Part shown: piece by piece, positions 1 through 64,000 of the stretch
Layout of the letters: every line of letters begins with the position of its first letter
How positions within the stretch are numbered: position 1 is the stretch's first letter
NCBI GenBank assembly: GCA_951406725.2
Contig: OX597815.1
Coordinates: 113,274,001 to 113,338,000 of the forward strand
DNA from: Octopus vulgaris
Lineage: Eukaryota
Direction of reading: 5' to 3'
Length of the DNA stretch: 64,000 bases
Notes under the pieces: model-generated
Told to the model about the DNA's origin: nothing
What the model saw: the letters and a program-made list of their open reading frames with translations, nothing else
Databases searched by the model: none
Translations under genes and position numbers: made by a program

Positions 1-390
1 GCGTTGTTCCTTTTTTTTGTTTGTTCTTTGTTTTTTGGATTTACTATTTACGCACGCTCACACAGACACCCGCCCTTCCGACTGACTTTGGAGTACCTAA
101 TTCTTTCTACCATCGGATTATATTACCTTTTTCATTCGGAATACGCCATTTCTGCACCTTGATTATGAATCGTTATATATATATATATATATGTATGTAT
201 GAAGATGGGAAAAGTTGTAACAAGGCCAACGGGAATCGTACCTGTATCAGCTGTAAACCGTATGACCGTGCTAATCATTACATCAAGGCGATATCACAAT
301 TTCAACTATTAGAAGTCTTAACCTAACAAGCTAGGATTCCTTATGTCGGTGTCAACAGGAAACTCAATCCACACAGTATCAAGGTATGGG

Positions 391-391
391 G

Positions 392-469
<78 letters not shown>

Positions 470-490
470 GTGTGTGTGTGTGTGTGTGCG
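391..490. repeat. (GT)n microsatellite
   Basis: Visible directly. Confidence 0.97.
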
Positions 491-524
491 TTTAAAATTA
501 ACTAGACAAGAATGAAGTACGGAA

Positions 525-1020
525 AGAGAGCAGGATGGCCATCAACCTCCACCACTGACCTGAAGATTCAACAATCTCGAGAGTTAGTTCTGGTCAACCG
601 ACGAGTGACCATCGAATGAGAGGCATACTCTCTGCAAATTAGTCACGGTTTTGTATACGAAATCATCCACGACAAGTTTCGCTTCCGTAAAGTTTGTGCG
701 AGATGGCTGCCCAAGGAACTTACCGAAGCGCATAAGAGCAACTGTGAGGTGATTTGTCAACACTTACTCCACCGCTACGACGATGAAGGCGATGTAGCTC
801 TTTTCGAGAGAGAATACTCACAAAGAATGAGACCGGAGTCTACTGCTTTGAGCCAGAATCCAAAAGGCATAGTGTGACACGGAAACACCCGGAATCGCCA
901 GTGAAAAAGAAATTCAAAACTCAACCTCCCGCAGAAAAAGTGATGCTAGCTGGGGGGGGGTGTAAAAGGGCTTATATTGGAACATTAACTGGAAAGGGGG
1001 TCTACAGTCACCAGTGTAGA
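525..1020 (+). pseudogene. Decayed mariner transposase fragment (irritans/Himar-like)
   Basis: Manual translation: LVNRRVTIE*..SLQISHGFVYEIIHDKFRFRKVCARWLPKELT, then after a frameshift RILTKNETGVYCFEPESKRHSVTRKHPESPVKKKFKTQPPAEKVML. These match the mariner WVP(K/H)EL and first-Asp (TGDETW) regions. Contains a stop and frameshifts. Confidence 0.88.
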
Positions 1021-1088
1021 TGCAGCTGATCCCTAGATGCCTTTAACAGCGTTCACGCGTATGCAAGCGTTTAGATCAGTCCAATAGT

Positions 1089-1323
1089 TCCTATTTCTTT
1101 ACTACCCACAAGGGGCTAAACACAGAGAGGACAAACAAGGACAGACGAACGGATTAAGTCGATTATATCGACCCCAGTGCATAACTTGGTACTTATTTAA
1201 TCGACCCCGAAAGGATGAAAGGCAAAGTCGACCTCGGCGGAATTTGAACTCGGAACGTAGCGGCAGACGAAATACTGCTAAGCATTTCGCCCGGCGTGCT
1301 AACGTTTCTGCCAGTTCGCCGCC
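1089..1323 (-). mobile_element. tRNA-derived SINE family A, near full length
   Basis: Minus strand reads GGCGGCGAACTGGCAGAAACGTTAG (A box), GAGTTCAAATTCC (B box), then GCCTTTCATCCTTTCGGGGTCGATTAAATAAGTACC (resembles the Deu/Nin-type central domain). More than 12 other copies occur in the window. Confidence 0.9.
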
Positions 1324-1329
1324 TTTGTG

Positions 1330-2150
1330 ATAGTTCCTATCACATGTCATCCATACTTTCTTGGGCAATATATCTGAATGTTAGGTATAGTACTCTTAGT
1401 TAAGAACTTCTGTAATTGCATCACTTAGAAAAAGCATCGATGAGCTCCATATAGTCATAAACTCAAACTGCATCTCATTTACGCTAATTTCCTCCCTAAT
1501 TAGTAGTTCTATATCTCATTTTATCACTTTCTCACCTTTGTTCATCAATTTGATGCTTCTGTAGTTGCTTCCCTCGAGAGCATCCTTTTTGCCTTTGTAG
1601 GTGTTACGATAGTGCCGATGCACCTGGCATTGAATGGCACCTCCCTGCACTACCTAAATCATCTTGTCAGCAACCAGCGCGTATCACATCTCGCCTGACA
1701 TTTTTGTTGTCGCAGCAACTATTCCAGATGACTCTGTTGCTTTCCCTGTCTTCATATCGACCACTTCAGAAGGCTTACTTGAGGCAATTCCTTTCCTATA
1801 CACTTTTCTCATTCAGTAACCTCTTGCAGCATTTCCATGCTTCTTTCTACTTGGCATCTGTGTGGGCAAGTGTGAAGATATCATTCCGCACATACTACTT
1901 TCCACAATTGATATCTTGGTTTGCATTGACAATGTTACATTGCAATCCAGAATACCTAACACCCCCATCTCACGCTTCAAAACATTGACATATCTCCTTA
2001 GCTACAGTTTCTCTCCTTTCTAAATATATCTGACAATTAACTCATCTTCCAGCTATTTGATATTATTCCCCGTCCCCCACTTCTTCCCCTCTTTTCAGGC
2101 TTGTCTCCCAATCTTTATGGGTCAATCCACTCCATTGTTCCATCCCCATG
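1330..2150 (-). pseudogene. RTE-clade LINE fragment (pre-RT and RT N-terminus)
   Basis: Minus strand gives KGKKDALEGSNYRSIKL and MQFEFM, matching the RTE KGKGD..NYRGIKL and QFGF motifs. Heavily decayed. Confidence 0.75.
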
Positions 2151-2257
2151 TCACTCTTCGTAGAATTCAATCTGTAATTACCGCCAAAGGCGGTCCTACT
2201 ACATATTAAAAGAAAATTGTTTGAAATTTTAATGTGTTTCCATTATTTTGTTCAACC

Positions 2258-2261
<4 letters not shown>

Positions 2262-2314
<53 letters not shown>

Positions 2315-2590
2315 TTGTAAGTATGTATATGTATATTATATATATATTATATATATATATATATATACACACACACATATACATACCTATATACATATGT
2401 ATGTACATATACACACACACATATATGTGTGTATTTGTATCTCTCTCTCTCTCTCTCTCTCTCTCTTTAAATATACGTGGGTATGTGTGTTTGTGTACAT
2501 ACGTCTATTGATATACACACATACATATACACACACACACATATATATATATAAACTTATATACTTATATATATATACATTCATACTTAT

Positions 2591-2670
<80 letters not shown>

Positions 2671-2900
2671 TTACGTATACATATACATACACATATATAT
2701 ACTCACACACAGATATATATATATATATATATATATATTCATACGTATACATATATATATACATACGTGTACATACACATACACACACACATATATATAT
2801 ATATACTCACACAGATATATATACACACACGTATGTATGTATGTATGTATGTATGTATGTATGTATGTATGCATTATACACGCGCGCGTGTGTGTACGCA
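2262..2900. repeat. Compound (TA)n/(CA)n/(TC)n/(TATG)n microsatellite tract
   Basis: Visible directly; explains ORFs 2217..3021. Confidence 0.96.
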
Positions 2901-4475
2901 CACACGTACACAAACATCAAGGACTCATGCAGTCAAAACAAGAGTGATGATTGAATCTATAAGAACAGTATTTCACGCCTCATCTCCCCTACGGCGAATT
3001 TATCGAATATGTCACCAATGAGTCACTCACTGTCTTGTTTCTATGGGAGCTTGTGTCTTGCTTAACAGCGTTCGCCTCTTTTCTAGAATTATAGATATTT
3101 TTTCTATAAGCCCAACTACTGCTTCTCCTATCTAAGGGCTAGAATAAACACTTCGTTGCTGTGCAGCCGAAAATCACAGCCATTAGTTTGCTGTCGTCTG
3201 ATGTTGACAATTAGTCACATGACGCAACTGACCTAAGAAACACTTATGAATGGAAGAGAAGTTCTCATTGAATATACACCGAGAAACCTGTCTCGTTTTC
3301 TATTTACTACTACTATACATTTACTCCCGATTTCAAATACGTTTCTATCAATTTCCGCCATATTATTATTATTTTTTTTTTTTTTGCCATCACGAAAGCC
3401 TTTCGTCGAGAGTTAACTATACTGGACCAATTGCTTCATCTTTTTTTAATAGCAATACTTTAATATAGCAGCTAAATCTCCCAGAAATCGCACTATGCAA
3501 TCGTAATAAATGAAGAACACACTGTGGAATGTAGTTTTCGATACAAAAAAAAAGACGACAAAACTACAGCTGGGATGAATCTAGCCGTATGCCAGCTCCA
3601 GCAGGTAAACAAAAGCTAAAGGCTTTACAACAAGACATCTCTTCTTGCAAGTCTGACATTTTATCTTCATATCTGATGTTCTACACTCCGTCACTTAGTC
3701 GTGCAGCTTGCTAAAAGTAGTCGTTAAATCTCCCTCAGATTACATTTTACTGACTTGAATATAGCCTGTGCTGTAAAAAGAAACATGCTCACATTTGAAA
3801 CAAATATGTTTCTGAGCATAATCAAATCGATAAATTTGCAAACTGCCCCAAAATCAACTCACACAATTTTTGGTGAAAAGCTGTTTTTAACAAAGTTTTT
3901 CTGGCGCGTTTACGGAGCCGTCGTTATACTCTAAGCAAAATTGGCAATTGCCTAGGGCGCGGCTAAAATCTGGAGGCGCCGCACAAAATTCATTAATCTA
4001 AACAAAGCCCCTGAAATCCCAATAATAATAAAGTGATCGAGAGAGGTCCCGCTCAGAACAGAGGGGAATGGAGACAGGATAGGGGTGGTTATGGGAGGCA
4101 AGAGGGTTGTTTGATGTTATGGCCAAGCAAATGAGTTGACGTGAAACATCTTAAATTTTACCAGAAACCAGATTTACACGGTGATATGCATGATAAACTA
4201 GAGATTTCTTGCGTGCAAGTCAATAAAAATTTTTTTCAAATGCATTTCAGCTGGAGTAATGAAGGTGATGGTTGGGAGTATTTGAAAAAAAATGTTAAAG
4301 GGAGTGCACAATGTAGAGTTGTAAGATAGGGAAACAAGCTGTAGAGCTGGGAGCAGAGAAGAACATTGTAGGACTAAGAGGAGTGTACAATCTAGGACTC
4401 AGTCAAGGGCACTGTTTATACCCGTTACAGGCCCTGCGCAGTCATGTGCACCATCAGGAAAAGAATCTTGTGATA

Positions 4476-5049
4476 CATCGTGACGTATATTTGCCATTTA
4501 AATATTGCTAACCCCTAAGGGTGGATGCTACTGTAGTTTGTAGCCCCATGAGGACACTTCCACCAGCTGGCTTTAGACACACTTTCTGTGCCCTATCAGT
4601 ATTTGCAAAGGGAAGCTATCCTTCCCGTCTTCAACTTATGATACACACGGACGATGTATTGCAGCTACTGTTTATAACTCGCTCTAAGATTTATTATTGC
4701 TTGATTACACCTTTTCGATATCAGTGTCTTTACGATACTGGAAAAGGGATAAGTATTTGCGAAGAGAACCTACTTTTCCTCGACAACTGTGATTGTCACA
4801 CGCCGATGACGGGTCAATACCCAGAAACTCGAGTCCATGTGTATCATAAGTTGAAGACGAGAAGGATGGCTTCCCTTTGCAAATACTGATAGGACACAGA
4901 AAGTGTGTCTAAAGCCAGCTGGAGGAGGTGTCCTCCTGGGGCTACAAACTACAGTAGCATCCACCCTTAGGGGTTAGCCATATTTAAATGGCAAATATAC
5001 GTCACGATGTGTTGCAGCTACTGTTTATAACTCGCTCTAAGATTTATTA
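4476..5049 (+). mobile_element. Non-autonomous Penelope-like element: inverted partial copy plus forward unit, 12-bp TSD
   Basis: About 4476-4652 is the reverse complement of about 4833-5009. A 44-nt direct repeat lies at 4653-4696 and 5006-5049. TSD AATCTTGTGATA at 4464-4475 and 5050-5061. Internal hammerhead motif. Confidence 0.82.
4797..4842 (+). ncRNA. Minimal type I hammerhead ribozyme motif (degenerate)
   Basis: CACACG-CCGATGA-C-GGGT caat ACCC-A-GAAAC-TCGA-GTC-CATGTG; the inverted copy preserves CGTGTG. Palindromic loop III as in PLE HHRs. Two lesions: U4>C and a C-A mismatch at 10.1-11.1. Confidence 0.75.
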
Positions 5050-5199
5050 AATCTTGTGATAGCTCTTTATGAAACTAAGTTTCAGAGATTTGTAACTTTT
5101 CTGATGTTAGTGGGGAGACAGTTACTACCGGAAACATACAACATCTGGTCCTCTTTCCGTCTTTAACAATACCAGTATGTATTTTTTAGAAAATGAAAT

Positions 5200-5253
5200 G
5201 AGAAGAAGAAGAAGAAGAAGAAGAAGAAGAAGAAGAAGAAGAAGAAGAAGAAG

Positions 5254-5290
<37 letters not shown>

Positions 5291-5340
5291 GCAACAGGAA
5301 CAACGACGACGACGACAAGGACAGCATCAGCATCATCATC
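5200..5340. repeat. (GAA)n(CAA)n compound trinucleotide repeat
   Basis: Visible directly. Confidence 0.95.
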
Positions 5341-5715
5341 GTGGACATGGCTTAAGCAAGGCAATTTGAAGCGTACCTAATCTTGCAGCACAAGATTAGG
5401 CTCTTGCTACAAATTCTACAGAACCTCTGACACCAGTAAAGCAGATTCTGTGAAGAGAATGTAGAAAATGTAACCCACATGGTAAGTAGATGTGAGAGCC
5501 TAGCGCAAAGGGAATACAAACACCACCATGATAAAATTTACCTTCATTGGCTTTTATATCGTAAAAACTAATACGTATTGAACAAAGAAGCTAAATACTG
5601 CCAGATCATTCACGTAACCATACCAAATGACATGGATATTGCGAGAAAGAGGTTGAAAAAAATCACCACGTACTCTGAATTGAAAACGGAGGCAGCAAAA
5701 CTGTTTGGAATGCGA
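5341..5715 (+). pseudogene. R4/Dong-clade LINE fragment (CCHC zinc knuckle and RLE region)
   Basis: WTWLKQGNLKR..LILAAQD*ALATN..RFCEENVENVTHMVSRCESLAQREYKHHHDK, then KEAKYCQIIHVTIPND..KKITTYSELKTE. Confidence 0.75.
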
Positions 5716-6321
5716 AAGGAAAAAAAATTTCCAAAAATTTTTGTCAAATTTTTAAAGAATTTTTTTCTTCTAAATATGCGGGAAAATACGGACATTATGA
5801 TTCGGACAAAAATTTCAAAACATTTCTGTAGTTAGGGTTAGGGTTACGGTTACGGTTAGTGTTGGGGAAAAAAGTCAAAATTGAAGGATTTGGGGTGGGG
5901 AATTTTCACAATGTCGATTTTTGGCAATTTTCCGGAACCTCCGTATCCGAAAACGGGGGTTTTTGGCAAAAAATTTTTTTTAATAAAGAAATTTGGGAAA
6001 AAATGGGGCGGGGACGGGCGGAAGTCTTTCCACTTTTTCCTTAAAATGTACTGTTGTATCATTCCCACTCTTCTAGAATTTTCTCAATGCAATTTACCTT
6101 TCTATTTCTTACTCTTCGTATAATATCAATTTCCTCAGGCCATGTAAAAGAAAAAAAAATTGAATCGTCAGTTATACCCTTAAAGAAAATTTCCTTTCTC
6201 AGAGTTTCACGTCCCCGAACCGATAGCATGTCGAACCTTAAACTGAAACGTTGATGATTTGTACTCTGATGCTAGTACTGTGCAGTATTTATCGCCGAGA
6301 CAGTTGTCTCTTATTCACCTA

Positions 6322-6830
6322 CCGTAAATCCTCGAGTATAATCCGCATTTTTTTCCCAAAATTTAAAGGTCAAAATCCCTAGTGCGTACTATATACGAGG
6401 TTAAAAATGAAAATTATTTTCTAAGCAATGTCCGAGTCTCTATTTGCTGTCCGGTAATGTTTATTCACACGCATTTTATGATGTCGGGCGCGAAAATACA
6501 TTAGGCTAAGCCTGAAAGCAATGAAGTCATAAAAGAATCATCCATAACATGCAGTAAGCAACATTTATTAAACGTTATTACTGTTATTTCTTTATTTTCT
6601 GCAAACAAAATTCACAAAAAAGCTACACGTTTGCATTATGCTATATGTACAATAAGAATAAAGGACTTTACCGTATACAGTTTTACAAACCAAAGACGTT
6701 ATATAGACCTTGACTCCAGTTAGAGAAGGGGTGCGTATTATATACAAGGTTTAGGTTTTTCAGAGGTACAGCCCCCTAAAAGTCCCCTGCGTATTATACT
6801 CAAAGGCCGACTATACTCGAGGATTTACGG
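6322..6830. mobile_element. pogo/Tc2-type MITE
   Basis: TIR CCGTAAATCCTCGAGTATA at both ends, TA target duplication (6320-21, 6831-32), no ORF. Confidence 0.9.
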
Positions 6831-7103
6831 TACTCGCAAAGAATCACATTTTGCTTTGTAAACTGACCATTAAACTAAACATGAATACTGTGTCGGACTG
6901 GCTAGATGGGTCTTGATTAATCGGTATGACTTTTAAGCTGAGTGCTGTCCCATATTAAAACCAACTCCGAACTGTGTTTGAGAAACATTTATTTATACAT
7001 GTGCACATCTCAATATTATATAATTATACAGATGATTGCCAGAGCTGTATTACCGTTTGCCAGCAGTAAAAGAAGTTCATAGTTGAATTAATAATAGATA
7101 AGA

Positions 7104-7150
7104 ACGGCTTCGTTTGAGAGGCGGGAAAATACTCTCTTCTTCATAGTCGA
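7104..7150 (-). ncRNA. Degenerate minimal hammerhead motif
   Basis: Minus: CGACT-aTGAAGAA-GAGAG tattttcccgc CTCTC-AAACG-A-AGCCG. Stems I and II pair; G12 and U16 are missing and C3 is mutated. Confidence 0.45.
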
Positions 7151-7514
7151 AGCTTTCTTTCAACTAGGGTCGAGTAGCGACCAAGAAATCTTTCTTCTTA
7201 TGGACTTGTTGTCTGTGCCACCTACGTGTATCGCTGATTAAGAACTGACTAGTTACTTATTTGTGTGTGGTGAGAGGTGAAGATATTGGGTTCGTGGTAT
7301 GTGCGGGAGAAGTACATTGTAGACTAAGAGAGTCTTTTAAACACAATGATCTCTGAAACCGTCTTTACCTCTGCGTTAATTCTGGCGTGTTTTCGCTTTT
7401 ATAACACCTTTTTACGTGGAAACATCTAGAACTTTAGATAATACGGAGTGATATTGCTGCAAGATGATTGGTCAGTATTATGGGCAGTCACCCAGTCTGA
7501 TCTGGCCTACTCCT

Positions 7515-7907
7515 CTTTACTCTTTTACTTGTTTCAGCCATCTGACTGCGGCCATGCTGGAGCACCGCCTTTAGTTGAGCAAATCTACCCTAGGACTTAT
7601 TCTTTGTAAGCCTAGTACTTATTCTATCGGTCTCTTTTGCCGAACTGCTAAGTTACGGGGAAATAAACACACCAGCATCGGTTGTCAAGTGATGTTGGGG
7701 GGACAAACACAGACATACAAACATATACACACACATATATATATACGACGGGCTTCTTTCAGTTTCCGTCTACCAAATCCACTCACAAGGCTTTGTTCAG
7801 CCCGAGGCTATAATAGAAGACACCTGCCCAAGGTGCCACGCAGTGAGACTGAACCCGGAACCATATGGTTCGTTAGCAAGCTACTTACCACACAACCTCT
7901 CCTACGC
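7515..7907 (-). mobile_element. tRNA-derived SINE family B (internal microsatellite, CORE-like segment)
   Basis: Head GGCGTAGGAGAGGTTGTGTGGTAAG..GGTTCAGTC, GGCACCTTGGGCAGGTGTC, tail GGCGGTGCTCCAGCATGGCCGCAGTC..GAAACAAGTAAAAGAG. Many copies in the window. Confidence 0.9.
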
Positions 7908-9334
7908 CTTGTTACTAAACCTACACGGTTTCGAATCTCAGCCTTGTTGCATCTGTATAATTCATTTCTCACCTAGACACAAAGTTAAACATTTGTAGGG
8001 TAGGATTACAGTCAATTGTAATCGAGCCCAATTCCTGAATGGCATTTATTTTATCGACTCTGGAGAGATAAAAGATTGAGTTGGCTCCGATGAGATTTAA
8101 AGCCAGAACACACAAATACGATGAAAATTAAATCGATAATTGGCCCGGCGTTCTCCCGATTCTGCCATTCCACTGCCATTTTTGCATAAGTACCAAACGC
8201 TTTTTTTTTTCTGTTTACCTGCTGTGTTGAGATTCAGTACCCCAATTACGTCGAAGAAAATAACTGAGAAATTTTTTTCTAAAAAAACTTCTAGATTTTT
8301 TTCTTCTTCTTCTACTGGTTTACCCAAAATAAATTTGCAGCTCAATGTAATCCTGTTTCCCACTCCTATTCATTCACATCCTCAGATCAGTAGACCAAAG
8401 CACGATTCTCTCTAATAATAGATGCCGAAACCTAGAAACTTAAACCTAACAAAAGGAAGTCCAAGCATACATACATACATACATACATACATACATACAT
8501 ACATACATACATACATACATACATACATACTTATGTACATACGTATTTATGTATGTATATGAATACGTATATATGTATTGCATTGTGAGTAAAAACGCAA
8601 AAAACAAAATTAGTTCAAGACCAATTATTGCATAATTTGTTATTTACGTAATAGAAACCAGAAATATTTGTGTGAAACTTCTATGGTTACGTTTTATGTT
8701 GGCTAAAGTAACGAGCAAGAAGTGCTAATGAGAAAATTGACTGCGATATTTGAGTAAAGTTGACACTTTGAAGTGGAACTAGAGGTCAGTTATGAATAGT
8801 AACTTTAACTGCGAAATAGTCAATAAAACATTCGGCTTAAGTAAATATAAGATATTAGGGGATCAGAGTAAAGGTGTTTGGTAATTATATGAACAAATGT
8901 TTACTTCTGTACTAATTAAACAGACATGCAAAAAATAAATAAATGCTTATACATTGACTTTTGAACTTTGCTTGTTTTGTTCTTTTTTTGCTGTTGTTTT
9001 TCTCCTCTAATTAGATTCAACCATCACGATATTTTTTTATATATTTGATATAGACACTCTGTACAAACTTATAAGGATAAATATGAAGTGTTGATCATCG
9101 TGTCCTTACACAATGGTAACAAACACCAACACCCACAGTGGTCAAATTTTAAGCATAAATTGCTTGTGCATGTGTTATGGGATTGTAGAAACTATAAACT
9201 TGAACAGATGACGAAATGTTGAATACATGGTAAGATGGCTTTACTCTATTATAATCAAAGAAAAAGGAAATTAATTTTTTTTCCTTTTTGTGGATAAATT
9301 ATATTGGTTATGACAAACCTGACACCTAAATATT

Positions 9335-9546
9335 GATTTCAATTTTTGACACAAGGCCAGCACTATCGGAGGAAGAGTTAAGTCGATTACATCGACCCCA
9401 GTGCTCAACTGGTACATATTTTATTGACCCCGAAAGGATGAAAGACAAAGTCAACCTCAGCAGAATCTGAATTCAGAAGGGGAAGACGGACGAAATGCTA
9501 CTAAGCATTTCGCCCGGCGTATTAAAGATTCTGCCACCTCGCCGCC
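9335..9546 (-). mobile_element. SINE family A
   Basis: Matches 1089-1323. Confidence 0.88.
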
Positions 9547-9669
9547 TGAGTTCACTGTGCATAGGAAAGACAAGATAGTCACGACTGGAAGGCGTTTTGA
9601 TTGTAAGTCTGCTTGATCAAGATCGATTTGGGGTTAAACAACGGCATCACGAACGAGAGAGTATCTACG

Positions 9670-10100
9670 TGTGTGTTTCGTTCAACATCTTTAAACAACC
9701 CTTATTCAAGGACCTTTTGAGCGGATGGGCTACTCGATCTGAAGAAAATTCTAACTGGGCCCCACCTGCAAGGTCATGCGCTGTTTATCTTGATATGCGA
9801 TCACCATGTCGCGCACATATGGTTGTGATGCATGTGCCTGATCAGGGCCGGCCCTAGGGTCGCTGGCGCCACGGGCAAGCTGAAATTCGGCGTGTACAAG
9901 CTGACGGTCGTGGAAATTTCTTTATCTTTATCACGCCCTCCTTGGCGCCCCCTAGCACATGGGGCCACGGGCGACTGCCCGAATTACCGGTACCTTGAGC
10001 CGGTCCTGTGCCTGATGTACCCTTATCAGCAGGTAGTCATGATGGGTATATTGGGCTTCGTATATTTGTACCCCAGTGTCACTTTGGTGGTATGCATTAT
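9670..10100 (+). mobile_element. 3' part of an interspersed repeat (putative LINE 3' UTR), interrupted by a hAT MITE
   Basis: Colinear with 26568-26820 apart from the insertion at 9843-10008. Confidence 0.8.
9843..10008. mobile_element. hAT-type MITE, 166 bp
   Basis: TIR CAGGGCCGG/CCGGTCCTG and exact 8-bp TSD TGCCTGAT (9835-9842, 10009-10016). Confidence 0.9.
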
Positions 10101-10139
10101 AATAATAACCGCTACTAGTCGTGGTGACACGGTGAGTTA

Positions 10140-10620
10140 CCGAAACTGCTACACTGGAAACTGTGCTTAAAGTGGGGGCTAGAGGGAGGCAAGAGGTGGT
10201 ATGAGCACAAACCGCTGAGAGTGGCGGAGTCAGAGACCCGCAAAATCCTCTGGATTTCCCAATCCAAACAGATCAGGTGCATGAGCATAACAGACCGGAC
10301 TTAGAGGTGCTGGATAAGATGCACCACATGTGATATATGGTTAATGTTGCGTGCCTTTTTGGCCCACGAATAGTCAAGAAGGAAGGAGAAAAAGTAGATA
10401 AATACAACCATCTTAAGTACGAAACAGACTGGCTATGGAAAATGAAGAAGGTGAAGATTGTACCAATTATTGTTGGGTCCTTGGGGACAGTAAGAGAAAG
10501 CATCAAGAGGAATATACAAGAAATCAGAATAGCGTGGCCAGTAGAACTGTTACAAATCAGAATAGCGTGGCCAGTAGAACTGTCAGAATAATCAGGAAAG
10601 TTTTAGATAGCTGAAAAGGA
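10140..10620 (+). pseudogene. R4/Dong-clade LINE restriction-like endonuclease C-terminus
   Basis: KILW..PIQTDQVHEHNRPDLEVLDK..MVNVACLFGPRIVKKEGEKVDKYNHLKYE..WKMKKVKIVPIIVGSLGTV (PD..D RLE motif). Confidence 0.85.
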
Positions 10621-10699
10621 TAAATCGCACAGTCCCGTAGGCTGCAGGCAGCAAGCCCTCTACGCATGCAAGACTCCAGGAGTTCCAACAAACCCTGAG

Positions 10700-11550
10700 A
10701 TAAAAAGATAGTGGCGGGGAAGTGCAACGACGGTAACTATCATGGATAATTTCTTGATGGCCTTGGCTTGGCAATGTTATCGGATGGCGTTACCAGTTCG
10801 CGATAAACTCTACAGGCACGGAGGTGCTATCAGAAGGGCATGTCCGAGGTGCACGCGGAGTGACGAAACCGTTCTACATGTTCTCTTTCAGTGTCCGGGC
10901 ATTGCCGACTTGTGGAGTTATGTCGAACAGCTGCTGTCACGTGTGGACGGATCCGTCTGTGGGCCGAGTCTGTAGTGATGATCGCACTGCCGCCCTCCTT
11001 CAGTCGAGCAGGTAAGGCAGTTTACCTTTACCTGGTAGCTGTAGCGAAAGAGGCTGAAAGGTACGAGGACAGATACATTCCTCTTTGGTAGAACTCTCAT
11101 TGAATTCTTCAAGTTTCAATTGAAAAGGAAATCGAGAGTGGAGGGGCAAGTGCTATCCTCGAGTGAGTTTATTGAAAGATGAGTGAAAGTTGCGAAAATG
11201 GCAAGAGTGGATGGTACCTCTCTAAGTGTAAACCTGGGAGAGAAGGAATTTGAGAGGGCACTTGCTCTTGGGATTTCAAGGAAATCTCGGACAGTGGAGT
11301 TCCTCGATTATCTCTAGAGGCTTTCCTGTATCAGGAGGGCCACATCTCTATCATCCTCTCCATCACTGCTTTTTTTAACCTTTGTATCCTATGCATATGT
11401 CCCTTCTATTTCAGGTTATACCGTGTATACTCTTTTTCTTTCCTTTTTTATCATTTCATTATATGTAAACCCCACGCTTCATGTCTGTCTTTGTATTATT
11501 GTCCCTCTCGTCCTTTCGCCCTTGTGGCAAATGAATGAAATCATTAATAT
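10700..11550 (+). pseudogene. L1/Tx1-clade LINE 3' end (zf-RVT) plus 3' UTR
   Basis: LAWQCYRMALPVRDKL..CPRCTRSDETVLHVLFQCPGIADLW (CX2CX8HX4C); ends in an (ATT)n tail. Confidence 0.82.
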
Positions 11551-12347
11551 TATTATTATCATTATTTATAATATAAGCATAAGGTCGGAAACTTGGAGAA
11601 GTGAGGAGTCGATAAAATTTATTCCAGTACTTGCCAGGTACGTTATTTTATCGATCCCGGAAGGATGAAAAATAAAGCTGACTTTGACGGGATTTGAACT
11701 CAAAACATGAAGAGCCTGAAGTAATATTGCAAGAGAGTTTGTCCGATCCTCTACCAATCCACCACTCTAACAAAACACTATTGATAATAACAACAAAAAT
11801 AACAGTAAAAGCACAGGGATCATGTAAGCAGCACACACACACACACACACACACGAGCCTCGTGCCTTCACAAGTGACAGCGGTCACGGTCAGACAGTAA
11901 GCAAGTATCTCAAAAACAATAAATGCCATTTTAAGGGTCTCTTCCTCAAAACTCTCTCTCTCCCTCTCTCTCCCTCTCTCCCCCTCTCTCTCTCTCTTTC
12001 TCTCTCTCTCTCCCATGCCTTCTACTGTGTTGACTCGCTGTTGATAACAAGCAGCTTTTAAAAACAAGGCAGCCGTAGATAGATATGTCTCAATCCAGAA
12101 CTGACAGATGGACAGATGGAGGAGACGGTGTAGTTTTTAGTGTCAAAACGTAGAAGAAAAAACGAAAAAAAAAAAGAAAAAAGAAAAACACCCCAATAAT
12201 TGTCATATGATAAATGGAGCTAACTTAGGAAAAATAAGGGTTCTTTGATTACTAGAATATAAAGGGAACAGAAGAGGTCTCTCTTTCTCTTTCACTCATC
12301 GTCCCATTTTCCAAAAGGCCACCGTGTTTTTTTTATTTATTTATTTA

Positions 12348-12403
<56 letters not shown>

Positions 12404-12649
12404 TGTGAGTGTGTGTGTGTATGCACACACGCAAAAACACTTTTTTGTTTACATCGAAAAGAAAGAGTACTCAGTTATTCAGTATACAGTGTAGAGTTTT
12501 CACTGACATCAGGAATCACTTGCTGATTCACTCTGAGTCAAATGTACGTGTAATCTTACTACTCTGAGTTTTGTGTACGTGTAATTATGCAGAACTAACT
12601 GGACCCGTGAAAATTCATGGAAAATATGAAAAATGTAAGCATCTGTAAA

Positions 12650-12830
12650 CAGTGTTCTGGTGCCATGAGAAATGTTTGTATATTATGACCGTCTGCTTTT
12701 ACGTTCTGAGTTCAAGTTCTGCCGAGGTCGACTTTGCCTTTCGTCCTTTCGAGATCGATAAATTAAGTACCAGTTGCGTATTGGGGTCGATCTAATCAAC
12801 TGGCCTCTTCCCCACAAAAATTTCAGGCCT
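12650..12830 (+). mobile_element. SINE family A
   Basis: B box and central domain match the other copies. Confidence 0.8.
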
Positions 12831-13014
12831 AGAAAAGTATATTGTGATAGTCACAGAATATAGAAAGTAATGTAACAACAATGACTATATAATCCAACCA
12901 AAATATCTCAGTTACACAAACGTAAATGGAATTACTATTTAACCTTAAAATACATCGTACATATTCAAAGAACCTTCTTGGTTTAGTGGTACAGAACGTT
13001 TTTCTGGTATTCTT

Positions 13015-13212
13015 TTATTCTTTTACTTGTTTCAGTCATTTGACGGTGGCCATGCTGGAGCACTACTCTTTAGTCGAAGAAATTGACCCCTGGACTTATT
13101 CCCTGTAAGCCTGGTGCTTATTCTATCAGTCTCTTCTGCTGAACAGCTAAATTACAGGGACGCAAATGCACCAACATCGGTTGTCAAGCAATGGTGGTGG
13201 TGGTGGTGGGAC

Positions 13213-13265
<53 letters not shown>

Positions 13266-13372
13266 ACACACATACATACGTACATACATACATACATACA
13301 TACATACATACATACATACATACATACATACATACATACATACATACATACATACACACATATGACGGGCTT
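13015..13372 (-). mobile_element. SINE family B, 5'-truncated, with expanded (CA)/(CATA) repeat
   Basis: Tail and body match 7515-7907. Confidence 0.85.
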
Positions 13373-13881
13373 GTAGGTAGTGGTGATGTTGGCTGGTGCG
13401 ATTTTGTGGTTGGCTAGTATGCCGAGAGAGATCCAGCAGGCCCCCAACTGGTTCCCTGATCTTAAAGGTGTAATGTTGGATGTGTAATAACGGCACATCA
13501 AGAAATGAGCCAGAAACTCTAAGTTAAAAAAATATAGAAAGAAAAAGACAACATTGTATTCCGAAGCCAAAATATGTTTTTCAGCTGAGGTGTAATTTTA
13601 TAACGAAAACAAATTCAAGATTTGAATTTTGGAGCAAAACACCACGTCTTTTAGTGTATGGCTGCAGTTGAAATGGGCTAAAACAAATGTGTGTGTGTGT
13701 ACGTGGGCCTTTAATAGCAGTTTAAGGTCAGTCGTAGAAAGAAATTCTAAACGGCAACATGCACAATCATATACATACATACATGCACACACATACACAA
13801 ACACATACCTAGAGAGAGGTAGACAGACAGACAGACAGACAGTAAGTGTCAGATAGCCCACAACGAAGTCTTCACCTATCT

Positions 13882-13930
<49 letters not shown>

Positions 13931-14256
13931 TCACTCTCTCTTCCTACCTGTTGCTTTGCCAAGCTCTTTCTCTCTCACTCGCTCTCTCTCTTCTCTCTCA
14001 CTCGCTCTCTCTTTCTCTCTCACTCGCTCTCTCTTTCTCTCTCACTCGCTCTCTCTTTCTCTCGCAGTTTTTCTCTTGCTATTAAAACAATAAAAGTCCA
14101 AAATGATTCAGTGTTTCAACTGAAAAACATATACGAATGTATTAGACAGTTTTTATTTAGGATACGGTATCCAGTAATTGCTGTGGTTGAAAACAAAACA
14201 AACACCACTTTCCTTTAAGTCACCACTCACTTTTCTCTCAGAGATATATATGTCTC

Positions 14257-14606
14257 GAGTTGTAGCTGTAATTCAAAGAGGCCAGCCTTGTCATTTTCAC
14301 TGTGAGGCTGAATCTCTCTGAGAACTACGTAACGTTATGTGTGTCTGTGGAGAACTCAGCTATTTGTGAGTTAATTTTATCCTCGTGTGGTAATGAAAAG
14401 TGAAATTGACATCCGGTATTTGCTGTGTGTATGTATCTATGTATAAACTTTTGTTTGGATTTATGTATCTACTGTCTCTCTCAGTTTCTCTCTTTCACTT
14501 CCTTTGTGTCCCTCTTCTCTCCCGCTTTTGATTTATCAATGTGTATGTGTATCTATGTATCTTCTTCTCTTGCGATGAACACCGTCATCATTCACTGTCT
14601 CTTTCA

Positions 14607-14648
<42 letters not shown>

Positions 14649-14890
14649 CTCTCTTACTACCTCTCTGAAACATTTAAAAGCAAAACGAACGCCGTCACCA
14701 CTCACTGTCTCTTTCACTCTCTTTCTCTCTCACACACACATTCTCTCTCACTCTCCCTTTCTCTCTCACTCTCACTATCTCTCTCTGTCCTCCTCTCTCT
14801 CTCGCTTTGCCACTACTTTGAAGTAAGTGTGACGCACATAACAGGTACGTACAAAAACAAAAAGTTAGCGTATTAATATTATTGATAATT
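14257..14890 (+). repeat. Diverged duplicate block, copy 1
   Basis: Colinear with 24722-25505 from GAGTTGTAGCTGTAATTCAAA to TATTAATATTATTGATAATT. Confidence 0.85.
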
Positions 14891-14989
14891 GGTTGATGGA
14901 TAGCGGTCGCTGACTGACTTGGTTGCTTCACAGATATCTAGGTGACTCAGTTAGTCACCTACTCCACGATGCTTAATATATTGGGTTGT

Positions 14990-15225
14990 GTTCACCAGTG
15001 GTCTGTTCTTGCCGCTGACTGTGAAACCTTTGAAAAACACCTACAGGACAATCATAGCGGACGAGAGAAAAAGAATGAAAAACAAAGACACTATGACCAA
15101 CCTTGACCAGCCCACCAGCCCATGTAGTATCTGCGGTTGTGCCTGCTTGTCCTGGATTGGACTCGTCAAGCATTTAACGTGAACATCCTCCATCGTAAAT
15201 CTTCGCTCGCTTGCGAAGTCAAGGT
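14990..15225 (+). pseudogene. RTE/BovB-like LINE 3' end
   Basis: CSICGCACLSWIGLVKHL (C-terminal C..C...C.SRIGL.SH motif) followed by AAATCTTCGC..GCGAAGTCAAG tail. Confidence 0.75.
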
Positions 15226-15271
15226 GTGTATTTGTGTGTGTGTGTGTGTGTGTATGTGAGTGTTTATGTGT

Positions 15272-15311
<40 letters not shown>

Positions 15312-18178
15312 ATACATACATACATCTGTTCATATCTGCATATAAATACGACTGACGTTGATTTCTAAATTCCACTGAAAAAAGCCTGTTTATGGGGTTA
15401 CAAACTGGCTCTCTCCATTGGCGAGCAATTCGCAAAATAAAATGACAATAGGCATACGCATGTCGTGCGTACGTGAAAGTGCACACGCGTGTATGTATGC
15501 GTGCGTGCATGATTGCGTGCGTGAGATGGAAATGTTTTTTCATATCTTGAAACTGCCGTGAAGAATTAAATTGTTTGAATACAGTTGTTACGGGAGAAAT
15601 TGATTAGTAAACAAAAATATGAAATGTCGGAGTCAACAGTTGTAACGATAAAAATTGTTATGACGGCAAGTTGTAAGATGTGAAAGATTGACAATGCATG
15701 AAGTTTTAAGAAAGTATTTATTTACCGTTACGTTACAATACCTTGCCTCGACGGGCAGGTTATGATAAATCCAAAAGCATGCGAAGTAAAGTTTGTGTTT
15801 GGGTTCTCATCATCGTTTAGTAGTAATTGCGGAGAGCGATAGAATGCTTGGGATGTTCTTGCTTTTATAACTATCCAGAAGGATGGATATATCATTGAGA
15901 AAAATATATTTAGTTGGCGGTCTTGTTATCTCTATTCTAGCTTTGATGAAGTAGAAGAGGTTAGAAAGGGTCAAGTGGTGAAGATATTATTTCGGCCTAG
16001 CTAAAGGCATCTGGAAAATGTAAAACTGCTGTCAGAGAAAAACCATTGTTCCACCGTGGGAAATGTTCTGTTGCAGTGTTAATTTAAATTTGGCTATGGT
16101 GGATCAAATCCACTTCATGCTTGCAAGATCCACTACACAGTAATAGCTAGTGATAAGGCCTAATTCAGACAAGTGGATTCTATACGGTGCTTCAAATTAT
16201 TAAAGGAGTTTATTGTAGATTGTGCAATATATGAAACGAGGGTATTCTACTTTACTGAGCAACAATAACAACAACGAGCTAACGGGAGAGCCTCTATGTG
16301 GTCGTTCGATCCCAATAACAAGCAAATTTCTTTCAAATGGCACCCAGCTCTTCTCATAAAAATAGGGATCACTGTCCCTACTCTCACAAGATCGCCTAAT
16401 CAATGAATATTTAAGAAGCTGGATAGCGTGGTTCTGGCCCTGGTAACATTACAATTCCCAGGCTCCAAATGGGTCAGGTATAACAGCGAAAACAATACGA
16501 GGACAAGAATTGTAATTGACTGTCACACTTTATTCAGACACCTAATGGAAAGTACAGCATCTTGAATGATACTGTCAGAAAATATCCATATTAGGTTTTC
16601 AAACAGCTGGAACTTGGTGGTATGTGCTACATAGAACACAACAGTGCGTCAAAGCTCTCTGCAAACAACTGTGCCTCCCAACTCATTGAAGAATAGTGGG
16701 AAAGATTCCTCTTTATAAAGCTGATTAGGGGCTCCAGCGAACAAACATGTGATGGGAACGGATAGCCCGTGTAAAGCTAGAACTCGACCATCATGTGACC
16801 AGGTCATATGACCACCTGTAGAAAACCTGCGTAATGAGCCAATATCTGGGTATTTAAGGTTAAACGGCCGAATAATAAACATAACTTTGCAACAAATAAA
16901 TAAAGGAAACCTATTTCAGTCATTCTACTGCCAATAACACATTTCGAACCCATTGCTTATTCAATTCAGTCAACATCTCCTTCTCTGTTATTCTCTTAAC
17001 GGAAAACGTGCTTCACCGCTAACCCACTGAAGACAACATATACCCAATATCATTCTACTGGGTATATTTCTGCACATTCTTCACATAATTAAGGCTTACA
17101 AAACAAAAACATCCACATAGTTCATTCTCTGGTGTAGCCACAGCAGAATATAAAACTACACTCGGAGCAAAAGACCTAACAACACCAACACCTACTAGTA
17201 AGTGGTCAACCATTTTCGCAACGCCACCAGCAAAAGCCAAAAAACAAAAAAAACAAAAAAAAATGGATGCTTTAGTGCATCACATGGTCTTCAAAAGCTC
17301 TTGTCTTCTAAATCGCAACCAGTTCAACAGACAAGATCTCTATGACCCTAATTCATCGACCATGATATCCAAGTAAAAAGCTAATTACATCATTAGCTAC
17401 TCATATTGCTATTGTTTCCAATTGTAATTGCACGAATACCGAACAAAACTCTTCCTAATTTCTCTTTCTTTCCTTTATACATAGTCACGCGATGCTTCTC
17501 TACATGGTCATTTCACTTGCTAAAAATAATAACCAAATCTCCCTAAAATTACACCCAACCGTCTTAGACAGATATAACGTTGACTCCGCCTGAGAACTGA
17601 ATTAAATGTACATTTGTTTGTGGAACACTCAGCTGCTTATGCGCTAAATGAGTAGGTAGTTCAGTTGATCGAATAAGTGAATACTCACTATGGAAACGGA
17701 CGAAAATTGATTTATCTGATTATTTGAACACGGAGTATAAATAATCTTAACTATAAACTGCAAGGTATTATTGGTTAATTCTGCTTTTCATCCTTTCGAG
17801 ATGGTGGGAGTCGATAAAATAAGTACCAGTCAAGTACAGGAATCGATTAGATTTACTAATCGATTCCCCAAATTTCATAATTCGAAACACCAACCGCTAG
17901 ATAACCAGACATTACAGTTTCACGTAATCGGTGATCGATCAGTCAGCGTGAGGCTGTGACGTGATATGGTTTTCTCGAATGTTCTTGTACTATAAAAGAC
18001 CGTTTTGACGTTCAATTAATTGCAGAGAGTTGAAGCCTGTTGAGCGAAGAGCGCCTCCACTTTTGCCAGTGAAATCTGCGCATACAACTCCGGGTTCTCG
18101 GACTGACTCATTTTGAACATTCACACAATGTCCCATAAGTAACTTCAACGGATGCAGTACCGCTTCTCTCTCTCCTCC

Positions 18179-18216
<38 letters not shown>

Positions 18217-19849
18217 TCTCTCTCTCTCTTTCTCTTTCTCTTCCTCGCTTTCTCTCTCTCCAGCCAACACCTAATAACTTTCTGTCGAGCAATAAATATT
18301 CACTTAAATGTTCGCGATAGTGCTTCAGTTATTATTCACGCAGCCAAAAAAATATATCTCCTTTGACCAGATCCACATCGCACCAACACGCCACTCATGC
18401 GACACATTTAGAAATTAATATAATAAATATGTAAAGGAGGACTATAGTCCATCTAGTTCACCTTGGTGTATTACTGGTACTTTGTTAATCGACGTCCTTG
18501 AAGAGATTTAAACGCAAACTTTAGAATTTCAGAGAGACGAATCAAAATAGTGTAACACGTTTTCGTACCGTAGCGTTACAAACATGACCATCGCTCCACA
18601 CTTTATCATCTACGTAATTGAATTTATTCGATGTTGAAAGCGAAAGATAAATTTCATATTTTACGATTTAGGATTGTCGGTAAAACGCATTAACCCTTTT
18701 GGAGAAAAAAAAATCCCCTTGAGACCACTTTTGGTTCTATTAAACAAAACACGCTTGTTCGTATCTGAATTGAAACTTATCGTAAAATTTCCATCTAAAG
18801 AACCTTTTGTTACGTTTCAAACACTAGCTTAATAAGGAAACGGTTGTTTTACTGACTCCCTCTAATTTGATGGTTAGTTATTTTTAAAATGAATCGAAAC
18901 ACATGGACTATACATGTTAAGAGAAATGTTGGTTTAAGAGGGTTTTGTGAAGCAATTTTTAGTATTACAATCTGAAAATGAGGGAACAATGAACTAGATG
19001 ACTTACACTGTTTGACTTGATTTTATTTTCTGTTCTTTTCCTTTTTACAGGCACTCTATACATCTTTCTCTCATCTCACTCTCCCTCCCTCTCTCTCTTT
19101 CCCGCTCTCCCTCCCTCTCTCTCTTTCTTTCTCTCTCCAGCAGTCTATCCCTTTGTCTATTTTTTTCAAAGATCATGTTTCTTTAGTCATTCAGCCAAAT
19201 TCGAATTACTTCTGGAACACAGTCATGACATGCTGTTGCTGAGTTATCGGGGTCGATAAATAAAGTACCAGTTACGCACTGGGGGTCGATGTAATCAACT
19301 TAATCGCTTTGTTTGTCCCCTCTATGTTTAACCCCTTCTAGGCAATAAAGAAATATATATATTCTGGTTGAAAACATGTCCACGTTAGTAATTTGTGGTT
19401 AAGACGGGTTGCTCCCGTGATCAACACTAAGGCGGAATTTGAACTCAGAAGGTAAAAGAACAGAACACACACCGTAAATCATTTCATTCTGGACTGATAC
19501 TTTATTCATCAATCCTGCCAAGTTGAACTTGGCAGGATTTCAACTCAAAGCAGAAAGCTGGAAGAAATATCGCAAGGCATTTTATCTAACGCTTTAACGA
19601 TTCTGTTAATTCACCGCTAATAATGTACTAAGATTGATTCCATTGACTGAAATCCATCCTTTAGAAAATTGTTAACTGTCTTTTAGCCCCAGACCAGTTA
19701 TGACTGAGCGTAGCTTTGATTAAAAATGGCTCCAGTCGTGACCAACCTGATTTTCTGCGTGAGTATGCACACACACACACACATTATTTAAACGACAGAG
19801 ATTAGAACCGAGGGTTTTGAGTATTAGAAGTTCTCAAATTTGTATTTTT

Positions 19850-20042
19850 TTTCTGTAGTTTCAGCTCAGAGCTGCGGCCATGCTGATGCACTACCGTTTA
19901 AAGTTGTGGTGAAAGAGTACAGCAGGGTTCGTCACCATCCCCTGCAGGAGACTCGTGGCGCTTTTGGTGTTTTCGTTCAATAAACGCCCGGTCTGGGAAT
20001 CGAAGCCGCGAGTTCGCTGCCCTAACCACTGGACCATTGCGC
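19850..20042 (-). mobile_element. Short chimeric SINE (family C head, family B-like tail)
   Basis: Same architecture as 28564-28792. Confidence 0.75.
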
Positions 20043-20396
20043 GTATGTACGTATGTATGTGCATGTGCGTATATATAAATGTGTGTGAGTGTAAGTATAT
20101 ATATATATATAATAATTTTGCTAAGTGTAAAATTCACCTAAGGAATATTAAATATCCGAAGAATTTACTGGTTTATATTACCTATATCAATAACAATGTT
20201 ATTCCAATAGGTAAATAATAAAAAATAAGCTTAGATGCAGGGGCGGCTGAGTGGTAAGAAGCTTGCTTCCCAACTTCATGGTTCCGGGTTCAGTCCCACT
20301 GCGTGGCAACGTGGGCAAGTGTCTTTTACTATAGCCTCGGGGTAACCAAATCTTTATGAGTTGATTTGGTAGACGGAAACTGAAAGAAGCCCGTCG

Positions 20397-20447
<51 letters not shown>

Positions 20448-20561
20448 TTGCGTTTGCGCCCCTCCCCATCGTTGCTTGACAACCGATGATGGTGTGTTTG
20501 CGTCCCCGTTACATAGTGGTTCGGCAAAACAGACCGATAGAATAAGTACTGGGGTCGATTT

Positions 20562-21282
20562 ATATTTGATGGATATTTGTCCTCTTCTTGTTTGTTGTTA
20601 ACCCGCTTTGGCTGATATACCCTCCAGCCTTTATCATGTGTCTTGGGGAAATTTCGAACTTGGGTTCTCATTCCTAAGGTATTTTTCGATGTTGTTATTA
20701 TTATTATCATTATTATTATTATCATTATCATTATCCAGGTCACTGCCTAAAATCGAACTCGGAATCTTGGGATTAGTAGCCCGCGCTCTTAACCACTACG
20801 CTATATGCTCGTGGAAATAACATCGAAAACTAAGACACCTGGGCAAGCACTCCGTAAATAATGTAAATAATGTGGTGGAAGCACTCCGTCGGTAACGACG
20901 ATGAGGGTTCCGGTTGATCCGAATCAACGGAACAGCCTGCTCGTGAAATTAACGTGTAAGTGGCTGAGCACTCCACAGACACGTGCACCCTTAACGTAGT
21001 TCTCGGGGATATTCAGCGTGACACAGAGAGTGACAAGGCCGGCCCCTTGAAATACAGGTACAACAGAAACAGGAAGTAAGAGTGAGAGAAAGTTGTGGTG
21101 AAAGAGTACAGCAGGGATCACCACCATCCCCTGCCGGAGCCTCGTGGAGCTTTTAGGTGTTTTCGCTCAATAAACACTCACAACACCCGGTCTGGGAATC
21201 GAAACTGCGATCCTATGACCGCGAGTCTGCTGCCCTAACCACTGGGCCATTGCGCCTCCACGTAAATAATGTACATAACTCT
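20562..21282 (-). mobile_element. tRNA-headed element with HHR-like tail and inverted partial copy (PLE-mobilised SINE candidate)
   Basis: Minus 20814-20735: A box TAGCGTAGTGG, B box GAGTTCGATT. Then (ATA)n, then ACACaTGATaAAGGCTG..CAGCCaAAgCG. Plus-strand partial repeat AATAACATCGAAAA..AAGACACCTG at 20816-20841. Confidence 0.6.
20876..21260 (-). mobile_element. tRNA(Arg)-like SINE family C, full length
   Basis: Head GGAGGCGCAATGGCCCAGTGGTTAGGGCAGCAGACTCGCGG..GTTTCGATTCCC; TSD GTAAATAATGT (20863-20873, 21262-21272). Confidence 0.92.
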
Positions 21283-21756
21283 TCGATTTGTTCGACTAAA
21301 GGTGGTGCTTCAGCATGGCTGCAGTCAGTCAAGTGAATAAAACAAGTAAAAAGAAAAAAGAAAAAGAATACAGCTTATTAATATATAAATATAAATAAGA
21401 AATTGAAAACAAAACAACAAATTGAACACTTACAAATTCAATTCAATTTAAATATTTTACACAAATGACACACCTCATAAATTACAGCTGTTTCCACTTC
21501 ATTTCTTATATATATATATATATATTATTCCATCTCCTATGTTCCTGCTTCAAGCTTTCACTCTATACACGCCAGCTCAATTTGATTCGTCCGCATTAGT
21601 CGAAAGACACCTGGTGTTATATTCTTGTTGTTTGTATTTGTAATTGTGTAACATGGTCTCTGTTATTTTTTCTTTGTTGTCGTACACATTCGCTTACTTT
21701 CTTACAAAAGAATCTAATGCTCAAAGCATTGACTTTTGGTGGGCAACCAGATTTGA

Positions 21757-21817
21757 ACAGTCTCCAGTGTAACTGCCCGAAACTGTAAGAACAATCTGGA
21801 AATTTGACTGATGAAAG
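21757..21817 (+). ncRNA. Non-circularly permuted hammerhead motif, copy C
   Basis: ACAG-TC/TCCAG..CCC-GAAA-CTGT..CTGGA..GA-CTGATGA. Stem III pairs across a GUC site; stem II is mismatched. Confidence 0.55.
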
Positions 21818-21944
21818 AAGGCCACGAATGACCCGTCCTTTTTTTCTTTTTTCTTTTTCCTCTATTTGTTGCTTTTCCTGTCCGCATTTGTATCCTCTAT
21901 CTGTCCGGATGTTTTATTGTCCTCTATTGCGTTTTTGTTCCATT

Positions 21945-21960
21945 ATAGATAGATAGATAT

Positions 21961-22018
<58 letters not shown>

Positions 22019-22180
22019 CACACACATACATACATACATACATACATACATACATACATACATACATACATACATACATGCATACATACATACATGCATA
22101 CATACATACATGCATACATACATGCATACATACATACATACTTACATACATGCATACATACATGCATACATACATACATG
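21945..22180. repeat. (ATAG)n(CATA)n microsatellite
   Basis: Visible directly. Confidence 0.96.
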
Positions 22181-23116
22181 TACATATATTTGTTGTCTAT
22201 CTGTCTATATACATATATGCACACAACCATCTATGTACTATAATGTAAATACATCGTTGGCAGGCAAATTACTGTGGTTTACCACCAAGATATAATCCCT
22301 TATAAATGTGCTATGTTTAAAAATGCAATACATATCGAAGAGAGATGAAAAATCACCCCGGCGACTATTCACAGCACCAGAGAATGCATAATTCACCGTT
22401 TGTATGTTAAAGGCCATAAATCTCGTCAGTGCATATGGCCAGTTGCGAGTACACGTCATTAACAAGACCCAACAAGGCCAAAATGGTTCTGATGTTCTCA
22501 ACCGATGCTTCCGGGTCAATATATTATGTTTTATATTGTTTTTAAATATCTACATCTAATTATTAATAGCTTATCTACTTTGAGTTCTACAGTTAAAAAC
22601 GAATTATTTCACGTTCTCTCGAAGTTTCTAAATTGTTAAGACGTAAATAATGATAATGATAATCATTATCTTATTGTTAACAATAATAACTTTATGATTA
22701 ATGTTTATTTTATTGCCCATTCCCACACTTCCAAATAGGGAAAAATCGTTAATCTATAGCAGCTTTAAACTCAGAATGTAGTGGGACAAAATTAAATACT
22801 GCAACATAATTTAGTCCAATGCTATTTCATTTTTGTCAATTCCTCGCAACTCTGTTGGCAGCATAATATTGTCCACATGTCACTTACAACAACACAGTAA
22901 ATAGCCTTCGTGTCCCAGTAGAATAATAATGTCATCATGTCCCAACCCAATAAAGTACCTAAAAATGTCTTCAAAGAACTAAAATGGTAACGCTAACATT
23001 CCAGAGGAACAATATAGAAAGTAAAAATAAAAAGCTATTATAGATGTGTCTGGGAGTTTGTTTTGTTTTGTTTTTCTTGGAATCAATTTCAGTAACAGCT
23101 AAAATAATAATAATAA

Positions 23117-23432
23117 TAACGATTTGAAGTGCGAAATTCGCAGGTTGTGGGCAATGAAGAAAGTGGACGTGATATAAGTAGTAATTGGCGTGCTTGGAAA
23201 TATCAGCACTCAACTACCACTACCAGCATGGCTCAAAAAGATTGGTACAAATGTAAAGATAGAATGCCTAAAGATAGAAAAATCATCATTGCTTGGAACT
23301 GCAAGAATTCTTCGCAAGGTTCTTGAAGTATGATCAGTAAATAAATGTCACCTTAGTCTGCTAGTTGCAGACAGCTGACACTTTCCGCCACACCCAGCAA
23401 AATAAGCTGAGAGTTTTAATCAAATAATAATA
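23117..23432 (+). pseudogene. R4/Dong LINE C-terminus and 3' UTR between (AAT)n tracts
   Basis: NDLKCEIRRLWAMKKVDVI*VVIGVLGNIS..LLGTARILRKVLEV*. Confidence 0.8.
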
Positions 23433-23890
23433 ACAAGAGCACTCAGAGAGCGAACACATCTGCCTAGGCAACACCGGCATCCTCTCAACGATTAGCCAGA
23501 GATGATTTTTTAAATGAGAATATCTGAAATAAACTCGATTGCTCTCACAAACGAGAATATTAAAAAATGAACCCGACCGCTCTCAAAAATTAAGTAAGCT
23601 ACAAGAAAAATAATCCAGAATCCTTGTCCGATACCTGATCGATCCCAATGGTAGTCATGGAATGTGAAGGTGGCTGTAGAAAATTTAGTAACAGCAATAG
23701 TTTATCCTTATCTAGTACCACACTAAGTTAACAAATTCGGCATTCAAAATAGTTTCAAAGGCAGAGGTAATAATAATAAATTCTACTCAGGAATTGTTAA
23801 ATGTATAACATGGGACCTTTTGTTTTTCTCTTCTCTTAAATTCCGGCCTTCTTTTAGTAATCCTGTTGTTTTAGATCAATGTATAGATGC

Positions 23891-23951
<61 letters not shown>

Positions 23952-24184
23952 TACTGTAAAGTGTCAATATGAATGTATAATATATATATATATTATAAAA
24001 ATGTGTTAGTGTTATTTAATTTCTGAACGGTTTCGCTTTCTTTATCCATCAGTTTCTACGAAGATAGAGACGCGAGTAAGATTAATAATAGAGAAAAAAA
24101 TAAAACTTTGAAAACAGCCTAAAGGGAGATAATTGAGAAAGACTTGAAAGTCAACGTAAGATCGTAATCATGTAATGCAAAGTA

Positions 24185-24380
24185 AATATAACAAATAATC
24201 CAGAATCCTTGTCCGATACCGGATCGATCCCAAAATCTAATCAGTTCGTGCCAGTCACGAGGCCAAACATCACTGAAAGTTTCATCCAAATCCATTCGGG
24301 GGTTCTTGAGATATCTCGTCCGCGGACAAACAAACAAATGCAACTGAAAAAACAATACCTCCACCTTCGCTAAGGCGGAA

Positions 24381-24384
<4 letters not shown>
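24185..24384 (-). mobile_element. Helentron-associated (HINE-like) non-autonomous element end
   Basis: Terminal hairpin ACCTCCACCTTCGCTAAGGCGGAAGT. Shares AATAATCCAGAATCCTTGTCCGATACC with 23433-23650, which begins ACAAGAGCACTCAGAGAGCG. Confidence 0.55.
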
Positions 24385-24424
<40 letters not shown>

Positions 24425-24721
24425 TAGCCGGACCCGTGAGAACTTAGCAGTGACAGCTAAGACGAAATAATTGCTATTCCGTCGTGAATTCGCTCGCGAC
24501 TCATGCTCAGTTTGATAACAACAGCCTGCGCATCGGTGTTTATTTGGGGGCTTGGCCTCTAGATCTATGAGACCCACAAGTGCCACTGTTAGGACTGGAT
24601 TAACACCCATAGTGACCCTAATGACTAAAAAGATTTTCCTCCCCCAATATAGGATCTTTTTTCATTTTCTTCCAACCGCTTGAAGATTTATCTTGCTCCA
24701 GTCCACTCAGCCGGCCGAAAT

Positions 24722-25062
24722 GAGTTGTAGCTGTAATTCAAAAGCGTCAGCCTTGTCATAATTTGTGTGAGGCCGATTCTCCCTGAGGACTACGTTAATA
24801 ATATGCATGTGTGTGGAGTACTCAGCCACTTGCGAGTTAGTTTTATCCTTGTGTGGTAATGAAAAGTGAAAGTGGCATCCAATATTTGCTGTGTCTATGT
24901 ATCTATGTATCAACTTTTCTTTCGATCTATGTATCTACTGTCTCTCGCTTTCTCTATGTCCCTCCTCTTTCCTGCCTTTAATTTAACAACGTGTGTATTA
25001 TCTATGTATCTACTTTTCTTACGATGTGATAAACATTTTAAATCACAACACGAACGCCGTCA

Positions 25063-25112
<50 letters not shown>

Positions 25113-25193
25113 ACTTCCTCTCTGAAACATTTAAAAACACAAAAGAAATGCCATCACCACTCACTGTCACTTTCACTCTCTCTTACACACACA

Positions 25194-25231
<38 letters not shown>

Positions 25232-25505
25232 CTCACTGTCTCTCTTTCTCTCTATATTCCTCTCTGAAACATCTAAAAACACAAAACAAATACCGTCATC
25301 ACTCACCTTCTCTTTTACTCTCTTTCTCTCTCTCGCTCACTCTCTCTCTCTCACTCTCTGTTTCTCTCTCACTCGCTCTTTCTCTCTTACTTCCTCTCTG
25401 TCCTTCTCTCTCGCGCTTTGGCACTCACTTCTTCCTTTGAAGTGTGACACACACTACAGGTACGTACAAAAAGAACAAGTTGGCATATTAATATTATTGA
25501 TAATT
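24722..25505 (+). repeat. Diverged duplicate block, copy 2
   Basis: See 14257-14890; has internal re-duplication of CTCTCTGAAACAT.TAAAAACAC. Confidence 0.85.
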
Positions 25506-25715
25506 ATTTCAAATTTTTGTCACAAGGGCAACTTGGTGGAGGTGGGAATGAGTCGATTACTTCGACCCCAGTGTTCAACTGGTACTTATTTTATCGTCCT
25601 TGAATGGATGAAAGGTAAAGTCGTCCTTGGTAGAATTTGAACTCAGAATATAGCAATGGGCAAAATACCATTAAGTGTTTCATCTGGCACATTATGATTC
25701 TGTCAGCTCTCAGCC

Positions 25716-25792
<77 letters not shown>

Positions 25793-25932
25793 CTTTTCTA
25801 CCCTAGGTACAAGGCCCGAAATTTTGAGGGAGGGGCCAGTCAATTAGATCAACCCAATTATGCAACTGGTACTTAATTTATCGACCCCGAAAGAATGAAA
25901 GGTAAAGTCGACCTCAGCAGAATAATAATAAT

Positions 25933-25965
<33 letters not shown>

Positions 25966-26178
25966 CCTTTCTACTGGAAGCACAAGGCCTGAAATTTGTT
26001 GGGTGGGAACGAGTCAATTATATTGACTCCAGTGTTTCACTGGTACTTGTTTTATCGACCTCAAAAGGATGAAAGTTACAGTCAACCTCGGTGGAATTAG
26101 AACACAGAACATAGCGATGGGTGACATACCACTAAGCATTTCATCCAGCACACTAATGTTTCTGCCAGCTCACAGCCT
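25505..26178 (-). mobile_element. Three tandem family A SINE copies separated by (TAA)n
   Basis: Copies at about 25505-25716, 25790-25922 and 25965-26178. Confidence 0.85.
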
Positions 26179-26205
26179 TAATAATAATACTACTACTACT
26201 ACTAC

Positions 26206-26240
<35 letters not shown>

Positions 26241-26289
26241 GTAGTAGTAGTAGTAGTAATAATAATAATAATAATACTAATAATACCCT

Positions 26290-26835
26290 CATACAGTACC
26301 AGGCAGTGGCTCTCATGGCTTTTGATCTTAACTGATTGGAAGTGTACATTGTTTTGTCTTGGTTACTAAAGATGGGCTACAGCAAATATTCTGCTCAGTA
26401 CTACAGGTTTGTTTGTCAGTTTGTTTGACCTTAACCAGTTGAGCATGTCCTTTAGTGGCTGGTTGATACATGCATCTCTAATCACAAGCAAAAGTAGTGG
26501 GGGAGCATCATAGCCATGTGTTGAGAGGGATTCTTTGGGGTTTGAATGATTCATCTCTGGAAACATGGGTGTTTCGTTCAACATCCTTAAACAACCCTTA
26601 TTCGGAGACCTTTTGAGCAGGATGGGCTACTCTATCTGACGAAAATTCTAACTGGGCCCCACCTGCAAGGTCATGCGCTGTTTATCTTGATATGAGATCA
26701 CCATGTTGCGCACATATGGTTGTGATGCATGTGCCTAGTGTACCCTTATCAGATGGGTAATCATAATGGGTATAGAGGGCTTTGTATATTTTACCCCAGT
26801 GTCACTTTGATGGCATGCACTGCTCTCTCACTCAA
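26290..26835 (+). mobile_element. Interspersed repeat flanked by (TAA)/(TGA) repeats, putative R4/Dong-type 3' UTR
   Basis: Second copy at 9670-10100. Sits in TAA microsatellites, the known Dong target; the clade assignment is inferred. Confidence 0.6.
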
Positions 26836-26837
26836 CA

Positions 26838-27092
<255 letters not shown>

Positions 27093-27599
27093 ATACATTT
27101 CCTTTATAACAGTTTGTATTTTCAAGTTTCATAGTAGGAAACATTGGAACAATTTAAAAAGACAAGTATAAAAAAAAAAAACACTTGATTAGAGTGAGAA
27201 CTATATAACATTCCAAGCATTACTCTGTTCCCAAAGAAGATGCTTGGGAGAAAATATTTAACAGGTGTGGGCAACAGCAAAAACAGAAAACTGAAAAGAT
27301 AAAAAGAAATAAAGAGTATAAAAGTAAAAAAAAAAAAAAAAAAGAAAAAAGATAGAATTGAAATTCTAATGTAGTTACAGTCAATTAATTGGTATGTTGA
27401 GTTGTAGATTAGTTTAAGTGAACTATGATATGTTTCATTTCATGCATGGTTTACAATATATCTTACTTCTTGGGTAATACATGTATCTTTTAATTCAGAT
27501 GTGTTGCTTTCTCTTTTATAACGTATATGGACCATCATGAGTTTTATATCATCAACTAGAATGTCTTAATAAGTAGGTTGTGCATCTGTATGTGTGTAC

Positions 27600-27658
<59 letters not shown>

Positions 27659-27804
27659 AAAAGCAATAAAGATTCAAGTTAATTTAAATGAATTTACTTG
27701 AATATGGTACCTAACTTAGATGCACCAAAAAAACTATACTGATTTAACAATACAGTAATGTGGGGTGATTATAAGCAAGAATGAAGCAACAAGAATGGAT
27801 AGGT

Positions 27805-27895
27805 TTTTAGTACAATCGTTTCATACAAGGACAGGTTTTATTAAAAGTTGCAAAAATTACAGCATATAAACGTGTCCCGTACTCATCAGCTAAAA
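27805..27895 (-). ncRNA. Type I hammerhead ribozyme motif with extended stem II
   Basis: Minus: TTTTAG-CTGATGA-GTACGGGACA..TGTCCTTGTAT-GAAAC-GATT-GTA-CTAAAA. Full core, GUA site. Confidence 0.8.
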
Positions 27896-28563
27896 TACAT
27901 GTGAGTTCTCTAGACATCCTAGTGGTTGAGGCTATACTCATGAAGTAATGTAGATAATTAAGTAACATAAACAGATTTCAAAAGTTCATTAAAGTTCTTT
28001 AAAGATGATGTACAGTCTTATCACAGAATTTTAAAAAAAGTCTTAATAGCATCACAGAGGAGGTGACCTAATCCATAGTGCACATATGAATTTCCAGAGA
28101 TATGATGAGGGATTACATACTCACAGAAGACAAATTTATCCATTGTTAATTACAACGAGGTGGGTTTCAATTCCTGCTTATTAGCATTACAGAGAGGGTG
28201 AATTAATCCTTTGTACAAAGGATTAATTCACCCTCTCTGTAATGCTAATAAGCAGGAATTGAAACCCACCTCGTTGTAATTAACAATGGATAAATTTGTC
28301 TTCTGTGAGTATGTAATCCCTCATCATATCTCTGGAAATTCATATGTGCACTATGGATTAGGTCACCTCCTCTGTGATGCTATTAAGACTTTTTTAAATT
28401 CTGTGATAAGACTGTACATCATCTTTAAAGAACTTTAATGAACTTTTGAAATCTGTTTATGTCACTTAATTATCTACATTACTTCATGAGTATAGCCTCA
28501 ACCACTAGGATGTCTAGAGAACTCATATGTATTTTAGCTGATGAGTACGGGACATGTTTATAT

Positions 28564-28792
28564 TTTGTTTTGTTTTTTGTTTTTCCAGTTTCAGCTCTTG
28601 AGCTGTGGCCATGCTGGGGCACCGCCATTGTGGTGAAAGAGTACAGCAGGGATCACCACCCCCTGCCGGAGCCTCGTAGAGCTTTTAGGTGTTTTCGCTC
28701 AATAAACACACACAACGCCCGGTCAGAGAATCGAAACCGCGATCCTGCGACCGCGAGTCCGCTGCCCTAACCACTAGGCCATTGCGCCTCCA
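28564..28792 (-). mobile_element. Short chimeric SINE inserted in the right palindrome arm
   Basis: Family C head plus GGCGGTGCCCCAGCATGGCCACAGCTCAAGAGCTGAAAC tail; absent from the left arm. Confidence 0.88.
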
Positions 28793-28890
28793 CGTAATTA
28801 TGCTGTAATTTTTGCAACTTTTAATAAAACCTGTCCTTGTATGAAACGATTGTACTAAAAACCTATCCATTCTTGTTGCTTCATTCTCGC

Positions 28891-28926
<36 letters not shown>

Positions 28927-29109
28927 GCATTACTCTTGTACTCTTCCACTCTTTTACTTGTTTCAGTCATTTGACTGAGGCACTACCTTAAAGGGTTTTA
29001 GTCAAAGAAATCACCCCCAAGGCTTATTTTTTGTAAGCCTAGTACTTATTCTATCAGTCACTTTTTACTGAACTACTAAGTTATGGAGATGTAAACACAT
29101 TAGCGTAGA

Positions 29110-29443
29110 CATAGGAGTGGCTGTGTGGTAAGTAGTTTGCTTACCAAACACTTGGTTCCGGGTTCAGTCTCACTGCTGGGCACCTTGGGCAAGTGCCTTC
29201 TGCTGTAGCCTCGGGCCAACCAAGGCCTTGTGAGTGGATTTGGTAGATGGAAACTGAAGGAAGCCTGTCGTATATATGTATAAATATATGTATATGTGTA
29301 AACTTAGTAGTTTGGCAAAAGAGATCAATAGTATAAGTACTAGGCTTACAAAGAATAAGTCCTGGGGTCGATTTGCTCAACTAAAGATGGTGCTCCAGCA
29401 TAGCCACAGTCAAATGAATGAAACAAGTAAAAGAGTAAAAGAG
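29110..29443 (+). mobile_element. SINE family B
   Basis: Head and tail match the other copies; an inverted partial copy lies at 28935-29100. Confidence 0.88.
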
Positions 29444-29561
29444 TATATATATACACACACAGACATGCAGGAAGTAAACAGATACCTTTAATTTTTAAAA
29501 TCTTTTATTTAATACATAAAGTGAACAATTGAAATGTAATCGATAGGTAGGACTTCATACT

Positions 29562-29980
29562 TTAGTATTTAGTTGACATTCCCTTTGCAGTTTTTAATTT
29601 AGAAACTCTTTTTGGCATTGAACTGATGAGCTTTGTGATTGTCTCTTGTGGAATTTCTGCCCACTTTTCACGCAGCAATTGAAACAATTCATCATTAGAT
29701 TTAGGTTTCTGTTGAGTTTTTCATATAGCTCTGTCTAGCATGCTCCAAAGATTTTCAATTGGGTTCCTGTCAGGAGATTGACTTGACCAAGGAAGCTTTT
29801 TGTCCTATTTTCAGTGAGCCATTGTTTATTCCTTTTCACTGTGTGGCATGGAGCCCCATCTTCCATGAATAAAAACTCATTTTTCATTATGTTATCGTGT
29901 GAATACTTTGGAAGTAGTCCTTGCTTAAGTATTTCAATGTATTTTTCAGAGTTTATGGTTCCAATACATTTAATCAGCCT
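29562..29980 (-). pseudogene. Tc1 (DD34E) transposase C-terminal fragment
   Basis: GTINSEKYIEILKQGLLP..FLFMEDGAPCH..WSSQSPDRNPIENLWSMLD..AKGMSTKY*. Confidence 0.88.
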
Positions 29981-30869
29981 TTAAACGGTCATACTGCATC
30001 ACTACTTGATATCCTGTTGCTTATTTTGATTGTGTGTGTGTGTGTGTGTAATAGATAGAGAGGTACACTCATACACATATACATACATATAAAAAGGAAA
30101 GGGGATTGATAATTGCATTTATTTGATGGTGTTTTTGCTCTGTTTTGAAATTTTCAAGCTGATAAAATTAAGATATTTCTATTAAGTAGAATAAGAAACC
30201 TGATATCTTAAGTTAATTCTAATATCAATATATATTCCTAACTGTATTTCATGTCACCCACTAATAAACACTGGGATGAAGCTTTCTACAGAAATGGAAC
30301 ATTTAAACATGTATATGTACACTCCTCAGTGACATAATATGAAGATTAAACAGCACAGGCACATAGCTGTATGATTAAGAAGTCAGCCACACCTCAGATG
30401 TTGAAATGATCACAGAGCGACAGGAAGTGAGGTGTTTTACTCAAGAACTCAATGTGCCACCGACCCAAGAATCAACCCACAATCTCATGATTGTGTGTGC
30501 AACACCCTAACTAACTCTATTTTCAAGGCTTTTTTCATCCCAAGGCTATAATAGAAGATATTTTCCCAAAGTGTCATACAGTGAAATTGAACTCAAGACC
30601 ACATGGTTGGTAAGCAAGCTTCTAACTCATTCAACCACAACTGTACCCATTATAAAACACATACATTCTTAGTTCAAAACCTCCTGTGACCAACCTTCTC
30701 TTTCATTATTCAGGAATTGCTTTTGTTGTTTAACCTCAGGTCACCTCTAATAGAGCCGAACTGTGATCAAAGGTCTAACTGCTATAACTATTCCTTTTTA
30801 TTTTCAAATCCTTTATACTACATTATCCAATGTATTTTCCCTTTCATATGACTATAGAGTATGATTTAA

Positions 30870-31089
30870 CTCTTTAACATTCAGATTACTCTGTCAAATG
30901 TAATGCTTATTTATTCACATTGTTTTGAATTAATCATGCATTATCTTATGGCTTTAAGATTTTGGTGATGTGATTGTTTACATTTAGGATGACATTTTAG
31001 GATGGTTGTGAGAGGCTAGATCTGGCTGGTTTGAAGATAAAACAGGTATAATATCCTGGCCTGATATGGCTGGTTTAAATACCAAAGAG
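30870..31089. mobile_element. piggyBac-like MITE
   Basis: TTAA-CTCTTT..AAAGAG-TTAA termini. A different TTAA-type MITE family occurs at about 18689-18943, 31255-31490 and 45195-45370. Confidence 0.7.
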
Positions 31090-31715
31090 TTAAAAGGTAT
31101 TCCAGCTCTTCTTACTTTCAGACACCTTAGACTGCATTATCCAGTCTAGCTTTTCTTTTTTAAGACAGCAGGGTGTGACCTAAAGAAGAATTGACTGCTA
31201 TTTATAGCAGCTCATTCAGCAACTCTACCACCTTTTTTATTTTCTAACACATGTTAATCCTTTTAAAACCAACCCACTTCAGACCACTTCTGGTTTAATG
31301 ATACAAAACTTCCTGGGTTAGGAGATCTGAATTAAAACCTCCCATCAAAATTTCATGTTGATTTATGTTCCAAAACACCAGAATGATTATGACAAAGTTA
31401 TTTTTCTAAATTCTTCATAATTTAAAAACTTAATTGAAAACAACAGCAGAAGGCAGCATATTCCAAAGAAATATGATAGCAAGAGGGTTAGGCATGGCTG
31501 TGTGATAAGAAGCTTGCTTCCCAGCCACATGGTTCCAGGTTCAGTCCCACTGCATGGCACCTAGGGCAGGTGTCTTTTACTATAGCCACATGCCGACCAA
31601 AGCCTTGCAAGTGGATTTGGCAGATGAAAAGAAGCCCATTGTATATATATTGACCGCTAACTCCAAAAGTTTTTTTTATTTCCTCATGTTTATTTCCTAT
31701 TGTTTATTTCCTCAT

Positions 31716-31757
31716 GTCCTTTTCTGTTGAAGAACGCAGGCTCGAAACATAAAAGAC
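31716..31757 (+). ncRNA. Degenerate minimal hammerhead-like motif in a short element at 31650-31850
   Basis: GTCCTTTT-CTGTTGAA-GAAC gcag GCTC-GAAA-CA-TA-AAAGAC; T-rich tail ends in (TA)n. Confidence 0.5.
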
Positions 31758-31869
31758 TTTCTCATCTTCCCGAGTGTCAAACTAATACACCTGTTTGTTG
31801 TTTATACACCTATCTTCGTCTTTTGTTTTTCTGTAAATTTCAACTATATACACACACATATATATATAT

Positions 31870-33127
31870 AGTAAGGTATATGGTAAACTTTGACAGCTAC
31901 TCATTTTGTGCCATTATTATATTTTGACAATCTTTATTTTATGTTAGAAAGCTGACACATTATTTCTTTATTCTAACTCATTTTGCACTTTATAAAGTAT
32001 TTATAAATCATTTTTTTGCTATTTTTGTTTAGAGATGGATAAGTCAGAAATTCGTACAGTTTTGAAATATGAGTTGTTTCTTGGAATTACAGCATCACAG
32101 ACAGCTCGGAATATTAACAGAGTATTTCATTCTAATGTTATTACACAGCAGACAGTATAAAATTGGTTTGCAAAATTTTGTTCTGATAACTTTGACCTCA
32201 CAAATGAGCAACGCAGTCAACCAGAAACAAAGGAGGATAATGACAAACTGAAAGCCACTGTCAATTCAGATCCATCTCAAAGTGCCTGTGAATTATCGTT
32301 GTTATTTGGTTTTAGCAAGCAACCAATATTGACTCATCTAGTTCAAATCGATAAAGTGAAAAAGTTGGATAAGTGGGTTCCACATGAACTCAATGAAAAT
32401 CAGAAACAGCGACATTTAGAAGCCTGCATTATGCTACTTTCTCGTCACAAAAATGAATCATTTTTGAATCGAATTGTAACAAGTGATGAGAAATGGATCC
32501 AATACAACAACCGTAAACATTCAGTACAATGGCTGAACAAAGACAAGCCACCAAAACACAGTCCAAAAAGCAAAATTCATCAAAAGAAGCTGATGGTGTG
32601 TGTTTGGTGGTCTGGCGCAGGTGTGATCCATTACACTTTCATTAAACCTAGCTCATCAATCATGGCCAAGGTATACTGCAGCCAACTGCACCAAATGATG
32701 CAGAAACTTACAAAAAACTGCCTAGATTAGTCAACAGATCCACTCCTATTTTATTGCAAGACAACGCCAAACTACACATTGCAAAAATGACATTGGCAAA
32801 ACTATAGGAGTTGGAGTTGGAGGCCCTGCATCATCTAAAGTACTCACCTAATCTTGCCCCCACTGACTACCACTTCTTCCAGAATTTGGATAACTTTTTG
32901 ATAGGAAAAAACTTAATTCCGATGATGCTGTAATTCAGGCCTTCCAAGATTTTATTGATTCTAGATTACCAGTCTTTTACAGTTCTGGGCTGGACAAGCT
33001 ACCACTGAAATGGCAAAAGTGTATTGACAATATGGGTGCATACTTTGATGAATAAAACTATTCCTTGTATTTATAAAACATTAGCAAACTTTTTTCTTTT
33101 CTACAAATTTCATACTTGACGATCTAA
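31870..33127 (+). mobile_element. mariner element (cecropia/Hsmar1-like), left TIR not found
   Basis: Right end AATTTCATACTTGACGATCTAA-TA; contains a transposase pseudogene. Confidence 0.85.
32035..33055 (+). pseudogene. Near full-length mariner DD34D transposase pseudogene
   Basis: MDKSEIRTVLKYE..*..KVKKLDKWVPHEL..IVTSDEKW..LLQDNA..YSPNLAPTDYHFF..GAYFDE*, with a premature stop and frameshifts. Confidence 0.95.
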
Positions 33128-33377
33128 TATATATATATGTATATGTTTGTGAGTCTCCCCACCATCACTTGACAACTGATGTTGGTTTGTTTATATCCCA
33201 CTAACTTAGCAGTTTGCAAAAAGAGATCAGTAGAATAAGTACTAGGCTTACAAAGAATAAGTCCTGGGGCTGATTAGTTCAAATAAAGGCAGTGCTCCAG
33301 CATGGCCACAGTCAAATGGCTGAAACAAATAAAAGAGTAAAAGAGTAAATTGTAATTTGATAGGATCTAATGTAATA

Positions 33378-33592
33378 TTGGTTTCAAATTTTGGCACAAG
33401 GCCAACAATTTCAGGGGAAGGGTAAGTCTATAACATTGACCCCAGTATTCAACTGGTACATATTTTATTGATCCTGAAAGGATGAAAAGGCAAAGTCAAC
33501 CTCAGCAAAATTTAAATTCAGAATATGAAGATGGGCAAAATGCCATTAAGCTTTTTGCCCGCTGTGCTAGCGATTCTTCCAGCTCACTGCCT
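33378..33592 (-). mobile_element. SINE family A
   Basis: Matches 1089-1323. Confidence 0.85.
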
Positions 33593-34336
33593 CGGGATCT
33601 AATGAAATATTTCTCTTCAGCTGTTCAAACTTTCTAAGGAATTTTTGTACATAACAACTCATTTTATTCATTGCTTTATTTGTCTACCACACACACACAC
33701 ACACAAACACATACTGATATATATGGTAATCCAGCTTGGATAGCAGATATAGAGTTAGGTTCTTTATAACAATAGAGAATTATTGTAAACAACAAAGAAA
33801 TTATTCATCAGTCTGTTATATTTGAAAAGAAAGCTGGAAGAATAAGCTTATATTGTAATTATATTTTTAATTCCACCAGGACAGACAGCCAAATCATATG
33901 TTGCTTCTTTTTTTTTTTATGCTGTTGTTGTTTATTGCCTAAAACACAGTTAATGTAATGGACAGCATCAACCAACACAAATGATAAAAAAAGAAAATGA
34001 CTCCTCTCTAACTCACTAAAATTAGTAATATGTTGATTTAATAGTCTTTACCCTAGAGTTATCTAAATGTAAACATACTAAAGTATAGATATGTGTGCAT
34101 ATATATATATATGAATGCGTACGTGTTGTATATGTATACATTCAATCAAGTTTTTATATATATGTGTATATATGTATGTATGTAAGTTTTGTGCATGAAT
34201 ACATTCACAGACACACACACACAGATAGAAAGAAAGAGAAAGAGGGAGAGAGATATGTGTTTTTTGTGTATATATATATATATATAGACATGTATATAAG
34301 TATATACATATATATATGTGTATATATGTGTGTATA

Positions 34337-34369
<33 letters not shown>

Positions 34370-34595
34370 TTTTTTATATATACACACACATACATATATG
34401 CACATATATAGGTGCATATATGTGTGTGTGTATTAATCAGGTCACATTTGCAAACATTGCAATTTCATAGAATGAGTGTGTATGTATATATGTGTGTGTA
34501 TATATATATATACGGAAAAAGATTAGAGATCTATACAAATCAAATTTTTATATATAAAAGATGGAGGTGAATACATATATATATGTGTATATATA

Positions 34596-34963
34596 TCTCT
34601 CTATATAAAAACGGCAAAATGTCTGTCTGTGTGTGTGTCCTTTATAAAAATCCACAATTTTTCAGTTAGAGGGCTCACACTTTCTATGGTCATTCAAAAC
34701 AGTCCAAGGGTGGTGGTGCACATCTTTACATTTCCCCAGTCACCCCGCAAAGCTATTAAAAAATCAATAGAAGTTACTTTTTTGTGAATTTTCTATCCAA
34801 AACCCAATCAAAATGCCAGAAACTTGATATGCCAATTGAATGCCAGCTAGCTGTATGTGATTGGTCAGAGATTTGGACAGTACTCGCATGTATATGTGCA
34901 TGCACACAGCTGTATATGCATGCACTAGCACTATGACCCGGCAACGCCAGGTCATAGTGCTAG
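34596..34963 (+). mobile_element. Non-autonomous Helitron
   Basis: A|TC 5' start; 3' hairpin CTATGACCCGGCAACGCCAGGTCATAG then TG-CTAG|T. Confidence 0.88.
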
Positions 34964-35431
34964 TATATTATAATTCTTTTATTTGTTTTAGTTATTTGAT
35001 TGCAGCCATGCTGGAGCACCACCTTTAATCAAACAGATCGATATATATATACATATACATATATATAACCATCATCATCACCATTTAGCATCCGTTATCC
35101 ATGCTGGCAAGGCTCATTTGGTTTGATCAGGGATAGTAAGCTAAGGGCTTCATCAGATTCCAGTCTTATTTGGCCTGGTTTTTACAGCTGGATGCCCTTC
35201 CTAACACCAACCACTCCAAGAGTGTAATGGATGCTTTTACGTGCCACCAGCCTGGGTGCAAGTTGCATGACACCAGTCTCTGCTGCAACTACTATCTCAC
35301 TCAGCTTGATGGATCTTCCTTCTCAAGCACAGCATATTATATATATATATATATATACATATATGAAATGAATGTCTTATAAAACTATTCTGCACATATA
35401 ATAACAGCCATACCAACAATCCAACGCACCT

Positions 35432-35486
35432 CCATCATCAGCTGTCCAACGGATATCACTCTGTTTTTGACACCTGAGCAGTACCA
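35432..35486 (-). ncRNA. Non-circularly permuted hammerhead motif, copy D
   Basis: Minus: GG-TA/CTGCTC-aggtg-TCA-aAAA-C..GGACAG-CTGATGA-TGG. Stem I pairs 5 of 6, stem II 3 of 3; G12>A. Confidence 0.5.
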
Positions 35487-35589
35487 TTCAATCCAAACCA
35501 CTGAGTTACAAGGACATAAACACACTAATACCAGTTATCAAACAGTGGTGAGGGATAAACACAGACACAATGACAAACATAGACACAAA

Positions 35590-35681
35590 TTTTTGATGAA
35601 TAAAACTATTCCTTGTATTTAAAAAAAAAACATTAGCAAACTTTTTTTATTTTCTACAAATTTCATACTTGACGATCTAAT
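35590..35681 (+). mobile_element. Solo 3' end of the mariner at 31870-33127
   Basis: Near-identical to 33044-33129. Confidence 0.85.
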
Positions 35682-36070
35682 ATATATATGTATCTAAATA
35701 ATTCTGATGTGCAATTTATACGATCTTTTTACTCTTTCATTTTTCTCTCTTCCTCTCTCTTATTCTTTTACCTCCACTTCTCCCACTATTCTATCCTATT
35801 ACTCTGTCACTCTCTCTCCCTAACTCCTCCTTCCTTGCTTACGTTGCTCCCACATGACCATTGGCCATCTTTCTTTCTTCTCCTAACTTGTGTTTCTTTC
35901 TCTCCATTGTAACTGGAACAAGGAAGTCGTGTTCTTGTTTGTCTCCTGTCCAAGATTATCAACCCTTCCTGTTTGTTTTCACTGTCCTGCTTGTGTTACC
36001 AATTTTGACCCTCCGCAAAATCCCAAATTTTATTTAATTTGCTTTGCAGGAGTAACTGTTTTGTCGAAAG

Positions 36071-36133
36071 CATACATTGTTGTTAAATGCTTGAAATATG
36101 AGAATTGAAAAACAGCCAACAACTAATGAAGGG
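36071..36133 (+). ncRNA. Non-circularly permuted hammerhead motif, copy B
   Basis: CATA-cA/TTGTTG-ttaaatg-CTT-GAAA-TATG..CAACAA-CTaATGA-AGG. All three stems pair; core lesions G5>A and U16.1>C. Confidence 0.6.
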
Positions 36134-36258
36134 TCGTTTTTTTATGTTATTTGTTTTCCATTTGTATCTTTCATTGTTCAAAAGAATAGTTCATGTTCCA
36201 TATGCTCGTGTTTCGTATTTTTTGTTGTACACATTTTGTGACGTCCTGTGCACACATA

Positions 36259-36311
<53 letters not shown>

Positions 36312-37802
36312 GTATATATGTATATATGTATATATATGTATATATATGTATATATATATATACATATACGTATATATGCAAATGTATATTATTTATATTA
36401 TGTATATACAAATTTTAGTGTGTGTATATGTATATGTATGCACACATTATATAGAAACTTATGTGTGTGAGACAGAGAAAGAGAGAGAGAGAGGGAGAGA
36501 GAGAGACAGACTGAGACAAACAGATTGGGGCAGAAAGAGAGTGAGAGAAAAATAAACAGTTAATGACTCACATTGTCATTATTTGGATTTCATGTTTCGA
36601 ACCACTCAGATGTTCATAATAAGCAAGACCTTGGCCATGTTTGGTTTGAAAGATCACTTCATTGGTCATTTGTAAGCCATGTTGTCATTGAATATGTGAC
36701 ACTGGAGGGTAAAAATTGTTGGAGATCCTGCCCTATTGTCTATAAGTTGTCATTAGTTAGTTGTCAATGACATGCTAAGATGATGGAATGGTCATGACTG
36801 GAACGTCACTCCATCTCTCTTTCTCTCCCCTTCTCCCACTGTCTCACTTTTCCCCATTTTTGCTTTCTCTCTTATGACAAACTTTTTGTCTTAAGATATT
36901 TCCAGTTAAATATTATAAGAATTAATTATCCAAAAAACAGTAACTAAGATCATATTCCTCAATTACATCAAATGCAGGCACACATATTTACAGACAAAGA
37001 ACTATGTTTGACTGAGAACATCTTGAAGACACAAAGATAATAGCAGTATAACAGAGATAAAGGAGAAGAGGAGGCTGAGAGAGAGAGAGAAAGAGAAACA
37101 GAGAGATGGGCAGACAGAAAAGGAGTCAGAATATCAAGTTATCAAATACAACTGGTTTTCCTCTCTAGTTTTCAGTAATTTTATTTTAATAATTTCATTT
37201 TGAAAGTTTATTTAACTAAAAACTTTATCAGGGTAAAAACACAGGACATAGAAAACACAACAATAACAACAAAATGCTACAAGAAAAAAATGAATCAACA
37301 TTAAGAAGTAAATAGCTTAAGGTATTTTTTTTTCAGGGTAACGCCCAACTATGTTAGCTAATTTAATATACCATCATTATTATCTTTTATAGCAATTTAA
37401 GAATCATTTTTTTTTTTCACGGGTCTGCATGAAACGAAGGATTCTGTGTCTTTCTCAAATTTATACTCACGACTTCTTGGACTTCATTTTCTGAAAGTCT
37501 TTTGTTAATTTAAGAGAGAATTGTTGGGGTGGTAGAGAGGAAGGAAATTACTTTTGAATAATGCAACCCAAACTGAAGAAGTTAAAGGCTCCAGCAGTAA
37601 CAAAGAACTGAACCAATTATCCAGCAAGCTTGGGAGCAGAAGTGTCCAAATTTCTGAATTTCTTGGTTTTTTAGAGTCAATCTAAATATATACTTAAAAT
37701 GCAAAAAGAACTATGAAAAGTGAAGAGCTATATTGTATTTAACAGATTCAAATTAGTATACTTCTAAAGCAGGGTCTGTTTTATATTTATTAATCCACTT
37801 AA

Positions 37803-38020
37803 GGCAGTAAGTTGGCTGAATCATTAGCATGCTGGGCAAAACGCTGAGTAGCATTTAGTCTGTCTTCACATCCTGAGTTCAAATTCTGCCAAGGTCATTT
37901 TGCTTCATCCTTTCATGGTCAATAGAATGAATGAATACCAATTGAACAGTGGGGTCAATGTAATCGACATACCCACCGCTCCAAAATTGCAGGCCTTGTG
38001 CAAAAATTCGAAACTGGTAT
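37803..38020 (+). mobile_element. SINE family A (diverged)
   Basis: Head, B box and central domain are recognisable. Confidence 0.8.
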
Positions 38021-41000
38021 TTAATAGTCCACTTAAAATTCTTAAAAATATACTATATTGTACCATGTATACAATTTATAGGATGGAAATTAAGAGAAGA
38101 AAAGTAAAGAACTTGACAGCTGGATGCCCTTCCTCATGCCAACCACTCCGAGAGTGTAGTGGGTGCTCTTTATATGCCACCGGTATGGGAGCCAGTTAGG
38201 TGGCACTAGCATCAGCCACATTCAGATGGTGCTTTTTACATGCTGCCAGCACAGGAGCCAGTTGGGGCAGGGAGGCTGGCATCAACCATGTCGGATGGTG
38301 CTTTTTACATACCACCAGCACGGGGAGCCAGTCAGGCGGCACTAGCAACAACCAGAACTACAATTCTATTTGATTAGTCCCCCCCCCCCACCATGACTCA
38401 ACAACTGATGTTGGTGTGTTTATGTCCCTGTAACTTAGCAGTTCAGCAAAAGAAACTGGTAGAATAAGTCTGGGGGCCGTTATTTTCAACTAAAGGCGGT
38501 GCTCTAGCATGGCTACAGTCAAATGACAGAAACAAATAAAATAAGAAGAGAGTACTAAATACACCATGCCAAATCAGACTGGACTGTGGCGCAGCCCCTC
38601 AGCTTACCAGCCCTGGTCAAACCATCCAACCCAAGCCAGCATGGACATTGGATGCTAAATGAAATGATGATGATACAGTAGCATTTCATATAAGTATTTT
38701 AAAGAGTCGAAAAACTTTTGATTGGAATTATTCTTGCAAACAAAACTCCTTCTGTCATAGTCTGTGCTGTCTCAGCTGCTTATTCCCAAATATTCATATC
38801 AGTTGCATCAAAACCTTGGGGTCAGCTTTTCAAGCAGAAAGGACAGGGGTGGATTGGGTGGGTAGCTGGAGTGGGTGTGTAGCTGGAGTGGGTGTTACTT
38901 AACAGCAGCTACAATAATAATAACCAGTGTGTGAGGACTTGTGAGAGGTAATGAAGTATGTAAAGGAAAGTAATATTGCATAACTTTTTTGGATGATGAT
39001 GATGATGAGGATGATGATGATGATGATGAGGAGGAGGAGGAGGAGGAGGATACAGCAATACCACAGTGACTGAGGCCAGTGGCTTTGATAAGGAGAAAGA
39101 AAATAGAATTGATGACTGGGTCAAGGTTAGCCACAGTAAAGGCATTCATCCATAAAACAATGTGTAATAGGTGTTTTGTCTCGCCAATTACTAACAGAGA
39201 AAAACAGATGTAAAATGAATGAACAAACAATAGTAATTACATTCACTGACCCTCTCTCCCTCCCCTTCCTATGTCCACCCCACCATCCAAGTCACTGCCA
39301 CCACCATCATCACAATCATCATTACCATAACTGCAACCACTATAAATGCAACCACCACCACTACTACCATCACAATCAATACTAACACCACCGTTTGTAC
39401 CACTACCATCACCCCTGCTGGCACCATCAATGTTACCACTGCTGCATCTGAAACCAGATATAGTAGCCAAGTACCCCCTCCAAACACACCCTAAAATCTT
39501 ACAGACACACATTTGATAACATAGTCTGTTGTAACCTTCAAAGTAGTACTATATTATCTAGTACTATATTATCCAATGCTGTGATCTGAGAGCGATTTAG
39601 CTGTTATTTCTAGAAATTACCACATAAAGGCCTCTCCCAGTATTTATATAAACCTACATGTTAGATAGCAGATAGCATTTGATTTCCTGCTTGATATGGC
39701 TTGCCAACATTTTTCGGGTAAAATATCAATAAACCTAACCTTTTCTCAAGAATTCTACATCTGTTAAGAATGGTTATCCATTCATAATGAGTCCTCTTGG
39801 AACATTGTTGTTGTTGTTGTTGTGGTGGTGGTGGTGGTGGTGGTGGTGGTGGTGGTGGTGGTGGTGGACTTATTAAGATTGACAGAGTAAACTTCAAAGT
39901 AACGCAGTGAGTTTTCCCGCCATACAGTTTGACCGAAGATTCTATAAGCTGGCTTACAGCTATAAAAGCTGACAAATCCAACCTCAGGCCAGCAAACCTC
40001 TAAGTCGTTTGTGTCTCTCTCCTTCACTTTTCTTATACATGCTTTTGTCGTACCAGACAAAAGGCACCAATCTTAACTTATAACGTACATTAAGTATATG
40101 CAGTGATTAAAATTCCTTGCACTAGTTTCAGAATATTATTCAGTAGATTATATACAGAAGATTCTTCGCCAGAGAACCGTTGTTCCATTAATTTATTAGA
40201 TAACTTAGATAACATAGATTGGTTTCGGCCATTATCGAACTAAGCCATACATTTAAGAAAAAATTCGATGCAGGTTAATAAAACAATTGAAAACTCAAAC
40301 TTTGGTGTGATCACTGTCTAGACACGCAACCTACATCATATAGTGAACAGCCTAAGAAGAATATGAGTAACCAACACATAAAATAGTAATACAGTTAAGT
40401 TACTGCTGTTGTTTAGTCCAAGGTTAGCTTTGATTGAATATACCATAAGGTCAAAAGTGCTGCAACTGTAATCGTTTCAGCAAATTTATAGAACATCCTT
40501 CTCGATTTCAGTGGTAAATAAGTTTTTTGTTGTTTTTTTTTTTTTAGTTTGTTCTTTTTTCTGTTCATATGCTATCGACTAATCTGACATCCGAACATGC
40601 TGGAAAGACTTTCTAACGAAAAACGGAGAGAGTAGAGGACCCTAGGATTCCCCCACTTCACGGAGTTTTCTTTACCATTTCTCCTCTTTCATCTACAAAA
40701 TTAGTCGTTTCCGATTACTTTGGCGGTCATATTTGTTGTTAACACAGGAAAAAGAAAATGGTGAAGAAAACTCCGGGATGGGGGAATGGGGGAGACCTTC
40801 GGACTTCCCCCAAAACCCGCTCCATTTTCTGGAGATAAAAAGTTCTTTGTGGCATACTCGGTGGTCAGATTAATAGATAACACACAAGAACCAAACGAGG
40901 AAGAATATTATTTCTCATTGAAATCGAAAGAAATATTCTATAAATTTACCATCGTCTCGTTTGTTTTTAAGACGTTACGATATGATTTGATTGAAATTTG

Positions 41001-41070
41001 GCTGCTATGTCTAGAAGGTCCTTCGTTGGCTCGTAGTAATATAGTTGATGGCAACGCTTGTACGTATTAT

Positions 41071-41283
41071 GGAGGTGCGTGGCTTAGTGATTGGGGTATT
41101 GAATTCATGATTGTAAGATTGTGGTTTCGGTTCCTACATCGGGCAATGTGACGTATTCTTGAGCAAGACACTTCATTTTACATTGTTCTAGTCCATTCAG
41201 CTGGCAAAAGTGAGTAATCTTGCGAGAGGCCGGCGTCCCGTCCAGTGGGATAATATATACGTCATGGAAACCGGCCTTATGAG
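41071..41283 (+). mobile_element. V-domain-like tRNA SINE (old)
   Basis: tRNA-like head, CTTGAGCAAGACACTT, and CTTGCGAGAGGCCGGCGTCCCGTCCAG resembling the V-SINE central domain. Confidence 0.6.
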
Positions 41284-41898
41284 TTGAGAAGTATTTTGAT
41301 CCATTTTCATTTTTATCCTATGTTAGTATTGATATACACTGCGGTTGGTGCTGTTGTTATTGGTGGTATTGTTTCGACAGCGCTGGTAATGCGAGTAGTG
41401 ATGTTGTTTAACTTAGGCCCATATCAATAAAGAAATATAAGCACGTTCTTTAGTGTAGTAAGAGAAGAGAACCGTTTGTTTTTGTTAATAGTACAGGATT
41501 TACTTTGGTGCAAACGGTGCAACTGAATCGGGACCCCACAATAGTGTTGGGAATTTGCATTTTTCCCTGCTACCCTACTTATAAGTAAATAATTTGTTTA
41601 TATTGCTTACTGCTATTTAGTGTTGAATAAATAAAATAAAAACAGGTTGTATTCAATATATCACCCGTATTGTTTTTAGATTTTAAACAAAATTTCCCCT
41701 GTGGGAGTTTTTGTTCACTAATTGTTTGGATAATCTTAGCTGATCAAAGTTTTTGAGCTCCACTGTATTACATATGTGATACCCTTACCATATTTGTATC
41801 TAATATGCAGAACAGGCTCCCTTGGGGTATTTCCGTCAGTCAATATTGTTGTTATTTATATTCAGAATCAGTGTCACTACATACACACACACACACAT

Positions 41899-41979
<81 letters not shown>

Positions 41980-42619
41980 CTCTCTCCCCTCTCTCTCTCT
42001 CTCTCTTTCTTGGACCTTCAGTCACTCTGTTACTTCTGCTAAATATTAAAGAATATGTGTGTGTATGTGTGTGTTTGTGTGTTTATATGTATGTACGTAC
42101 ATACGTGCATACATACATTCATACATACATACATACATACATGCATACATACATATATACATACATACATGCATGCATACATGCATGCATACATACATAC
42201 ATACATACATACATACATACATACATACATACATACATGAGCTCGCGCGTGTGTGTATAAGAATACCCCTGCATTACAGGAATAATGTCTCCCGAAAAAA
42301 ATTAGCGTAACACAAAGTTAATTTTCGTATTGATTTTCATGTTATAAAGTAAATAATACATTCCGACGGATAGTTTCGGTGCAAGCAACACAACCACGTG
42401 TATGCATGAAAATAACCATTTCTAAATATACACAGTATAATATGTATACATTAAACTATATGAAGAGAGATACGCTGGGGAATTATAAGAAGCGTAATAT
42501 TGTAATAGGGTATGTTCTTAACATAAATGATGTTGACTATTGTTTGAGGGTTCGCGGTGGAAGGAGAGTTACAGGGAGGGTAAGGAACACTAGCTTTGAT
42601 CTTGGGGTTCATTATCATG

Positions 42620-44020
<1,401 letters not shown>

Positions 44021-44026
44021 GGAAGC

Positions 44027-44900
44027 GTAGCATGATCACTCTCTCTCCCCTTTATTATATATCTCTGTATAGTCAAACGTAGTGGGAACCATCTAACCTT
44101 TGACCGCTATTTGGACCCCGTTGTGTCCACCACACTGACTAGTTGTTATTGGCACAATTTGTCTCTTGCTCTGTTGCGCCAATTGCAGGATATAACCAAT
44201 CGCAGCCTCCAAATAAATCACGTGAGACAGTCTGTTCTGAACCCCAGTTTGAGCCGACTGCTCCCTATAAAAACTCAACTTCTCCTCGTCTCAAGGTATT
44301 TGGTTCCAGACCTTCTAAGGTCTAGCCACTGACCACACAAGACAGCCAGTTCCAGCGACCTCCATCTTCATCGCCACCATCATGCCTCTCACCAACGTCG
44401 TCAACATCATCTCTCTACGTACACAGCGCAGCAAACAACTTGCCCAGGTTTCAATGCTTCAATTCACCGTTTGTAGTTAGCTCCACGGATTAACGGTGAA
44501 TATATAACCTGCAAGGACTCCTGTATCAAGTGACCGGCTCAGCATCACAGCTAAAACTTCATGTACAACACGTACCGCAACCGGGTACGCATTACAGCCA
44601 CAACGTCTTGAAACAGCATCGCAACAACTCGTGTACAGTAGATCACGAACTGGTATTCTCGTTCTTGTGTCCATGAACATCTAATTTCTCATTATAGACT
44701 CCTTCCCTATCTTCATTTTCATTGCTATATAGGTACAAGGCACACGAATACACATGTTTACACACACACAAACACATGTAAATATATCAATAAATCTTTC
44801 ATAAGCATCCTACGCTGTTGTCTCTCTCTCTCTCCTTTCTCCCTGCACATATGTCGCATTCCATCTTACATATATTGTAAGGACCGTGTATTATCCAACA
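44027..44900 (+). mobile_element. Possible solo LTR
   Basis: Abruptly truncates the Tigger; internal CTATAAAA and AATAAA; ends ..CCAACA. No clear TSD or partner LTR. Confidence 0.3.
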
Positions 44901-46006
44901 TCAACTCTCGTAATATCGCATCACAGGGTCCTTTACAAAAGCTTTAAATCCTAGTGGTGAATCTGCTTCTCGAAAAGTGAAGTTGTAGCCGGTATGATCT
45001 TCCAGGAAAAAACAGTTTCTACATTGAATGCACGGTTTGGGTATTCCATTGCTGGTTACATTTTGTACCAATAACTCTGAGTCCAGCACGCGGTAATCTC
45101 CTCCGGTGTTTTCCAGGACGGGTGGAATTTGCTAAGTATTGTGTAATACCCGTAGCGTTTTCATCATCTGCCTGACCATCAGTGCAAGGCATTATAACCA
45201 ATTCGCCTGAGACCGCCTCTGGTTCTGATACAAACTTTTTGTTTTAAAGCGATGTAAATTAAAAACGTCCATCAAAATTCCATATCTATGTTCCAAATAC
45301 CATCATGTTAATGATAACGTTCTTTTACTAAGTTCTTCATTATTTTCAAAAATTAATCAAAATGAAGTCAATGAAAATATAATAAAAGACTTAAGTCATC
45401 AACATACAGATGTTACAGTATAAATGCTATTGGTATCGGATATTTATTGCAAATGTGACACATGAAAAATCTATTTAATAAATATTTTATTTTGAAAATT
45501 AGCATTCATTTCCTTATTCTGTACCAGCACTCTGATATTTAAAAAAAAAAAACAACTAAACTTGTAATTACTAGTGGAACTGTTCATGTTTTATGTTCTT
45601 ATTTCTATTTTGATGAATAAATTGTCTAGTTATGTTTAAGATTTCGCTTACGTCTTCGCTGTCATTATTTTAAGACTTTTGAAAGTATAGCAGTCGAAAA
45701 CATGTTGCGACAGCCAGAATATTATAAAGTCTACCAACTTAACATTACTTGATATTATCGATAGTGGCAAGTGCATTCGCAACATTATTCATCCTATGAC
45801 GGGCAAACAACCTGATACATACATACACACACACACATACACACATACATACATATAAATACATCAAGTACAGGACATCACACGCGCGACAAGTACAGGA
45901 TGAAATACCAAAAAATACACAAGAACAGGACATCACAAAAGAGTGAAAAATACGTAAACACATAACAAGAGACAAGTATGGGACAAAGTACCAAAAGAAG
46001 TCTAAC

Positions 46007-46070
46007 CTCCTCCTCAGTTGTCGACTGTTAATTACTCCCTATTTCGAGCTTTCAACGACAAGATAGGAAA
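46007..46070 (-). ncRNA. Non-circularly permuted hammerhead motif, copy A (intact core)
   Basis: Minus: TTTCCTA-TC/TTGTCG-ttgaaag-CTC-GAAA-TAGGGAG-taattaacagt-CGACAA-CTGAGGA-GGAG. Stem III 8 bp, stem I 6 bp, G10.1-C11.1. Confidence 0.72.
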
Positions 46071-46216
46071 CCTTCATGAAACAGCAGCATCCAGAAATTT
46101 TTTAAATATAAAATTCGTGGAGAGTTAGCGCTTCAAACGAGCGAACAACGATAGAGTGGACGTACAGAGTAAACAATCGACGAAGACAAATATTAAGGGC
46201 CGTTAGGACAAGACGC

Positions 46217-46680
46217 ATGTAACACTGATCGTATTGAGTCGTGTAAATACTTTCTTCCCCTCCCCACTGCTTCGTTAAATTATATATCCAGCATACAAGT
46301 ATATAAAAGTAGCAACAAGTGGTTCGAAGCTTGCATTGGGTATTTTATTTATTTATTTTTTTTTTTTTTTGGTACGAAACCAAAGAAACAATCGTTTTAA
46401 TACGGAAGACTTGTTGGCCTTCGTGGTGCAGTTGCAACAGCAACAGCAATTTCACAGATTTTTACACGGTAGAAGTTTTCGTCTACAGATGATCGTCCAT
46501 TATTATCAATATTTGGGTCAAAGAAAGGAATCCTTACCCATACAGCTAATATTTTCGTAGATACGAAGAAATCTTCAAAGAAGAGTGTAAAAGTTGGTCC
46601 GACGAGAAAAAAGTGCGAGTAGTTTTAAGAAAGTCATCCCCTGCCGAACTCGAAAAATATAGTAAGAAATTTTGAAAGGA
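46217..46680 (+). mobile_element. Gypsy LTR end, PBS and gag start, partial copy 1
   Basis: Direct repeat of 47283-47760. Confidence 0.8.
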
Positions 46681-47282
46681 TATAGAATAAATAGAAGAGA
46701 AGAAAATAGTAGATGAGGAAAAGAAAAAAGAGAGAGAAAATGTCAGGAGATGAGAAAAATGACGTCCAGCTAAGTGCACGTTGCGTCCAGAAAGGACAAA
46801 GGTGACAGAGGCTCAGCGAGCCATAATAATGTTTTTCTCTGCATTAAAATGCATCTGAAATGTAAGATCTTCTCTACCCTGATGATGGAGGCTCGTCTCA
46901 TCCTATGTTGAATGCATCCATGTAGCTGCATTTTGTGATGGACTAAATCTACCAACATTATCATGGATCGCTGTGCCCCAGAAACAGCTGTTAGATTTAT
47001 AATACCTTTCTTCTACCCCTTTAAATTTTTTTCTCGTTTGTACTCTGTGTAAGCCTTGCATAAATATGTATTTATGCATATAAATTCATCATTCATCATC
47101 TGAAAATTTCCACCATTGCTTTCTCTCGTTTTGCATGTATACATATTGTTGTGGAAGGATTCTGACCACTCCACAAATGACTAAAGGTGGATTGACTCAT
47201 TGTTATGAAACAAAGAACTATGAGTGATTGGCAGTTCGAGTTGGTAAGCAGTTCACTGTGAGCCGTGGCTGAGAGCGGTCTC

Positions 47283-48280
47283 ATGTAACACTGATCGTAT
47301 TGAATCGTGTAAGTACTTTCTTCCCCTCCCCACTACTTCGTTAAATTATATATCCAACATACATGTATATAAAAGTGGCGACAAGTGGTTCGAAGCTTGC
47401 ATTGGATGTTTAATTTTTTCTTTTTGGGGTACGAAACAAAAGAAACAATCGTTTTAACATGGAAGACTTACTGGCCTCTGTGGTGCAGTTACAATAGCAA
47501 TAGCAGCAGCAACTGCAACAGCAACAACAAAACCAACAGTTGCTGGAATTAATGTAGAAGTCTGAAAATACTTCAGGTTCGTAACAAATTCAATTGAAGA
47601 ATTCAGCTCTAATCCAAAAGAAAGGATTACTTCCTCTGCATATTTTCGTAGATACGAAGACATCTTCAAAGATGAGTTTAAAAGTTGGTCCGATGAGATA
47701 AAAGTACGAGTAGTTTTAAGAAAGTTATCCCCTGCTGAACTCGAAAAATATAGTAATTATAGTCTGCTGAAGAAACCAGGTGAGATTTGTTTCGATGAAA
47801 CAATTTTTTATCGAAAATGTTCAGTGAAAGAAGTTCCCTGTTCAATATTCGCTGGCAATGGTCAAATTTGGTTAAAAAAAAAGATGAAGATTTCGTCACC
47901 TATTCCGAAGTAGTTAACAGAGAGTGTGAGAAATTCAAATTGGATGAGTTGACTCCGGATATGTCCAAGTCATTAATTTTTGTTCAAGGGCTTACTGCAA
48001 GCAAAGATGCAGATGTACGTTCTTAGATATTAACAAAATTAGAATAGAATCAAAATTTAACTCTGCAGGCAATAGCAGAAAAATGTCAGAGGATTATAAA
48101 TATACGACATAACGCAGATGAAATTGAAGAACAGGAATGCTCTCATATTTAGGTGTGCCGACCGGTACCAGATAAGAAAAAAATGTCAAAACCGGATCCA
48201 TGTTATGGGCGCAGTGGTCTACATTTTAAAAATATTAAACGTTTCAAGCAATGGTAAAATAGGCCATAAAAAAACCTTTC
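47283..48280 (+). pseudogene. Ty3/Gypsy (Mag/K02A2.6-like) gag pseudogene with LTR end and PBS-like TGGCGAC
   Basis: MEDLLASVVQLQ..NSIEEF..AYFRRYEDIFKDEFKSWSDEIKVRVVLRKLSPAELEKYSNY..MFSERSSLFNIRWQ..VNRECEKFKLDELTPD..LIFVQGL. Confidence 0.85.
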
Positions 48281-48389
48281 TTTATCTTGAGGAATGGTTC
48301 CCTGCAAAAACATCGCAGTTTAAGTTTGAATCTTCTGAGCACTTCAAGTGTCTACTCTACAGAGAATATCTGGATCTCATCTATGTACA

Positions 48390-48750
48390 TCTATTATATA
48401 AAATCCGTTCTGTCTGTCTGTGTGTGTGTGTCTTCTAGGATCTCGGGCATCCTCCATTCGATTGCACTCAAATTTGATATGTAGATACCGACAGTATCAG
48501 GGCGGGTATAAGTCTTGAAAAAATTACAAAAATCGATTCCAGGTGAGACGGCGATCGACAAAGCCGTGGGAAATCGTTTTTCTTTGGAATAGAAAAAAAA
48601 GTCTATCTTTATTTCTTCTTTTGCTGGAGTCCCAAATTTAGGTTAAATCAGTGTTTCTTAAAGGGGACGGTCGGACAAGTTGTTTTGAGAAAATTTGGTC
48701 TAAATGTTTGACAACTCAGCACCGTCCATTGGAAGGGTGGGGGGTGTTTT
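48390..48750 (+). mobile_element. Helitron-like 5' fragment
   Basis: A|TCTATTATATAAAA..CTGTCTGTCTGTGTGTG start similar to 34596; no CTAG end found. Confidence 0.55.
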
Positions 48751-48779
48751 GCTCATATTTATATATACATACACACACG

Positions 48780-48819
<40 letters not shown>

Positions 48820-48820
<1 letters not shown>

Positions 48821-49031
48821 TCTTTTACTTGTTTCAGTCATTTGACTGCGGCCATGCTGGAGCACCGCCTTTTAATCGAGCAACTCGACCCCGGGACTTA
48901 TTCTTTTGTAAGCCTAGTACTTAATTTATCGGTCTCTTTTGCCGAACCGCTAAGTAACGGGGACATAAACACACCAGCATCGGTTGTCAAGCAATGCTAG
49001 GGGGACAAATGCAGACACACAAACACACACA

Positions 49032-49074
<43 letters not shown>

Positions 49075-49235
49075 GACGGGCTTCTTTCAGTTTGCGTCTA
49101 CCAAATCCACTCACAAGGCTTTGGTCGGCCCGAGGCTATAGTAGAAGACACTTGCCCAAGGTGCCACGCAGTGGGAATGAACCCGGAACCATGTGGTTGG
49201 TAAACAAACTACTTACCACACAGCCACTCCTGCGA
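48820..49235 (-). mobile_element. SINE family B, full length
   Basis: Matches 53816-54198. Confidence 0.92.
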
Positions 49236-49654
49236 TATTGTATATACATACATATATGTGTGTGTATACTTATGTATAAACATGCATGCACATATATATA
49301 TTTTTGTATGCACTCGCTCATGCACACACATACACGCAATTCTCTTTAACTTGTTTCAGCTTTAAAGTTGCGGTGATGCACCATTCTTTGAAGCCTTCCC
49401 AGATATGTGGCATTTGGTGAATGAGGGAGCTTGATGCTTGTTGCTCTCATCTGTGTTCCTTGACGCGTGGTAGGCTTATCTGGAACCCTTGACATCCACA
49501 CCAAGCAGTTTATTTAAGTCATAAAAATTTGATCATTTAAACGCTAAGAATGTTTGCATGTATGTATGCATGTATACATATGCGCATATACATGTGTATA
49601 TATATATGTGTGTATATATATACGTTTGTGTGTGTGTGTGTATGCATATGTATG

Positions 49655-49703
<49 letters not shown>

Positions 49704-50248
49704 TGTATATATATACATACATATTTTTATGTGTGTGTGCGTGTGTATGTATATATATGTATAAATAAATAAATATATATATATATAATATATATGTATA
49801 TATACATATGGCGGTGCCCCAGCATGGCCACAGCTCAAGAGCTGAAACTAGAAAACAAACATAAATACATATTTTTATGTGTGCGTATGTATGTGTATGT
49901 ATGTATATATATATATGTATGTATATATATATGTATGTATATATATATATGTATGTATATGTGTGTGTGTGTGCGTGTGTATGTATATTATATAACAGTA
50001 GTTAAGTCATTGACATATGTAAAGTAGTGAGAATTAAAAAATAATTCTGCAGTGATTAATAATATCCACTGATTAATATTATATTAATTATTTTCGCAAG
50101 TTCATAGATCACAGTTGGTCTCCATGACGAGGGGTCAGTTGAACGATCAAATAAACAACCTTCCCATTGAAACTGCATGTAAGTAGCTGAGTATACCTTA
50201 CGTGTATCTGTTAACATAATAATCTTCCAGCAAAATCAACATAACGCA

Positions 50249-50298
<50 letters not shown>

Positions 50299-51229
50299 AT
50301 ATTAATCCATCCGCCGGGCTTCTGTGTAGTTTCCGTCTAATTTCATTGACAAGGTTCGGATTCTCAAGTGACACAGGTTAAAAAAAAAAAACACTCGCCC
50401 AAAATTGGATCGAACTCTGGACCTGGTGGTTGCAAAGTGAGCTTTTTAGTCATTTGGTTATGTTATGGCAGCCCCAGATATATTTCAGTCTTACTTGAGC
50501 CTATCACATACTTAATCATTAACCCCTTTCCCCTACGTTAATCTAGGAGGAGTTGAAAGCGCTATAAATACTGACCTCTACCCCTCAGATAGTATTATTT
50601 CCTTTACATTTTCAATAAGATGATTTCTATGGAATTTAACTGAATAAAGAAAGTGAATCATTGAAATAACTTTCTAACTGCGCACTAAGTGAGCGACGAC
50701 AATTAATTCTATGGGATATTGTTAAACACCTGACACCCAGCTGTTTATTAAACGTATGACTGGTTAAACAGTTGAACTTCCTTTTGATTTAAAATAAAAA
50801 GGTTTTTTAAAGCTTTCGAGGAAAACATCGAGTGACTTGAACAGGTCGAGTAGGTTGTTTTGATCTGTTACTATTGCTATTTATAAAGATTGTTATTTGG
50901 TAGTAATTTTTTTTTTCTTTGTAAATCAATTATTTAGGTAAAAACAATGATTTAGATTCAAAACAAGTTCATGTAGGCTCAAGGATTTCTCTTCAGATGT
51001 TCGATATTTTTCACGTGTTTATAACTATACTGAGGAAATGAGCAAGTATATTTACAAATATATTGTAAATATTCAGTTAGATAACGGAAAATACTTGTCC
51101 AGCGGATAAGAAATTTTCAAATCATAAGTTAAACGATTGATTAAACGAAGATTAATCAATAGAGATTAACCAAAGCATACATACACAAGTGTAGGTATGC
51201 TTTGATTACGGATATTACACTTTGATTAC

Positions 51230-51910
51230 GCATACCCAACCGACTTCGATTAGGCATAGCATCTAGGAAAATAGATGTTTTTTGTTTTTAGTGAAGTTTT
51301 CTACAAATACTTTTCAGATGGTGTAAGCTATGAATATATCGGAATTGAATGTAAACTGGAACGAAAGAATAGGTGGGCGCGCACACATACATGCTGAAAA
51401 TTTTGTTTTCAAAATTTCAAGTTTTATTTTGTAAATATATGTGTTGTGTGTGTGTGTGTGTAATGTGCGCCCACCACTTTTTTTTTTTTACCCCAAATTA
51501 CATTCTAATATAATCCTTATCTACACCACATGGTTAGCATTTGTAGCTAATTTCATTAAAAAATATCAATTTTTCTGAAAGTTATGAGGAAATAAACTCG
51601 ACTCGTGTAAATTATCCCATCTCCGAAAAATGTTCACAAATTCCGATATAACTAATATAAATACCGTTTATAAGATAATTGTAGAAATTTTCATTTAAAA
51701 AATATCTATTTTTCTGAAAGTTATGAGGAAACAAAATCGACTCAAGCAAATTATCCGAAACTCCTCTTTCCTATCTCCGAAAAGTTTTTACTACAAATTC
51801 CGATATAATCGTAATGTACACCATCTGAAAGGTATCTGTAGAAAATTTCATTAAAAAATATCAATTTTTCTGTAAGTTATAGGGAAACAATGTCGGAGGT
51901 AGGGCACACT
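51230..51910. mobile_element. Foldback-type non-autonomous DNA element with internal tandem units
   Basis: 51267-51347 is inverted relative to 51797-51871; AAAAATATC.ATTTTTCTG.AAGTTAT occurs three times at about 140-150-bp spacing. Confidence 0.65.
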
Positions 51911-52432
51911 TGTGCAGATATACCAAATCAAACTCATTAAAATATCAGAATAATGCCCAGCCGTGTAATAACATTAATTTTTTTTTTTAAATTTGCCCCA
52001 AGGGAAAATATTGGGAGGGAAAAGTGTATACATCAAGTAAATCGTCAACGGTACTTGATTTACATACTTAACTTTTATTGATTTTGTGAAGGGGGTGATT
52101 TCCTATTACGTTAAAAGGTGCAGTACGGGGGTGTAAGTAGGATTAAGAAGAACATGGAGTTACGGAGGATTTAGAGGAGAGCGAAGGAAGAGAAGAATGA
52201 GAGGGCGGGTTGTAAGACTCATTATGAAGGAATGAGCTCAATACAATAAAGAAATTGTGAATGAAGAGAAATAAAAACAAATGAAAAATTAGAGGAAGTA
52301 GTGAGAGAAATTTCTGTTTAGATGTACATGTATATGTATGTTTATGAGTATACATACCCACACATATGTATCTATTTATGCGTATGTATATTTATATATG
52401 TAGTATGTATGTATGTATATAGACAGACAAAC

Positions 52433-52485
<53 letters not shown>

Positions 52486-52738
52486 CGAATGTATGTATGT
52501 ATGTATATAGGTATGTATGTATGTGTGTATGTATGTATGTATGTATGTATGTATGTATGTTTGTGTGTATGTATGTATGTATGTATGTATGTATGTATGT
52601 ATGTATGTATGTATGTATGTATGTATGTATAAACTTGAGCGTCAACGAAGAGAAAAGCGATACGCAATACTAAAATCAGTTGGGTGTATGTGTGTGTGTG
52701 CGCGTATTTATGTATGTATGTATGTATGTATGTGTGTG

Positions 52739-52792
<54 letters not shown>

Positions 52793-53213
52793 ACTATTTA
52801 TCTATCTATCTATCTATCTATCCATCTACTTTTACATATATGAACACACAGAACACACATTCGTATTTACGGAGAGAGAAGAGACACATGTAAGGTGGTT
52901 TGATTGGAAAAGACCACAAAGCGTCGGAAAGCATACTGCGCAATGCAATATTTTTTTCCGGCTCCCCACTACTCTGAGCACAATTCCTGCTGAGGTCAAC
53001 TTTATCTTTGATCATTTCGGGTTCAATAAATAAACAACTACTCAGTACTGCTAACGCAAAATCCTCCTCCTTCTTTCATCCAACCGATATACTATCTTGG
53101 ATGTTCCAAAAATTCAAGTGAAGGAAGACCAAGGATGTGTCTGTGTTTGATCCCGACTACGTAGGTATTTCCGATTAACAGTGACGGTCGAAGGTACATA
53201 CGTGGTTGTGTGT

Positions 53214-53246
<33 letters not shown>

Positions 53247-53304
53247 AGTCTGTGTGTGTGTGTGTGAACGCACGCGCGGACACTTATACACGCACACTAT
53301 ATTT

Positions 53305-53305
<1 letters not shown>

Positions 53306-53374
<69 letters not shown>

Positions 53375-53379
53375 TGATT

Positions 53380-53468
<89 letters not shown>
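53306..53468. repeat. (ATAG)n microsatellite
   Basis: Visible directly; a similar tract lies at 58843-58990. Confidence 0.96.
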
Positions 53469-53469
<1 letters not shown>

Positions 53470-53815
53470 ACACACACACATACACACTCATATATATAAA
53501 GCAACTTAGATTCTTAATTTTAATCTTTTAGTTTTGTGAGAAACAGCAGGGAAGTGGGTGTACTCTAGACCAATAAATAACATACCATCCCTGAGCGATT
53601 CTTGGTGGTGTAGCCAGTGTTTGCACTTTTAAAAATGAAATTAATTTTGATATTGGGTACATATATATCACATACATGGACCCACTTACCATCCACTTCT
53701 CAGAATGAGGGATTGGAATTTGATTTGATATTTGTAGTCATATCTTAAGTGTAGCCTGGACATCACTGGGTGGGGACAAACATAGCACAAAGACATACAG
53801 ATGCATATGTACATA

Positions 53816-54198
53816 GGCGCAGGAGTGGCTCTTTGGTAAGTAGCTTGCTTACCAACCACATGGTTCCGGGTTCAGTCCCACTGCGTGGCACCTTGGGCAA
53901 GTGTCTTCTACTATAGCCTAGGGCCGACCTAAGCCTTGTGAGTGGATTTGGTAGACGGAAACTGAAAAGAAGCCCGTCGTATATATGTATATATATGTGT
54001 GTGTGTGTGTGTGCATGTTTGTGTGACAACTGATGCTGGTGTGTTTACGTCCCCGTTACTTAGCGGTTCGGCAAAATAAACCGATAGAATAAATACTAGG
54101 CTTACAAAGAATAAGTCCTGGGGTCGATTTGCTCGACTAAAGGCAGTGCTCCAGCATGGCAGCAATCAAATGACTGAAGCAAGTAAAAGAGTAAAGAG
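53816..54198 (+). mobile_element. SINE family B, near full length
   Basis: GGCGCAGGAGTGGCT..GGTTCAGTCCC..AAGTAAAAGAGTAAAGAG. Confidence 0.92.
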
Positions 54199-54653
54199 TA
54201 TACATACATATACATAAATATATGTGCTAGTTTCTTTCGGTTTCCGTCTACAAGATCCACTCACCAGGGTTTGATAGGCCGGGATCTATAGAAGACACAA
54301 TGGTTACAAGCAGTGGGACTGAACCTAAATGCACATGACTGAGAAGCAAGATTTTTCAAACACACAGCTACCCTTGTGCATGAGCATAACGAGGATATTT
54401 TTTCTCTGGTTTCGATTCCGTTTCAGAAGAGACCACGCACCCATTCAGTCCACAGAAAAAAGATATCACATAGTTCTTTACATCCACTAAACATCATGAC
54501 TTTACTTTGCGGCATTTAGTGGTTGTAAATAGATATAAGCTATATCTCTCTTCATGGACAAAGGTAAATACACGGTCCCAACAAGACTCGAAACCGGGTC
54601 TGACTAATATTATCGTACTCGATGAAATAAATATAACCGATATAATAGACTGA

Positions 54654-54744
<91 letters not shown>

Positions 54745-55005
54745 ACACACAGACATATACCGGGCGCGGTCCCAGGAATTTTTCGAAAGAAGGGCACAAG
54801 GTCAGAAGAGAATACAATTCCAAGAGAAATGGGCGTAATAACATTATTTAGAAGAGTGCACTTCTTTTCTTGAGAGGGGCACGTACCTCTCAGCACCCTT
54901 CCTTGGGACCGTCCCTGCGCGAGCGCACACACACACGCACATATACACATGTATGTGCTTGTATGTGAGTATGTATTGTATGTATATTCCTGTATGTATA
55001 TATAG

Positions 55006-55062
<57 letters not shown>

Positions 55063-55065
<3 letters not shown>

Positions 55066-55199
55066 TGGAGAAAGCCGGTTTATGGGATTACCTTAGGTTT
55101 CCCGTCTGTAAAGGATTTAGCTTTATGGCGTATCGTAAGATTCCCAAAACCTGTTGACCATGACCTCTTTATAATCCTATAAACCAGCCTTCCCTATTT
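55063..55199. mobile_element. Small MITE-like element beside (TA)n
   Basis: 28-bp imperfect TIR AAATGGAGAAAGCCGGTTTATGGGATTA / TAATCCTATAAACCAGCCTTCCCTATTT. Confidence 0.65.
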
Positions 55200-55331
55200 G
55201 TAATATACTTTGCTCTACATCTTACAATGTGCTTCTTCTTTCGGATTTGTTTCTTACAAAAGATCCTCTGTGTGTGTGTGTGTGCGCGCGCGTGCATGCG
55301 TGTGTGTGCGCGCGTGCATGCGTGTGTGTGT

Positions 55332-55696
55332 GAGGTGCAATTGCCTAGTGGTTAGGGCAGCGGACTCACGGTCTCGATTCCCAGAGCAGTTGTTGTGAGT
55401 GTTTATTGAGCGAAAACACCTAAAGCCCCACGAGTATCCAACAAGGGTTGGTAGCGAACCCCGCTGTACTCTTTCACCACAACCTTCTCTCGCTCTTTCT
55501 TCCTGTTTCTGTTATACCTGTATTTGAAAGGGCCAGCCTTGTCATACACTGTGTCACGCTGAATCTCCCCGAGAACTACGTTAAGGGTACACGTGTCTGT
55601 GGAGTGCTCAGCCACTTACACGTTAATTTCACGAGCAGGCTGTTCCGTTGATCGGATTAACTGGAACCCTCGTCGTCGTAACCGACGGAGTTCCAC
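55332..55696 (+). mobile_element. SINE family C
   Basis: Matches 20876-21260. Confidence 0.9.
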
Positions 55697-55724
55697 GTAT
55701 ATATATATATATATATATATAGAT

Positions 55725-55769
<45 letters not shown>

Positions 55770-55785
55770 CAGACAGACACATACA

Positions 55786-55885
<100 letters not shown>

Positions 55886-55886
55886 G

Positions 55887-56353
55887 CAAGTCAAAAATAG
55901 AAAATGCTAAAATAATTTTATAGTGAACATTTCAGTACCGGTTTCGGTCATTTTGAGACCTTTTCAACTGTAACGATTAAATAATTAAATTTAGAAAAAT
56001 TAGAAGAAAAGTTTTTTAAAGGAATATTTCTATAGTAGTGTTCAGATATAAGTGGCATTCTGCCTTTCTCTGACTCCTTGTTTGCACTTGTGTGTTCGAG
56101 CTCGAACACACAAGTGCAAACAAGGGAGTCAGAGAAAGGCAGAATGCCACTTATATCTGAACACTACTATAGAAATATTCCTTTAAAAAAACTTTTCTTC
56201 TAATTTTTCTAAATTTAATTATTTAATCGTTACAGTTGAAAAGGTCTCAAAATGACCGAAACCGGTACTGAAATGTTCACTATAAAATTATTTTAGCATT
56301 TTCTATTTTTGACTTGTTTTTTCATATATATCAACTCGTGTGTTCCTTTTCAC

Positions 56354-56356
<3 letters not shown>
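55887..56356. mobile_element. Palindromic Penelope-like insertion in (TA)n
   Basis: Spacerless palindrome centred on 56100/56101 (TTCGAG|CTCGAA). Arms 55887-56100 and 56101-56316 differ by two 1-nt indels; 40-nt unpaired tail. Confidence 0.88.
56228..56275 (+). ncRNA. Minimal type I hammerhead with U3-A8 core variant (mirror copy about 55927-55974, minus strand)
   Basis: CGTTACAG-TTGAAAA-GGTC tcaaaat GACC-GAAAC-CG-GTA-CTGAAATG. Confidence 0.78.
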
Positions 56357-56430
<74 letters not shown>

Positions 56431-56433
<3 letters not shown>

Positions 56434-56739
56434 AAGTCAGGAGGTAGGAGAGATGAATATATTTAACCACTTATCATCCTTAGGGTTACGGCCGTTTTGA
56501 GTTGAATCGTTGGTGTAACCATGATACTTTGGTGATTTGATGCGCTAGCTTTCTTTATTTGCATTGATTTGCGACTATACAATTGTATAGTATAATGCAA
56601 GGCATGCATATTAATGCAAACATGTAAACATAATTTTATTGCACACTGAAATTATTACTACATTAAGAAGGTTGCGAAACGGCTGTAACCGTAAAAATGA
56701 AATAAATATATTTATCTCCCATACCTCCTAACATTTTAT
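56431..56739. mobile_element. MITE next to (TA)n
   Basis: TIR AGGAGGTAGGAGAGATGAATATATTTA / TAAATATATTTATCTCCCATACCTCCT plus inner GGTTACGGCCGTTT / AAACGGCTGTAACC. Confidence 0.75.
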
Positions 56740-57026
56740 GGCTTATATACTTCTCATGAAAAAATTTCATTGATCGGATCTTTTGGATTTCAGTTGCATG
56801 GACACTCTGCGTTACACTTCTCTGTATTGAATAACTATGGTCTGATAGCCAAGTCCGTTAGAGGGGCTTTCTGTCATAGCCATACGATTCTCTGAACCCA
56901 TACGTTATAATACAAATAAGCATACATACACGCACACACACATACGCACTCACACGCGCGCGCACATACGCACGTATCTGAATAAACCGAAACAATAAGT
57001 GGCTTGGCTTAAAAGAAAAAAGTGGT

Positions 57027-57511
57027 GGGGCTAATGCAGATTCGCACCTCACCTTCAAAAATGCATTTTTCTGAAAAGGTTTATTCGGATTCCTAGGTTT
57101 TACATATCGGAGATTACGAATATGCAAAAAAAAAAAAAAAAAAAAATTAATTTTAACCACCTCCCAACCTAAACCCCCCACCCCATTTTTAAATGTATTG
57201 CTGTATAATTGAAGTGAGGTATGTAAAGGGCACTTTCTATGTTCATTTAGGCTAAATTGCAGAAACTGTTTCGGTATTGTTGTTGAAATCCCCGTATTCT
57301 TCTGTTACATATCGCCTTCAATGAAATTTCCGCACTTTAATATACAACACTATACATTTAAAATTGGGGGTGGGGGTAGGTTGAGGTGGAGGTTTTTTTT
57401 GTTTTTTTTGTTACATATTCGTAATCTCCGACATGTAAAACCTAGGAATCCGAAAAACTTTTTTCAGAAAAATGCATTTTTCAATATGAAGTGCAAATCT
57501 GAATTAACCTC
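57027..57511. mobile_element. Long-TIR MITE (possibly Sola-type)
   Basis: About 185-bp imperfect inverted arms 57027-57215 and 57333-57511; GRGG..CCTC termini. Confidence 0.8.
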
Positions 57512-58284
57512 CCAAAGCACTGGGGTCGATATGTTCGATTAGACTAGGCATAGACAACCCTTTCCGAGAAGCGGACCGCATGAGACGTGGCCCATCATCA
57601 GGTGGCCCGCATAGTAAAAAGTTCAAGGTAACTTTTGATGAGCCGTACCATTCAGAATTTCCCCCAGGCTGCAATCAACCTTTGACTAAACACTTCGAGG
57701 TTGTGCCCCAGCATGGCCACAGTCCAAAGTCTGAAACAAGTAAAAGACAAGATATATATATATATGTGTACGCGCATGTGCATTTAATGTAGGGCGAAAG
57801 CAGGCGAAATAAAGGATATGAGGGATAGAGAAGAAAAGGCAAGAAAAGAAAACGAAAGGGAGAAATAAAATAAAAAAGTAACGACACTAAATAGAGAGAT
57901 AAAGAAAGAATGAGAGAGTGGAGAAGAGCGGAAGAGATTGTGGGTGGGAAGCGAAAGGCAGTCACAAACAGTAGATTGTTTTGACTTACCCTTGTCGGTC
58001 GGGTAGTTTACAAGTTTTCAGCCAATCGAACTTCTCTTTTTTTATAGTAAAGAAAAACTTTCATCACACAATCTTTTCTTTTTAGTACAGTGGTCAAGTT
58101 CTGTAAGAACTGTCACTACACTAAACACACTATCCCAATCCGTCCTCCGAAAAACTTTAAATATTCTTTCTAGACCAAGTGGTTAGTCTGATTTTTTTCT
58201 TTTTATTTATTATTACTTCGAGCTAGTGGTTTTCTTACTGACTGCCTAACAGCTGATGGGACGGGACATTTATCACATTCCGTT

Positions 58285-58332
<48 letters not shown>

Positions 58333-58841
58333 CCCTATGTTGTTTAGTTAGCTTTTTCTTTTATTAATTTACATTTGTGAACAGTAGAAAAGAAGGATAA
58401 ACTAAGGAAAAGAAAAGGAAAGAAAAGAAAAAGATAGAGAAAGAAAAAATACCGGACAAGTGAAAAGGCTCGTATGTTGTTTTTATTTGGACTACCAAGC
58501 GAAATAAGTGTTTATTAGAAAGGAAAAGAAACGGAAGCACTTTTATTAAGCAAAGTGTCCTGCTCCTCTTTATTCACGTCACTTTTTAAAATTTTCTGTT
58601 GTTGTTCATGTAGTGGTTAATTGGGTCAGAATAGAATTTCAGAGAAATTTCACAGGTAAGAGCAAACATTTTTTTTTTATTATTATTTGTCTGATATTTT
58701 TTTATGCATATATTTTCTCTCATATTTGAACAAGTAATCTAATCAATATTTTTTTTCTGTTGACGTTTGTTTCTAGTAAACTCTTTTCCACTTTCTTTTA
58801 ACACTCACACACATACGTACGTACGTGTGTGCGTGTGTGTG

Positions 58842-58990
<149 letters not shown>

Positions 58991-59748
58991 CATTGGCGAG
59001 CACCGCAGCGCATGAGCTAAACTCACAGCAAATCGAGATTGCGACAATGTTTCGACTCCCGCTTAATTTGTAGCCGTGAATCTAAATCAGAAGTCAATAT
59101 TCATCACAATATATGGAATCTTTTCATATAACATAAACTATCCATCAATGGGTAATCAGCCCTGTTGCTTTCAGGGTGGATAAAATGGAGTTGTAATGTT
59201 GAGGCATTTCTTCTACGTGTTGATGCATGTATGAGAAATTGCTATATATTATAGGATTGGAAATGAAAAACTGTGCTGCATTCAGACAGAACTTATAAGT
59301 CAGTGATACAAATATTTATTGATATAATGTAATCTAATATCCATGCAGTGATATACGAGCGGAAGTGCGAATATCAATGATAAAATTTTAAGTCTACTTT
59401 CGATTATTGAGCACTCTATTTCTTCGAAAAAGTTTAATGTCAACTTACGTTAACATTAAACAAGTCATATCGTGGCATGTGTGTGTATGTATGTATGTAT
59501 GTATGTATGTATTCAGTAAACTTTGTTTATTCATTTAAAGCTGGTCGTTAATTTAATCGCTTCTTCGTTCCAATGTCATGGTTTTGTACGTTTGTTGTGA
59601 AGACAAAACGATGAATGCTTAAATGCATGTGTATGAAACATGTTGATATAAAGTTATTTCATATTCTTTTATCATTATTATGCACTTGTATATCGTTTAA
59701 GTGCGCTCGTGCACACACACACATACACACACGCCGCTTGATATTAAA

Positions 59749-59789
<41 letters not shown>

Positions 59790-60226
59790 GAAGACAGATT
59801 TATTTACATAAATCATACATATAATTCTATATCATTTATCAAGGATATAACTTTCAAGCATATTTTCCATTGGAGCTCATCATGTACGTACATGTAAACT
59901 TTCTTTTTAAAAAAATGAACATTTTAAAATGTTCATGTGTGTGTGTGTATGTGTGTGTGCGTGTATGTGGGCTGGAGAATGTACTTACGAAAATTTAAGT
60001 TTTATAGTCCCACCCCAACAAAATAATTCCAAATAAGGACTTACTTGCGTTGACATTAAACATGTTATAAGTTATTGTCGCTTTCTGGAATAAAAATAAT
60101 CACAGATATTAACAAACTCGGATATTGACGTAGTTTAAACCCAGGTCACCCCTGGTGTAGTAAATTTATTATCAAAGACATTTTAACCGTGACCAGTCCA
60201 CTTTTTTTTTCATACGCTGTATCAAA

Positions 60227-60983
60227 GAGGGTCAATATAAAGACCTTGACCCGGAAAAAAAAATTAACCAGCTTGTGGGGTGTTATCAAGTGTATGGAAA
60301 ACGAATATGAAAAAAAAAAAATGCGCGCTGACGACCATGGGATGGGGAGGGGACTTTCGGAAAATTCACAAGATCCGTTTTTCCGTCATAACTTCGGGTA
60401 AAATGGATATATATTGATTTTTTTTTTTCACGGAACCCCACGTTTTTGGTTATGGAGGATCCGATTCTGAAAAAAAATTTCAAAAATCGCGTTTTCAAAA
60501 TTTCAACCCCCTACCCTCCCTTCACTTTTCATTTTTTTTTTTTTTCGAAATACGTTACGTAGATTACGAAGATTACGATTCTGAAAAAAATTTGTTTGTA
60601 AAATTTCAATTTTTCAACAAGAAAAGAAAAAAAAGAATATATACCCTCAGGCCTTCAAGCATGCTAGAAATAACAGCCAAATCTCACAAAACTGCGATAA
60701 CATAATGAAATTTTGAAAATGCGATTTTTGAAATTTTTTTTCAGAATTGGATCCTCCATAACCAAAAACGTGGGATTCCGTAACAAAATCAATATATATC
60801 CATTTTACCCGAATTTATGATGGCATAATCGGATCTTGTGAATTTTCCGAAAGTCCTCCACCCCCAGGGTGGTCAGCGCGTATTTTTTTTTTTCATATTC
60901 GTTTTCTACACACTTGTTAACACACCCAAGGCTGGTTAATTTTTTTTTTCTTGTTCCCGGGTGAGGATCTTTATATAAACCTC
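60227..60983. mobile_element. Long-TIR MITE (possibly Sola2-type)
   Basis: About 280-bp inverted arms 60227-60505 and 60706-60983; GAGG..CCTC termini; CAAA/GAAA flanks. Confidence 0.82.
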
Positions 60984-61163
60984 GAAAACTACTCCATCCA
61001 AAGCGTCCTGTCCGTTCTTAAGACAATGGGGGTGCGATTTGAAGGCGATTTTAGTTACTTCTAGCAGGTTGGAGGACCACTTAGAAGTTCTTTCACTGAT
61101 TTCTCAAAGAATTGACCAGTTCCAATCTAAAAGAATTCTGTACTTGTTATTGAAATGCTAATA

Positions 61164-61322
61164 GACAGCAGTTTCTAATTCTTACATTGGCATTGCTTGG
61201 TAGGGTCTGTTGCAAAATCACTTAAATTTCAATAGGGCTGGAACTATCATCACTCTAAGTAGAAGCAGCACCCACTGTATAACTGATGAGGGAACTTTTA
61301 AAGGGTTACTCAACCAGTTAGA
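61164..61322 (+). repeat. Direct repeat, copy 1 (copy 2 at 62329-62487)
   Basis: About 159 bp; I count three substitutions between the copies. Confidence 0.92.
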
Positions 61323-63084
61323 GTCAGTGACATCAGCCTGCACTCTTCCAAATAAACAGAAAAACAACAATGATTTTAAAAAATGGTTTAACTTTGTTGA
61401 TTGAAAAAAATTGTAAACACGATTATGAAATTGTCCCTGGTCTTTACATTCCTAGTTATCAACATCAATCATTGCAATATTGCATTTAAAGAACTCGAAT
61501 TAGGATACTGTTATATATTGTCGGTTTTATGGTTACGAACACACGCATCGTTGGTGTAGCTCATTAGTGCCGCCCGAGGAAGCCTTTCAGTTTGCTTCCC
61601 CGGGGGCCTCCACAAATAATACGTATTGCACAGTAATTACATCGATTGCTGCATTTAACGTTGAGTAGTGCCCGTGCCCTGACACTAAAACCACTATTAT
61701 TTGATTTCAATACAACCTATACAGGCTTGTAGCCTGCAGCAGGCCCAAAAGTGGTGCTGCCTGGGGGAAGACCGCCTCCTCCGGCCCACTTCTAGCTAGT
61801 GACAACGCATGCATACATATGTTTGTTGCATGAACAAACAAACACTAAGAAACTGTGTATTGTCTGAATCACCAGCTTCAAACGAATTATTATGTATTGG
61901 ATATTTCAATGTTGTGACTTCTGACAAGCAAGTTGAATATGTGTATATGAACCCAGTGCATGTATATCAGAATCTTTTTTTTTTAATTAATTCTCATTTT
62001 TAAATTTAAGGAAATGGCATGGGTGTATGTATACGTGGATTAACAATATTTTGGTGGTATGTTCGTGTTTTCTTTATTACGTGTCTATATTTGTATGTTC
62101 AAATTTAGTGTATGTATCCTTAAAAAAAAAAATAGGCGGGTACCGGTGCTGTTTTCATCTTCTATTTTCATTTTCTTCGTATCTGAATGCTTGGAAGGAA
62201 TATTATTTTGAGCCCAGTTCTTAACTGGTACTTTATTAAAGGCACAGTCGAACTCGGAATGTAAAGGAGTTGTAATTAAATGCAGCATTTTGTCTAATTT
62301 TCTGAGATTCTGCTCTTCTGGACAAAATGACAGCAGTTTCTAATTCTTACATTGGCATTGCTTTGTAGGGTCTGTTGCAAAATCACTTAAATTTCAATAG
62401 GGCTGGAACTATCATCACTCTAAGTGGAAGCAGCACCCACTGTATAACTGTTGAGGGAACTTTTAAAGGGTTACTCAACCAGTTAGAAATCGTACCCTAT
62501 CGTCTTTATAAAAGAGGAAAAAAAGGGAGAAAAGGACTTGCTGTTTTATGTAGCCCTCGATATATTATGTATGAAAGGATAAGAGGCTCCAGAACACGTT
62601 TGATTAAAAGTCTACTCGACGGAAGTTAATGTAAAATTAAACAACTTTGTTGGTATGCCGCACTGGATGTCGGGCTCACCAGAGGCATTCTCAGTCTTTT
62701 CCTGGCCATAGCATTTAGAACTGCAGCAGCAATATATCTTTCTTTGAAACCGCAGTGTGTTACTTAAAGGAATTCGGCTACTATCTCTTTCTCCCCCCCC
62801 CTCTCTCTCACACACACACATTATATATATATATATATATATAAAAATCTGAATTTTTAAAATGTGATCTCGTGTGTGTATATGAAAGGGTGAGATCAGT
62901 CAGACTTTGAAAAAATGATATAGAATATGGTTTGGGTGAAATTTGGCTGCCATTTCGAATGTGTGTTAGTAATTTTCTTTCTTTTTTTTTTTTATCGATT
63001 TTGCCTGAGATAAAGAATAGTGACCTGAGCCTTCAACATATTCTCCGATGACCGGTAGAATTAACGTTTCGTTTAAATTTTTGC

Positions 63085-63378
63085 TACTACTCTACGGCTG
63101 CAGGGAAGAAATTCGAATGGTTTGAGGTTTTAGAATAGGAGGATTGGGCATTGTGGTTAGTGTGGGTCCTATAGGTTTGGACACAATGCGGATGGCGAGG
63201 GAAGAGACGAGTGGGTTGGTTGTACCAGAGAGGTGGTAGGAAACCAGCTGATTCCGCAAGCGAGGGACTGGCAAGACGGTTGGGTATACAGCACGTGTGT
63301 GGATCAAAGGTTGGAATGAGTTGGTGAGCAACTTCAGGCCGATCAGTCGAGTGGTCATTCTCGGGATGTAGTCTAAGA
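63085..63378 (-). pseudogene. CR1-clade LINE C-terminal fragment
   Basis: LDYIPRMTTRLIGLKLLTNSFQPLIHTRAV..RHPHCVQTYRTHTNHNAQSSYSKTS resembles the CR1/Zenon ORF2 end. Confidence 0.65.
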
Positions 63379-63464
63379 GGTCGTGCGCGCGTGTGTCTGT
63401 GTGTGTATGTGTGTGTGTGTAACAACTGCACTGTTCCAGATGTGGGTGGAATATTCCATTGACG

Positions 63465-63670
63465 GTAAGCGGAATCGTTACCGCGCCGGGTAGAATGCTA
63501 ACCAGAATTTCGTTCGTCCTTACGCTCTGAGTTCAATTTCCGCCGAGGTCCAATTTGCTTCACATTGTTCCGGAGTCGACAAAATAAATACCAGTTGAAC
63601 ACTGAGGGCTATGTAATCAACTTATCCCCTACCTGAACTTGGTGGTTTTTGTGCCAAAATTTGAAACCGA
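63465..63670 (+). mobile_element. SINE family A
   Basis: Head, B box and central domain are recognisable. Confidence 0.82.
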
Positions 63671-64000
63671 TATTCCATTGAGGGCCTAATAGTCTTGTAA
63701 AGTGTTGGCTCTTATTGGTGGGAGGACGTTCCGGAAAAGGCGGACTGGCTATAAGTGGTTCGTGAGGAACACTTTCTGTCATTGAAGGCCAGAGTTTGTG
63801 ATGCAGTCTTTGCTTTGTTTAAGATGTAGGATGATGAGGCCCTCTGTGGTAGTGAAAACCTGGCACTTGAAGCGAACGCGAAGGTTTTAGCTGTATGTTG
63901 TTTATGTTAAAGAGACTTAAGGTAACAGTATTTTCTTGATGTGTTCAGTGACTGAGATGTGTGGTTGTATGTGTGTGCGTGTTCTAGGTATTTGTATTGG

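Follow-up and report, generated by a model that had tools for sequence, protein, structure and literature searches.

The 598-bp insert at 4464..5061 of the window, the 64,000-nt stretch of Octopus vulgaris DNA analysed here, is read with a probability of about 0.85 as a single ordinary insertion of a non-coding 353-nt repeat that the reverse transcriptase/GIY-YIG endonuclease of a Penelope-like retroelement (PLE) likely mobilised in trans, the match between the inversion point and the GUC triplet of a hammerhead-like motif being a chance coincidence; among 231 arms of the same repeat family, ends at GUC are no commoner than chance. The insert is a composite of an inverted arm and a forward arm inside one target duplication, and its features are as follows, with q denoting positions in the 353-nt unit.

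4464..4475, no strand: target-site duplication, left copy AATCTTGTGATA, 12 bp, exact direct repeat
4476..4652, minus strand: inverted, 5'-truncated arm, 177 nt (inverted repeat, 96%)
4651..4652, no strand: microhomology AC, 2 nt, common to both arms at the head-to-head junction, read from the sequence
4651..5003, plus strand: full 353-nt unit (q1–q353) of the forward arm, from the direct-repeat spacing of 353 nt
4752..4888, plus strand: long hairpin (q102–q238) enclosing the hammerhead-like motif, from the predicted fold of the unit
4806..4889, plus strand: short open frame, 27 codons and a stop, with its ATG inside the hammerhead core box, read from the sequence
5004..5049, plus strand: terminal redundancy (q1–46), the 'tail' of the forward arm, 46 nt, direct repeat, 97.8% identical
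5050..5061, no strand: target-site duplication, right copy AATCTTGTGATA, exact direct repeat of its partner at 4464–4475

The inverted arm is the reverse complement of the unit from q183–185 to q353 plus q1–6/9 (mapping of the window locus, L001/L056, gave a 5' end at q183 and a 3' end at q9), and its outer end belongs to the 'short-tail' class of 3' ends of the family. The forward arm spans 1.13 units and ends in the 'long-tail' class. The two arms of the inverted repeat, 4475–4652 and 4833–5010, are 178 nt long and 96% complementary. The 12-bp duplication named in the preliminary description is exact, and its 353-nt forward unit agrees with the direct-repeat copies, which begin at 4651 and 5004, 353 nt apart; the terminal redundancy is also present, but with a length of 46 nt rather than the 44 nt given there. 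Similarly, the inner end of the inverted arm does map to 4833–4835, the GTC of the hammerhead-like motif, as that description had noted, but not to the cleavage site, since the arm stops 1–3 nt upstream of the predicted scissile bond between 4835 and 4836. Because the AC at 4651–4652 is common to both arms, the inverted arm certainly includes 4650 (equivalent to C4835, the C17 of the hammerhead) and may include all three bases of the triplet. The unit RNA is predicted to be strongly self-paired, with a fold of −121.8 kcal/mol (z = −6.96). The short frame at 4806..4889 is likely a remnant of the start of a PLE open reading frame, by comparison with the Anolis PLE, whose ATG also lies inside the hammerhead core box (Frangieh et al. 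2024).

Repeats of the insert are far beyond chance in the same 2.8-Gb genome, where the 353-nt unit has at least 2972 candidate copies and full-length unit copies elsewhere are 93–96% identical. The family was characterised from 364 unique arms at 296 loci, which were drawn by exact 28–29-mers from the first contigs listed and form a sample rather than a census. Contigs of four sequencing runs (X1, X2, X3 and X9) also contained short fragments of the family, uninformative as to RNA starts, ends or circles. Arm lengths range from 40 to 739 nt with a sharp fall-off beyond about 500 nt; 72 of the 364 are longer than 353 nt, in support of a template of more than one unit. Only one arm, L302 with 739 nt (2.1 units), is longer than two units, and long tandem arrays were not seen among the 296 loci. 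Adjacent arms formed 100 head-to-head pairs and no tail-to-tail pair. In 74 of the 78 pairs tested, the whole head-to-head pair lies within a duplication of 6 bp or more, compared with 5 of 78 at shifted control flanks, and the duplication length has a mode of 12–13 bp; the insertions often sit in (TA)n. Since a single duplication flanks the whole pair, in the window as in these 74, the data support the origin of the inverted arm as a 5'-truncated, reverse-transcribed copy from the same insertion event. The overlaps at the head-to-head junctions are mostly 0–8 nt, and the overlap of −2 found in the window is among the commonest (11/100 pairs).

The 3' ends of the arms fall into two classes about 43 nt apart, q352–14 (short tail) and q36–60 (long tail), and 75 of the 78 classifiable pairs combine one short-tail with one long-tail end, the other three being short plus short and none long plus long; under independence 47% of the pairs would be mixed (P = 3e-21). 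For the 5' ends, the main hot spot is q235–254, at the 3' foot of the long hairpin (29 observed against 11 expected). Ends are also enriched at q1–16 (15 against 5.6), and in the upstream unit 4 ends at q263–270 stand against 1.0 expected, with another four there in the first sample, which was selected by length. An apparent further hot spot at q139 is a homology boundary between subfamilies and does not consist of true ends.

The genome holds abundant PLEs. It contains 6136 GIY-YIG candidates, the 150 given a score all lie above the Pfam cut-off, and intact 781-aa open reading frames carry an RVT_1 domain as well as a GIY-YIG domain at the C terminus. Two PLE families, 19 loci in all, were compared with the unit, and BLAST against 5 + 12 PLE loci and 13 copies of the second family (E < 0.01–1) gave no nucleotide similarity; tblastn of the 781-aa frame against all loci gave PLE fragments at 7 loci. 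The one followed further, L302/L315, holds two insertions rather than a shared element: a family pair and another PLE's copy lie within a single (TA)n tract. As no autonomous PLE similar to the unit was found in these comparisons, it is the anatomy of the insertions that points to mobilisation in trans by a PLE.

According to passages of Craig et al. (2021), the hallmarks of PLE insertions are 5' truncation, partial tandems (pseudo-LTR), an adjacent upstream inverted and 5'-truncated copy, (TA)n targets and a tail of 30–40 bp at one end only. It has also been reported that a PLE protein cleaves and extends both strands in vitro, and that the tail corresponds to the distance between two adjacent internal sites at which reverse transcription begins (Frangieh et al. 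2024). The 353-nt family resembles the insertions described in these sources in its head-to-head inverted and 5'-truncated arm, its partial tandem, its heavy 5' truncation, its two 3' ends separated by about 43 nt, the tail being on one side only, its AT-rich or (TA)n targets and its hammerhead-like motif with an ATG in the core box. It differs from a PLE in that the unit encodes neither reverse transcriptase nor endonuclease and is hence non-autonomous, and its tail of about 43 nt is slightly longer than the 30–40 bp in those passages, where the one-tail rule, quantified here in 75/78 pairs, is stated qualitatively. By analogy with the Anolis PLE in vitro, q352–14 and q36–60 would be the start sites of reverse transcription: the endonuclease may nick both target strands about 12 bp apart, and each 3'-OH may prime cDNA on a transcript of more than unit length, at one or the other of two neighbouring internal start sites. 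Both cDNAs would then stop early, the forward one at q1, a family hot spot in the start-site region, and the inverted one at q183–185, after which the two cDNA ends would anneal and be filled in.

The motif that encloses the GUC triplet consists of the following elements, read from the sequence.

4790..4846, plus strand: hammerhead-like motif, from the sequence and from covariation on 138 distinct copies
4790–4793/4797–4802 paired with 4836–4841/4843–4846, plus strand: helix I
4803–4809, plus strand: core CCGAUGA
4811–4813/4820–4822, plus strand: helix II, GGG/CCC, 3 base pairs
4824–4827, plus strand: GAAA
4827–4834, plus strand: 8-nt palindrome ACUCGAGU (ACCCGGGU in older subfamilies), with helix III inside it
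4833–4835, plus strand: GUC, predicted cut between 4835 and 4836

It is predicted to fold like a PLE-type hammerhead with covarying helices: pairing holds in 95.4% of cells across the 138 distinct sequences, compared with 17–57% when the partners are slid, and helix I has compensatory changes (AU to GC, 38 sequences), as do helix II (GC to AU, 7) and the palindrome of helix III (UA to CG, 41). These changes amount to a few subfamily-level events rather than many independent ones. When the type I core was tested (C3 U4 G5 A6 N7 G8 A9, G12 A13 A14, A15.1–U16.1, H17), every position was present in the window copy except position 4, where CCGAUGA stands for CUGAUGA. Substitutions of U4 lower hammerhead activity. 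C at this position is found in the window copy and in 66 of 91 distinct young-subfamily sequences (27/30 copies in a separate count), whereas U4 is kept in all 46 older-subfamily sequences. In addition, G10.1–C11.1 does not directly adjoin A9 and G12, since all subfamilies have one extra nucleotide on each side of GGG/CCC, C or U on the 5' side and A or U on the 3' side. The Rfam covariance models gave no match at gathering score in the 64-kb window, and no Rfam hammerhead was obtained at E ≤ 10 in 4400–5120 or in 4770–4870, nor in four other loci, including L014 with CTGATGA, where only microsatellite-driven miRNA-like noise appeared, nor in the canonical-core copy L197. The family suggests that the changed-core subfamily amplified well, in keeping with the in vitro finding that insertion can do without ribozyme cleavage.

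The preliminary description had taken the inverted arm as cDNA whose synthesis ran off at the 5' end left on an RNA by hammerhead cleavage in vivo, so that the junction would be a genomic fossil of self-cleavage. That the arm is cDNA is supported, whereas the run-off at a cleaved end is very improbable, even though the arm's inner end falls on the triplet and the motif has hammerhead-like helices with compensatory changes. The arm contains C17, and possibly U16.1 and G16.2, whereas a cleaved RNA would start at q186 and lack C17; such an RNA could therefore not have templated the arm. The check proposed with the claim, mapping the breakpoints of other copies relative to GUC, was carried out on the 231 arms that reach q195, with the window copy left out, subfamily-aware mapping of ends and q186 as the predicted cleavage nucleotide. 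Inner and 5' ends are scattered along the unit, the enriched positions lie away from GUC, and there is no excess either at GUC±3 (q183–188; 8 observed against 6.6 expected, P = 0.34) or at q186 itself (1 against 1.1); our own Poisson estimate from these counts puts the upper limit of any excess at roughly 3–4% of arms. An earlier, smaller test had given 9 ends at q183–188 against 4.4 expected (P = 0.034), an excess that disappeared with more loci and subfamily-aware mapping, and L294, scored at that time as a q183 end, is an internal deletion and was dropped. A few other arms do end at q186–187 (L064, L143, L214 and L030); for instance, L064 ends exactly at q186 and L143 is a near-perfect palindrome with both arms ending at q186/187, and ends of this type would look no different if a small number of templates had been cleaved. 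The window subfamily has the CCGAUGA core and the Rfam hammerhead models do not match it. In the sole PLE tested in vitro, moreover, mutation of the hammerhead leaves insertion normal, and the RNA reads neither begin nor end at its site (Frangieh et al. 2024). Hammerhead self-cleavage has no detectable part in where the cDNAs end. A narrow literature search (Penelope-like plus twin priming, by title and start of abstract) returned no work relating PLE or retrozyme breakpoints to the hammerhead site.

The remaining explanations concern the template and the moment at which the arms were joined. In L1 twin priming, both nicked target strands reportedly prime cDNA, the second primer annealing at variable internal sites, and the inverted 5' segment is said to be joined to the forward 3' segment by microhomology within one target duplication. 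In the window, twin priming would have copied both arms from a single contiguous transcript, 1.6 units long or more, with the second primer at the short-tail start site just upstream of the forward cDNA stop; this is a special case of the PLE-mobilised insertion with the same enzyme system, and we regard it as rather unlikely in this specific form. On a tandem template the window arms abut (q183 to q353 + 6/9, and forward from q1) with an overlap of 6–9 nt, 5' ends are enriched at q1–16, and the same geometry recurs in the pairs L006, L015, L029, L043, L075 and L095. However, most pairs carry identical unit positions in both arms (e.g., q250–353), which implies two units, two RNAs or one RNA copied twice, and one RNA and two are indistinguishable from sequence alone. 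The family also departs from L1 in that the outer arm ends occupy two fixed positions in the element and the arms of a pair usually share the same 3' part of the unit. A circular or tandem template of about 353 nt had been proposed as well; a template longer than one unit is supported, and the data neither require nor demonstrate a circle. If a 353-nt circular RNA had been reverse transcribed by a rolling circle, as in the retrozyme model, this would account for the more-than-unit forward arm and for the 72 arms longer than one unit, the unit RNA is self-paired like retrozyme circles, and passages of Cervera and de la Pena (2014; 2020) propose circular templates for PLEs and animal retrozymes. 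The circular template is nevertheless improbable, as arm lengths drop sharply past about 500 nt with 1/364 beyond two units, the sampled loci show no long tandem arrays, and the end cluster at q263–270 fits linear transcripts with a fixed 5' end. An origin of the inverted arm after insertion, by two independent hits at one site or by inverted duplication at the DNA level, is more doubtful still and has hardly any claim to belief: the AT-rich or (TA)n preference does lead to repeat hits at one site, e.g., L302/L315, but one 12-bp duplication flanks the whole composite, there are 100 head-to-head against 0 tail-to-tail adjacent pairs, and a short-tail end opposite a long-tail end in 75/78 pairs is not what independent hits would produce.

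Animal non-LTR retrozymes, which derive from PLE pseudo-LTRs (Li et al. 2026 preprint), are the other close comparison. Like those in the passages of Cervera and de la Pena (2020) that describe them, the 353-nt family has a small (170–400 nt), non-coding unit that is strongly self-paired and bears a type I hammerhead-like motif, occurs alongside PLEs and has target duplications of more than 4 bp. The retrozymes in these passages are organised as tandem arrays of many copies, carry canonical type I hammerheads and give rise to abundant circular RNAs, whereas the 353-nt family is dispersed, most of its copies being under two units long, and its motif is atypical and missed by Rfam. The motif also resembles the 'minimal' PLE hammerheads that act as dimers, for which the relevant passages of Cervera and de la Pena (2014) give an extra nucleotide between A9 and helix II as typical; it shares this nucleotide, a very short helix III in the palindrome ACUCGAGU/ACCCGGGU that would allow a dimer, and dual motifs on opposite strands, reported there as 100–700 bp apart. 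It differs from the hammerheads in those passages by the added nucleotide between helix II and G12, by a helix II of just 3 base pairs and by the C at core position 4 in the young subfamily.

Under the cleavage reading, an animal retroelement would for the first time have preserved in a genome the trace of a hammerhead cleaving in vivo; the test does not bear this out. It is tentatively suggested, as a possibility that we hold somewhat unlikely, that the one-tailed pairs are the footprint of a concerted, two-headed reaction, in which a dimeric PLE particle would nick both strands and use each start site once, possibly copying one multimeric RNA twice, with the cDNAs priming each other's second strand; if so, inverted copies would be the default product of PLE integration and not an accident. 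The insert is a typical copy of a repeat likely spread by the enzymes of Penelope-like retroelements, and the 353-nt family is a clean and abundant example of a small non-coding PLE passenger. With hundreds of young copies, it yields statistics at base resolution on how the poorly understood PLEs integrate, namely two fixed putative start sites, one per strand, microhomology joints, 12–13-bp duplications and (TA)n targets.

In the text below, q1 to q353 are positions in the 353-nt non-coding repeat unit (q1 = window position 4651), and an arm is one complete or partial copy of the unit. The copy in the window consists of the following features:

4464-4475 and 5050-5061: target-site duplication AATCTTGTGATA, 12 bp, a direct repeat in the window sequence
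4476-4652, inverted: arm lying upstream of the forward stretch, 96% complementary to 4833-5010
4651-4652: microhomology AC, 2 nt, common to the inverted arm and the forward unit
4651 onward, forward: forward stretch, repeating after 353 nt
5004-5049, forward: terminal redundancy, 46 nt, 97.8% identical

These features agree with the preliminary description in the 12-bp duplication, the 353-nt spacing and the upstream inverted arm, while the redundancy, given there as 44 nt, measures 46 nt. Also as described, the inverted arm's inner end maps to 4833-4835, where a hammerhead-like motif has its GTC. The joint is a 2-nt microhomology, since AC at 4651-4652 fits the arm and the forward unit equally; position 4650 lies certainly inside the inverted arm, and its partner is C4835, the base 5' of the predicted scissile bond. 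The forward arm spans 1.13 units. About 4% of positions are mismatched between the two arms, and at least one of these mismatches (e.g., window 4648 versus 4837) is CG versus TG/CA, which suggests CpG decay after insertion. Some 150 bp downstream of the insertion (window 5203-5335) there is a compound microsatellite made up of (GAA)n, (CAA)n and GAC/CAT repeats, in that order.

The 2.8-Gb genome (227 contigs) holds at least 2972 candidate matches of the unit. Four samples were drawn: the 30 best full-length matches; 80 loci with an exact 28-mer near the unit 3' end, from the first 100 of 500 places; 86 loci with the exact 28-mer q209-236, from the first 100 of 596 places; and 100 loci with either of two exact words starting at q191 (280 and 107 places), chosen for the young subfamily and an old one, respectively. 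After removal of duplicates, 296 loci with 364 unique arms were obtained; they are a sample of the family, not a census, taken from contigs at the head of the listing and from copies in which the search words are intact. Oppositely oriented neighbouring arms are head-to-head in 100 pairs and tail-to-tail in none. A single target duplication of at least 6 bp (mode 12-13 bp) surrounds the whole pair in 74 of the 78 pairs tested, compared with 5 of 78 when flanks shifted by 100 nt served as the control, and about half of the target duplications listed are (TA)n. At most arm-to-arm joints there is an overlap of 0-8 nt or a filler of a few bases. Outer ends are of two narrowly defined classes, q352-14 (short-tail) and q36-60 (long-tail), about 43 nt apart, and 75 of 78 classifiable pairs combine one short with one long end, the others being short with short (3) and none long with long; from the unpaired arms (94 short, 57 long), independence would give 47% mixed pairs (P = 3e-21). 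The window copy is typical of its family on every count, with a 12-bp duplication, a short-tail arm (q6-9, outer end 4476) against a long-tail arm (q46, outer end 5049), and a 2-nt overlap.

The inverted arm had been read in the preliminary description as cDNA that ran off the 5' end of a self-cleaved RNA. The ribozyme-cut RNA is predicted to start at 4836 (q186), and such an RNA could not template C4835, which the arm contains, because its 5' end lies beyond that base. Across the family, the inner (5') ends of arms are scattered along the unit. A first hazard test, with the window copy excluded, gave 9 ends at q183-188 against 4.4 expected (P = 0.034); in view of this nominal excess, the sample was enlarged and the ends were remapped against a panel of natural copies from each subfamily. 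One apparent end at the site (L294) was dropped from the final test as an internal deletion. Among the 231 arms reaching q195, no excess was found at q183-188 (8 ends versus 6.6 expected, P = 0.34) or exactly at q186 (1 versus 1.1); young copies (at least 90% identity) contributed 4 versus 2.6 and older copies 4 versus 4.0. A Poisson upper-limit estimate from these final counts bounds any excess at the GUC at roughly 3-4% of arms. The reading of the inversion junction as a fossil of cleavage is therefore not supported. Loci L064, ending at q186, and L143 look as cleavage-derived cases would be expected to look. The joint at L143 (G000:C1:107876063-107879090, near 1436-1500) is an almost perfect palindrome with both arms ending at q186/187, the predicted cleavage position; it is a single case and is compatible with chance.

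Ends do accumulate elsewhere. The region q235-254 (window 4885-4904), where a long hairpin (q102-238) of the strongly folded unit (-121.8 kcal/mol, z = -6.96) has its 3' foot, holds 29 ends versus 11 expected; q1-16 (window 4651-4666), the start-site region itself, where the forward arm of the window also ends, holds 15 versus 5.6; and q263-270 of the upstream unit (window 4913-4920) holds 4 versus 1.0, few arms reaching past it. An apparent hot spot at q139 was rejected as merely a homology boundary between subfamilies.

The hammerhead-like motif was delineated by hand as follows:

Helix I: 6+4 bp
Core box: CCGAUGA, window 4803-4809
Helix II: 3 bp, with one extra nucleotide on either side
GAAA
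Helix III: 2 bp, within the 8-nt palindrome ACUCGAGU
GUC

Searches against Rfam gave no hammerhead: the window has none at gathering score, the surroundings of the GUC site have none at E<=10, and the other copies searched, canonical-core ones included, have none either. The pairing holds in 95.4% of cells across 138 distinct sequences from several subfamilies, with compensatory changes in helix I, helix II and the palindrome (ACCCGGGU in old copies), which are a few subfamily-level events. Core position 4 is U in 46 of 46 old sequences (CUGAUGA or CUGACGA) and C (CCGAUGA) in 66 of 91 distinct sequences of the young, abundant subfamily, from which the canonical box can be regained by a CpG-to-TpG change, as at locus L014; amplification of this subfamily apparently did not need an intact hammerhead core. 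According to Cervera and de la Pena 2014, the hammerheads of Penelope-like elements (PLEs) carry an extra base after A9 and a palindromic helix III, and are thought to work as dimers, with poor cleavage in vitro. Since the window motif shares the first two traits, it is, as judged from its sequence, hammerhead-derived, but the window's subfamily departs from the hammerhead core in two respects.

The insertion anatomy of the family matches the published PLE anatomy point by point. As described by Craig et al. 2021, PLE insertions show 5' truncation, partial tandems forming pseudo-LTRs, an inverted 5'-truncated copy directly upstream, a tail of 30-40 bp confined to one end, and a preference for (TA)n as target. 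It has been reported that in vitro both strands are cut and extended by the Anolis PLE protein, that reverse transcription begins at two adjacent internal start sites with the sequence between them forming the tail, that hammerhead mutants inserted normally, and that the hammerhead site is neither the start nor the end of any RNA-seq read (Frangieh et al. 2024). In the Anolis PLE, the ORF begins within the hammerhead core and the cut lies 26 bp further downstream (Frangieh et al. 2024); similarly, the ATG within CCGAUGA of the window opens a 27-codon frame, with the GUC about 29 nt downstream, which suggests that the unit is a deletion derivative in which the ORF start and pseudo-LTR of a PLE are retained. 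It has been argued that PLE pseudo-LTRs gave rise to the non-LTR retrozymes of animals (Li et al. 2026 preprint). PLEs abound in the genome, which contains 6136 GIY-YIG candidates, with many 781-aa frames that are intact and encode RVT_1 plus GIY-YIG as the C-terminal domain, and a second PLE family with at least 1900 candidates, with copies terminating in (TA)n or (TC)n(TA)n; no nucleotide sequence is common to the unit and either of the two PLE families examined. In a very abundant PLE family (loci L123-L127, e.g., G000:C16:20834000-20842500), another open frame, of 333-359 aa and lacking any significant Pfam match, comes before the intact 781-aa ORF. At L315 (G000:C3:94502280-94506406), one (TA)n tract contains both a head-to-head pair of the unit, including the longest arm (739 nt), and a copy of the second PLE family that is truncated at its 5' end, a common target preference with no sequence similarity.

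In the window copy, one duplication encloses two head-to-head arms whose outer ends fall in both family-wide classes. This structure probably arose when staggered nicks were made about 12 bp apart at the target, both strands served as primers for cDNA at the two start sites of a transcript of more than one unit, the two cDNAs stopped prematurely at q1 and q183-185, and their ends annealed and were completed by mutual fill-in. The arms are contiguous on a tandem template, with a 6-9-nt overlap, so both may derive from one RNA. The preliminary description had also proposed a circular or tandem template of ~353 nt, and a template of more than one unit is supported: 72 of 364 arms exceed one unit, and one (L302, 739 nt) exceeds two. 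The length distribution and the q263-270 stop speak for linear transcripts whose 5' end is fixed rather than for rolling-circle copying. The PLE literature already includes a template longer than one unit. The most useful by-product of the analysis is a count behind the one-tail rule, the pairing of one short-tail with one long-tail end; it suggests that within an insertion each strand takes a different one of the two start sites, and it hints at a concerted two-site reaction.

Follow-up and report, generated by a model that had tools for sequence, protein, structure and literature searches.

Permuted hammerhead ribozymes have been sorted into six block orders by a scheme which, in the accessible text of the report, assumes that CUGAnGA is inseparable from its adjacent paired strands (PMC10085705). 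In that same text the type-SGC order is recorded from metatranscriptomes only (Eckert et al. 2023, PMC10085705) and type-CSG from two metagenomic examples (PMC10085705). Rates given for the SGC and CSG forms in the available excerpts of the literature are 0.004–0.19 per minute. Insertions of 1–2 nt into the hammerhead core are described in PMC3088659, the accessible part of which mentions no added helix.

Two groups of animal retroelements are also relevant. According to the accessible parts of the reports (PMC7229834; bioRxiv 10.64898/2026.07.22.740005), non-LTR retrozymes are non-coding, hammerhead-bearing repeats, likely mobilised by Penelope-like elements (PLEs); they carry a type I hammerhead in tandem units of 150–450 nt and are found as linear and circular monomer RNAs. 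The Naiads, as far as the available text goes, use (TA)n targets and leave tandem and inverted truncated copies (PMC8557442); they were described without canonical hammerheads, with 10 notes of 'HHR_core' and 8 of 'HHR_half_core' (Craig et al. 2021, PMC8557442). A search of mostly open literature returned nothing that linked permuted or core-opened hammerheads with animal retroelements, nor any instance of the wiring described below.

Family A, a truncated non-coding repeat with Penelope-like traits

The window analysed here is a stretch of 64,000 nucleotides of the Octopus vulgaris genome (contig OX597815.1, positions 113,274,001 to 113,338,000), the plus strand of which carries at 21525–21944 a repeat that we call family A. 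This had been described as a non-coding element bounded by (TA)n and (ATAG)n, and both the bounds and the non-coding nature hold, with (TA)n at about 21507–21525 on the 5′ side and (ATAG)n followed by (ATAC)n at 21945–22179 on the 3′ side, but the element is a 5′-truncated copy that retains only the last 420 nt of a unit of ~770 nt. That unit is defined by longer copies and contains no ORF in a six-frame reading. A first look gave 4084 candidates, 40 of which were scored (full-length matches, 81–87% identical if the window copy itself is set aside), and a 20-mer located 3′ of the motif has 291 exact matches in the genome.

The copies have a common 3′ end and are truncated to varying lengths from the 5′ side. 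A microsatellite follows directly after the 3′ end in 72 of 90 copies, and tandem or inverted pieces of the unit were found in up to 14 of the 90 upstream flanks, a figure that includes some internal deletions. Such 5′ truncation, partial tandem and inverted copies and microsatellite targets are traits of Penelope-like elements; the (TA)n targets, the tandem and inverted truncated copies and the position of the motif near the 3′ end are shared in particular with Naiads, as described in the accessible part of PMC8557442. In contrast to Naiads, family A has no ORF, the GIY-YIG and PLE-type reverse transcriptase (RT) frame included, and nothing in its sequence linked it to a Naiad RT. As a tblastn search with three RT fragments detected no RT in 150 family A loci, we take the family to be non-autonomous and assign its Naiad parentage by architecture only. 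Six-frame reading, tblastn and the upstream flanks shared between copies did not reveal an autonomous parent.

Family A resembles the animal retrozymes in being a non-coding, hammerhead-bearing repeat for which mobilisation by PLEs is likely. It differs from them in its ~770-nt unit, its dispersed copies and its pseudoknotted, open-core motif in place of a type I hammerhead.

We also looked at where the copies begin. In 90 copies taken from C1–C5, a part of the 291 matches to the 20-mer in which internal deletions blur some ends, the 5′ ends decay smoothly: one lies at the predicted cut, three lie within 3 nt of it and 60 copies extend 5′ of it. Since there is no pile-up at the predicted site, cleavage does not set the copy ends, and the distribution is compatible with a circle that is re-ligated, with slow cutting or with none at all. 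An apparent cluster of 5′ ends at the cut, seen when copies were selected with a pattern from within the motif, was gone in the 90 copies picked 3′ of it and was discarded.

As a separate observation, in family A loci such as L023 and L025 the first 60–330 nt of the unit contain GTAAGT, which resembles a splice donor, and after it a long pyrimidine tract close to the 5′ end, an arrangement that recalls the 5′-UTR intron of Penelope.

The hammerhead core

All the hammerhead blocks claimed at 21757–21814 are present on the plus strand, and they stand in S-G-C order: the cleavage block ACAG-TC at 21757–21762, comprising the 5′ strand of stem III, U16.1 and C17; GAAA (G12 to A15.1) at 21779–21782, continued by CTGT, the 3′ strand of stem III, to 21786; and the CUGAUGA core strand (C3 to A9) at 21808–21814. 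The cut predicted 3′ of C21762 (21762/21763) is consistent with hammerhead numbering. Rfam models did not detect the motif: a scan of 21600–21900 at E ≤ 10 gave no hammerhead match, and none appeared among the best 150 of 261 matches for the whole window. The nested three-way junction of types I–III, as in the Rfam models, is not what is found here, where helices I and II cross III and IV.

Conservation was assessed in an unbiased copy set selected by the 20-mer 3′ of the motif, in which 54 copies reach 36 nt before the cut and 53 could be parsed. The elements of a hammerhead core (CUGANGA, GAAA, NUH and a free N7) are all found: core positions are each conserved in 48–53 of the 53 copies, the six of the CUGAUGA strand in 49–53, and retained in the window copy, N7 is T in 18, G in 16, A in 12 and C in 7, and H17 is C in 50, T in 3 and never G. 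With N7 free and the remaining core fixed, this pattern of conservation looks like that of catalysis. Among the 29 closest copies the core is only slightly more conserved than its flanks (0.95 vs 0.91).

The explanation that stands up best against a cleaving ribozyme is that the fold is real while its catalysis has been lost or is negligible, the RNA acting as a hammerhead-derived signal for reverse transcriptase binding or recognition. The smooth distribution of 5′ ends and the 60 copies that span the site would fit such a role, as would the Naiads, which according to the accessible part of PMC8557442 multiply without canonical hammerheads and 22 of whose 41 ends show nothing in our reading; moreover, the opening of the core described below may be disabling. 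The catalysis-like conservation argues against it, and so does the complete turnover of stems between families A and C (see below) while the core stays. On balance we consider a purely non-catalytic signal unlikely, and a self-cleaving RNA remains the preferred reading.

Helices I, III, IV and V

The strands of the predicted structure follow one another in the order V, II, IV, III-UH(cut)-I, II′-GAAA-III′, IV′, I′-CUGANGA-V′. In family A, stem I consists of 6 bp between 21763–21768 and 21802–21807 that adjoin both core strands, the second strand lying directly against CUGAUGA, and 94% of its cells are paired. Stems I and III flank the cleavage site in the window copy as well. At 21765 this copy has a private change from A to C, and the C-U mismatch that results, the only one in its stem I, probably impairs it. 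The bulged stem I of the original prediction, TCCAG:CTGGA, relied on precisely this C21765, where 28 of the 29 other copies have A; the pairing that uses it forms in only 1 of 30 copies and, in another count, in 2 of 52 cells, and we discard it. Its CTGG partner belongs to another helix, helix IV, formed by 21747–21753 and 21793–21799. At the fourth pair of helix IV, 38 of 46 copies have G-C and 4 have A-U. Stem III occurs in four paired variants across copies, with compensatory variants at two pairs, both sides being changed in 32 and 17 of 54 rows.

Nested folding of the window copy gave a probability of 0.9 for the first five pairs of helix IV and high probabilities for IV and III together, with values near 0 for I and II and near 0.05 for V. 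Nested folding cannot model pseudoknots, and the near-zero values are as expected if helices I and II are pseudoknots.

Helix V is predicted to close the motif across the opening between A9 and 10.1 through 5 pairs between 21733–21737 and 21816–21820; the latter strand shows no pairing with the strand before GAAA, and its partner would be a run of pyrimidines immediately before the upstream strand of stem II. A helix V of at least 5 bp can be drawn in 30 of 53 copies, against 6 of 53 and 8 of 53 with slid controls. No compensatory change was seen for it inside family A, and it is the least supported of the helices.

Crossing helices of this sort could also arise between two units of a tandem transcript, as a strand-swapped dimer that cuts in multimers only. 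The minimal hammerheads of PLEs work as dimers (PMC4209133, accessible part), head-to-tail copies are common, and helices I and II are absent from the nested fold of one unit. The linkers in families A and C are short and of fixed length, however, as expected of a compact fold in cis, and dimerisation would not close the gap between A9 and 10.1, since no pairing is possible between the strand that follows the core and the one that precedes GAAA. We therefore judge a dimer to be improbable and continue with the fold in cis.

A stem II probably completed by an upstream strand

Stem II was said to be unpaired in this copy, but the upstream strand 21741–21745 pairs at 5 of 5 positions with 21774–21778, the strand that has C11.1 at its end, so that stem II ends next to G12 as in other hammerheads. 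When the register was taken from the sequence rather than from the pairing itself, the upstream strand was paired in 204 of 230 cells, compared to 61 of 184 in the classical register; 6 of the 53 copies, which have indels between the anchors, were left out, as were 2 more of ambiguous register in the fixed-register count. An upstream partner of at least 4 bp was present in 35 of 53 copies and in 1–2 of 53 with four slid controls. The third pair is G-C in 30 and C-G in 6 of 46 copies in one count, and G-C in 31 and C-G in 8 of 47 in another, with both strands switched. This switch is a single subfamily event and not eight; part of the copies of that subfamily also have helix IV altered on both strands. 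Considered by itself, an upstream partner of 5 bp also turned up in 764 of 20000 local shuffles. A stem II with an unpaired 5′ base is known from retrozymes and from minimal PLE hammerheads (PMC7229834, PMC4209133, in their accessible parts).

These counts bear on the view, taken in the original prediction, that the motif is of the ordinary type-SGC and that the stem II formed by the strand after CUGANGA has decayed, either in this copy or in the family as a whole. The block order is indeed that of type-SGC (PMC10085705, accessible text), family B in the same window has a classical stem II of 3–5 bp in 20 of 25 copies, and a 3-bp classical stem II can be seen by eye at some arthropod Naiad ends. 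A family consensus with GGG after CTGATGA(A), pairing with CCC, had been anticipated, but patterns with CTGANGA followed by GGG, with or without one extra base, have 0 matches in the genome, compared to 71 for the same core without the GGG. Moreover, a classical stem II of at least 3 bp occurs in just 2 of 53 and 2 of 58 copies and is missing in all subfamilies while the core is kept, and it is with the upstream strand that the one before GAAA covaries. The ordinary type-SGC reading is in this way largely refuted, by the very feature on which it was staked, and it fails there because, and only because, the partner of stem II lies upstream; we hold it to be more improbable still than a dimer. 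An SGC form with a vanishing stem II had also been our own first reading, and it was dropped when the pairing counts bore out the upstream strand.

If stem II is completed upstream, the chain would therefore be open between A9 and 10.1. We know of no structure or experiment that shows a helix to be tolerated at this position. The motif is like type-SGC (HRIMA-1 and variants) in its block order, its short linker between stem I and stem II and the presence of an extra helix by stem I′. It is unlike type-SGC, as presented in the accessible text of PMC10085705, in that the stem II partner comes from upstream and is not a strand starting 0–2 nt after CUGANGA, which leaves block C broken. If A9 is joined to the stem II strand that lies upstream, the connectivity becomes the C-S-G of type-CSG; unlike type-CSG, the motif ends inside block C, between A9 and 10.1, and is probably closed by the added helix V. 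From that connectivity we infer that, in the simplest view, the open form is the nematode CSG form circularly permuted, which would place it outside the six listed orders.

Over the whole structure, 83.6% of 1444 cells are paired, against 29–46% in slid controls. Cells with both sides changed number 77, compared to 33 in shuffles, an excess that is inflated by the kinship of the copies. As the MAFFT alignment leaves a 1-nt register difference ungapped, the whole-structure count misplaces stem II for copies with 22-nt spacing, and the fixed-register count (above) is the cleaner of the two. A chance arrangement in an AT-rich repeat, which would be compatible with CTGATGA alone occurring at chance frequency in the window (10 observed, 9.9 expected) and with a descriptor (perfect core, stem I at least 5/6, stem III 4/4) designed after the motif had been seen, is extremely unlikely in view of the 2 descriptor matches in the window (the motif at 21757 and one with its cut at 46061, minus strand) compared to a mean of 0.007 in 300 dinucleotide shuffles, the core conservation and the pairing counts above controls, and is refuted by the compensatory changes in stem III.

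The core and helices I–IV, with compensatory changes in II, III and IV, are thus supported from sequence. The window copy is, in our moderately confident assessment, a worn copy of a likely self-cleaving hammerhead in S-G-C order with an upstream stem II and a chain open between A9 and 10.1, carried by a repeat that is probably non-autonomous and Penelope-like.

Related repeats in the window

Two other repeats of the window have the same block order. Family A had been proposed as an independent family using the same topology; it is a separate repeat, and blastn between the motif regions of the three repeats gave no similarity, but its independence is doubtful, because families A and C have the same spacing. 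Family B lies on the minus strand at 45850–46290, with its cut at 46061 and an upstream partial tandem near 47282–47756; it has 1202 first-look candidates, N17 is C or A, and its spacing is that of family A. Family B is compatible with a classical stem II, which means that the open form is not required by all the S-G-C repeats found here. By eye, a competing bulged upstream strand can be drawn in family B.

Family C is represented at 35338–35494 (minus strand) by a decayed 3′ tail of the Naiad_Obim/Ovul type, truncated inside the motif and with GAAA mutated. The Naiad_Obim and Naiad_Ovul tails have the same layout as family A and match family C of this genome, the motif of which has 313 exact pattern matches and, in 12 of 30 loci, has a C-terminal RT fragment upstream of it. 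Two truncated loci and one duplicate were left out of the family C set, and 3 duplicate loci were dropped from another set. The upstream stem II strand of family C starts 22 nt before the cut, as in family A; across both families it stands 21–22 nt before the cut, together with the same helix IV. Comparison of the majority pairs of C and A showed both sides changed at 4 of 5 pairs in helix II, 6 of 6 in I, 2 of 5 in III and 1 of 5 in IV, that is, at 13 of 21 positions of helices I–IV, each of which is still a standard pair; the fifth pair of helix IV is mis-registered for family A and was counted as unchanged. This conserved layout around changed stems points to common descent of families A and C with turnover of stems.

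At C5:88.767–88.769 Mb, copies of families A and C (L013 and L101) are arranged tail to tail at a distance of about 670 bp, probably by way of a common microsatellite target.

A proposed route of propagation

In the model that we propose, helices IV and III would fold first as a hairpin, and I and II would then close as pseudoknots in cis. The RNA would be cut after C21762, so that tandem transcripts could be processed into ~770-nt monomers. By analogy with animal retrozymes (PMC7229834, accessible part), a host ligase might rejoin the monomers into circles. These circles could then serve in trans as templates for a Penelope-like reverse transcriptase primed at (TA)n, an activity that would produce 5′-truncated tandem and inverted copies.

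Hammerhead motifs at Naiad ends

To place the motif among Naiads, the last 420–480 nt of 41 consensus 3′ ends (PMC8557442 supplement) were read by eye, with names assigned from header order. An upstream stem II of 4–6 bp was seen in 8 of them (Bfor, Chem-3, Amil, Movir-2, Plae, EuTe, Obim and Ovul), and 6 others had S-G-C blocks or parts of them with stem II different or unseen. One end (Esco) was ambiguous, 4 nematode ends carried an intact CSG form and the remaining 22 had nothing in view.

Taken together with family A, these ends suggest a broader proposal, to which we give about an even chance: that this is a seventh natural hammerhead wiring, present in thousands of copies in animal genomes, in which the chain enters a doubly pseudoknotted four-way junction between A9 and 10.1; that it is the hidden ribozyme of many Naiads, from comb jellies and corals to cephalopods, and a circularly permuted version of the CSG form that nematode Naiads have kept; and that it drives circle-templated copying of non-coding satellites like family A. 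If the RNA does cut, the CUGANGA strand and stem II can no longer be taken as a rule to form a single unbreakable block, non-circularly permuted hammerheads extend from environmental RNA to animal genomes, and the missing Naiad hammerheads are, for part of the clade, a search artefact. For the engineering of ribozyme switches, a helix that occurs naturally at A9/10.1 would provide a new site as well. What is new here are the within-family compensatory changes, which suggest that the upstream stem II is under selection, and the identification of natural copies suited to direct assay. Among 48 copies, 9 (L146, L147, L150, L177, L178, L181, L204, L210 and L215) combine a perfect core with perfect helices I–III.

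Some further features of the Naiad ends were noted by eye. The intact type-CSG motifs of Naiad-1, -2 and -3_Nbra and of Naiad_Hcon have stems I–III fully paired. In the Amil, Chem-3, Movir-2, Plae and EuTe ends an apparent hairpin separates helix V from the upstream strand of stem II, so that the junction would be five-way. No hammerhead is in view in the Naiad ends of bivalves, hemichordates and some cnidarians, but these share a different, GC-rich motif directly behind the stop codon that might be another structured RNA. Finally, at 32161–32727 the plus strand of the window contains a 189-aa open frame of a mariner-type Transposase_1 (PF01359, E 5e-23).

Follow-up and report, generated by a model that had tools for sequence, protein, structure and literature searches.

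A head-to-head pair of 5'-truncated Hydra-clade Penelope-like element ends in a (TA)n repeat of the Octopus vulgaris genome

The window analyzed here is a stretch of 64,000 nt (64 kb) of the Octopus vulgaris genome (OX597815.1, 113274001-113338000), and all positions are counted from its first nucleotide. It harbors a lopsided palindrome, the features of which are listed in Table 1. The repeat search revealed a central inverted repeat with arms of 184 nt at 28031-28214 and 28215-28398, which are 99% complementary and have a spacer of 0 nt. The inverted repeat extends outward to 27852-28037 and 28390-28575 (95%), and an outermost block pairs 27770-27874 with 28791-28895 (95%). When the SINE was removed, direct alignment showed that the two arms have about 445 nt in common. 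Thus, the earlier note had correctly described a spacerless centre with (TA)n on both sides and arms of about 440 bp. In addition, the left side carries 112-113 element bases (27657-27769) without a counterpart on the right side. The outer boundary of this tail is the "long" end, ...TTATTGCTTTTTG followed directly by TATATA, and the outer boundary of the right arm is the "short" end, ...CATTCTCGC(G) followed by TATATA. The flanks of the two sides are unique and different from each other, and the family is present once in the whole 64-kb window. The unequal outer ends and the left tail of 112 nt went unremarked in the earlier note, which named no element. Long inverted repeats like this one are abundant in the O. 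vulgaris genome.

Table 1. Features of the palindrome and its surroundings in the O. vulgaris window.
Feature	Position	Strand	Description	Basis
Lopsided palindrome	27657-28890		two unequal sides	repeat search and arm alignment
(TA)n target microsatellite, left part	27601-27656			sequence
One-sided tail	27657-27769	minus	element bases 446-558; left side only	
Left arm, 5'-truncated pLTR/3'-UTR piece	27770-28214	minus (element sense)	arm positions 445 to 1	
Intact type I hammerhead motif	27805-27895	minus	no Rfam match	generic motif scan
Spacerless head-to-head join	28214/28215			repeat search
Right arm, inner part	28215-28563	plus	arm positions 1-350	
SINE and 5 filler bases	28564-28798 (SINE 28564-28793)	minus		genome copies, alignment
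Right arm, outer part	28799-28890	plus	arm positions 348-445	
Right-hand hammerhead copy	28532-28860	plus	intact core, stem II split by SINE	
(TA)n target microsatellite, right part	28892-28923			sequence

The right arm is interrupted by a SINE, the ends of which were set from an alignment of 12 copies. A genome search with this SINE gave 2042 first-look candidates, and the 40 that were scored were 97-100% identical. The SINE is inserted at TATAT within the stem II arm of the hammerhead on the right, with a target duplication of at most 3 nt (TAT). The earlier note had placed a SINE at 28564-28792 within stem II of the right arm, and our bounds agree with this within 1-3 nt. ARAGORN predicted no tRNA in 27000-29600. 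On the inner side of the SINE, three substitutions and a length difference of 2 nt separate the two arms, and comparison with 20 other arms of the family showed that all four differences are private to the right arm. One more substitution, close to the outer end, is confined to the left arm. With an arm-specific SINE and four differences private to one arm, the view of the earlier note that the palindrome is real was corroborated. The SINE struck the right arm later than the insertion of the palindrome.

Both arms contain a hammerhead core. We scanned both strands of the whole window for the type I motif (CUGANGA, helix II of at least 3 bp, GAAA, helix III of at least 2 bp, UH, helix I of at least 4 bp) and obtained exactly one match, at 27895-27805 on the minus strand, in agreement with the full-core hammerhead with long stem II that had been noticed there before. 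This match has a helix I of 6 bp, a stem II arm of 60 nt and a helix III of 2 bp with the loop GAUU; the core sequence CUGAUGA is located at 27889-27883, and GAAA is present. Stem II consists of GUAC/GUAU, one bulged U, GGGACA/UGUCCU and then an extension of about 40 nt. Cleavage is predicted after GUA, between 27811 and 27810 (arm positions 404/405), and would probably occur only as a dimer or with the help of protein. Helix III together with its loop reads ACGAUUGU, which is self-complementary with two G-U pairs, and in an older subfamily with an arm of about 83% identity the same part is the perfect palindrome ACAAUUGU.

When the scan was applied to 100 dinucleotide shuffles of the window, a mean of 0.12 matches was obtained, and since 12 of the 100 shuffles contained at least one match, the motif by itself goes only weakly beyond chance. 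All core positions are present and invariant in eight sequences from two subfamilies, so that the conservation of the core that the earlier note had asked about extends to the subfamily with the arm of about 83% identity. Compensatory base-pair changes were found in 0 of 31 pairs among these eight sequences, which are too alike for such changes to be expected in number. Rfam gave no match in the window at the gathering score and no hammerhead among the 37 matches with E≤10; sub-threshold miRNA-like matches merely reflected the long hairpin. The stem II extension of about 60 nt probably explains why the Rfam models miss the motif. The minimum free energy (MFE) fold of the hammerhead region was unremarkable (z 0.17), with -10.5 kcal/mol for the hammerhead fold versus -12.5 kcal/mol for the MFE structure. 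In the dead stub that is present in the window, the predicted hammerhead would have no expected role.

The left arm was used as a query against the 2.8-Gb genome and gave 1723 first-look candidates. The 40 that were scored were 98-100% identical, and they covered 557 nt of the query in 38 copies and 555-556 nt in two. The region at the 5' end of the ORF gave only 173 first-look candidates, about ten times fewer than the arm, which reflects the usual bias towards 5' truncation. The two arms turned out to be the last 445 and 557 nt of a repeat unit of 4.6 kb. One full copy (L064) starts with an inverted 5'-truncated copy, which is followed by a direct repeat of 1206 nt flanking the ORF; this repeat, a pseudo-LTR (pLTR) of the kind left by partial tandem copies, is 99.4% identical, and its period is 4602 nt. 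Another copy (L065) has an uninterrupted ORF of 954 aa. The left arm is 98.4% identical to a full copy. In full copies, the tail sequence forms the beginning of the 5' UTR, about 80 nt before the ATG, and continues into the ORF.

Other copies run upstream past the position of the window centre, unbroken into the ORF. The native sequence at the fold-back point of the window reads ...GCATCTAT/ACAAAGG, with the slash marking that point. Since the native sequence continues upstream, the centre of the window palindrome is a break point of the insertion and not an end of the element. The native base ahead of arm position 1 in full copies is T, and a self-complementary TA of 2 nt may underlie the join in the window.

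A non-autonomous hammerhead retrozyme, or another gene-less ribozyme repeat, would also leave a non-coding insertion with a type I hammerhead such as the one in the window, and a preprint by Li et al. (2026) reports that animal retrozymes are derived from PLE pLTRs. We consider this origin very unlikely, as each arm can be aligned over its full length, with 97-98% identity, to the 3' UTR/pLTR of copies that carry the ORF, copies run unbroken into the ORF, and tandem arrays of short units were not seen.

A Pfam search with the whole ORF proteins found nothing. When the domains were submitted as separate pieces, RVT_1 was matched with E 6.9e-4 (19.8 bits, below the cut-off of 29.6) and GIY-YIG with E 5.6e-3 (17.4 bits, below the cut-off of 22.6). 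Among 30 homologues, RVT_1 reached E≤0.01 in one and GIY-YIG in two. For the 954-aa ORF, the search yielded 32 homologues with a length of about 700 aa and E values down to 3.5e-95, the only named one being a protein of Octopus sinensis. The length of 954 aa is due to two asparagine-rich inserts (484-571 and 660-811), which are disordered in the AlphaFold model. This model was built on the homologue alignment and has a mean pLDDT of 75.3, with values above 90 in the folded domains. In a Foldseek search of the model against the PDB, ranks 1-8 were telomerase TERT chains (E 1.1e-8 to 2.4e-7), followed at lower ranks by DRT9, more TERT, retron, DRT2, group II intron, LINE-1 and R2 RTs and viral RNA polymerases. 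A profile search against PDB sequences gave just a marginal match to a retron RT (E 0.0011), and the ESM Atlas clusters that were matched carry HTH_animal, DUF8422 or RVT_1. YRDD and other RT blocks are conserved in the 30 homologues. Judged by the modeled fold, the RT appears to belong to the telomerase-like lineage.

The 954-aa ORF also contains the motifs IRWK, ADKT, CKCRIKSKC (CxCX5C), CQLC and CVH, all of which are conserved in the alignment of 30 sequences. Blocks resembling GIY-YIG (VIY...YLG...R..H...E...N) are conserved across the homologues, and at 832-924 the full-length model has a beta-beta-alpha-alpha-beta-alpha layout, suggesting a GIY-YIG-like C-terminal domain. The cysteines after VIYK and after YLG in the 954-aa ORF are absent from most homologues.

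An inverted pLTR combined with a tail on one side was reportedly described for Penelope-type insertions by Evgen'ev and Arkhipova in 2005. Among the PLE clades, the Hydra clade, which has a C-terminal endonuclease, is characterized by Craig et al. (2021, PMC8557442) by RWK, CxCX5C, DKT replacing DKG, and CxxC and CxH around conserved E and N, and by the absence of the internal CCHH motif. The same paper describes Hydra elements as having canonical hammerheads, as being inserted almost always in (TA)n and as generally smaller than 3 kb. The family studied here shares with this description RWK, DKT, CxCX5C, CxxC/CxH, a putative GIY-YIG-like C-terminal domain, the hammerhead and the insertion in (TA)n, and its conserved ORF blocks line up by eye with those of the Hydra alignment in the supplement. 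At 4.6 kb the unit is larger than the general size given there, mostly owing to the N-rich inserts and a long UTR, and the tail of 112 nt is longer than the 30-40 nt published. For Hydra-1_Obim of Octopus bimaculoides, the entry in the supplement of Craig et al. (2021, PMC8557442) gives 2507 bp, "no pLTR", a (TA)n target and a hammerhead with short stem II. The unit in O. vulgaris differs from this entry in its length of 4.6 kb and its pLTR of 1.2 kb, and its predicted hammerhead has a stem II arm of 60 nt and the core CUGAUGAG, whereas the short stem II of Hydra-1_Obim goes along with CUGAAGAG.

Inverted 5'-truncated copies together with a one-sided tail are described for PLEs both by Craig et al. 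(2021, PMC8557442) and by Arkhipova et al. (2013, PMC3846280). The arrangement in Penelope/Pen2a_Av presented in the latter paper resembles ours in the inverted 5'-truncated copy abutting a direct copy, the tail on only one inverted pLTR, the palindromes at the inverted junction and the N-rich ORF inserts. It differs in that these elements belong to another PLE clade and that the insertion in the window consists of two truncated ends only. The hammerheads fit into the same picture. For metazoan PLEs, Cervera and de la Pena (2014, PMC4209133) describe type I hammerheads as having a helix III of 1-2 bp and a small palindromic loop and as being active as dimers, and they report "dual" motifs 100-700 bp apart on opposite strands. 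The motif predicted here has the location in the pLTR, the 6-bp helix I, the 2-bp helix III, the self-complementary octamer and the stem II bulge in common with those hammerheads and differs from them by its stem II extension of about 60 nt.

The inverted 5'-truncated copy, the one-sided tail, the hammerhead in the pLTR and the (TA)n target are all standard for PLEs. The reading of the earlier note that a separate or unusual head-to-head family is present, and that the persistence of the palindrome is surprising, was not supported, since the layout is the standard architecture of a PLE insertion. The palindrome is not a new system but a clipped insertion of a Hydra-clade PLE in the published layout.

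The short end lies 41 nt beyond the predicted hammerhead cut site and the long end 112 nt further out. Full copies continue with TA-rich sequence after each end (CGC-TTATAAT and TTG-AATATATT), and the TA-rich putative start sites are CGCTTATAAT for the short end and TTGAATATATT for the long end. Each of the 11 insertions examined had TA repeats beyond both of its ends, and target site duplications are unreadable inside the TA repeat at the insertions of the family. Exact junction patterns with TATATA were counted in the genome 341 times for the long end and 284 times for the short end, and the reversed controls gave 0. Pairs were analyzed by these exact patterns on four contigs (C1-C4) for which both lists were complete, with 93 long and 74 short ends, by combining ends within 12 kb of each other. 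Every head-to-head pair (38/38) was composed of one long and one short end, and no long+long, short+short or tail-to-tail combination occurred on these contigs; 55 long and 36 short ends remained unpaired by the exact patterns. The extension of 112 nt at one end was seen in all 38 pairs. In an independent sample, obtained with a query that favors neither end, 15 of 15 pairs were also long+short.

This recurrence also bears on the reality of the locus. Chimeric long reads can yield perfect palindromes, and the contigs of four public short-read sets, swamped by repeat copies, could not confirm the centre of the locus; among the matches listed, no contig covered the whole palindrome and none joined the two arms at the centre, which speaks neither for nor against the locus or its expression. 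It is nevertheless extremely unlikely that the palindrome is an artefact of assembly or arose when host replication or repair subsequently duplicated one arm in inverted orientation: this would have to be reconciled with the SINE and the four private differences in one arm, with flanks that are distinct and unique, and with the same long+short layout in the 38 other pairs, which lie in TA repeats where this was checked.

We fetched 36 of the 38 pairs, leaving out two of more than 9.8 kb, and placed both arms of each on a reference copy taken from the genome. In pair L153 the short arm was too short to map, so that 35 pairs were analyzed. The break points of the two arms were at most 20 nt apart in 18 of the 35 pairs, while shuffled partners gave a mean of 1.77 and a maximum of 9 in 20000 shuffles. 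In 11 pairs they were at most 7 nt apart (0.91 expected). Five joins were exact, including that of the window. Among the near-symmetric joins with unequal arms, the short-end arm had the longer reach in 13 of 14 (one-sided binomial 0.0009), and in the 16 clearly asymmetric pairs the long arm was ahead in nine and the short arm in seven. Differences between the arms of a pair amounted to 19 in 3917 sites (0.49%) versus a mean of 0.89% for re-paired arms, and a value as low was reached in 0 of 7297 derangements.

We also considered the smallest pairs as markers of the 5' end of a hammerhead-cleaved RNA. The long-arm joins of the three smallest pairs are at 419, 407 and 404 and the short-arm joins at 402, 402 and 391, which is near but not at the cut site 404/405, and the candidate was rejected in this form. 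These joins give no more than a hint of a cleaved-RNA 5' end, and GTAC microhomology is an alternative.

The mapping of the copies showed that the fold-back point varies per insertion, which the earlier note had proposed to check, and it argues against a MITE or a foldback DNA transposon with terminal inverted repeats. The long inverted arms, the fixed outer ends and the abundance of the family would suit such an element. The earlier note had named fixed termini together with TIR-type target site duplications as the mark of a DNA MITE; the outer termini are indeed fixed, in two alternative versions, but TIR-type ends are absent and the autonomous copies encode an RT and a putative endonuclease. 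The probability of a DNA transposon is practically negligible, given an inner join that varies per copy, outer ends that are unequal and not mirror images, full copies with an RT and a putative GIY-YIG domain and no transposase, and a copy number that falls steeply towards the 5' end.

More weight has to be given to snap-back of a single cDNA, in which the 3' end of the cDNA would fold back and be copied outward as the second arm. Such an event would be compatible with the spacerless centre of the window palindrome and the near-symmetric joins in about half of the pairs. In the same direction point the spacers that are small fold-backs or local duplications (L087, L105) and the join 209/209, which recurs at two loci on the native 10-nt palindrome TCTTTAAAGA. 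Arkhipova et al. (2013, PMC3846280) read the palindromes located at inverted junctions as products of self-priming. However, a snap-back copy must end where the cDNA began, yet all 38 pairs combine a long with a short end. If the cDNA from the long end were made first and its copy stopped at the first TA-rich site, the loop would be expected in the long arm, but the short arm was ahead in nearly all unequal near-symmetric joins; if the cDNA from the short end came first, the extra 112 nt would have no template. We therefore regard snap-back as unlikely.

The palindrome of the window is very probably a head-to-head pair of 5'-truncated Hydra-clade PLE ends in (TA)n, likely made in one integration in which both strands primed at two internal sites of the RNA. 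The putative GIY-YIG endonuclease would nick both strands of the TA repeat. Of the two 3' ends in the target, one would prime a cDNA from the short site and the other a cDNA from the long site, with a single RNA as the likely template for both. The tips of the two cDNAs would then pair, and completion of each on the other would result in a palindrome. From the exact, spacerless centre in the window it would follow that the two cDNAs had come to a halt at one and the same position of the RNA. The unequal ends, one of each per pair, fit two starts of reverse transcription on one RNA, and the small lead of the short arm would fit a model in which one enzyme follows another along a single RNA. Such a course of events has a relative in L1 twin priming, which accounts for 5' inversions of LINE-1 and in which both target strands prime on the element RNA and an inverted segment arises. 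Twin priming joins different parts of one RNA, with neither a palindrome nor two fixed 3' ends. Priming by both strands and the inverted segment would be common to both, while in the octopus family the same part of the RNA is present twice.

A biochemical parallel is the purified Poseidon protein PAc of Anolis, which cuts and extends both target strands (Frangieh et al. 2024, PMC11167929). Reverse transcription by PAc starts at two internal sites next to each other, with the tail corresponding to the sequence in between; PAc is a predicted dimer, and the reaction in vitro did not depend on cleavage by the hammerhead (PMC11167929). The preference for an AT-rich target and a hammerhead near the pLTR-ORF junction are features that PAc (PMC11167929) has in common with our family. 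In PAc, use of the start sites did not differ between the strands, and the sites lacked homology to the cleaved DNA (PMC11167929), whereas here each insertion has one of each site (38/38), both sites are TA-rich, and their spacing is 112 nt.

We tentatively suggest a more specific course, which is possible but about which we have considerable doubt. Every integration would use each RT start site once, one per target strand and on the same RNA, with the leader starting at the short site and the trailer 112 nt behind. When the trailer catches up, the tips would pair and copy each other. If this is true, the join would record the point at which the leading enzyme came to a halt, and the 2-23 nt by which the short arm is ahead would correspond to the footprint of the enzyme.

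As an object, the stretch 27657-28890 is an ordinary dead, clipped insertion of a known class of retrotransposon. The family, with its 4.6-kb unit, 112-nt tail, long-stem-II hammerhead and N-rich ORF inserts, may be uncurated. For annotation, the results mean that Rfam models can miss hammerheads with a long stem II and that weak Pfam scores can hide Hydra-clade PLEs. PLE integration was first made accessible in vitro by Frangieh et al. (2024, PMC11167929). A young family of high copy number offers clean genomic read-outs of this process, namely the rule for the ends, the symmetric joins, the bias for the short arm and the likeness of the arms, which together constrain models of how inverted repeats of PLEs are formed and can be tested in vitro. 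Among the results, only the rule for the ends and the statistics of the joins are likely to be of specialist interest. If the course suggested above is true, head-to-head palindromes would be a regular product of a dimeric integration complex and not accidents.

Two separate insertions of head-to-head Penelope-like element (PLE) pairs in the O. vulgaris genome, L145 (C3:29549854-29550493) and L154 (C4:38440973-38441619), shared an identical symmetric join at arm position 209/209. This join falls on the native 10-nt palindrome TCTTTAAAGA. The common position points to a preferred site of joining or to duplication of one locus. The three smallest pairs (L116-L118, the same loci as L123, L135 and L138) comprised about 193-212 bp of element each, and their break points were located only a few nucleotides from the predicted hammerhead cut site at 404/405 and its GTAC: at 419, 407 and 404 in the long arm and at 402, 402 and 391 in the short arm. 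This proximity could be a trace of cleaved RNA ends, or it could be due to microhomology at the GTAC.

The PLE copy in L065 harbors an ORF for a product, P0002, that is longer than its homologs (954 aa versus about 700 aa). The difference stems from two asparagine-rich inserts (residues 484-571 and 660-811), which are disordered in the predicted model. Comparable N-rich inserts are on record for rotifer PLEs (Arkhipova et al. 2013, PMC3846280).

Other inverted repeats were present in the window. The 56-kb palindrome is centered at 56102/56103, lies between two stretches of TA repeats and shows a 40-nt extension at its right end only. It contains a hammerhead-like stretch with GAAAC-CGGUAC, which was not scored in the type I hammerhead scan because its first core box is degenerate (UUGAAAA). 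The palindrome probably represents another PLE or retrozyme-type family. The two spaced inverted repeats had no TA-repeat flanks within the stretch read, and the hammerhead core was absent from both.

Features in the window and in locus L065
Feature	Position	Strand	Description
P0002 ORF	L065:2889-5750	minus	954 aa
Inverted repeat	4475-5010		arms 178 nt, 96%; spacer 180 nt
Right-arm SINE	28564-28793
Inverted, 5'-truncated copy of abundant SINE	about 28930-29105	opposite to full copy	part of the 28926-29445 structure
Abundant SINE, full copy	about 29117-29445	plus	other part of the 28926-29445 structure
56-kb palindrome	55886-56370
Inverted repeat	57029-57509		arms 117 nt, 87%; spacer 247 nt

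The SINE that splits stem II of the right-hand hammerhead of the main element was inserted at a TATAT stretch and belongs to a family with an (A)nC-rich tail. TA repeats are a frequent site for this SINE elsewhere, holding about 6-7 of the 11 further copies in the alignment (L075-L085).

Immediately to the right of the TA tract of the main element, we observed a second head-to-head structure, formed by two copies of an abundant SINE. The 3' ends of this pair face outward and each runs into TA repeats, and the outer ends are unequal, the left being longer by about 13 nt. This arrangement looks like the PLE insertion signature borne by a SINE.

Follow-up and report, generated by a model that had tools for sequence, protein, structure and literature searches.

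How does a palindrome of about 430 bases, with no spacer and with a hammerhead motif in each arm, come to lie inside a (TA)n microsatellite? The question is raised by positions 55887..56356 of a 64,000-nucleotide stretch of the Octopus vulgaris assembly (contig OX597815.1), hereinafter designated the window. The palindrome is present in the assembly as the earlier note had described it, with its centre between 56100 and 56101. That note had also called the arms identical save for two 1-nt indels. Specifically, this holds over arm positions 1-216, where both indels lie within homopolymer runs; farther out, the left arm lacks the T6 run of the outer end, and the tail typical of the family is present on the right arm only (Table 1). 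No target-site duplication is distinguishable within the (TA)n flanks.

Table 1. Features of the palindrome and its target, in window positions
Feature	Position	Strand	Remark
Left (TA)n portion of the target microsatellite	55813..55885		
Left arm, tailless pLTR copy of a Neptune-type Penelope-like element (PLE)	55886..56100	-	Reads outward; two 1-nt deletions, terminal T6 lost
Minimal type I hammerhead motif, left arm	55933..55970	-	Same motif as in right arm, opposite strand
Joint of the two arms, head to head, within a small imperfect palindrome native to the element	56095..56106		Displaced inward from the likely RNA 5' end by a few bases
Right arm, pLTR copy with tail	56101..56356	+	
Minimal type I hammerhead motif, right arm	56233..56270	+	38 nt; predicted cut after 56267
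First TA-rich patch, end point of the family's tailless arms	56323..56331	+	Putative priming site 1
Tail reaching the second TA-rich patch	56332..56356	+	Putative priming site 2; ~34 nt family-wide
Right (TA)37 portion of the target microsatellite	56357..56430		

A genome pattern search finds the same centre at 14 loci, against 0 in the reversed-pattern control, so the palindrome is not a product of chance. The window locus has GC as its centre dinucleotide; the remaining 13 have GG/CC. We considered, and set aside, the possibility that the GC arose by independent repair of a G-G heteroduplex: a distribution of 13 GG/CC, 1 GC, and 0 CG (n = 14) is indistinguishable from a point change or an error.

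Each arm reads outward as CAG-UUGAAAA-GGUC/GACC-GAA-ACCGGU-A/CUG, which confirms the U3-A8 minimal hammerhead recognised previously in both. In the right arm, U3 is 56236 and A8 is 56241, stem II is formed by 56243-46 and 56254-57 (4 bp), and the palindromic ACCGGU occupies 56261-66. The motif contains the 3-8 pair, stem II, G12-A13-A14, A15.1-U16.1, and H17 of the minimal type I core, and each arm gives a weak Rfam match to Hammerhead_HH9 (19.7 bits with a gathering score of 52, E 0.27). The predicted folding energy is +0.9 kcal/mol for the monomer hammerhead, -18.5 for the dimer hammerhead, and -21.1 for the best dimer fold. In transcripts of the parent element, the hammerhead is predicted to require a dimer in order to fold, and it would be a passenger of the pLTR.

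A transcript of the palindrome is predicted to fold as a hairpin of ~215 bp (-348 kcal/mol), in agreement with the suggestion of long dsRNA if the locus is transcribed. Transcripts of either strand would carry the antisense arm first, and the two hammerheads could not pair within one transcript because only one of them is in sense. Read-through RNA at the window locus would bury this sense hammerhead in the hairpin. Rfam microRNA matches in the palindrome were discarded; all lie under the gathering score and are caused by the hairpin or by simple repeats. Positions 56200-56235 of the window form an AT-rich tract, whose TTACAG end abuts hammerhead stem I and resembles a 3' splice site. In D. 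virilis Penelope, a 3' splice site is similarly placed at the hammerhead (PMC4209133).

To which element do the arms belong? In the 2.8-Gb genome (227 contigs), the arm sequence matches many copies at 99-100%, and exact matches to the hammerhead core number 1,844 (control 0). The earlier proposal of a recent PLE-type insertion with an inverted terminal repeat is borne out. A parent unit of ~4.4 kb lies between direct pLTR repeats, upstream of the longer copies. Its protein carries both domains of the parent for which the earlier note had suggested a search, namely RVT_1 (E 2.4e-08) and GIY-YIG (E 3.2e-04; 21.4 bits, just under the Pfam cut-off of 22.6). The endonuclease is C-terminal, CGRPNCGIC (CX4CX2C) precedes the GIY-YIG core, two Cys lie within the core, and two His follow it, in agreement with the Neptune-clade linker (CX2-5CxxC with CCHH-type residues). 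The family also has the pLTRs, partial tandems, inverted 5'-truncated copies, and pLTR hammerhead motif of EN+ PLEs, a one-end tail (~34 nt here, 30-40 bp in EN+ PLEs), and, judged from the insertion flanks, the Neptune-type bias for (TA)n targets. Both frames (a 411-aa ORF1 and a 757-aa RT–GIY-YIG) are open in six of eight copies, most of which had been chosen beforehand for their intact look. As assigned by sequence motifs, the family is a young autonomous Neptune-type PLE, and the palindrome arms are two pieces of its pLTR, not a separate non-autonomous element.

Named protein relatives of the parent come mostly from octopods and bivalves. Sequencing runs of eight studies, under three organism labels, hold at least half of the words of the element's 5' part, and none of the matching run records is listed as RNA. 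No intron joint is present in contigs that span most of the pLTR and ORF1 (four presumed-RNA runs, three studies), which does not imply that introns are absent. Three copies of the element lie head-to-tail with ~4.4-kb spacing at G000:C9:10674347-10683600, and the 3' region of the element at L031:2400-2650 (minus strand) has a variable (TTC)/(ATC) repeat block ahead of the pLTR.

ORF1 and the RT-EN frame overlap in -1 phase at U UUU UUA, which we take to be a slippery heptamer, in 11/13 copies with the ATG in view (for example L031:5056-5116, minus strand; also L060-L089). A programmed frameshift between them is likely, because the first Met of the RT frame (residue 41) sits behind a motif conserved in relatives. 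No frameshift-stimulating stem of at least 4 bp is found within 70 nt downstream of the heptamer. A PLE ORF1 set off by a frameshift is described in a figure legend of PMC8557442, which leaves the clade unstated.

With search patterns in which the 3-8 pair and the palindrome were held fixed, the genome also yields hammerheads of both the C3-G8 and the U3-A8 kind with one stem II in common; the stem II sequences number at least five in all. Retention of U3-A8 in 99 of the 100 matches listed (of 1,844) was considered as a mark of selection and rejected, the family being too young to show it; its mean divergence from the commonest base is 0.7%.

The arrangement of arms across the family defines how the insertions are built. 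We fetched 72 loci: 12 with the same centre and, from the 100 listed hammerhead matches, 20/21 head-to-head pairs and 40 further regions; 18 of the 100 matches were left out of the fetched regions. Half of the loci (36/72) are head-to-head, with one hammerhead arm per strand, and all 36 have one tailed and one tailless arm. Three loci were not scored as pairs: L053, whose left arm is just 23 nt, and L174 and L179, where the inverted tailed arm is short and lacks the anchor. Two further palindromes, one with one tailed arm and the other (L205) with two tailless arms, bring the total to 37 of 38 scored two-armed loci. The end points of both arm types, the tailless end and the tail end, are TA-rich patches. 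This pairing of one long with one short end suggests that both cut target strands likely start copying the element RNA.

The two arms of an insertion share a haplotype. They differ in 13/806 comparisons at polymorphic sites (1.6%), and shuffled partners differ at 27.5%, with a minimum of 18.3% over 1000 shuffles. In one pair, L137, the arms differ at 4/22 polymorphic sites.

The centre of the palindrome lies close to a preferred truncation point. Counted on the reverse strand only, as forward counts are inflated by overlapping matches, 31 copies start right after (TA)n no more than 12 nt from the centre point; at comparison positions, whose anchors differ in conservation, the counts are 2 (~70 nt upstream), 6 (~35 nt downstream), and 2 (hammerhead cut site). 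The last number, which is like the controls, does not support hammerhead-cleaved RNA as the main template. Among the 20 pairs, 9/40 arm ends fall within the same 21-nt interval. From these truncation points, we infer an RNA 5' end at the Inr-like TCACA by the centre. An internal promoter is present in D. virilis Penelope (PMC2377424). Just inside this likely 5' end, at a distance of a few bases, is the imperfect palindrome of the element, at which the arms are joined in 14 loci. At L129:715-732, a (TA)8 filler joins two arms that both end at the likely RNA 5' end.

A search for the canonical hammerhead core gave 175 matches (control 21), and most of those listed belong to a second family, a tandem 359-nt retrozyme, whose hammerhead has a C3-G8 pair and likewise carries ACCGGT. 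The similarity of the retrozyme to the PLE is short and at chance level only. Similarly, its head-to-head insertions, among the 100 matches listed, have one short and one long end in 12/12 cases. The ends lie at unit positions 208-213 and 252-258, both TA-rich, and the insertion sites are TA-rich as well (L192-L203, e.g. G000:C1:20001400-20005400). Non-LTR retrozymes are defined by tandem non-coding hammerhead units; what the window locus has is one inverted pair, the sequence of which is identical to a coding element's pLTR. U3-A8 hammerheads with the stem II of the retrozyme occur in pairs 358 nt apart at G000:C1:67409518-67409905 and 67470907-67471294, and likely represent a sister retrozyme.

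Our preferred reading, to which we give a rough probability of 0.68, is that the palindrome arose in one insertion, in which both nicked strands of (TA)n primed cDNA on the RNA of the Neptune-type PLE and the two pLTR copies were joined head-to-head. Specifically, the GIY-YIG domain would nick both (TA)n strands, leaving two 3' ends that read (TA)n. On the pLTR RNA, the first UA-rich patch would serve as annealing site for one of these ends, and the second patch, which lies 34 nt downstream, for the other. The two cDNAs would extend toward the RNA 5' end, stop independently, and then be joined at their 3' ends, at the window locus at the likely RNA 5' end. Where both cDNAs reach this likely start, the TCGA-GG-TCG micro-palindrome would supply microhomology, and we propose this as the reason why the palindrome is spacerless and has the same centre in 14 loci. 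Of all this, what the sequences show directly is the identity of the arms, an autonomous parent, a (TA)n target, a tailed arm opposite a tailless one, and a haplotype common to both. In favour of priming on two strands, the protein of a Poseidon PLE cuts each target strand and extends it, starts reverse transcription at two sites between which the tail lies, and is predicted to form a dimer (PMC11167929).

Against two-strand priming stand L205, with its two tailless arms, and L137, with its differing sites. Little or no microhomology is present at most inversion junctions, and the Poseidon start site has no homology to the cut DNA (PMC11167929), unlike the TA-rich patches proposed here to anneal. 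In addition, two overlapping cDNAs made on one RNA would need either strand displacement or two pLTR copies. In pairs L126, L128, and L138, one arm stops close to the start site and its partner continues well past it, a weak hint that two pLTR copies served as template. Since 25 of the 33 single-armed loci are tailless (the other 8 are tailed), the second primer would often fail to extend. Gene conversion between arms could also add to their likeness.

The published view is self-priming: a single cDNA (or a template of antisense RNA) folds back on itself and primes its own copy, after which staggered endonuclease cuts in the intermediate leave just one end with the tail. The intermediate that is cut may be extrachromosomal. 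Junction palindromes are read as self-priming in PMC3846280, and PMC8557442 ascribes the tail to resolution of an intermediate by EN. Self-priming accounts directly for the shared haplotype, and the central micro-palindrome could snap back. However, a copy of a target-attached cDNA cannot outrun its template at either end, and a tailless first arm cannot give a tailed second, so the tailed arm must reach at least as far 5'. Contrary to a simple snap-back of one target-attached cDNA, 8 of 20 pairs have their longer arm on the tailless side; 6 have it on the tailed side, and in the other 6 the two lengths lie within 50 nt of each other. Moreover, a staggered cut of fixed geometry would bind the tail to one arm type, whereas the tail lies on either side of the central GG (left 7, right 4; n = 11) and its ends are RT start sites in PMC11167929. 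We thus consider self-priming unlikely.

An extension of two-strand priming, quite improbable in our judgement, is that two-ended integration is by design: a protein dimer would prime both target strands on two different UA patches, the ACCGGU palindrome of the hammerhead would act mainly in RNA pairing, so that two copies of the pLTR are loaded into the particle, and the 359-nt retrozyme would hitch-hike by the same signal.

The earlier note had favoured a distinct non-autonomous or retrozyme-like element, and a MITE-like or retrozyme-like palindrome that moves as a unit would have the same centre and similar lengths at its loci, as is the case for the 14 loci here. The family data do not support it. 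The same-centre palindromes have several haplotypes also found in long copies, their tail side varies, and they are the short end of a head-to-head continuum that extends to 4 kb; the window locus has no tandem array. Such a unit is very doubtful, and the palindrome is better described as a short two-armed insertion of the autonomous family. A sequencing or assembly fold-back artefact is scarcely credible: perfect palindromes are error-prone, the arm differences sit in homopolymer runs, the GC centre is unique among the 14 loci, and the locus is known here from the assembly alone, but the arms end at two different family-typical sites with different flanks, and the one-tail rule also holds in kilobase-long inversions with unequal arms and in the retrozyme. 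The locus is real in the assembly and is in kind an ordinary PLE insertion.

Other than the PLE sequence, the window has a second inverted repeat at 57029-57509 (117-nt arms, 87% complementary, 247 nt apart), which is MITE-like and unrelated to the PLE. Frames at 32161-32730 and 47566-47913 match Transposase_1 (E 5e-23) and DUF7083 (E 8e-11), respectively. No host gene emerged from the 36/100 frames (≥90 aa) scanned, among which these two matches alone passed the cut-offs.

How the inverted repeats and tails of PLEs arise is named as an open question in PMC8557442, and the counts across this family speak to it. The family-level pattern makes this question of PLE integration testable: a single tail per pair, a common source for both arms, and arm lengths that vary freely lead to a clear in vitro prediction for a young element with open frames. 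The same signature in the retrozyme gives direct genomic support to the proposed mobilisation of animal retrozymes by PLEs. On one chromosome, there are at least 20 head-to-head pairs for every 100 hammerhead copies, which would make the family a likely source of hairpin RNA. A literature search by title and abstract opening, mostly among open-access papers, returned no twin-priming account of PLE inversions and no report of the one-short/one-long end signature for retrozymes; the rule may have been published.

In L1 twin priming, both target strands prime and an inversion results, with inverted pieces that do not overlap; here, in contrast, both arms copy the same 3' end. The PLE literature, including PMC12602865 and PMC6431247, already describes the U3-A8 minimal hammerhead, pairs on opposite strands, palindromes at junctions, a tail that is often one-sided, and insertion into (TA)n. 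As in the Neptune EN+ PLEs described in PMC8557442, the family has an RT with a C-terminal GIY-YIG, a CX4CX2C linker, a Cys pair and His residues within GIY-YIG, pLTRs, partial tandems, inverted 5'-truncated copies, a one-sided tail, (TA)n targets, and a separate ORF1. Unlike those elements, the window locus contains pLTR sequence only. The hammerhead resembles the minimal metazoan PLE hammerheads of PMC4209133 in being of type I with a short stem I, in the palindrome at positions 15.2-16.2, in the U3-A8 variant of the core, which has ~1,300 hits in Schistosoma, and in opposite-strand pairs 100-700 bp apart. It differs in stem II, which has 4 bp and is not preceded by an unpaired base, compared with 7-8 bp in the schistosome motifs of the same paper.

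Adineta vaga Penelope also has head-to-head pLTRs and a palindrome at the pLTR 5' end (PMC3846280). Also described among the Penelope elements of Adineta vaga and D. virilis are a tail of 31-34 bp on one inverted pLTR and an Inr-like motif (PMC3846280; PMC2377424), the D. virilis repeat being 34 bp (PMC2377424). Unlike the self-priming proposed for Adineta vaga in PMC3846280, arm lengths and tail side here favour two primers. The in vitro behaviour of Anolis Poseidon PAc resembles the proposed two-strand priming: its AT-rich target is cut and extended on each strand, and the tail is delimited by two start sites; the hammerhead is dispensable for its insertion (PMC11167929). The start sites of PAc are AC-rich and non-homologous to the target (PMC11167929), whereas the UA-rich patches here match (TA)n. 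The type I hammerhead is shared with non-LTR retrozymes, for which PLEs have been proposed as mobiliser (PMC7229834; bioRxiv 10.64898/2026.07.22.740005). Unlike these, the window locus has no tandem non-coding unit, and a true retrozyme family exists separately in the same genome.
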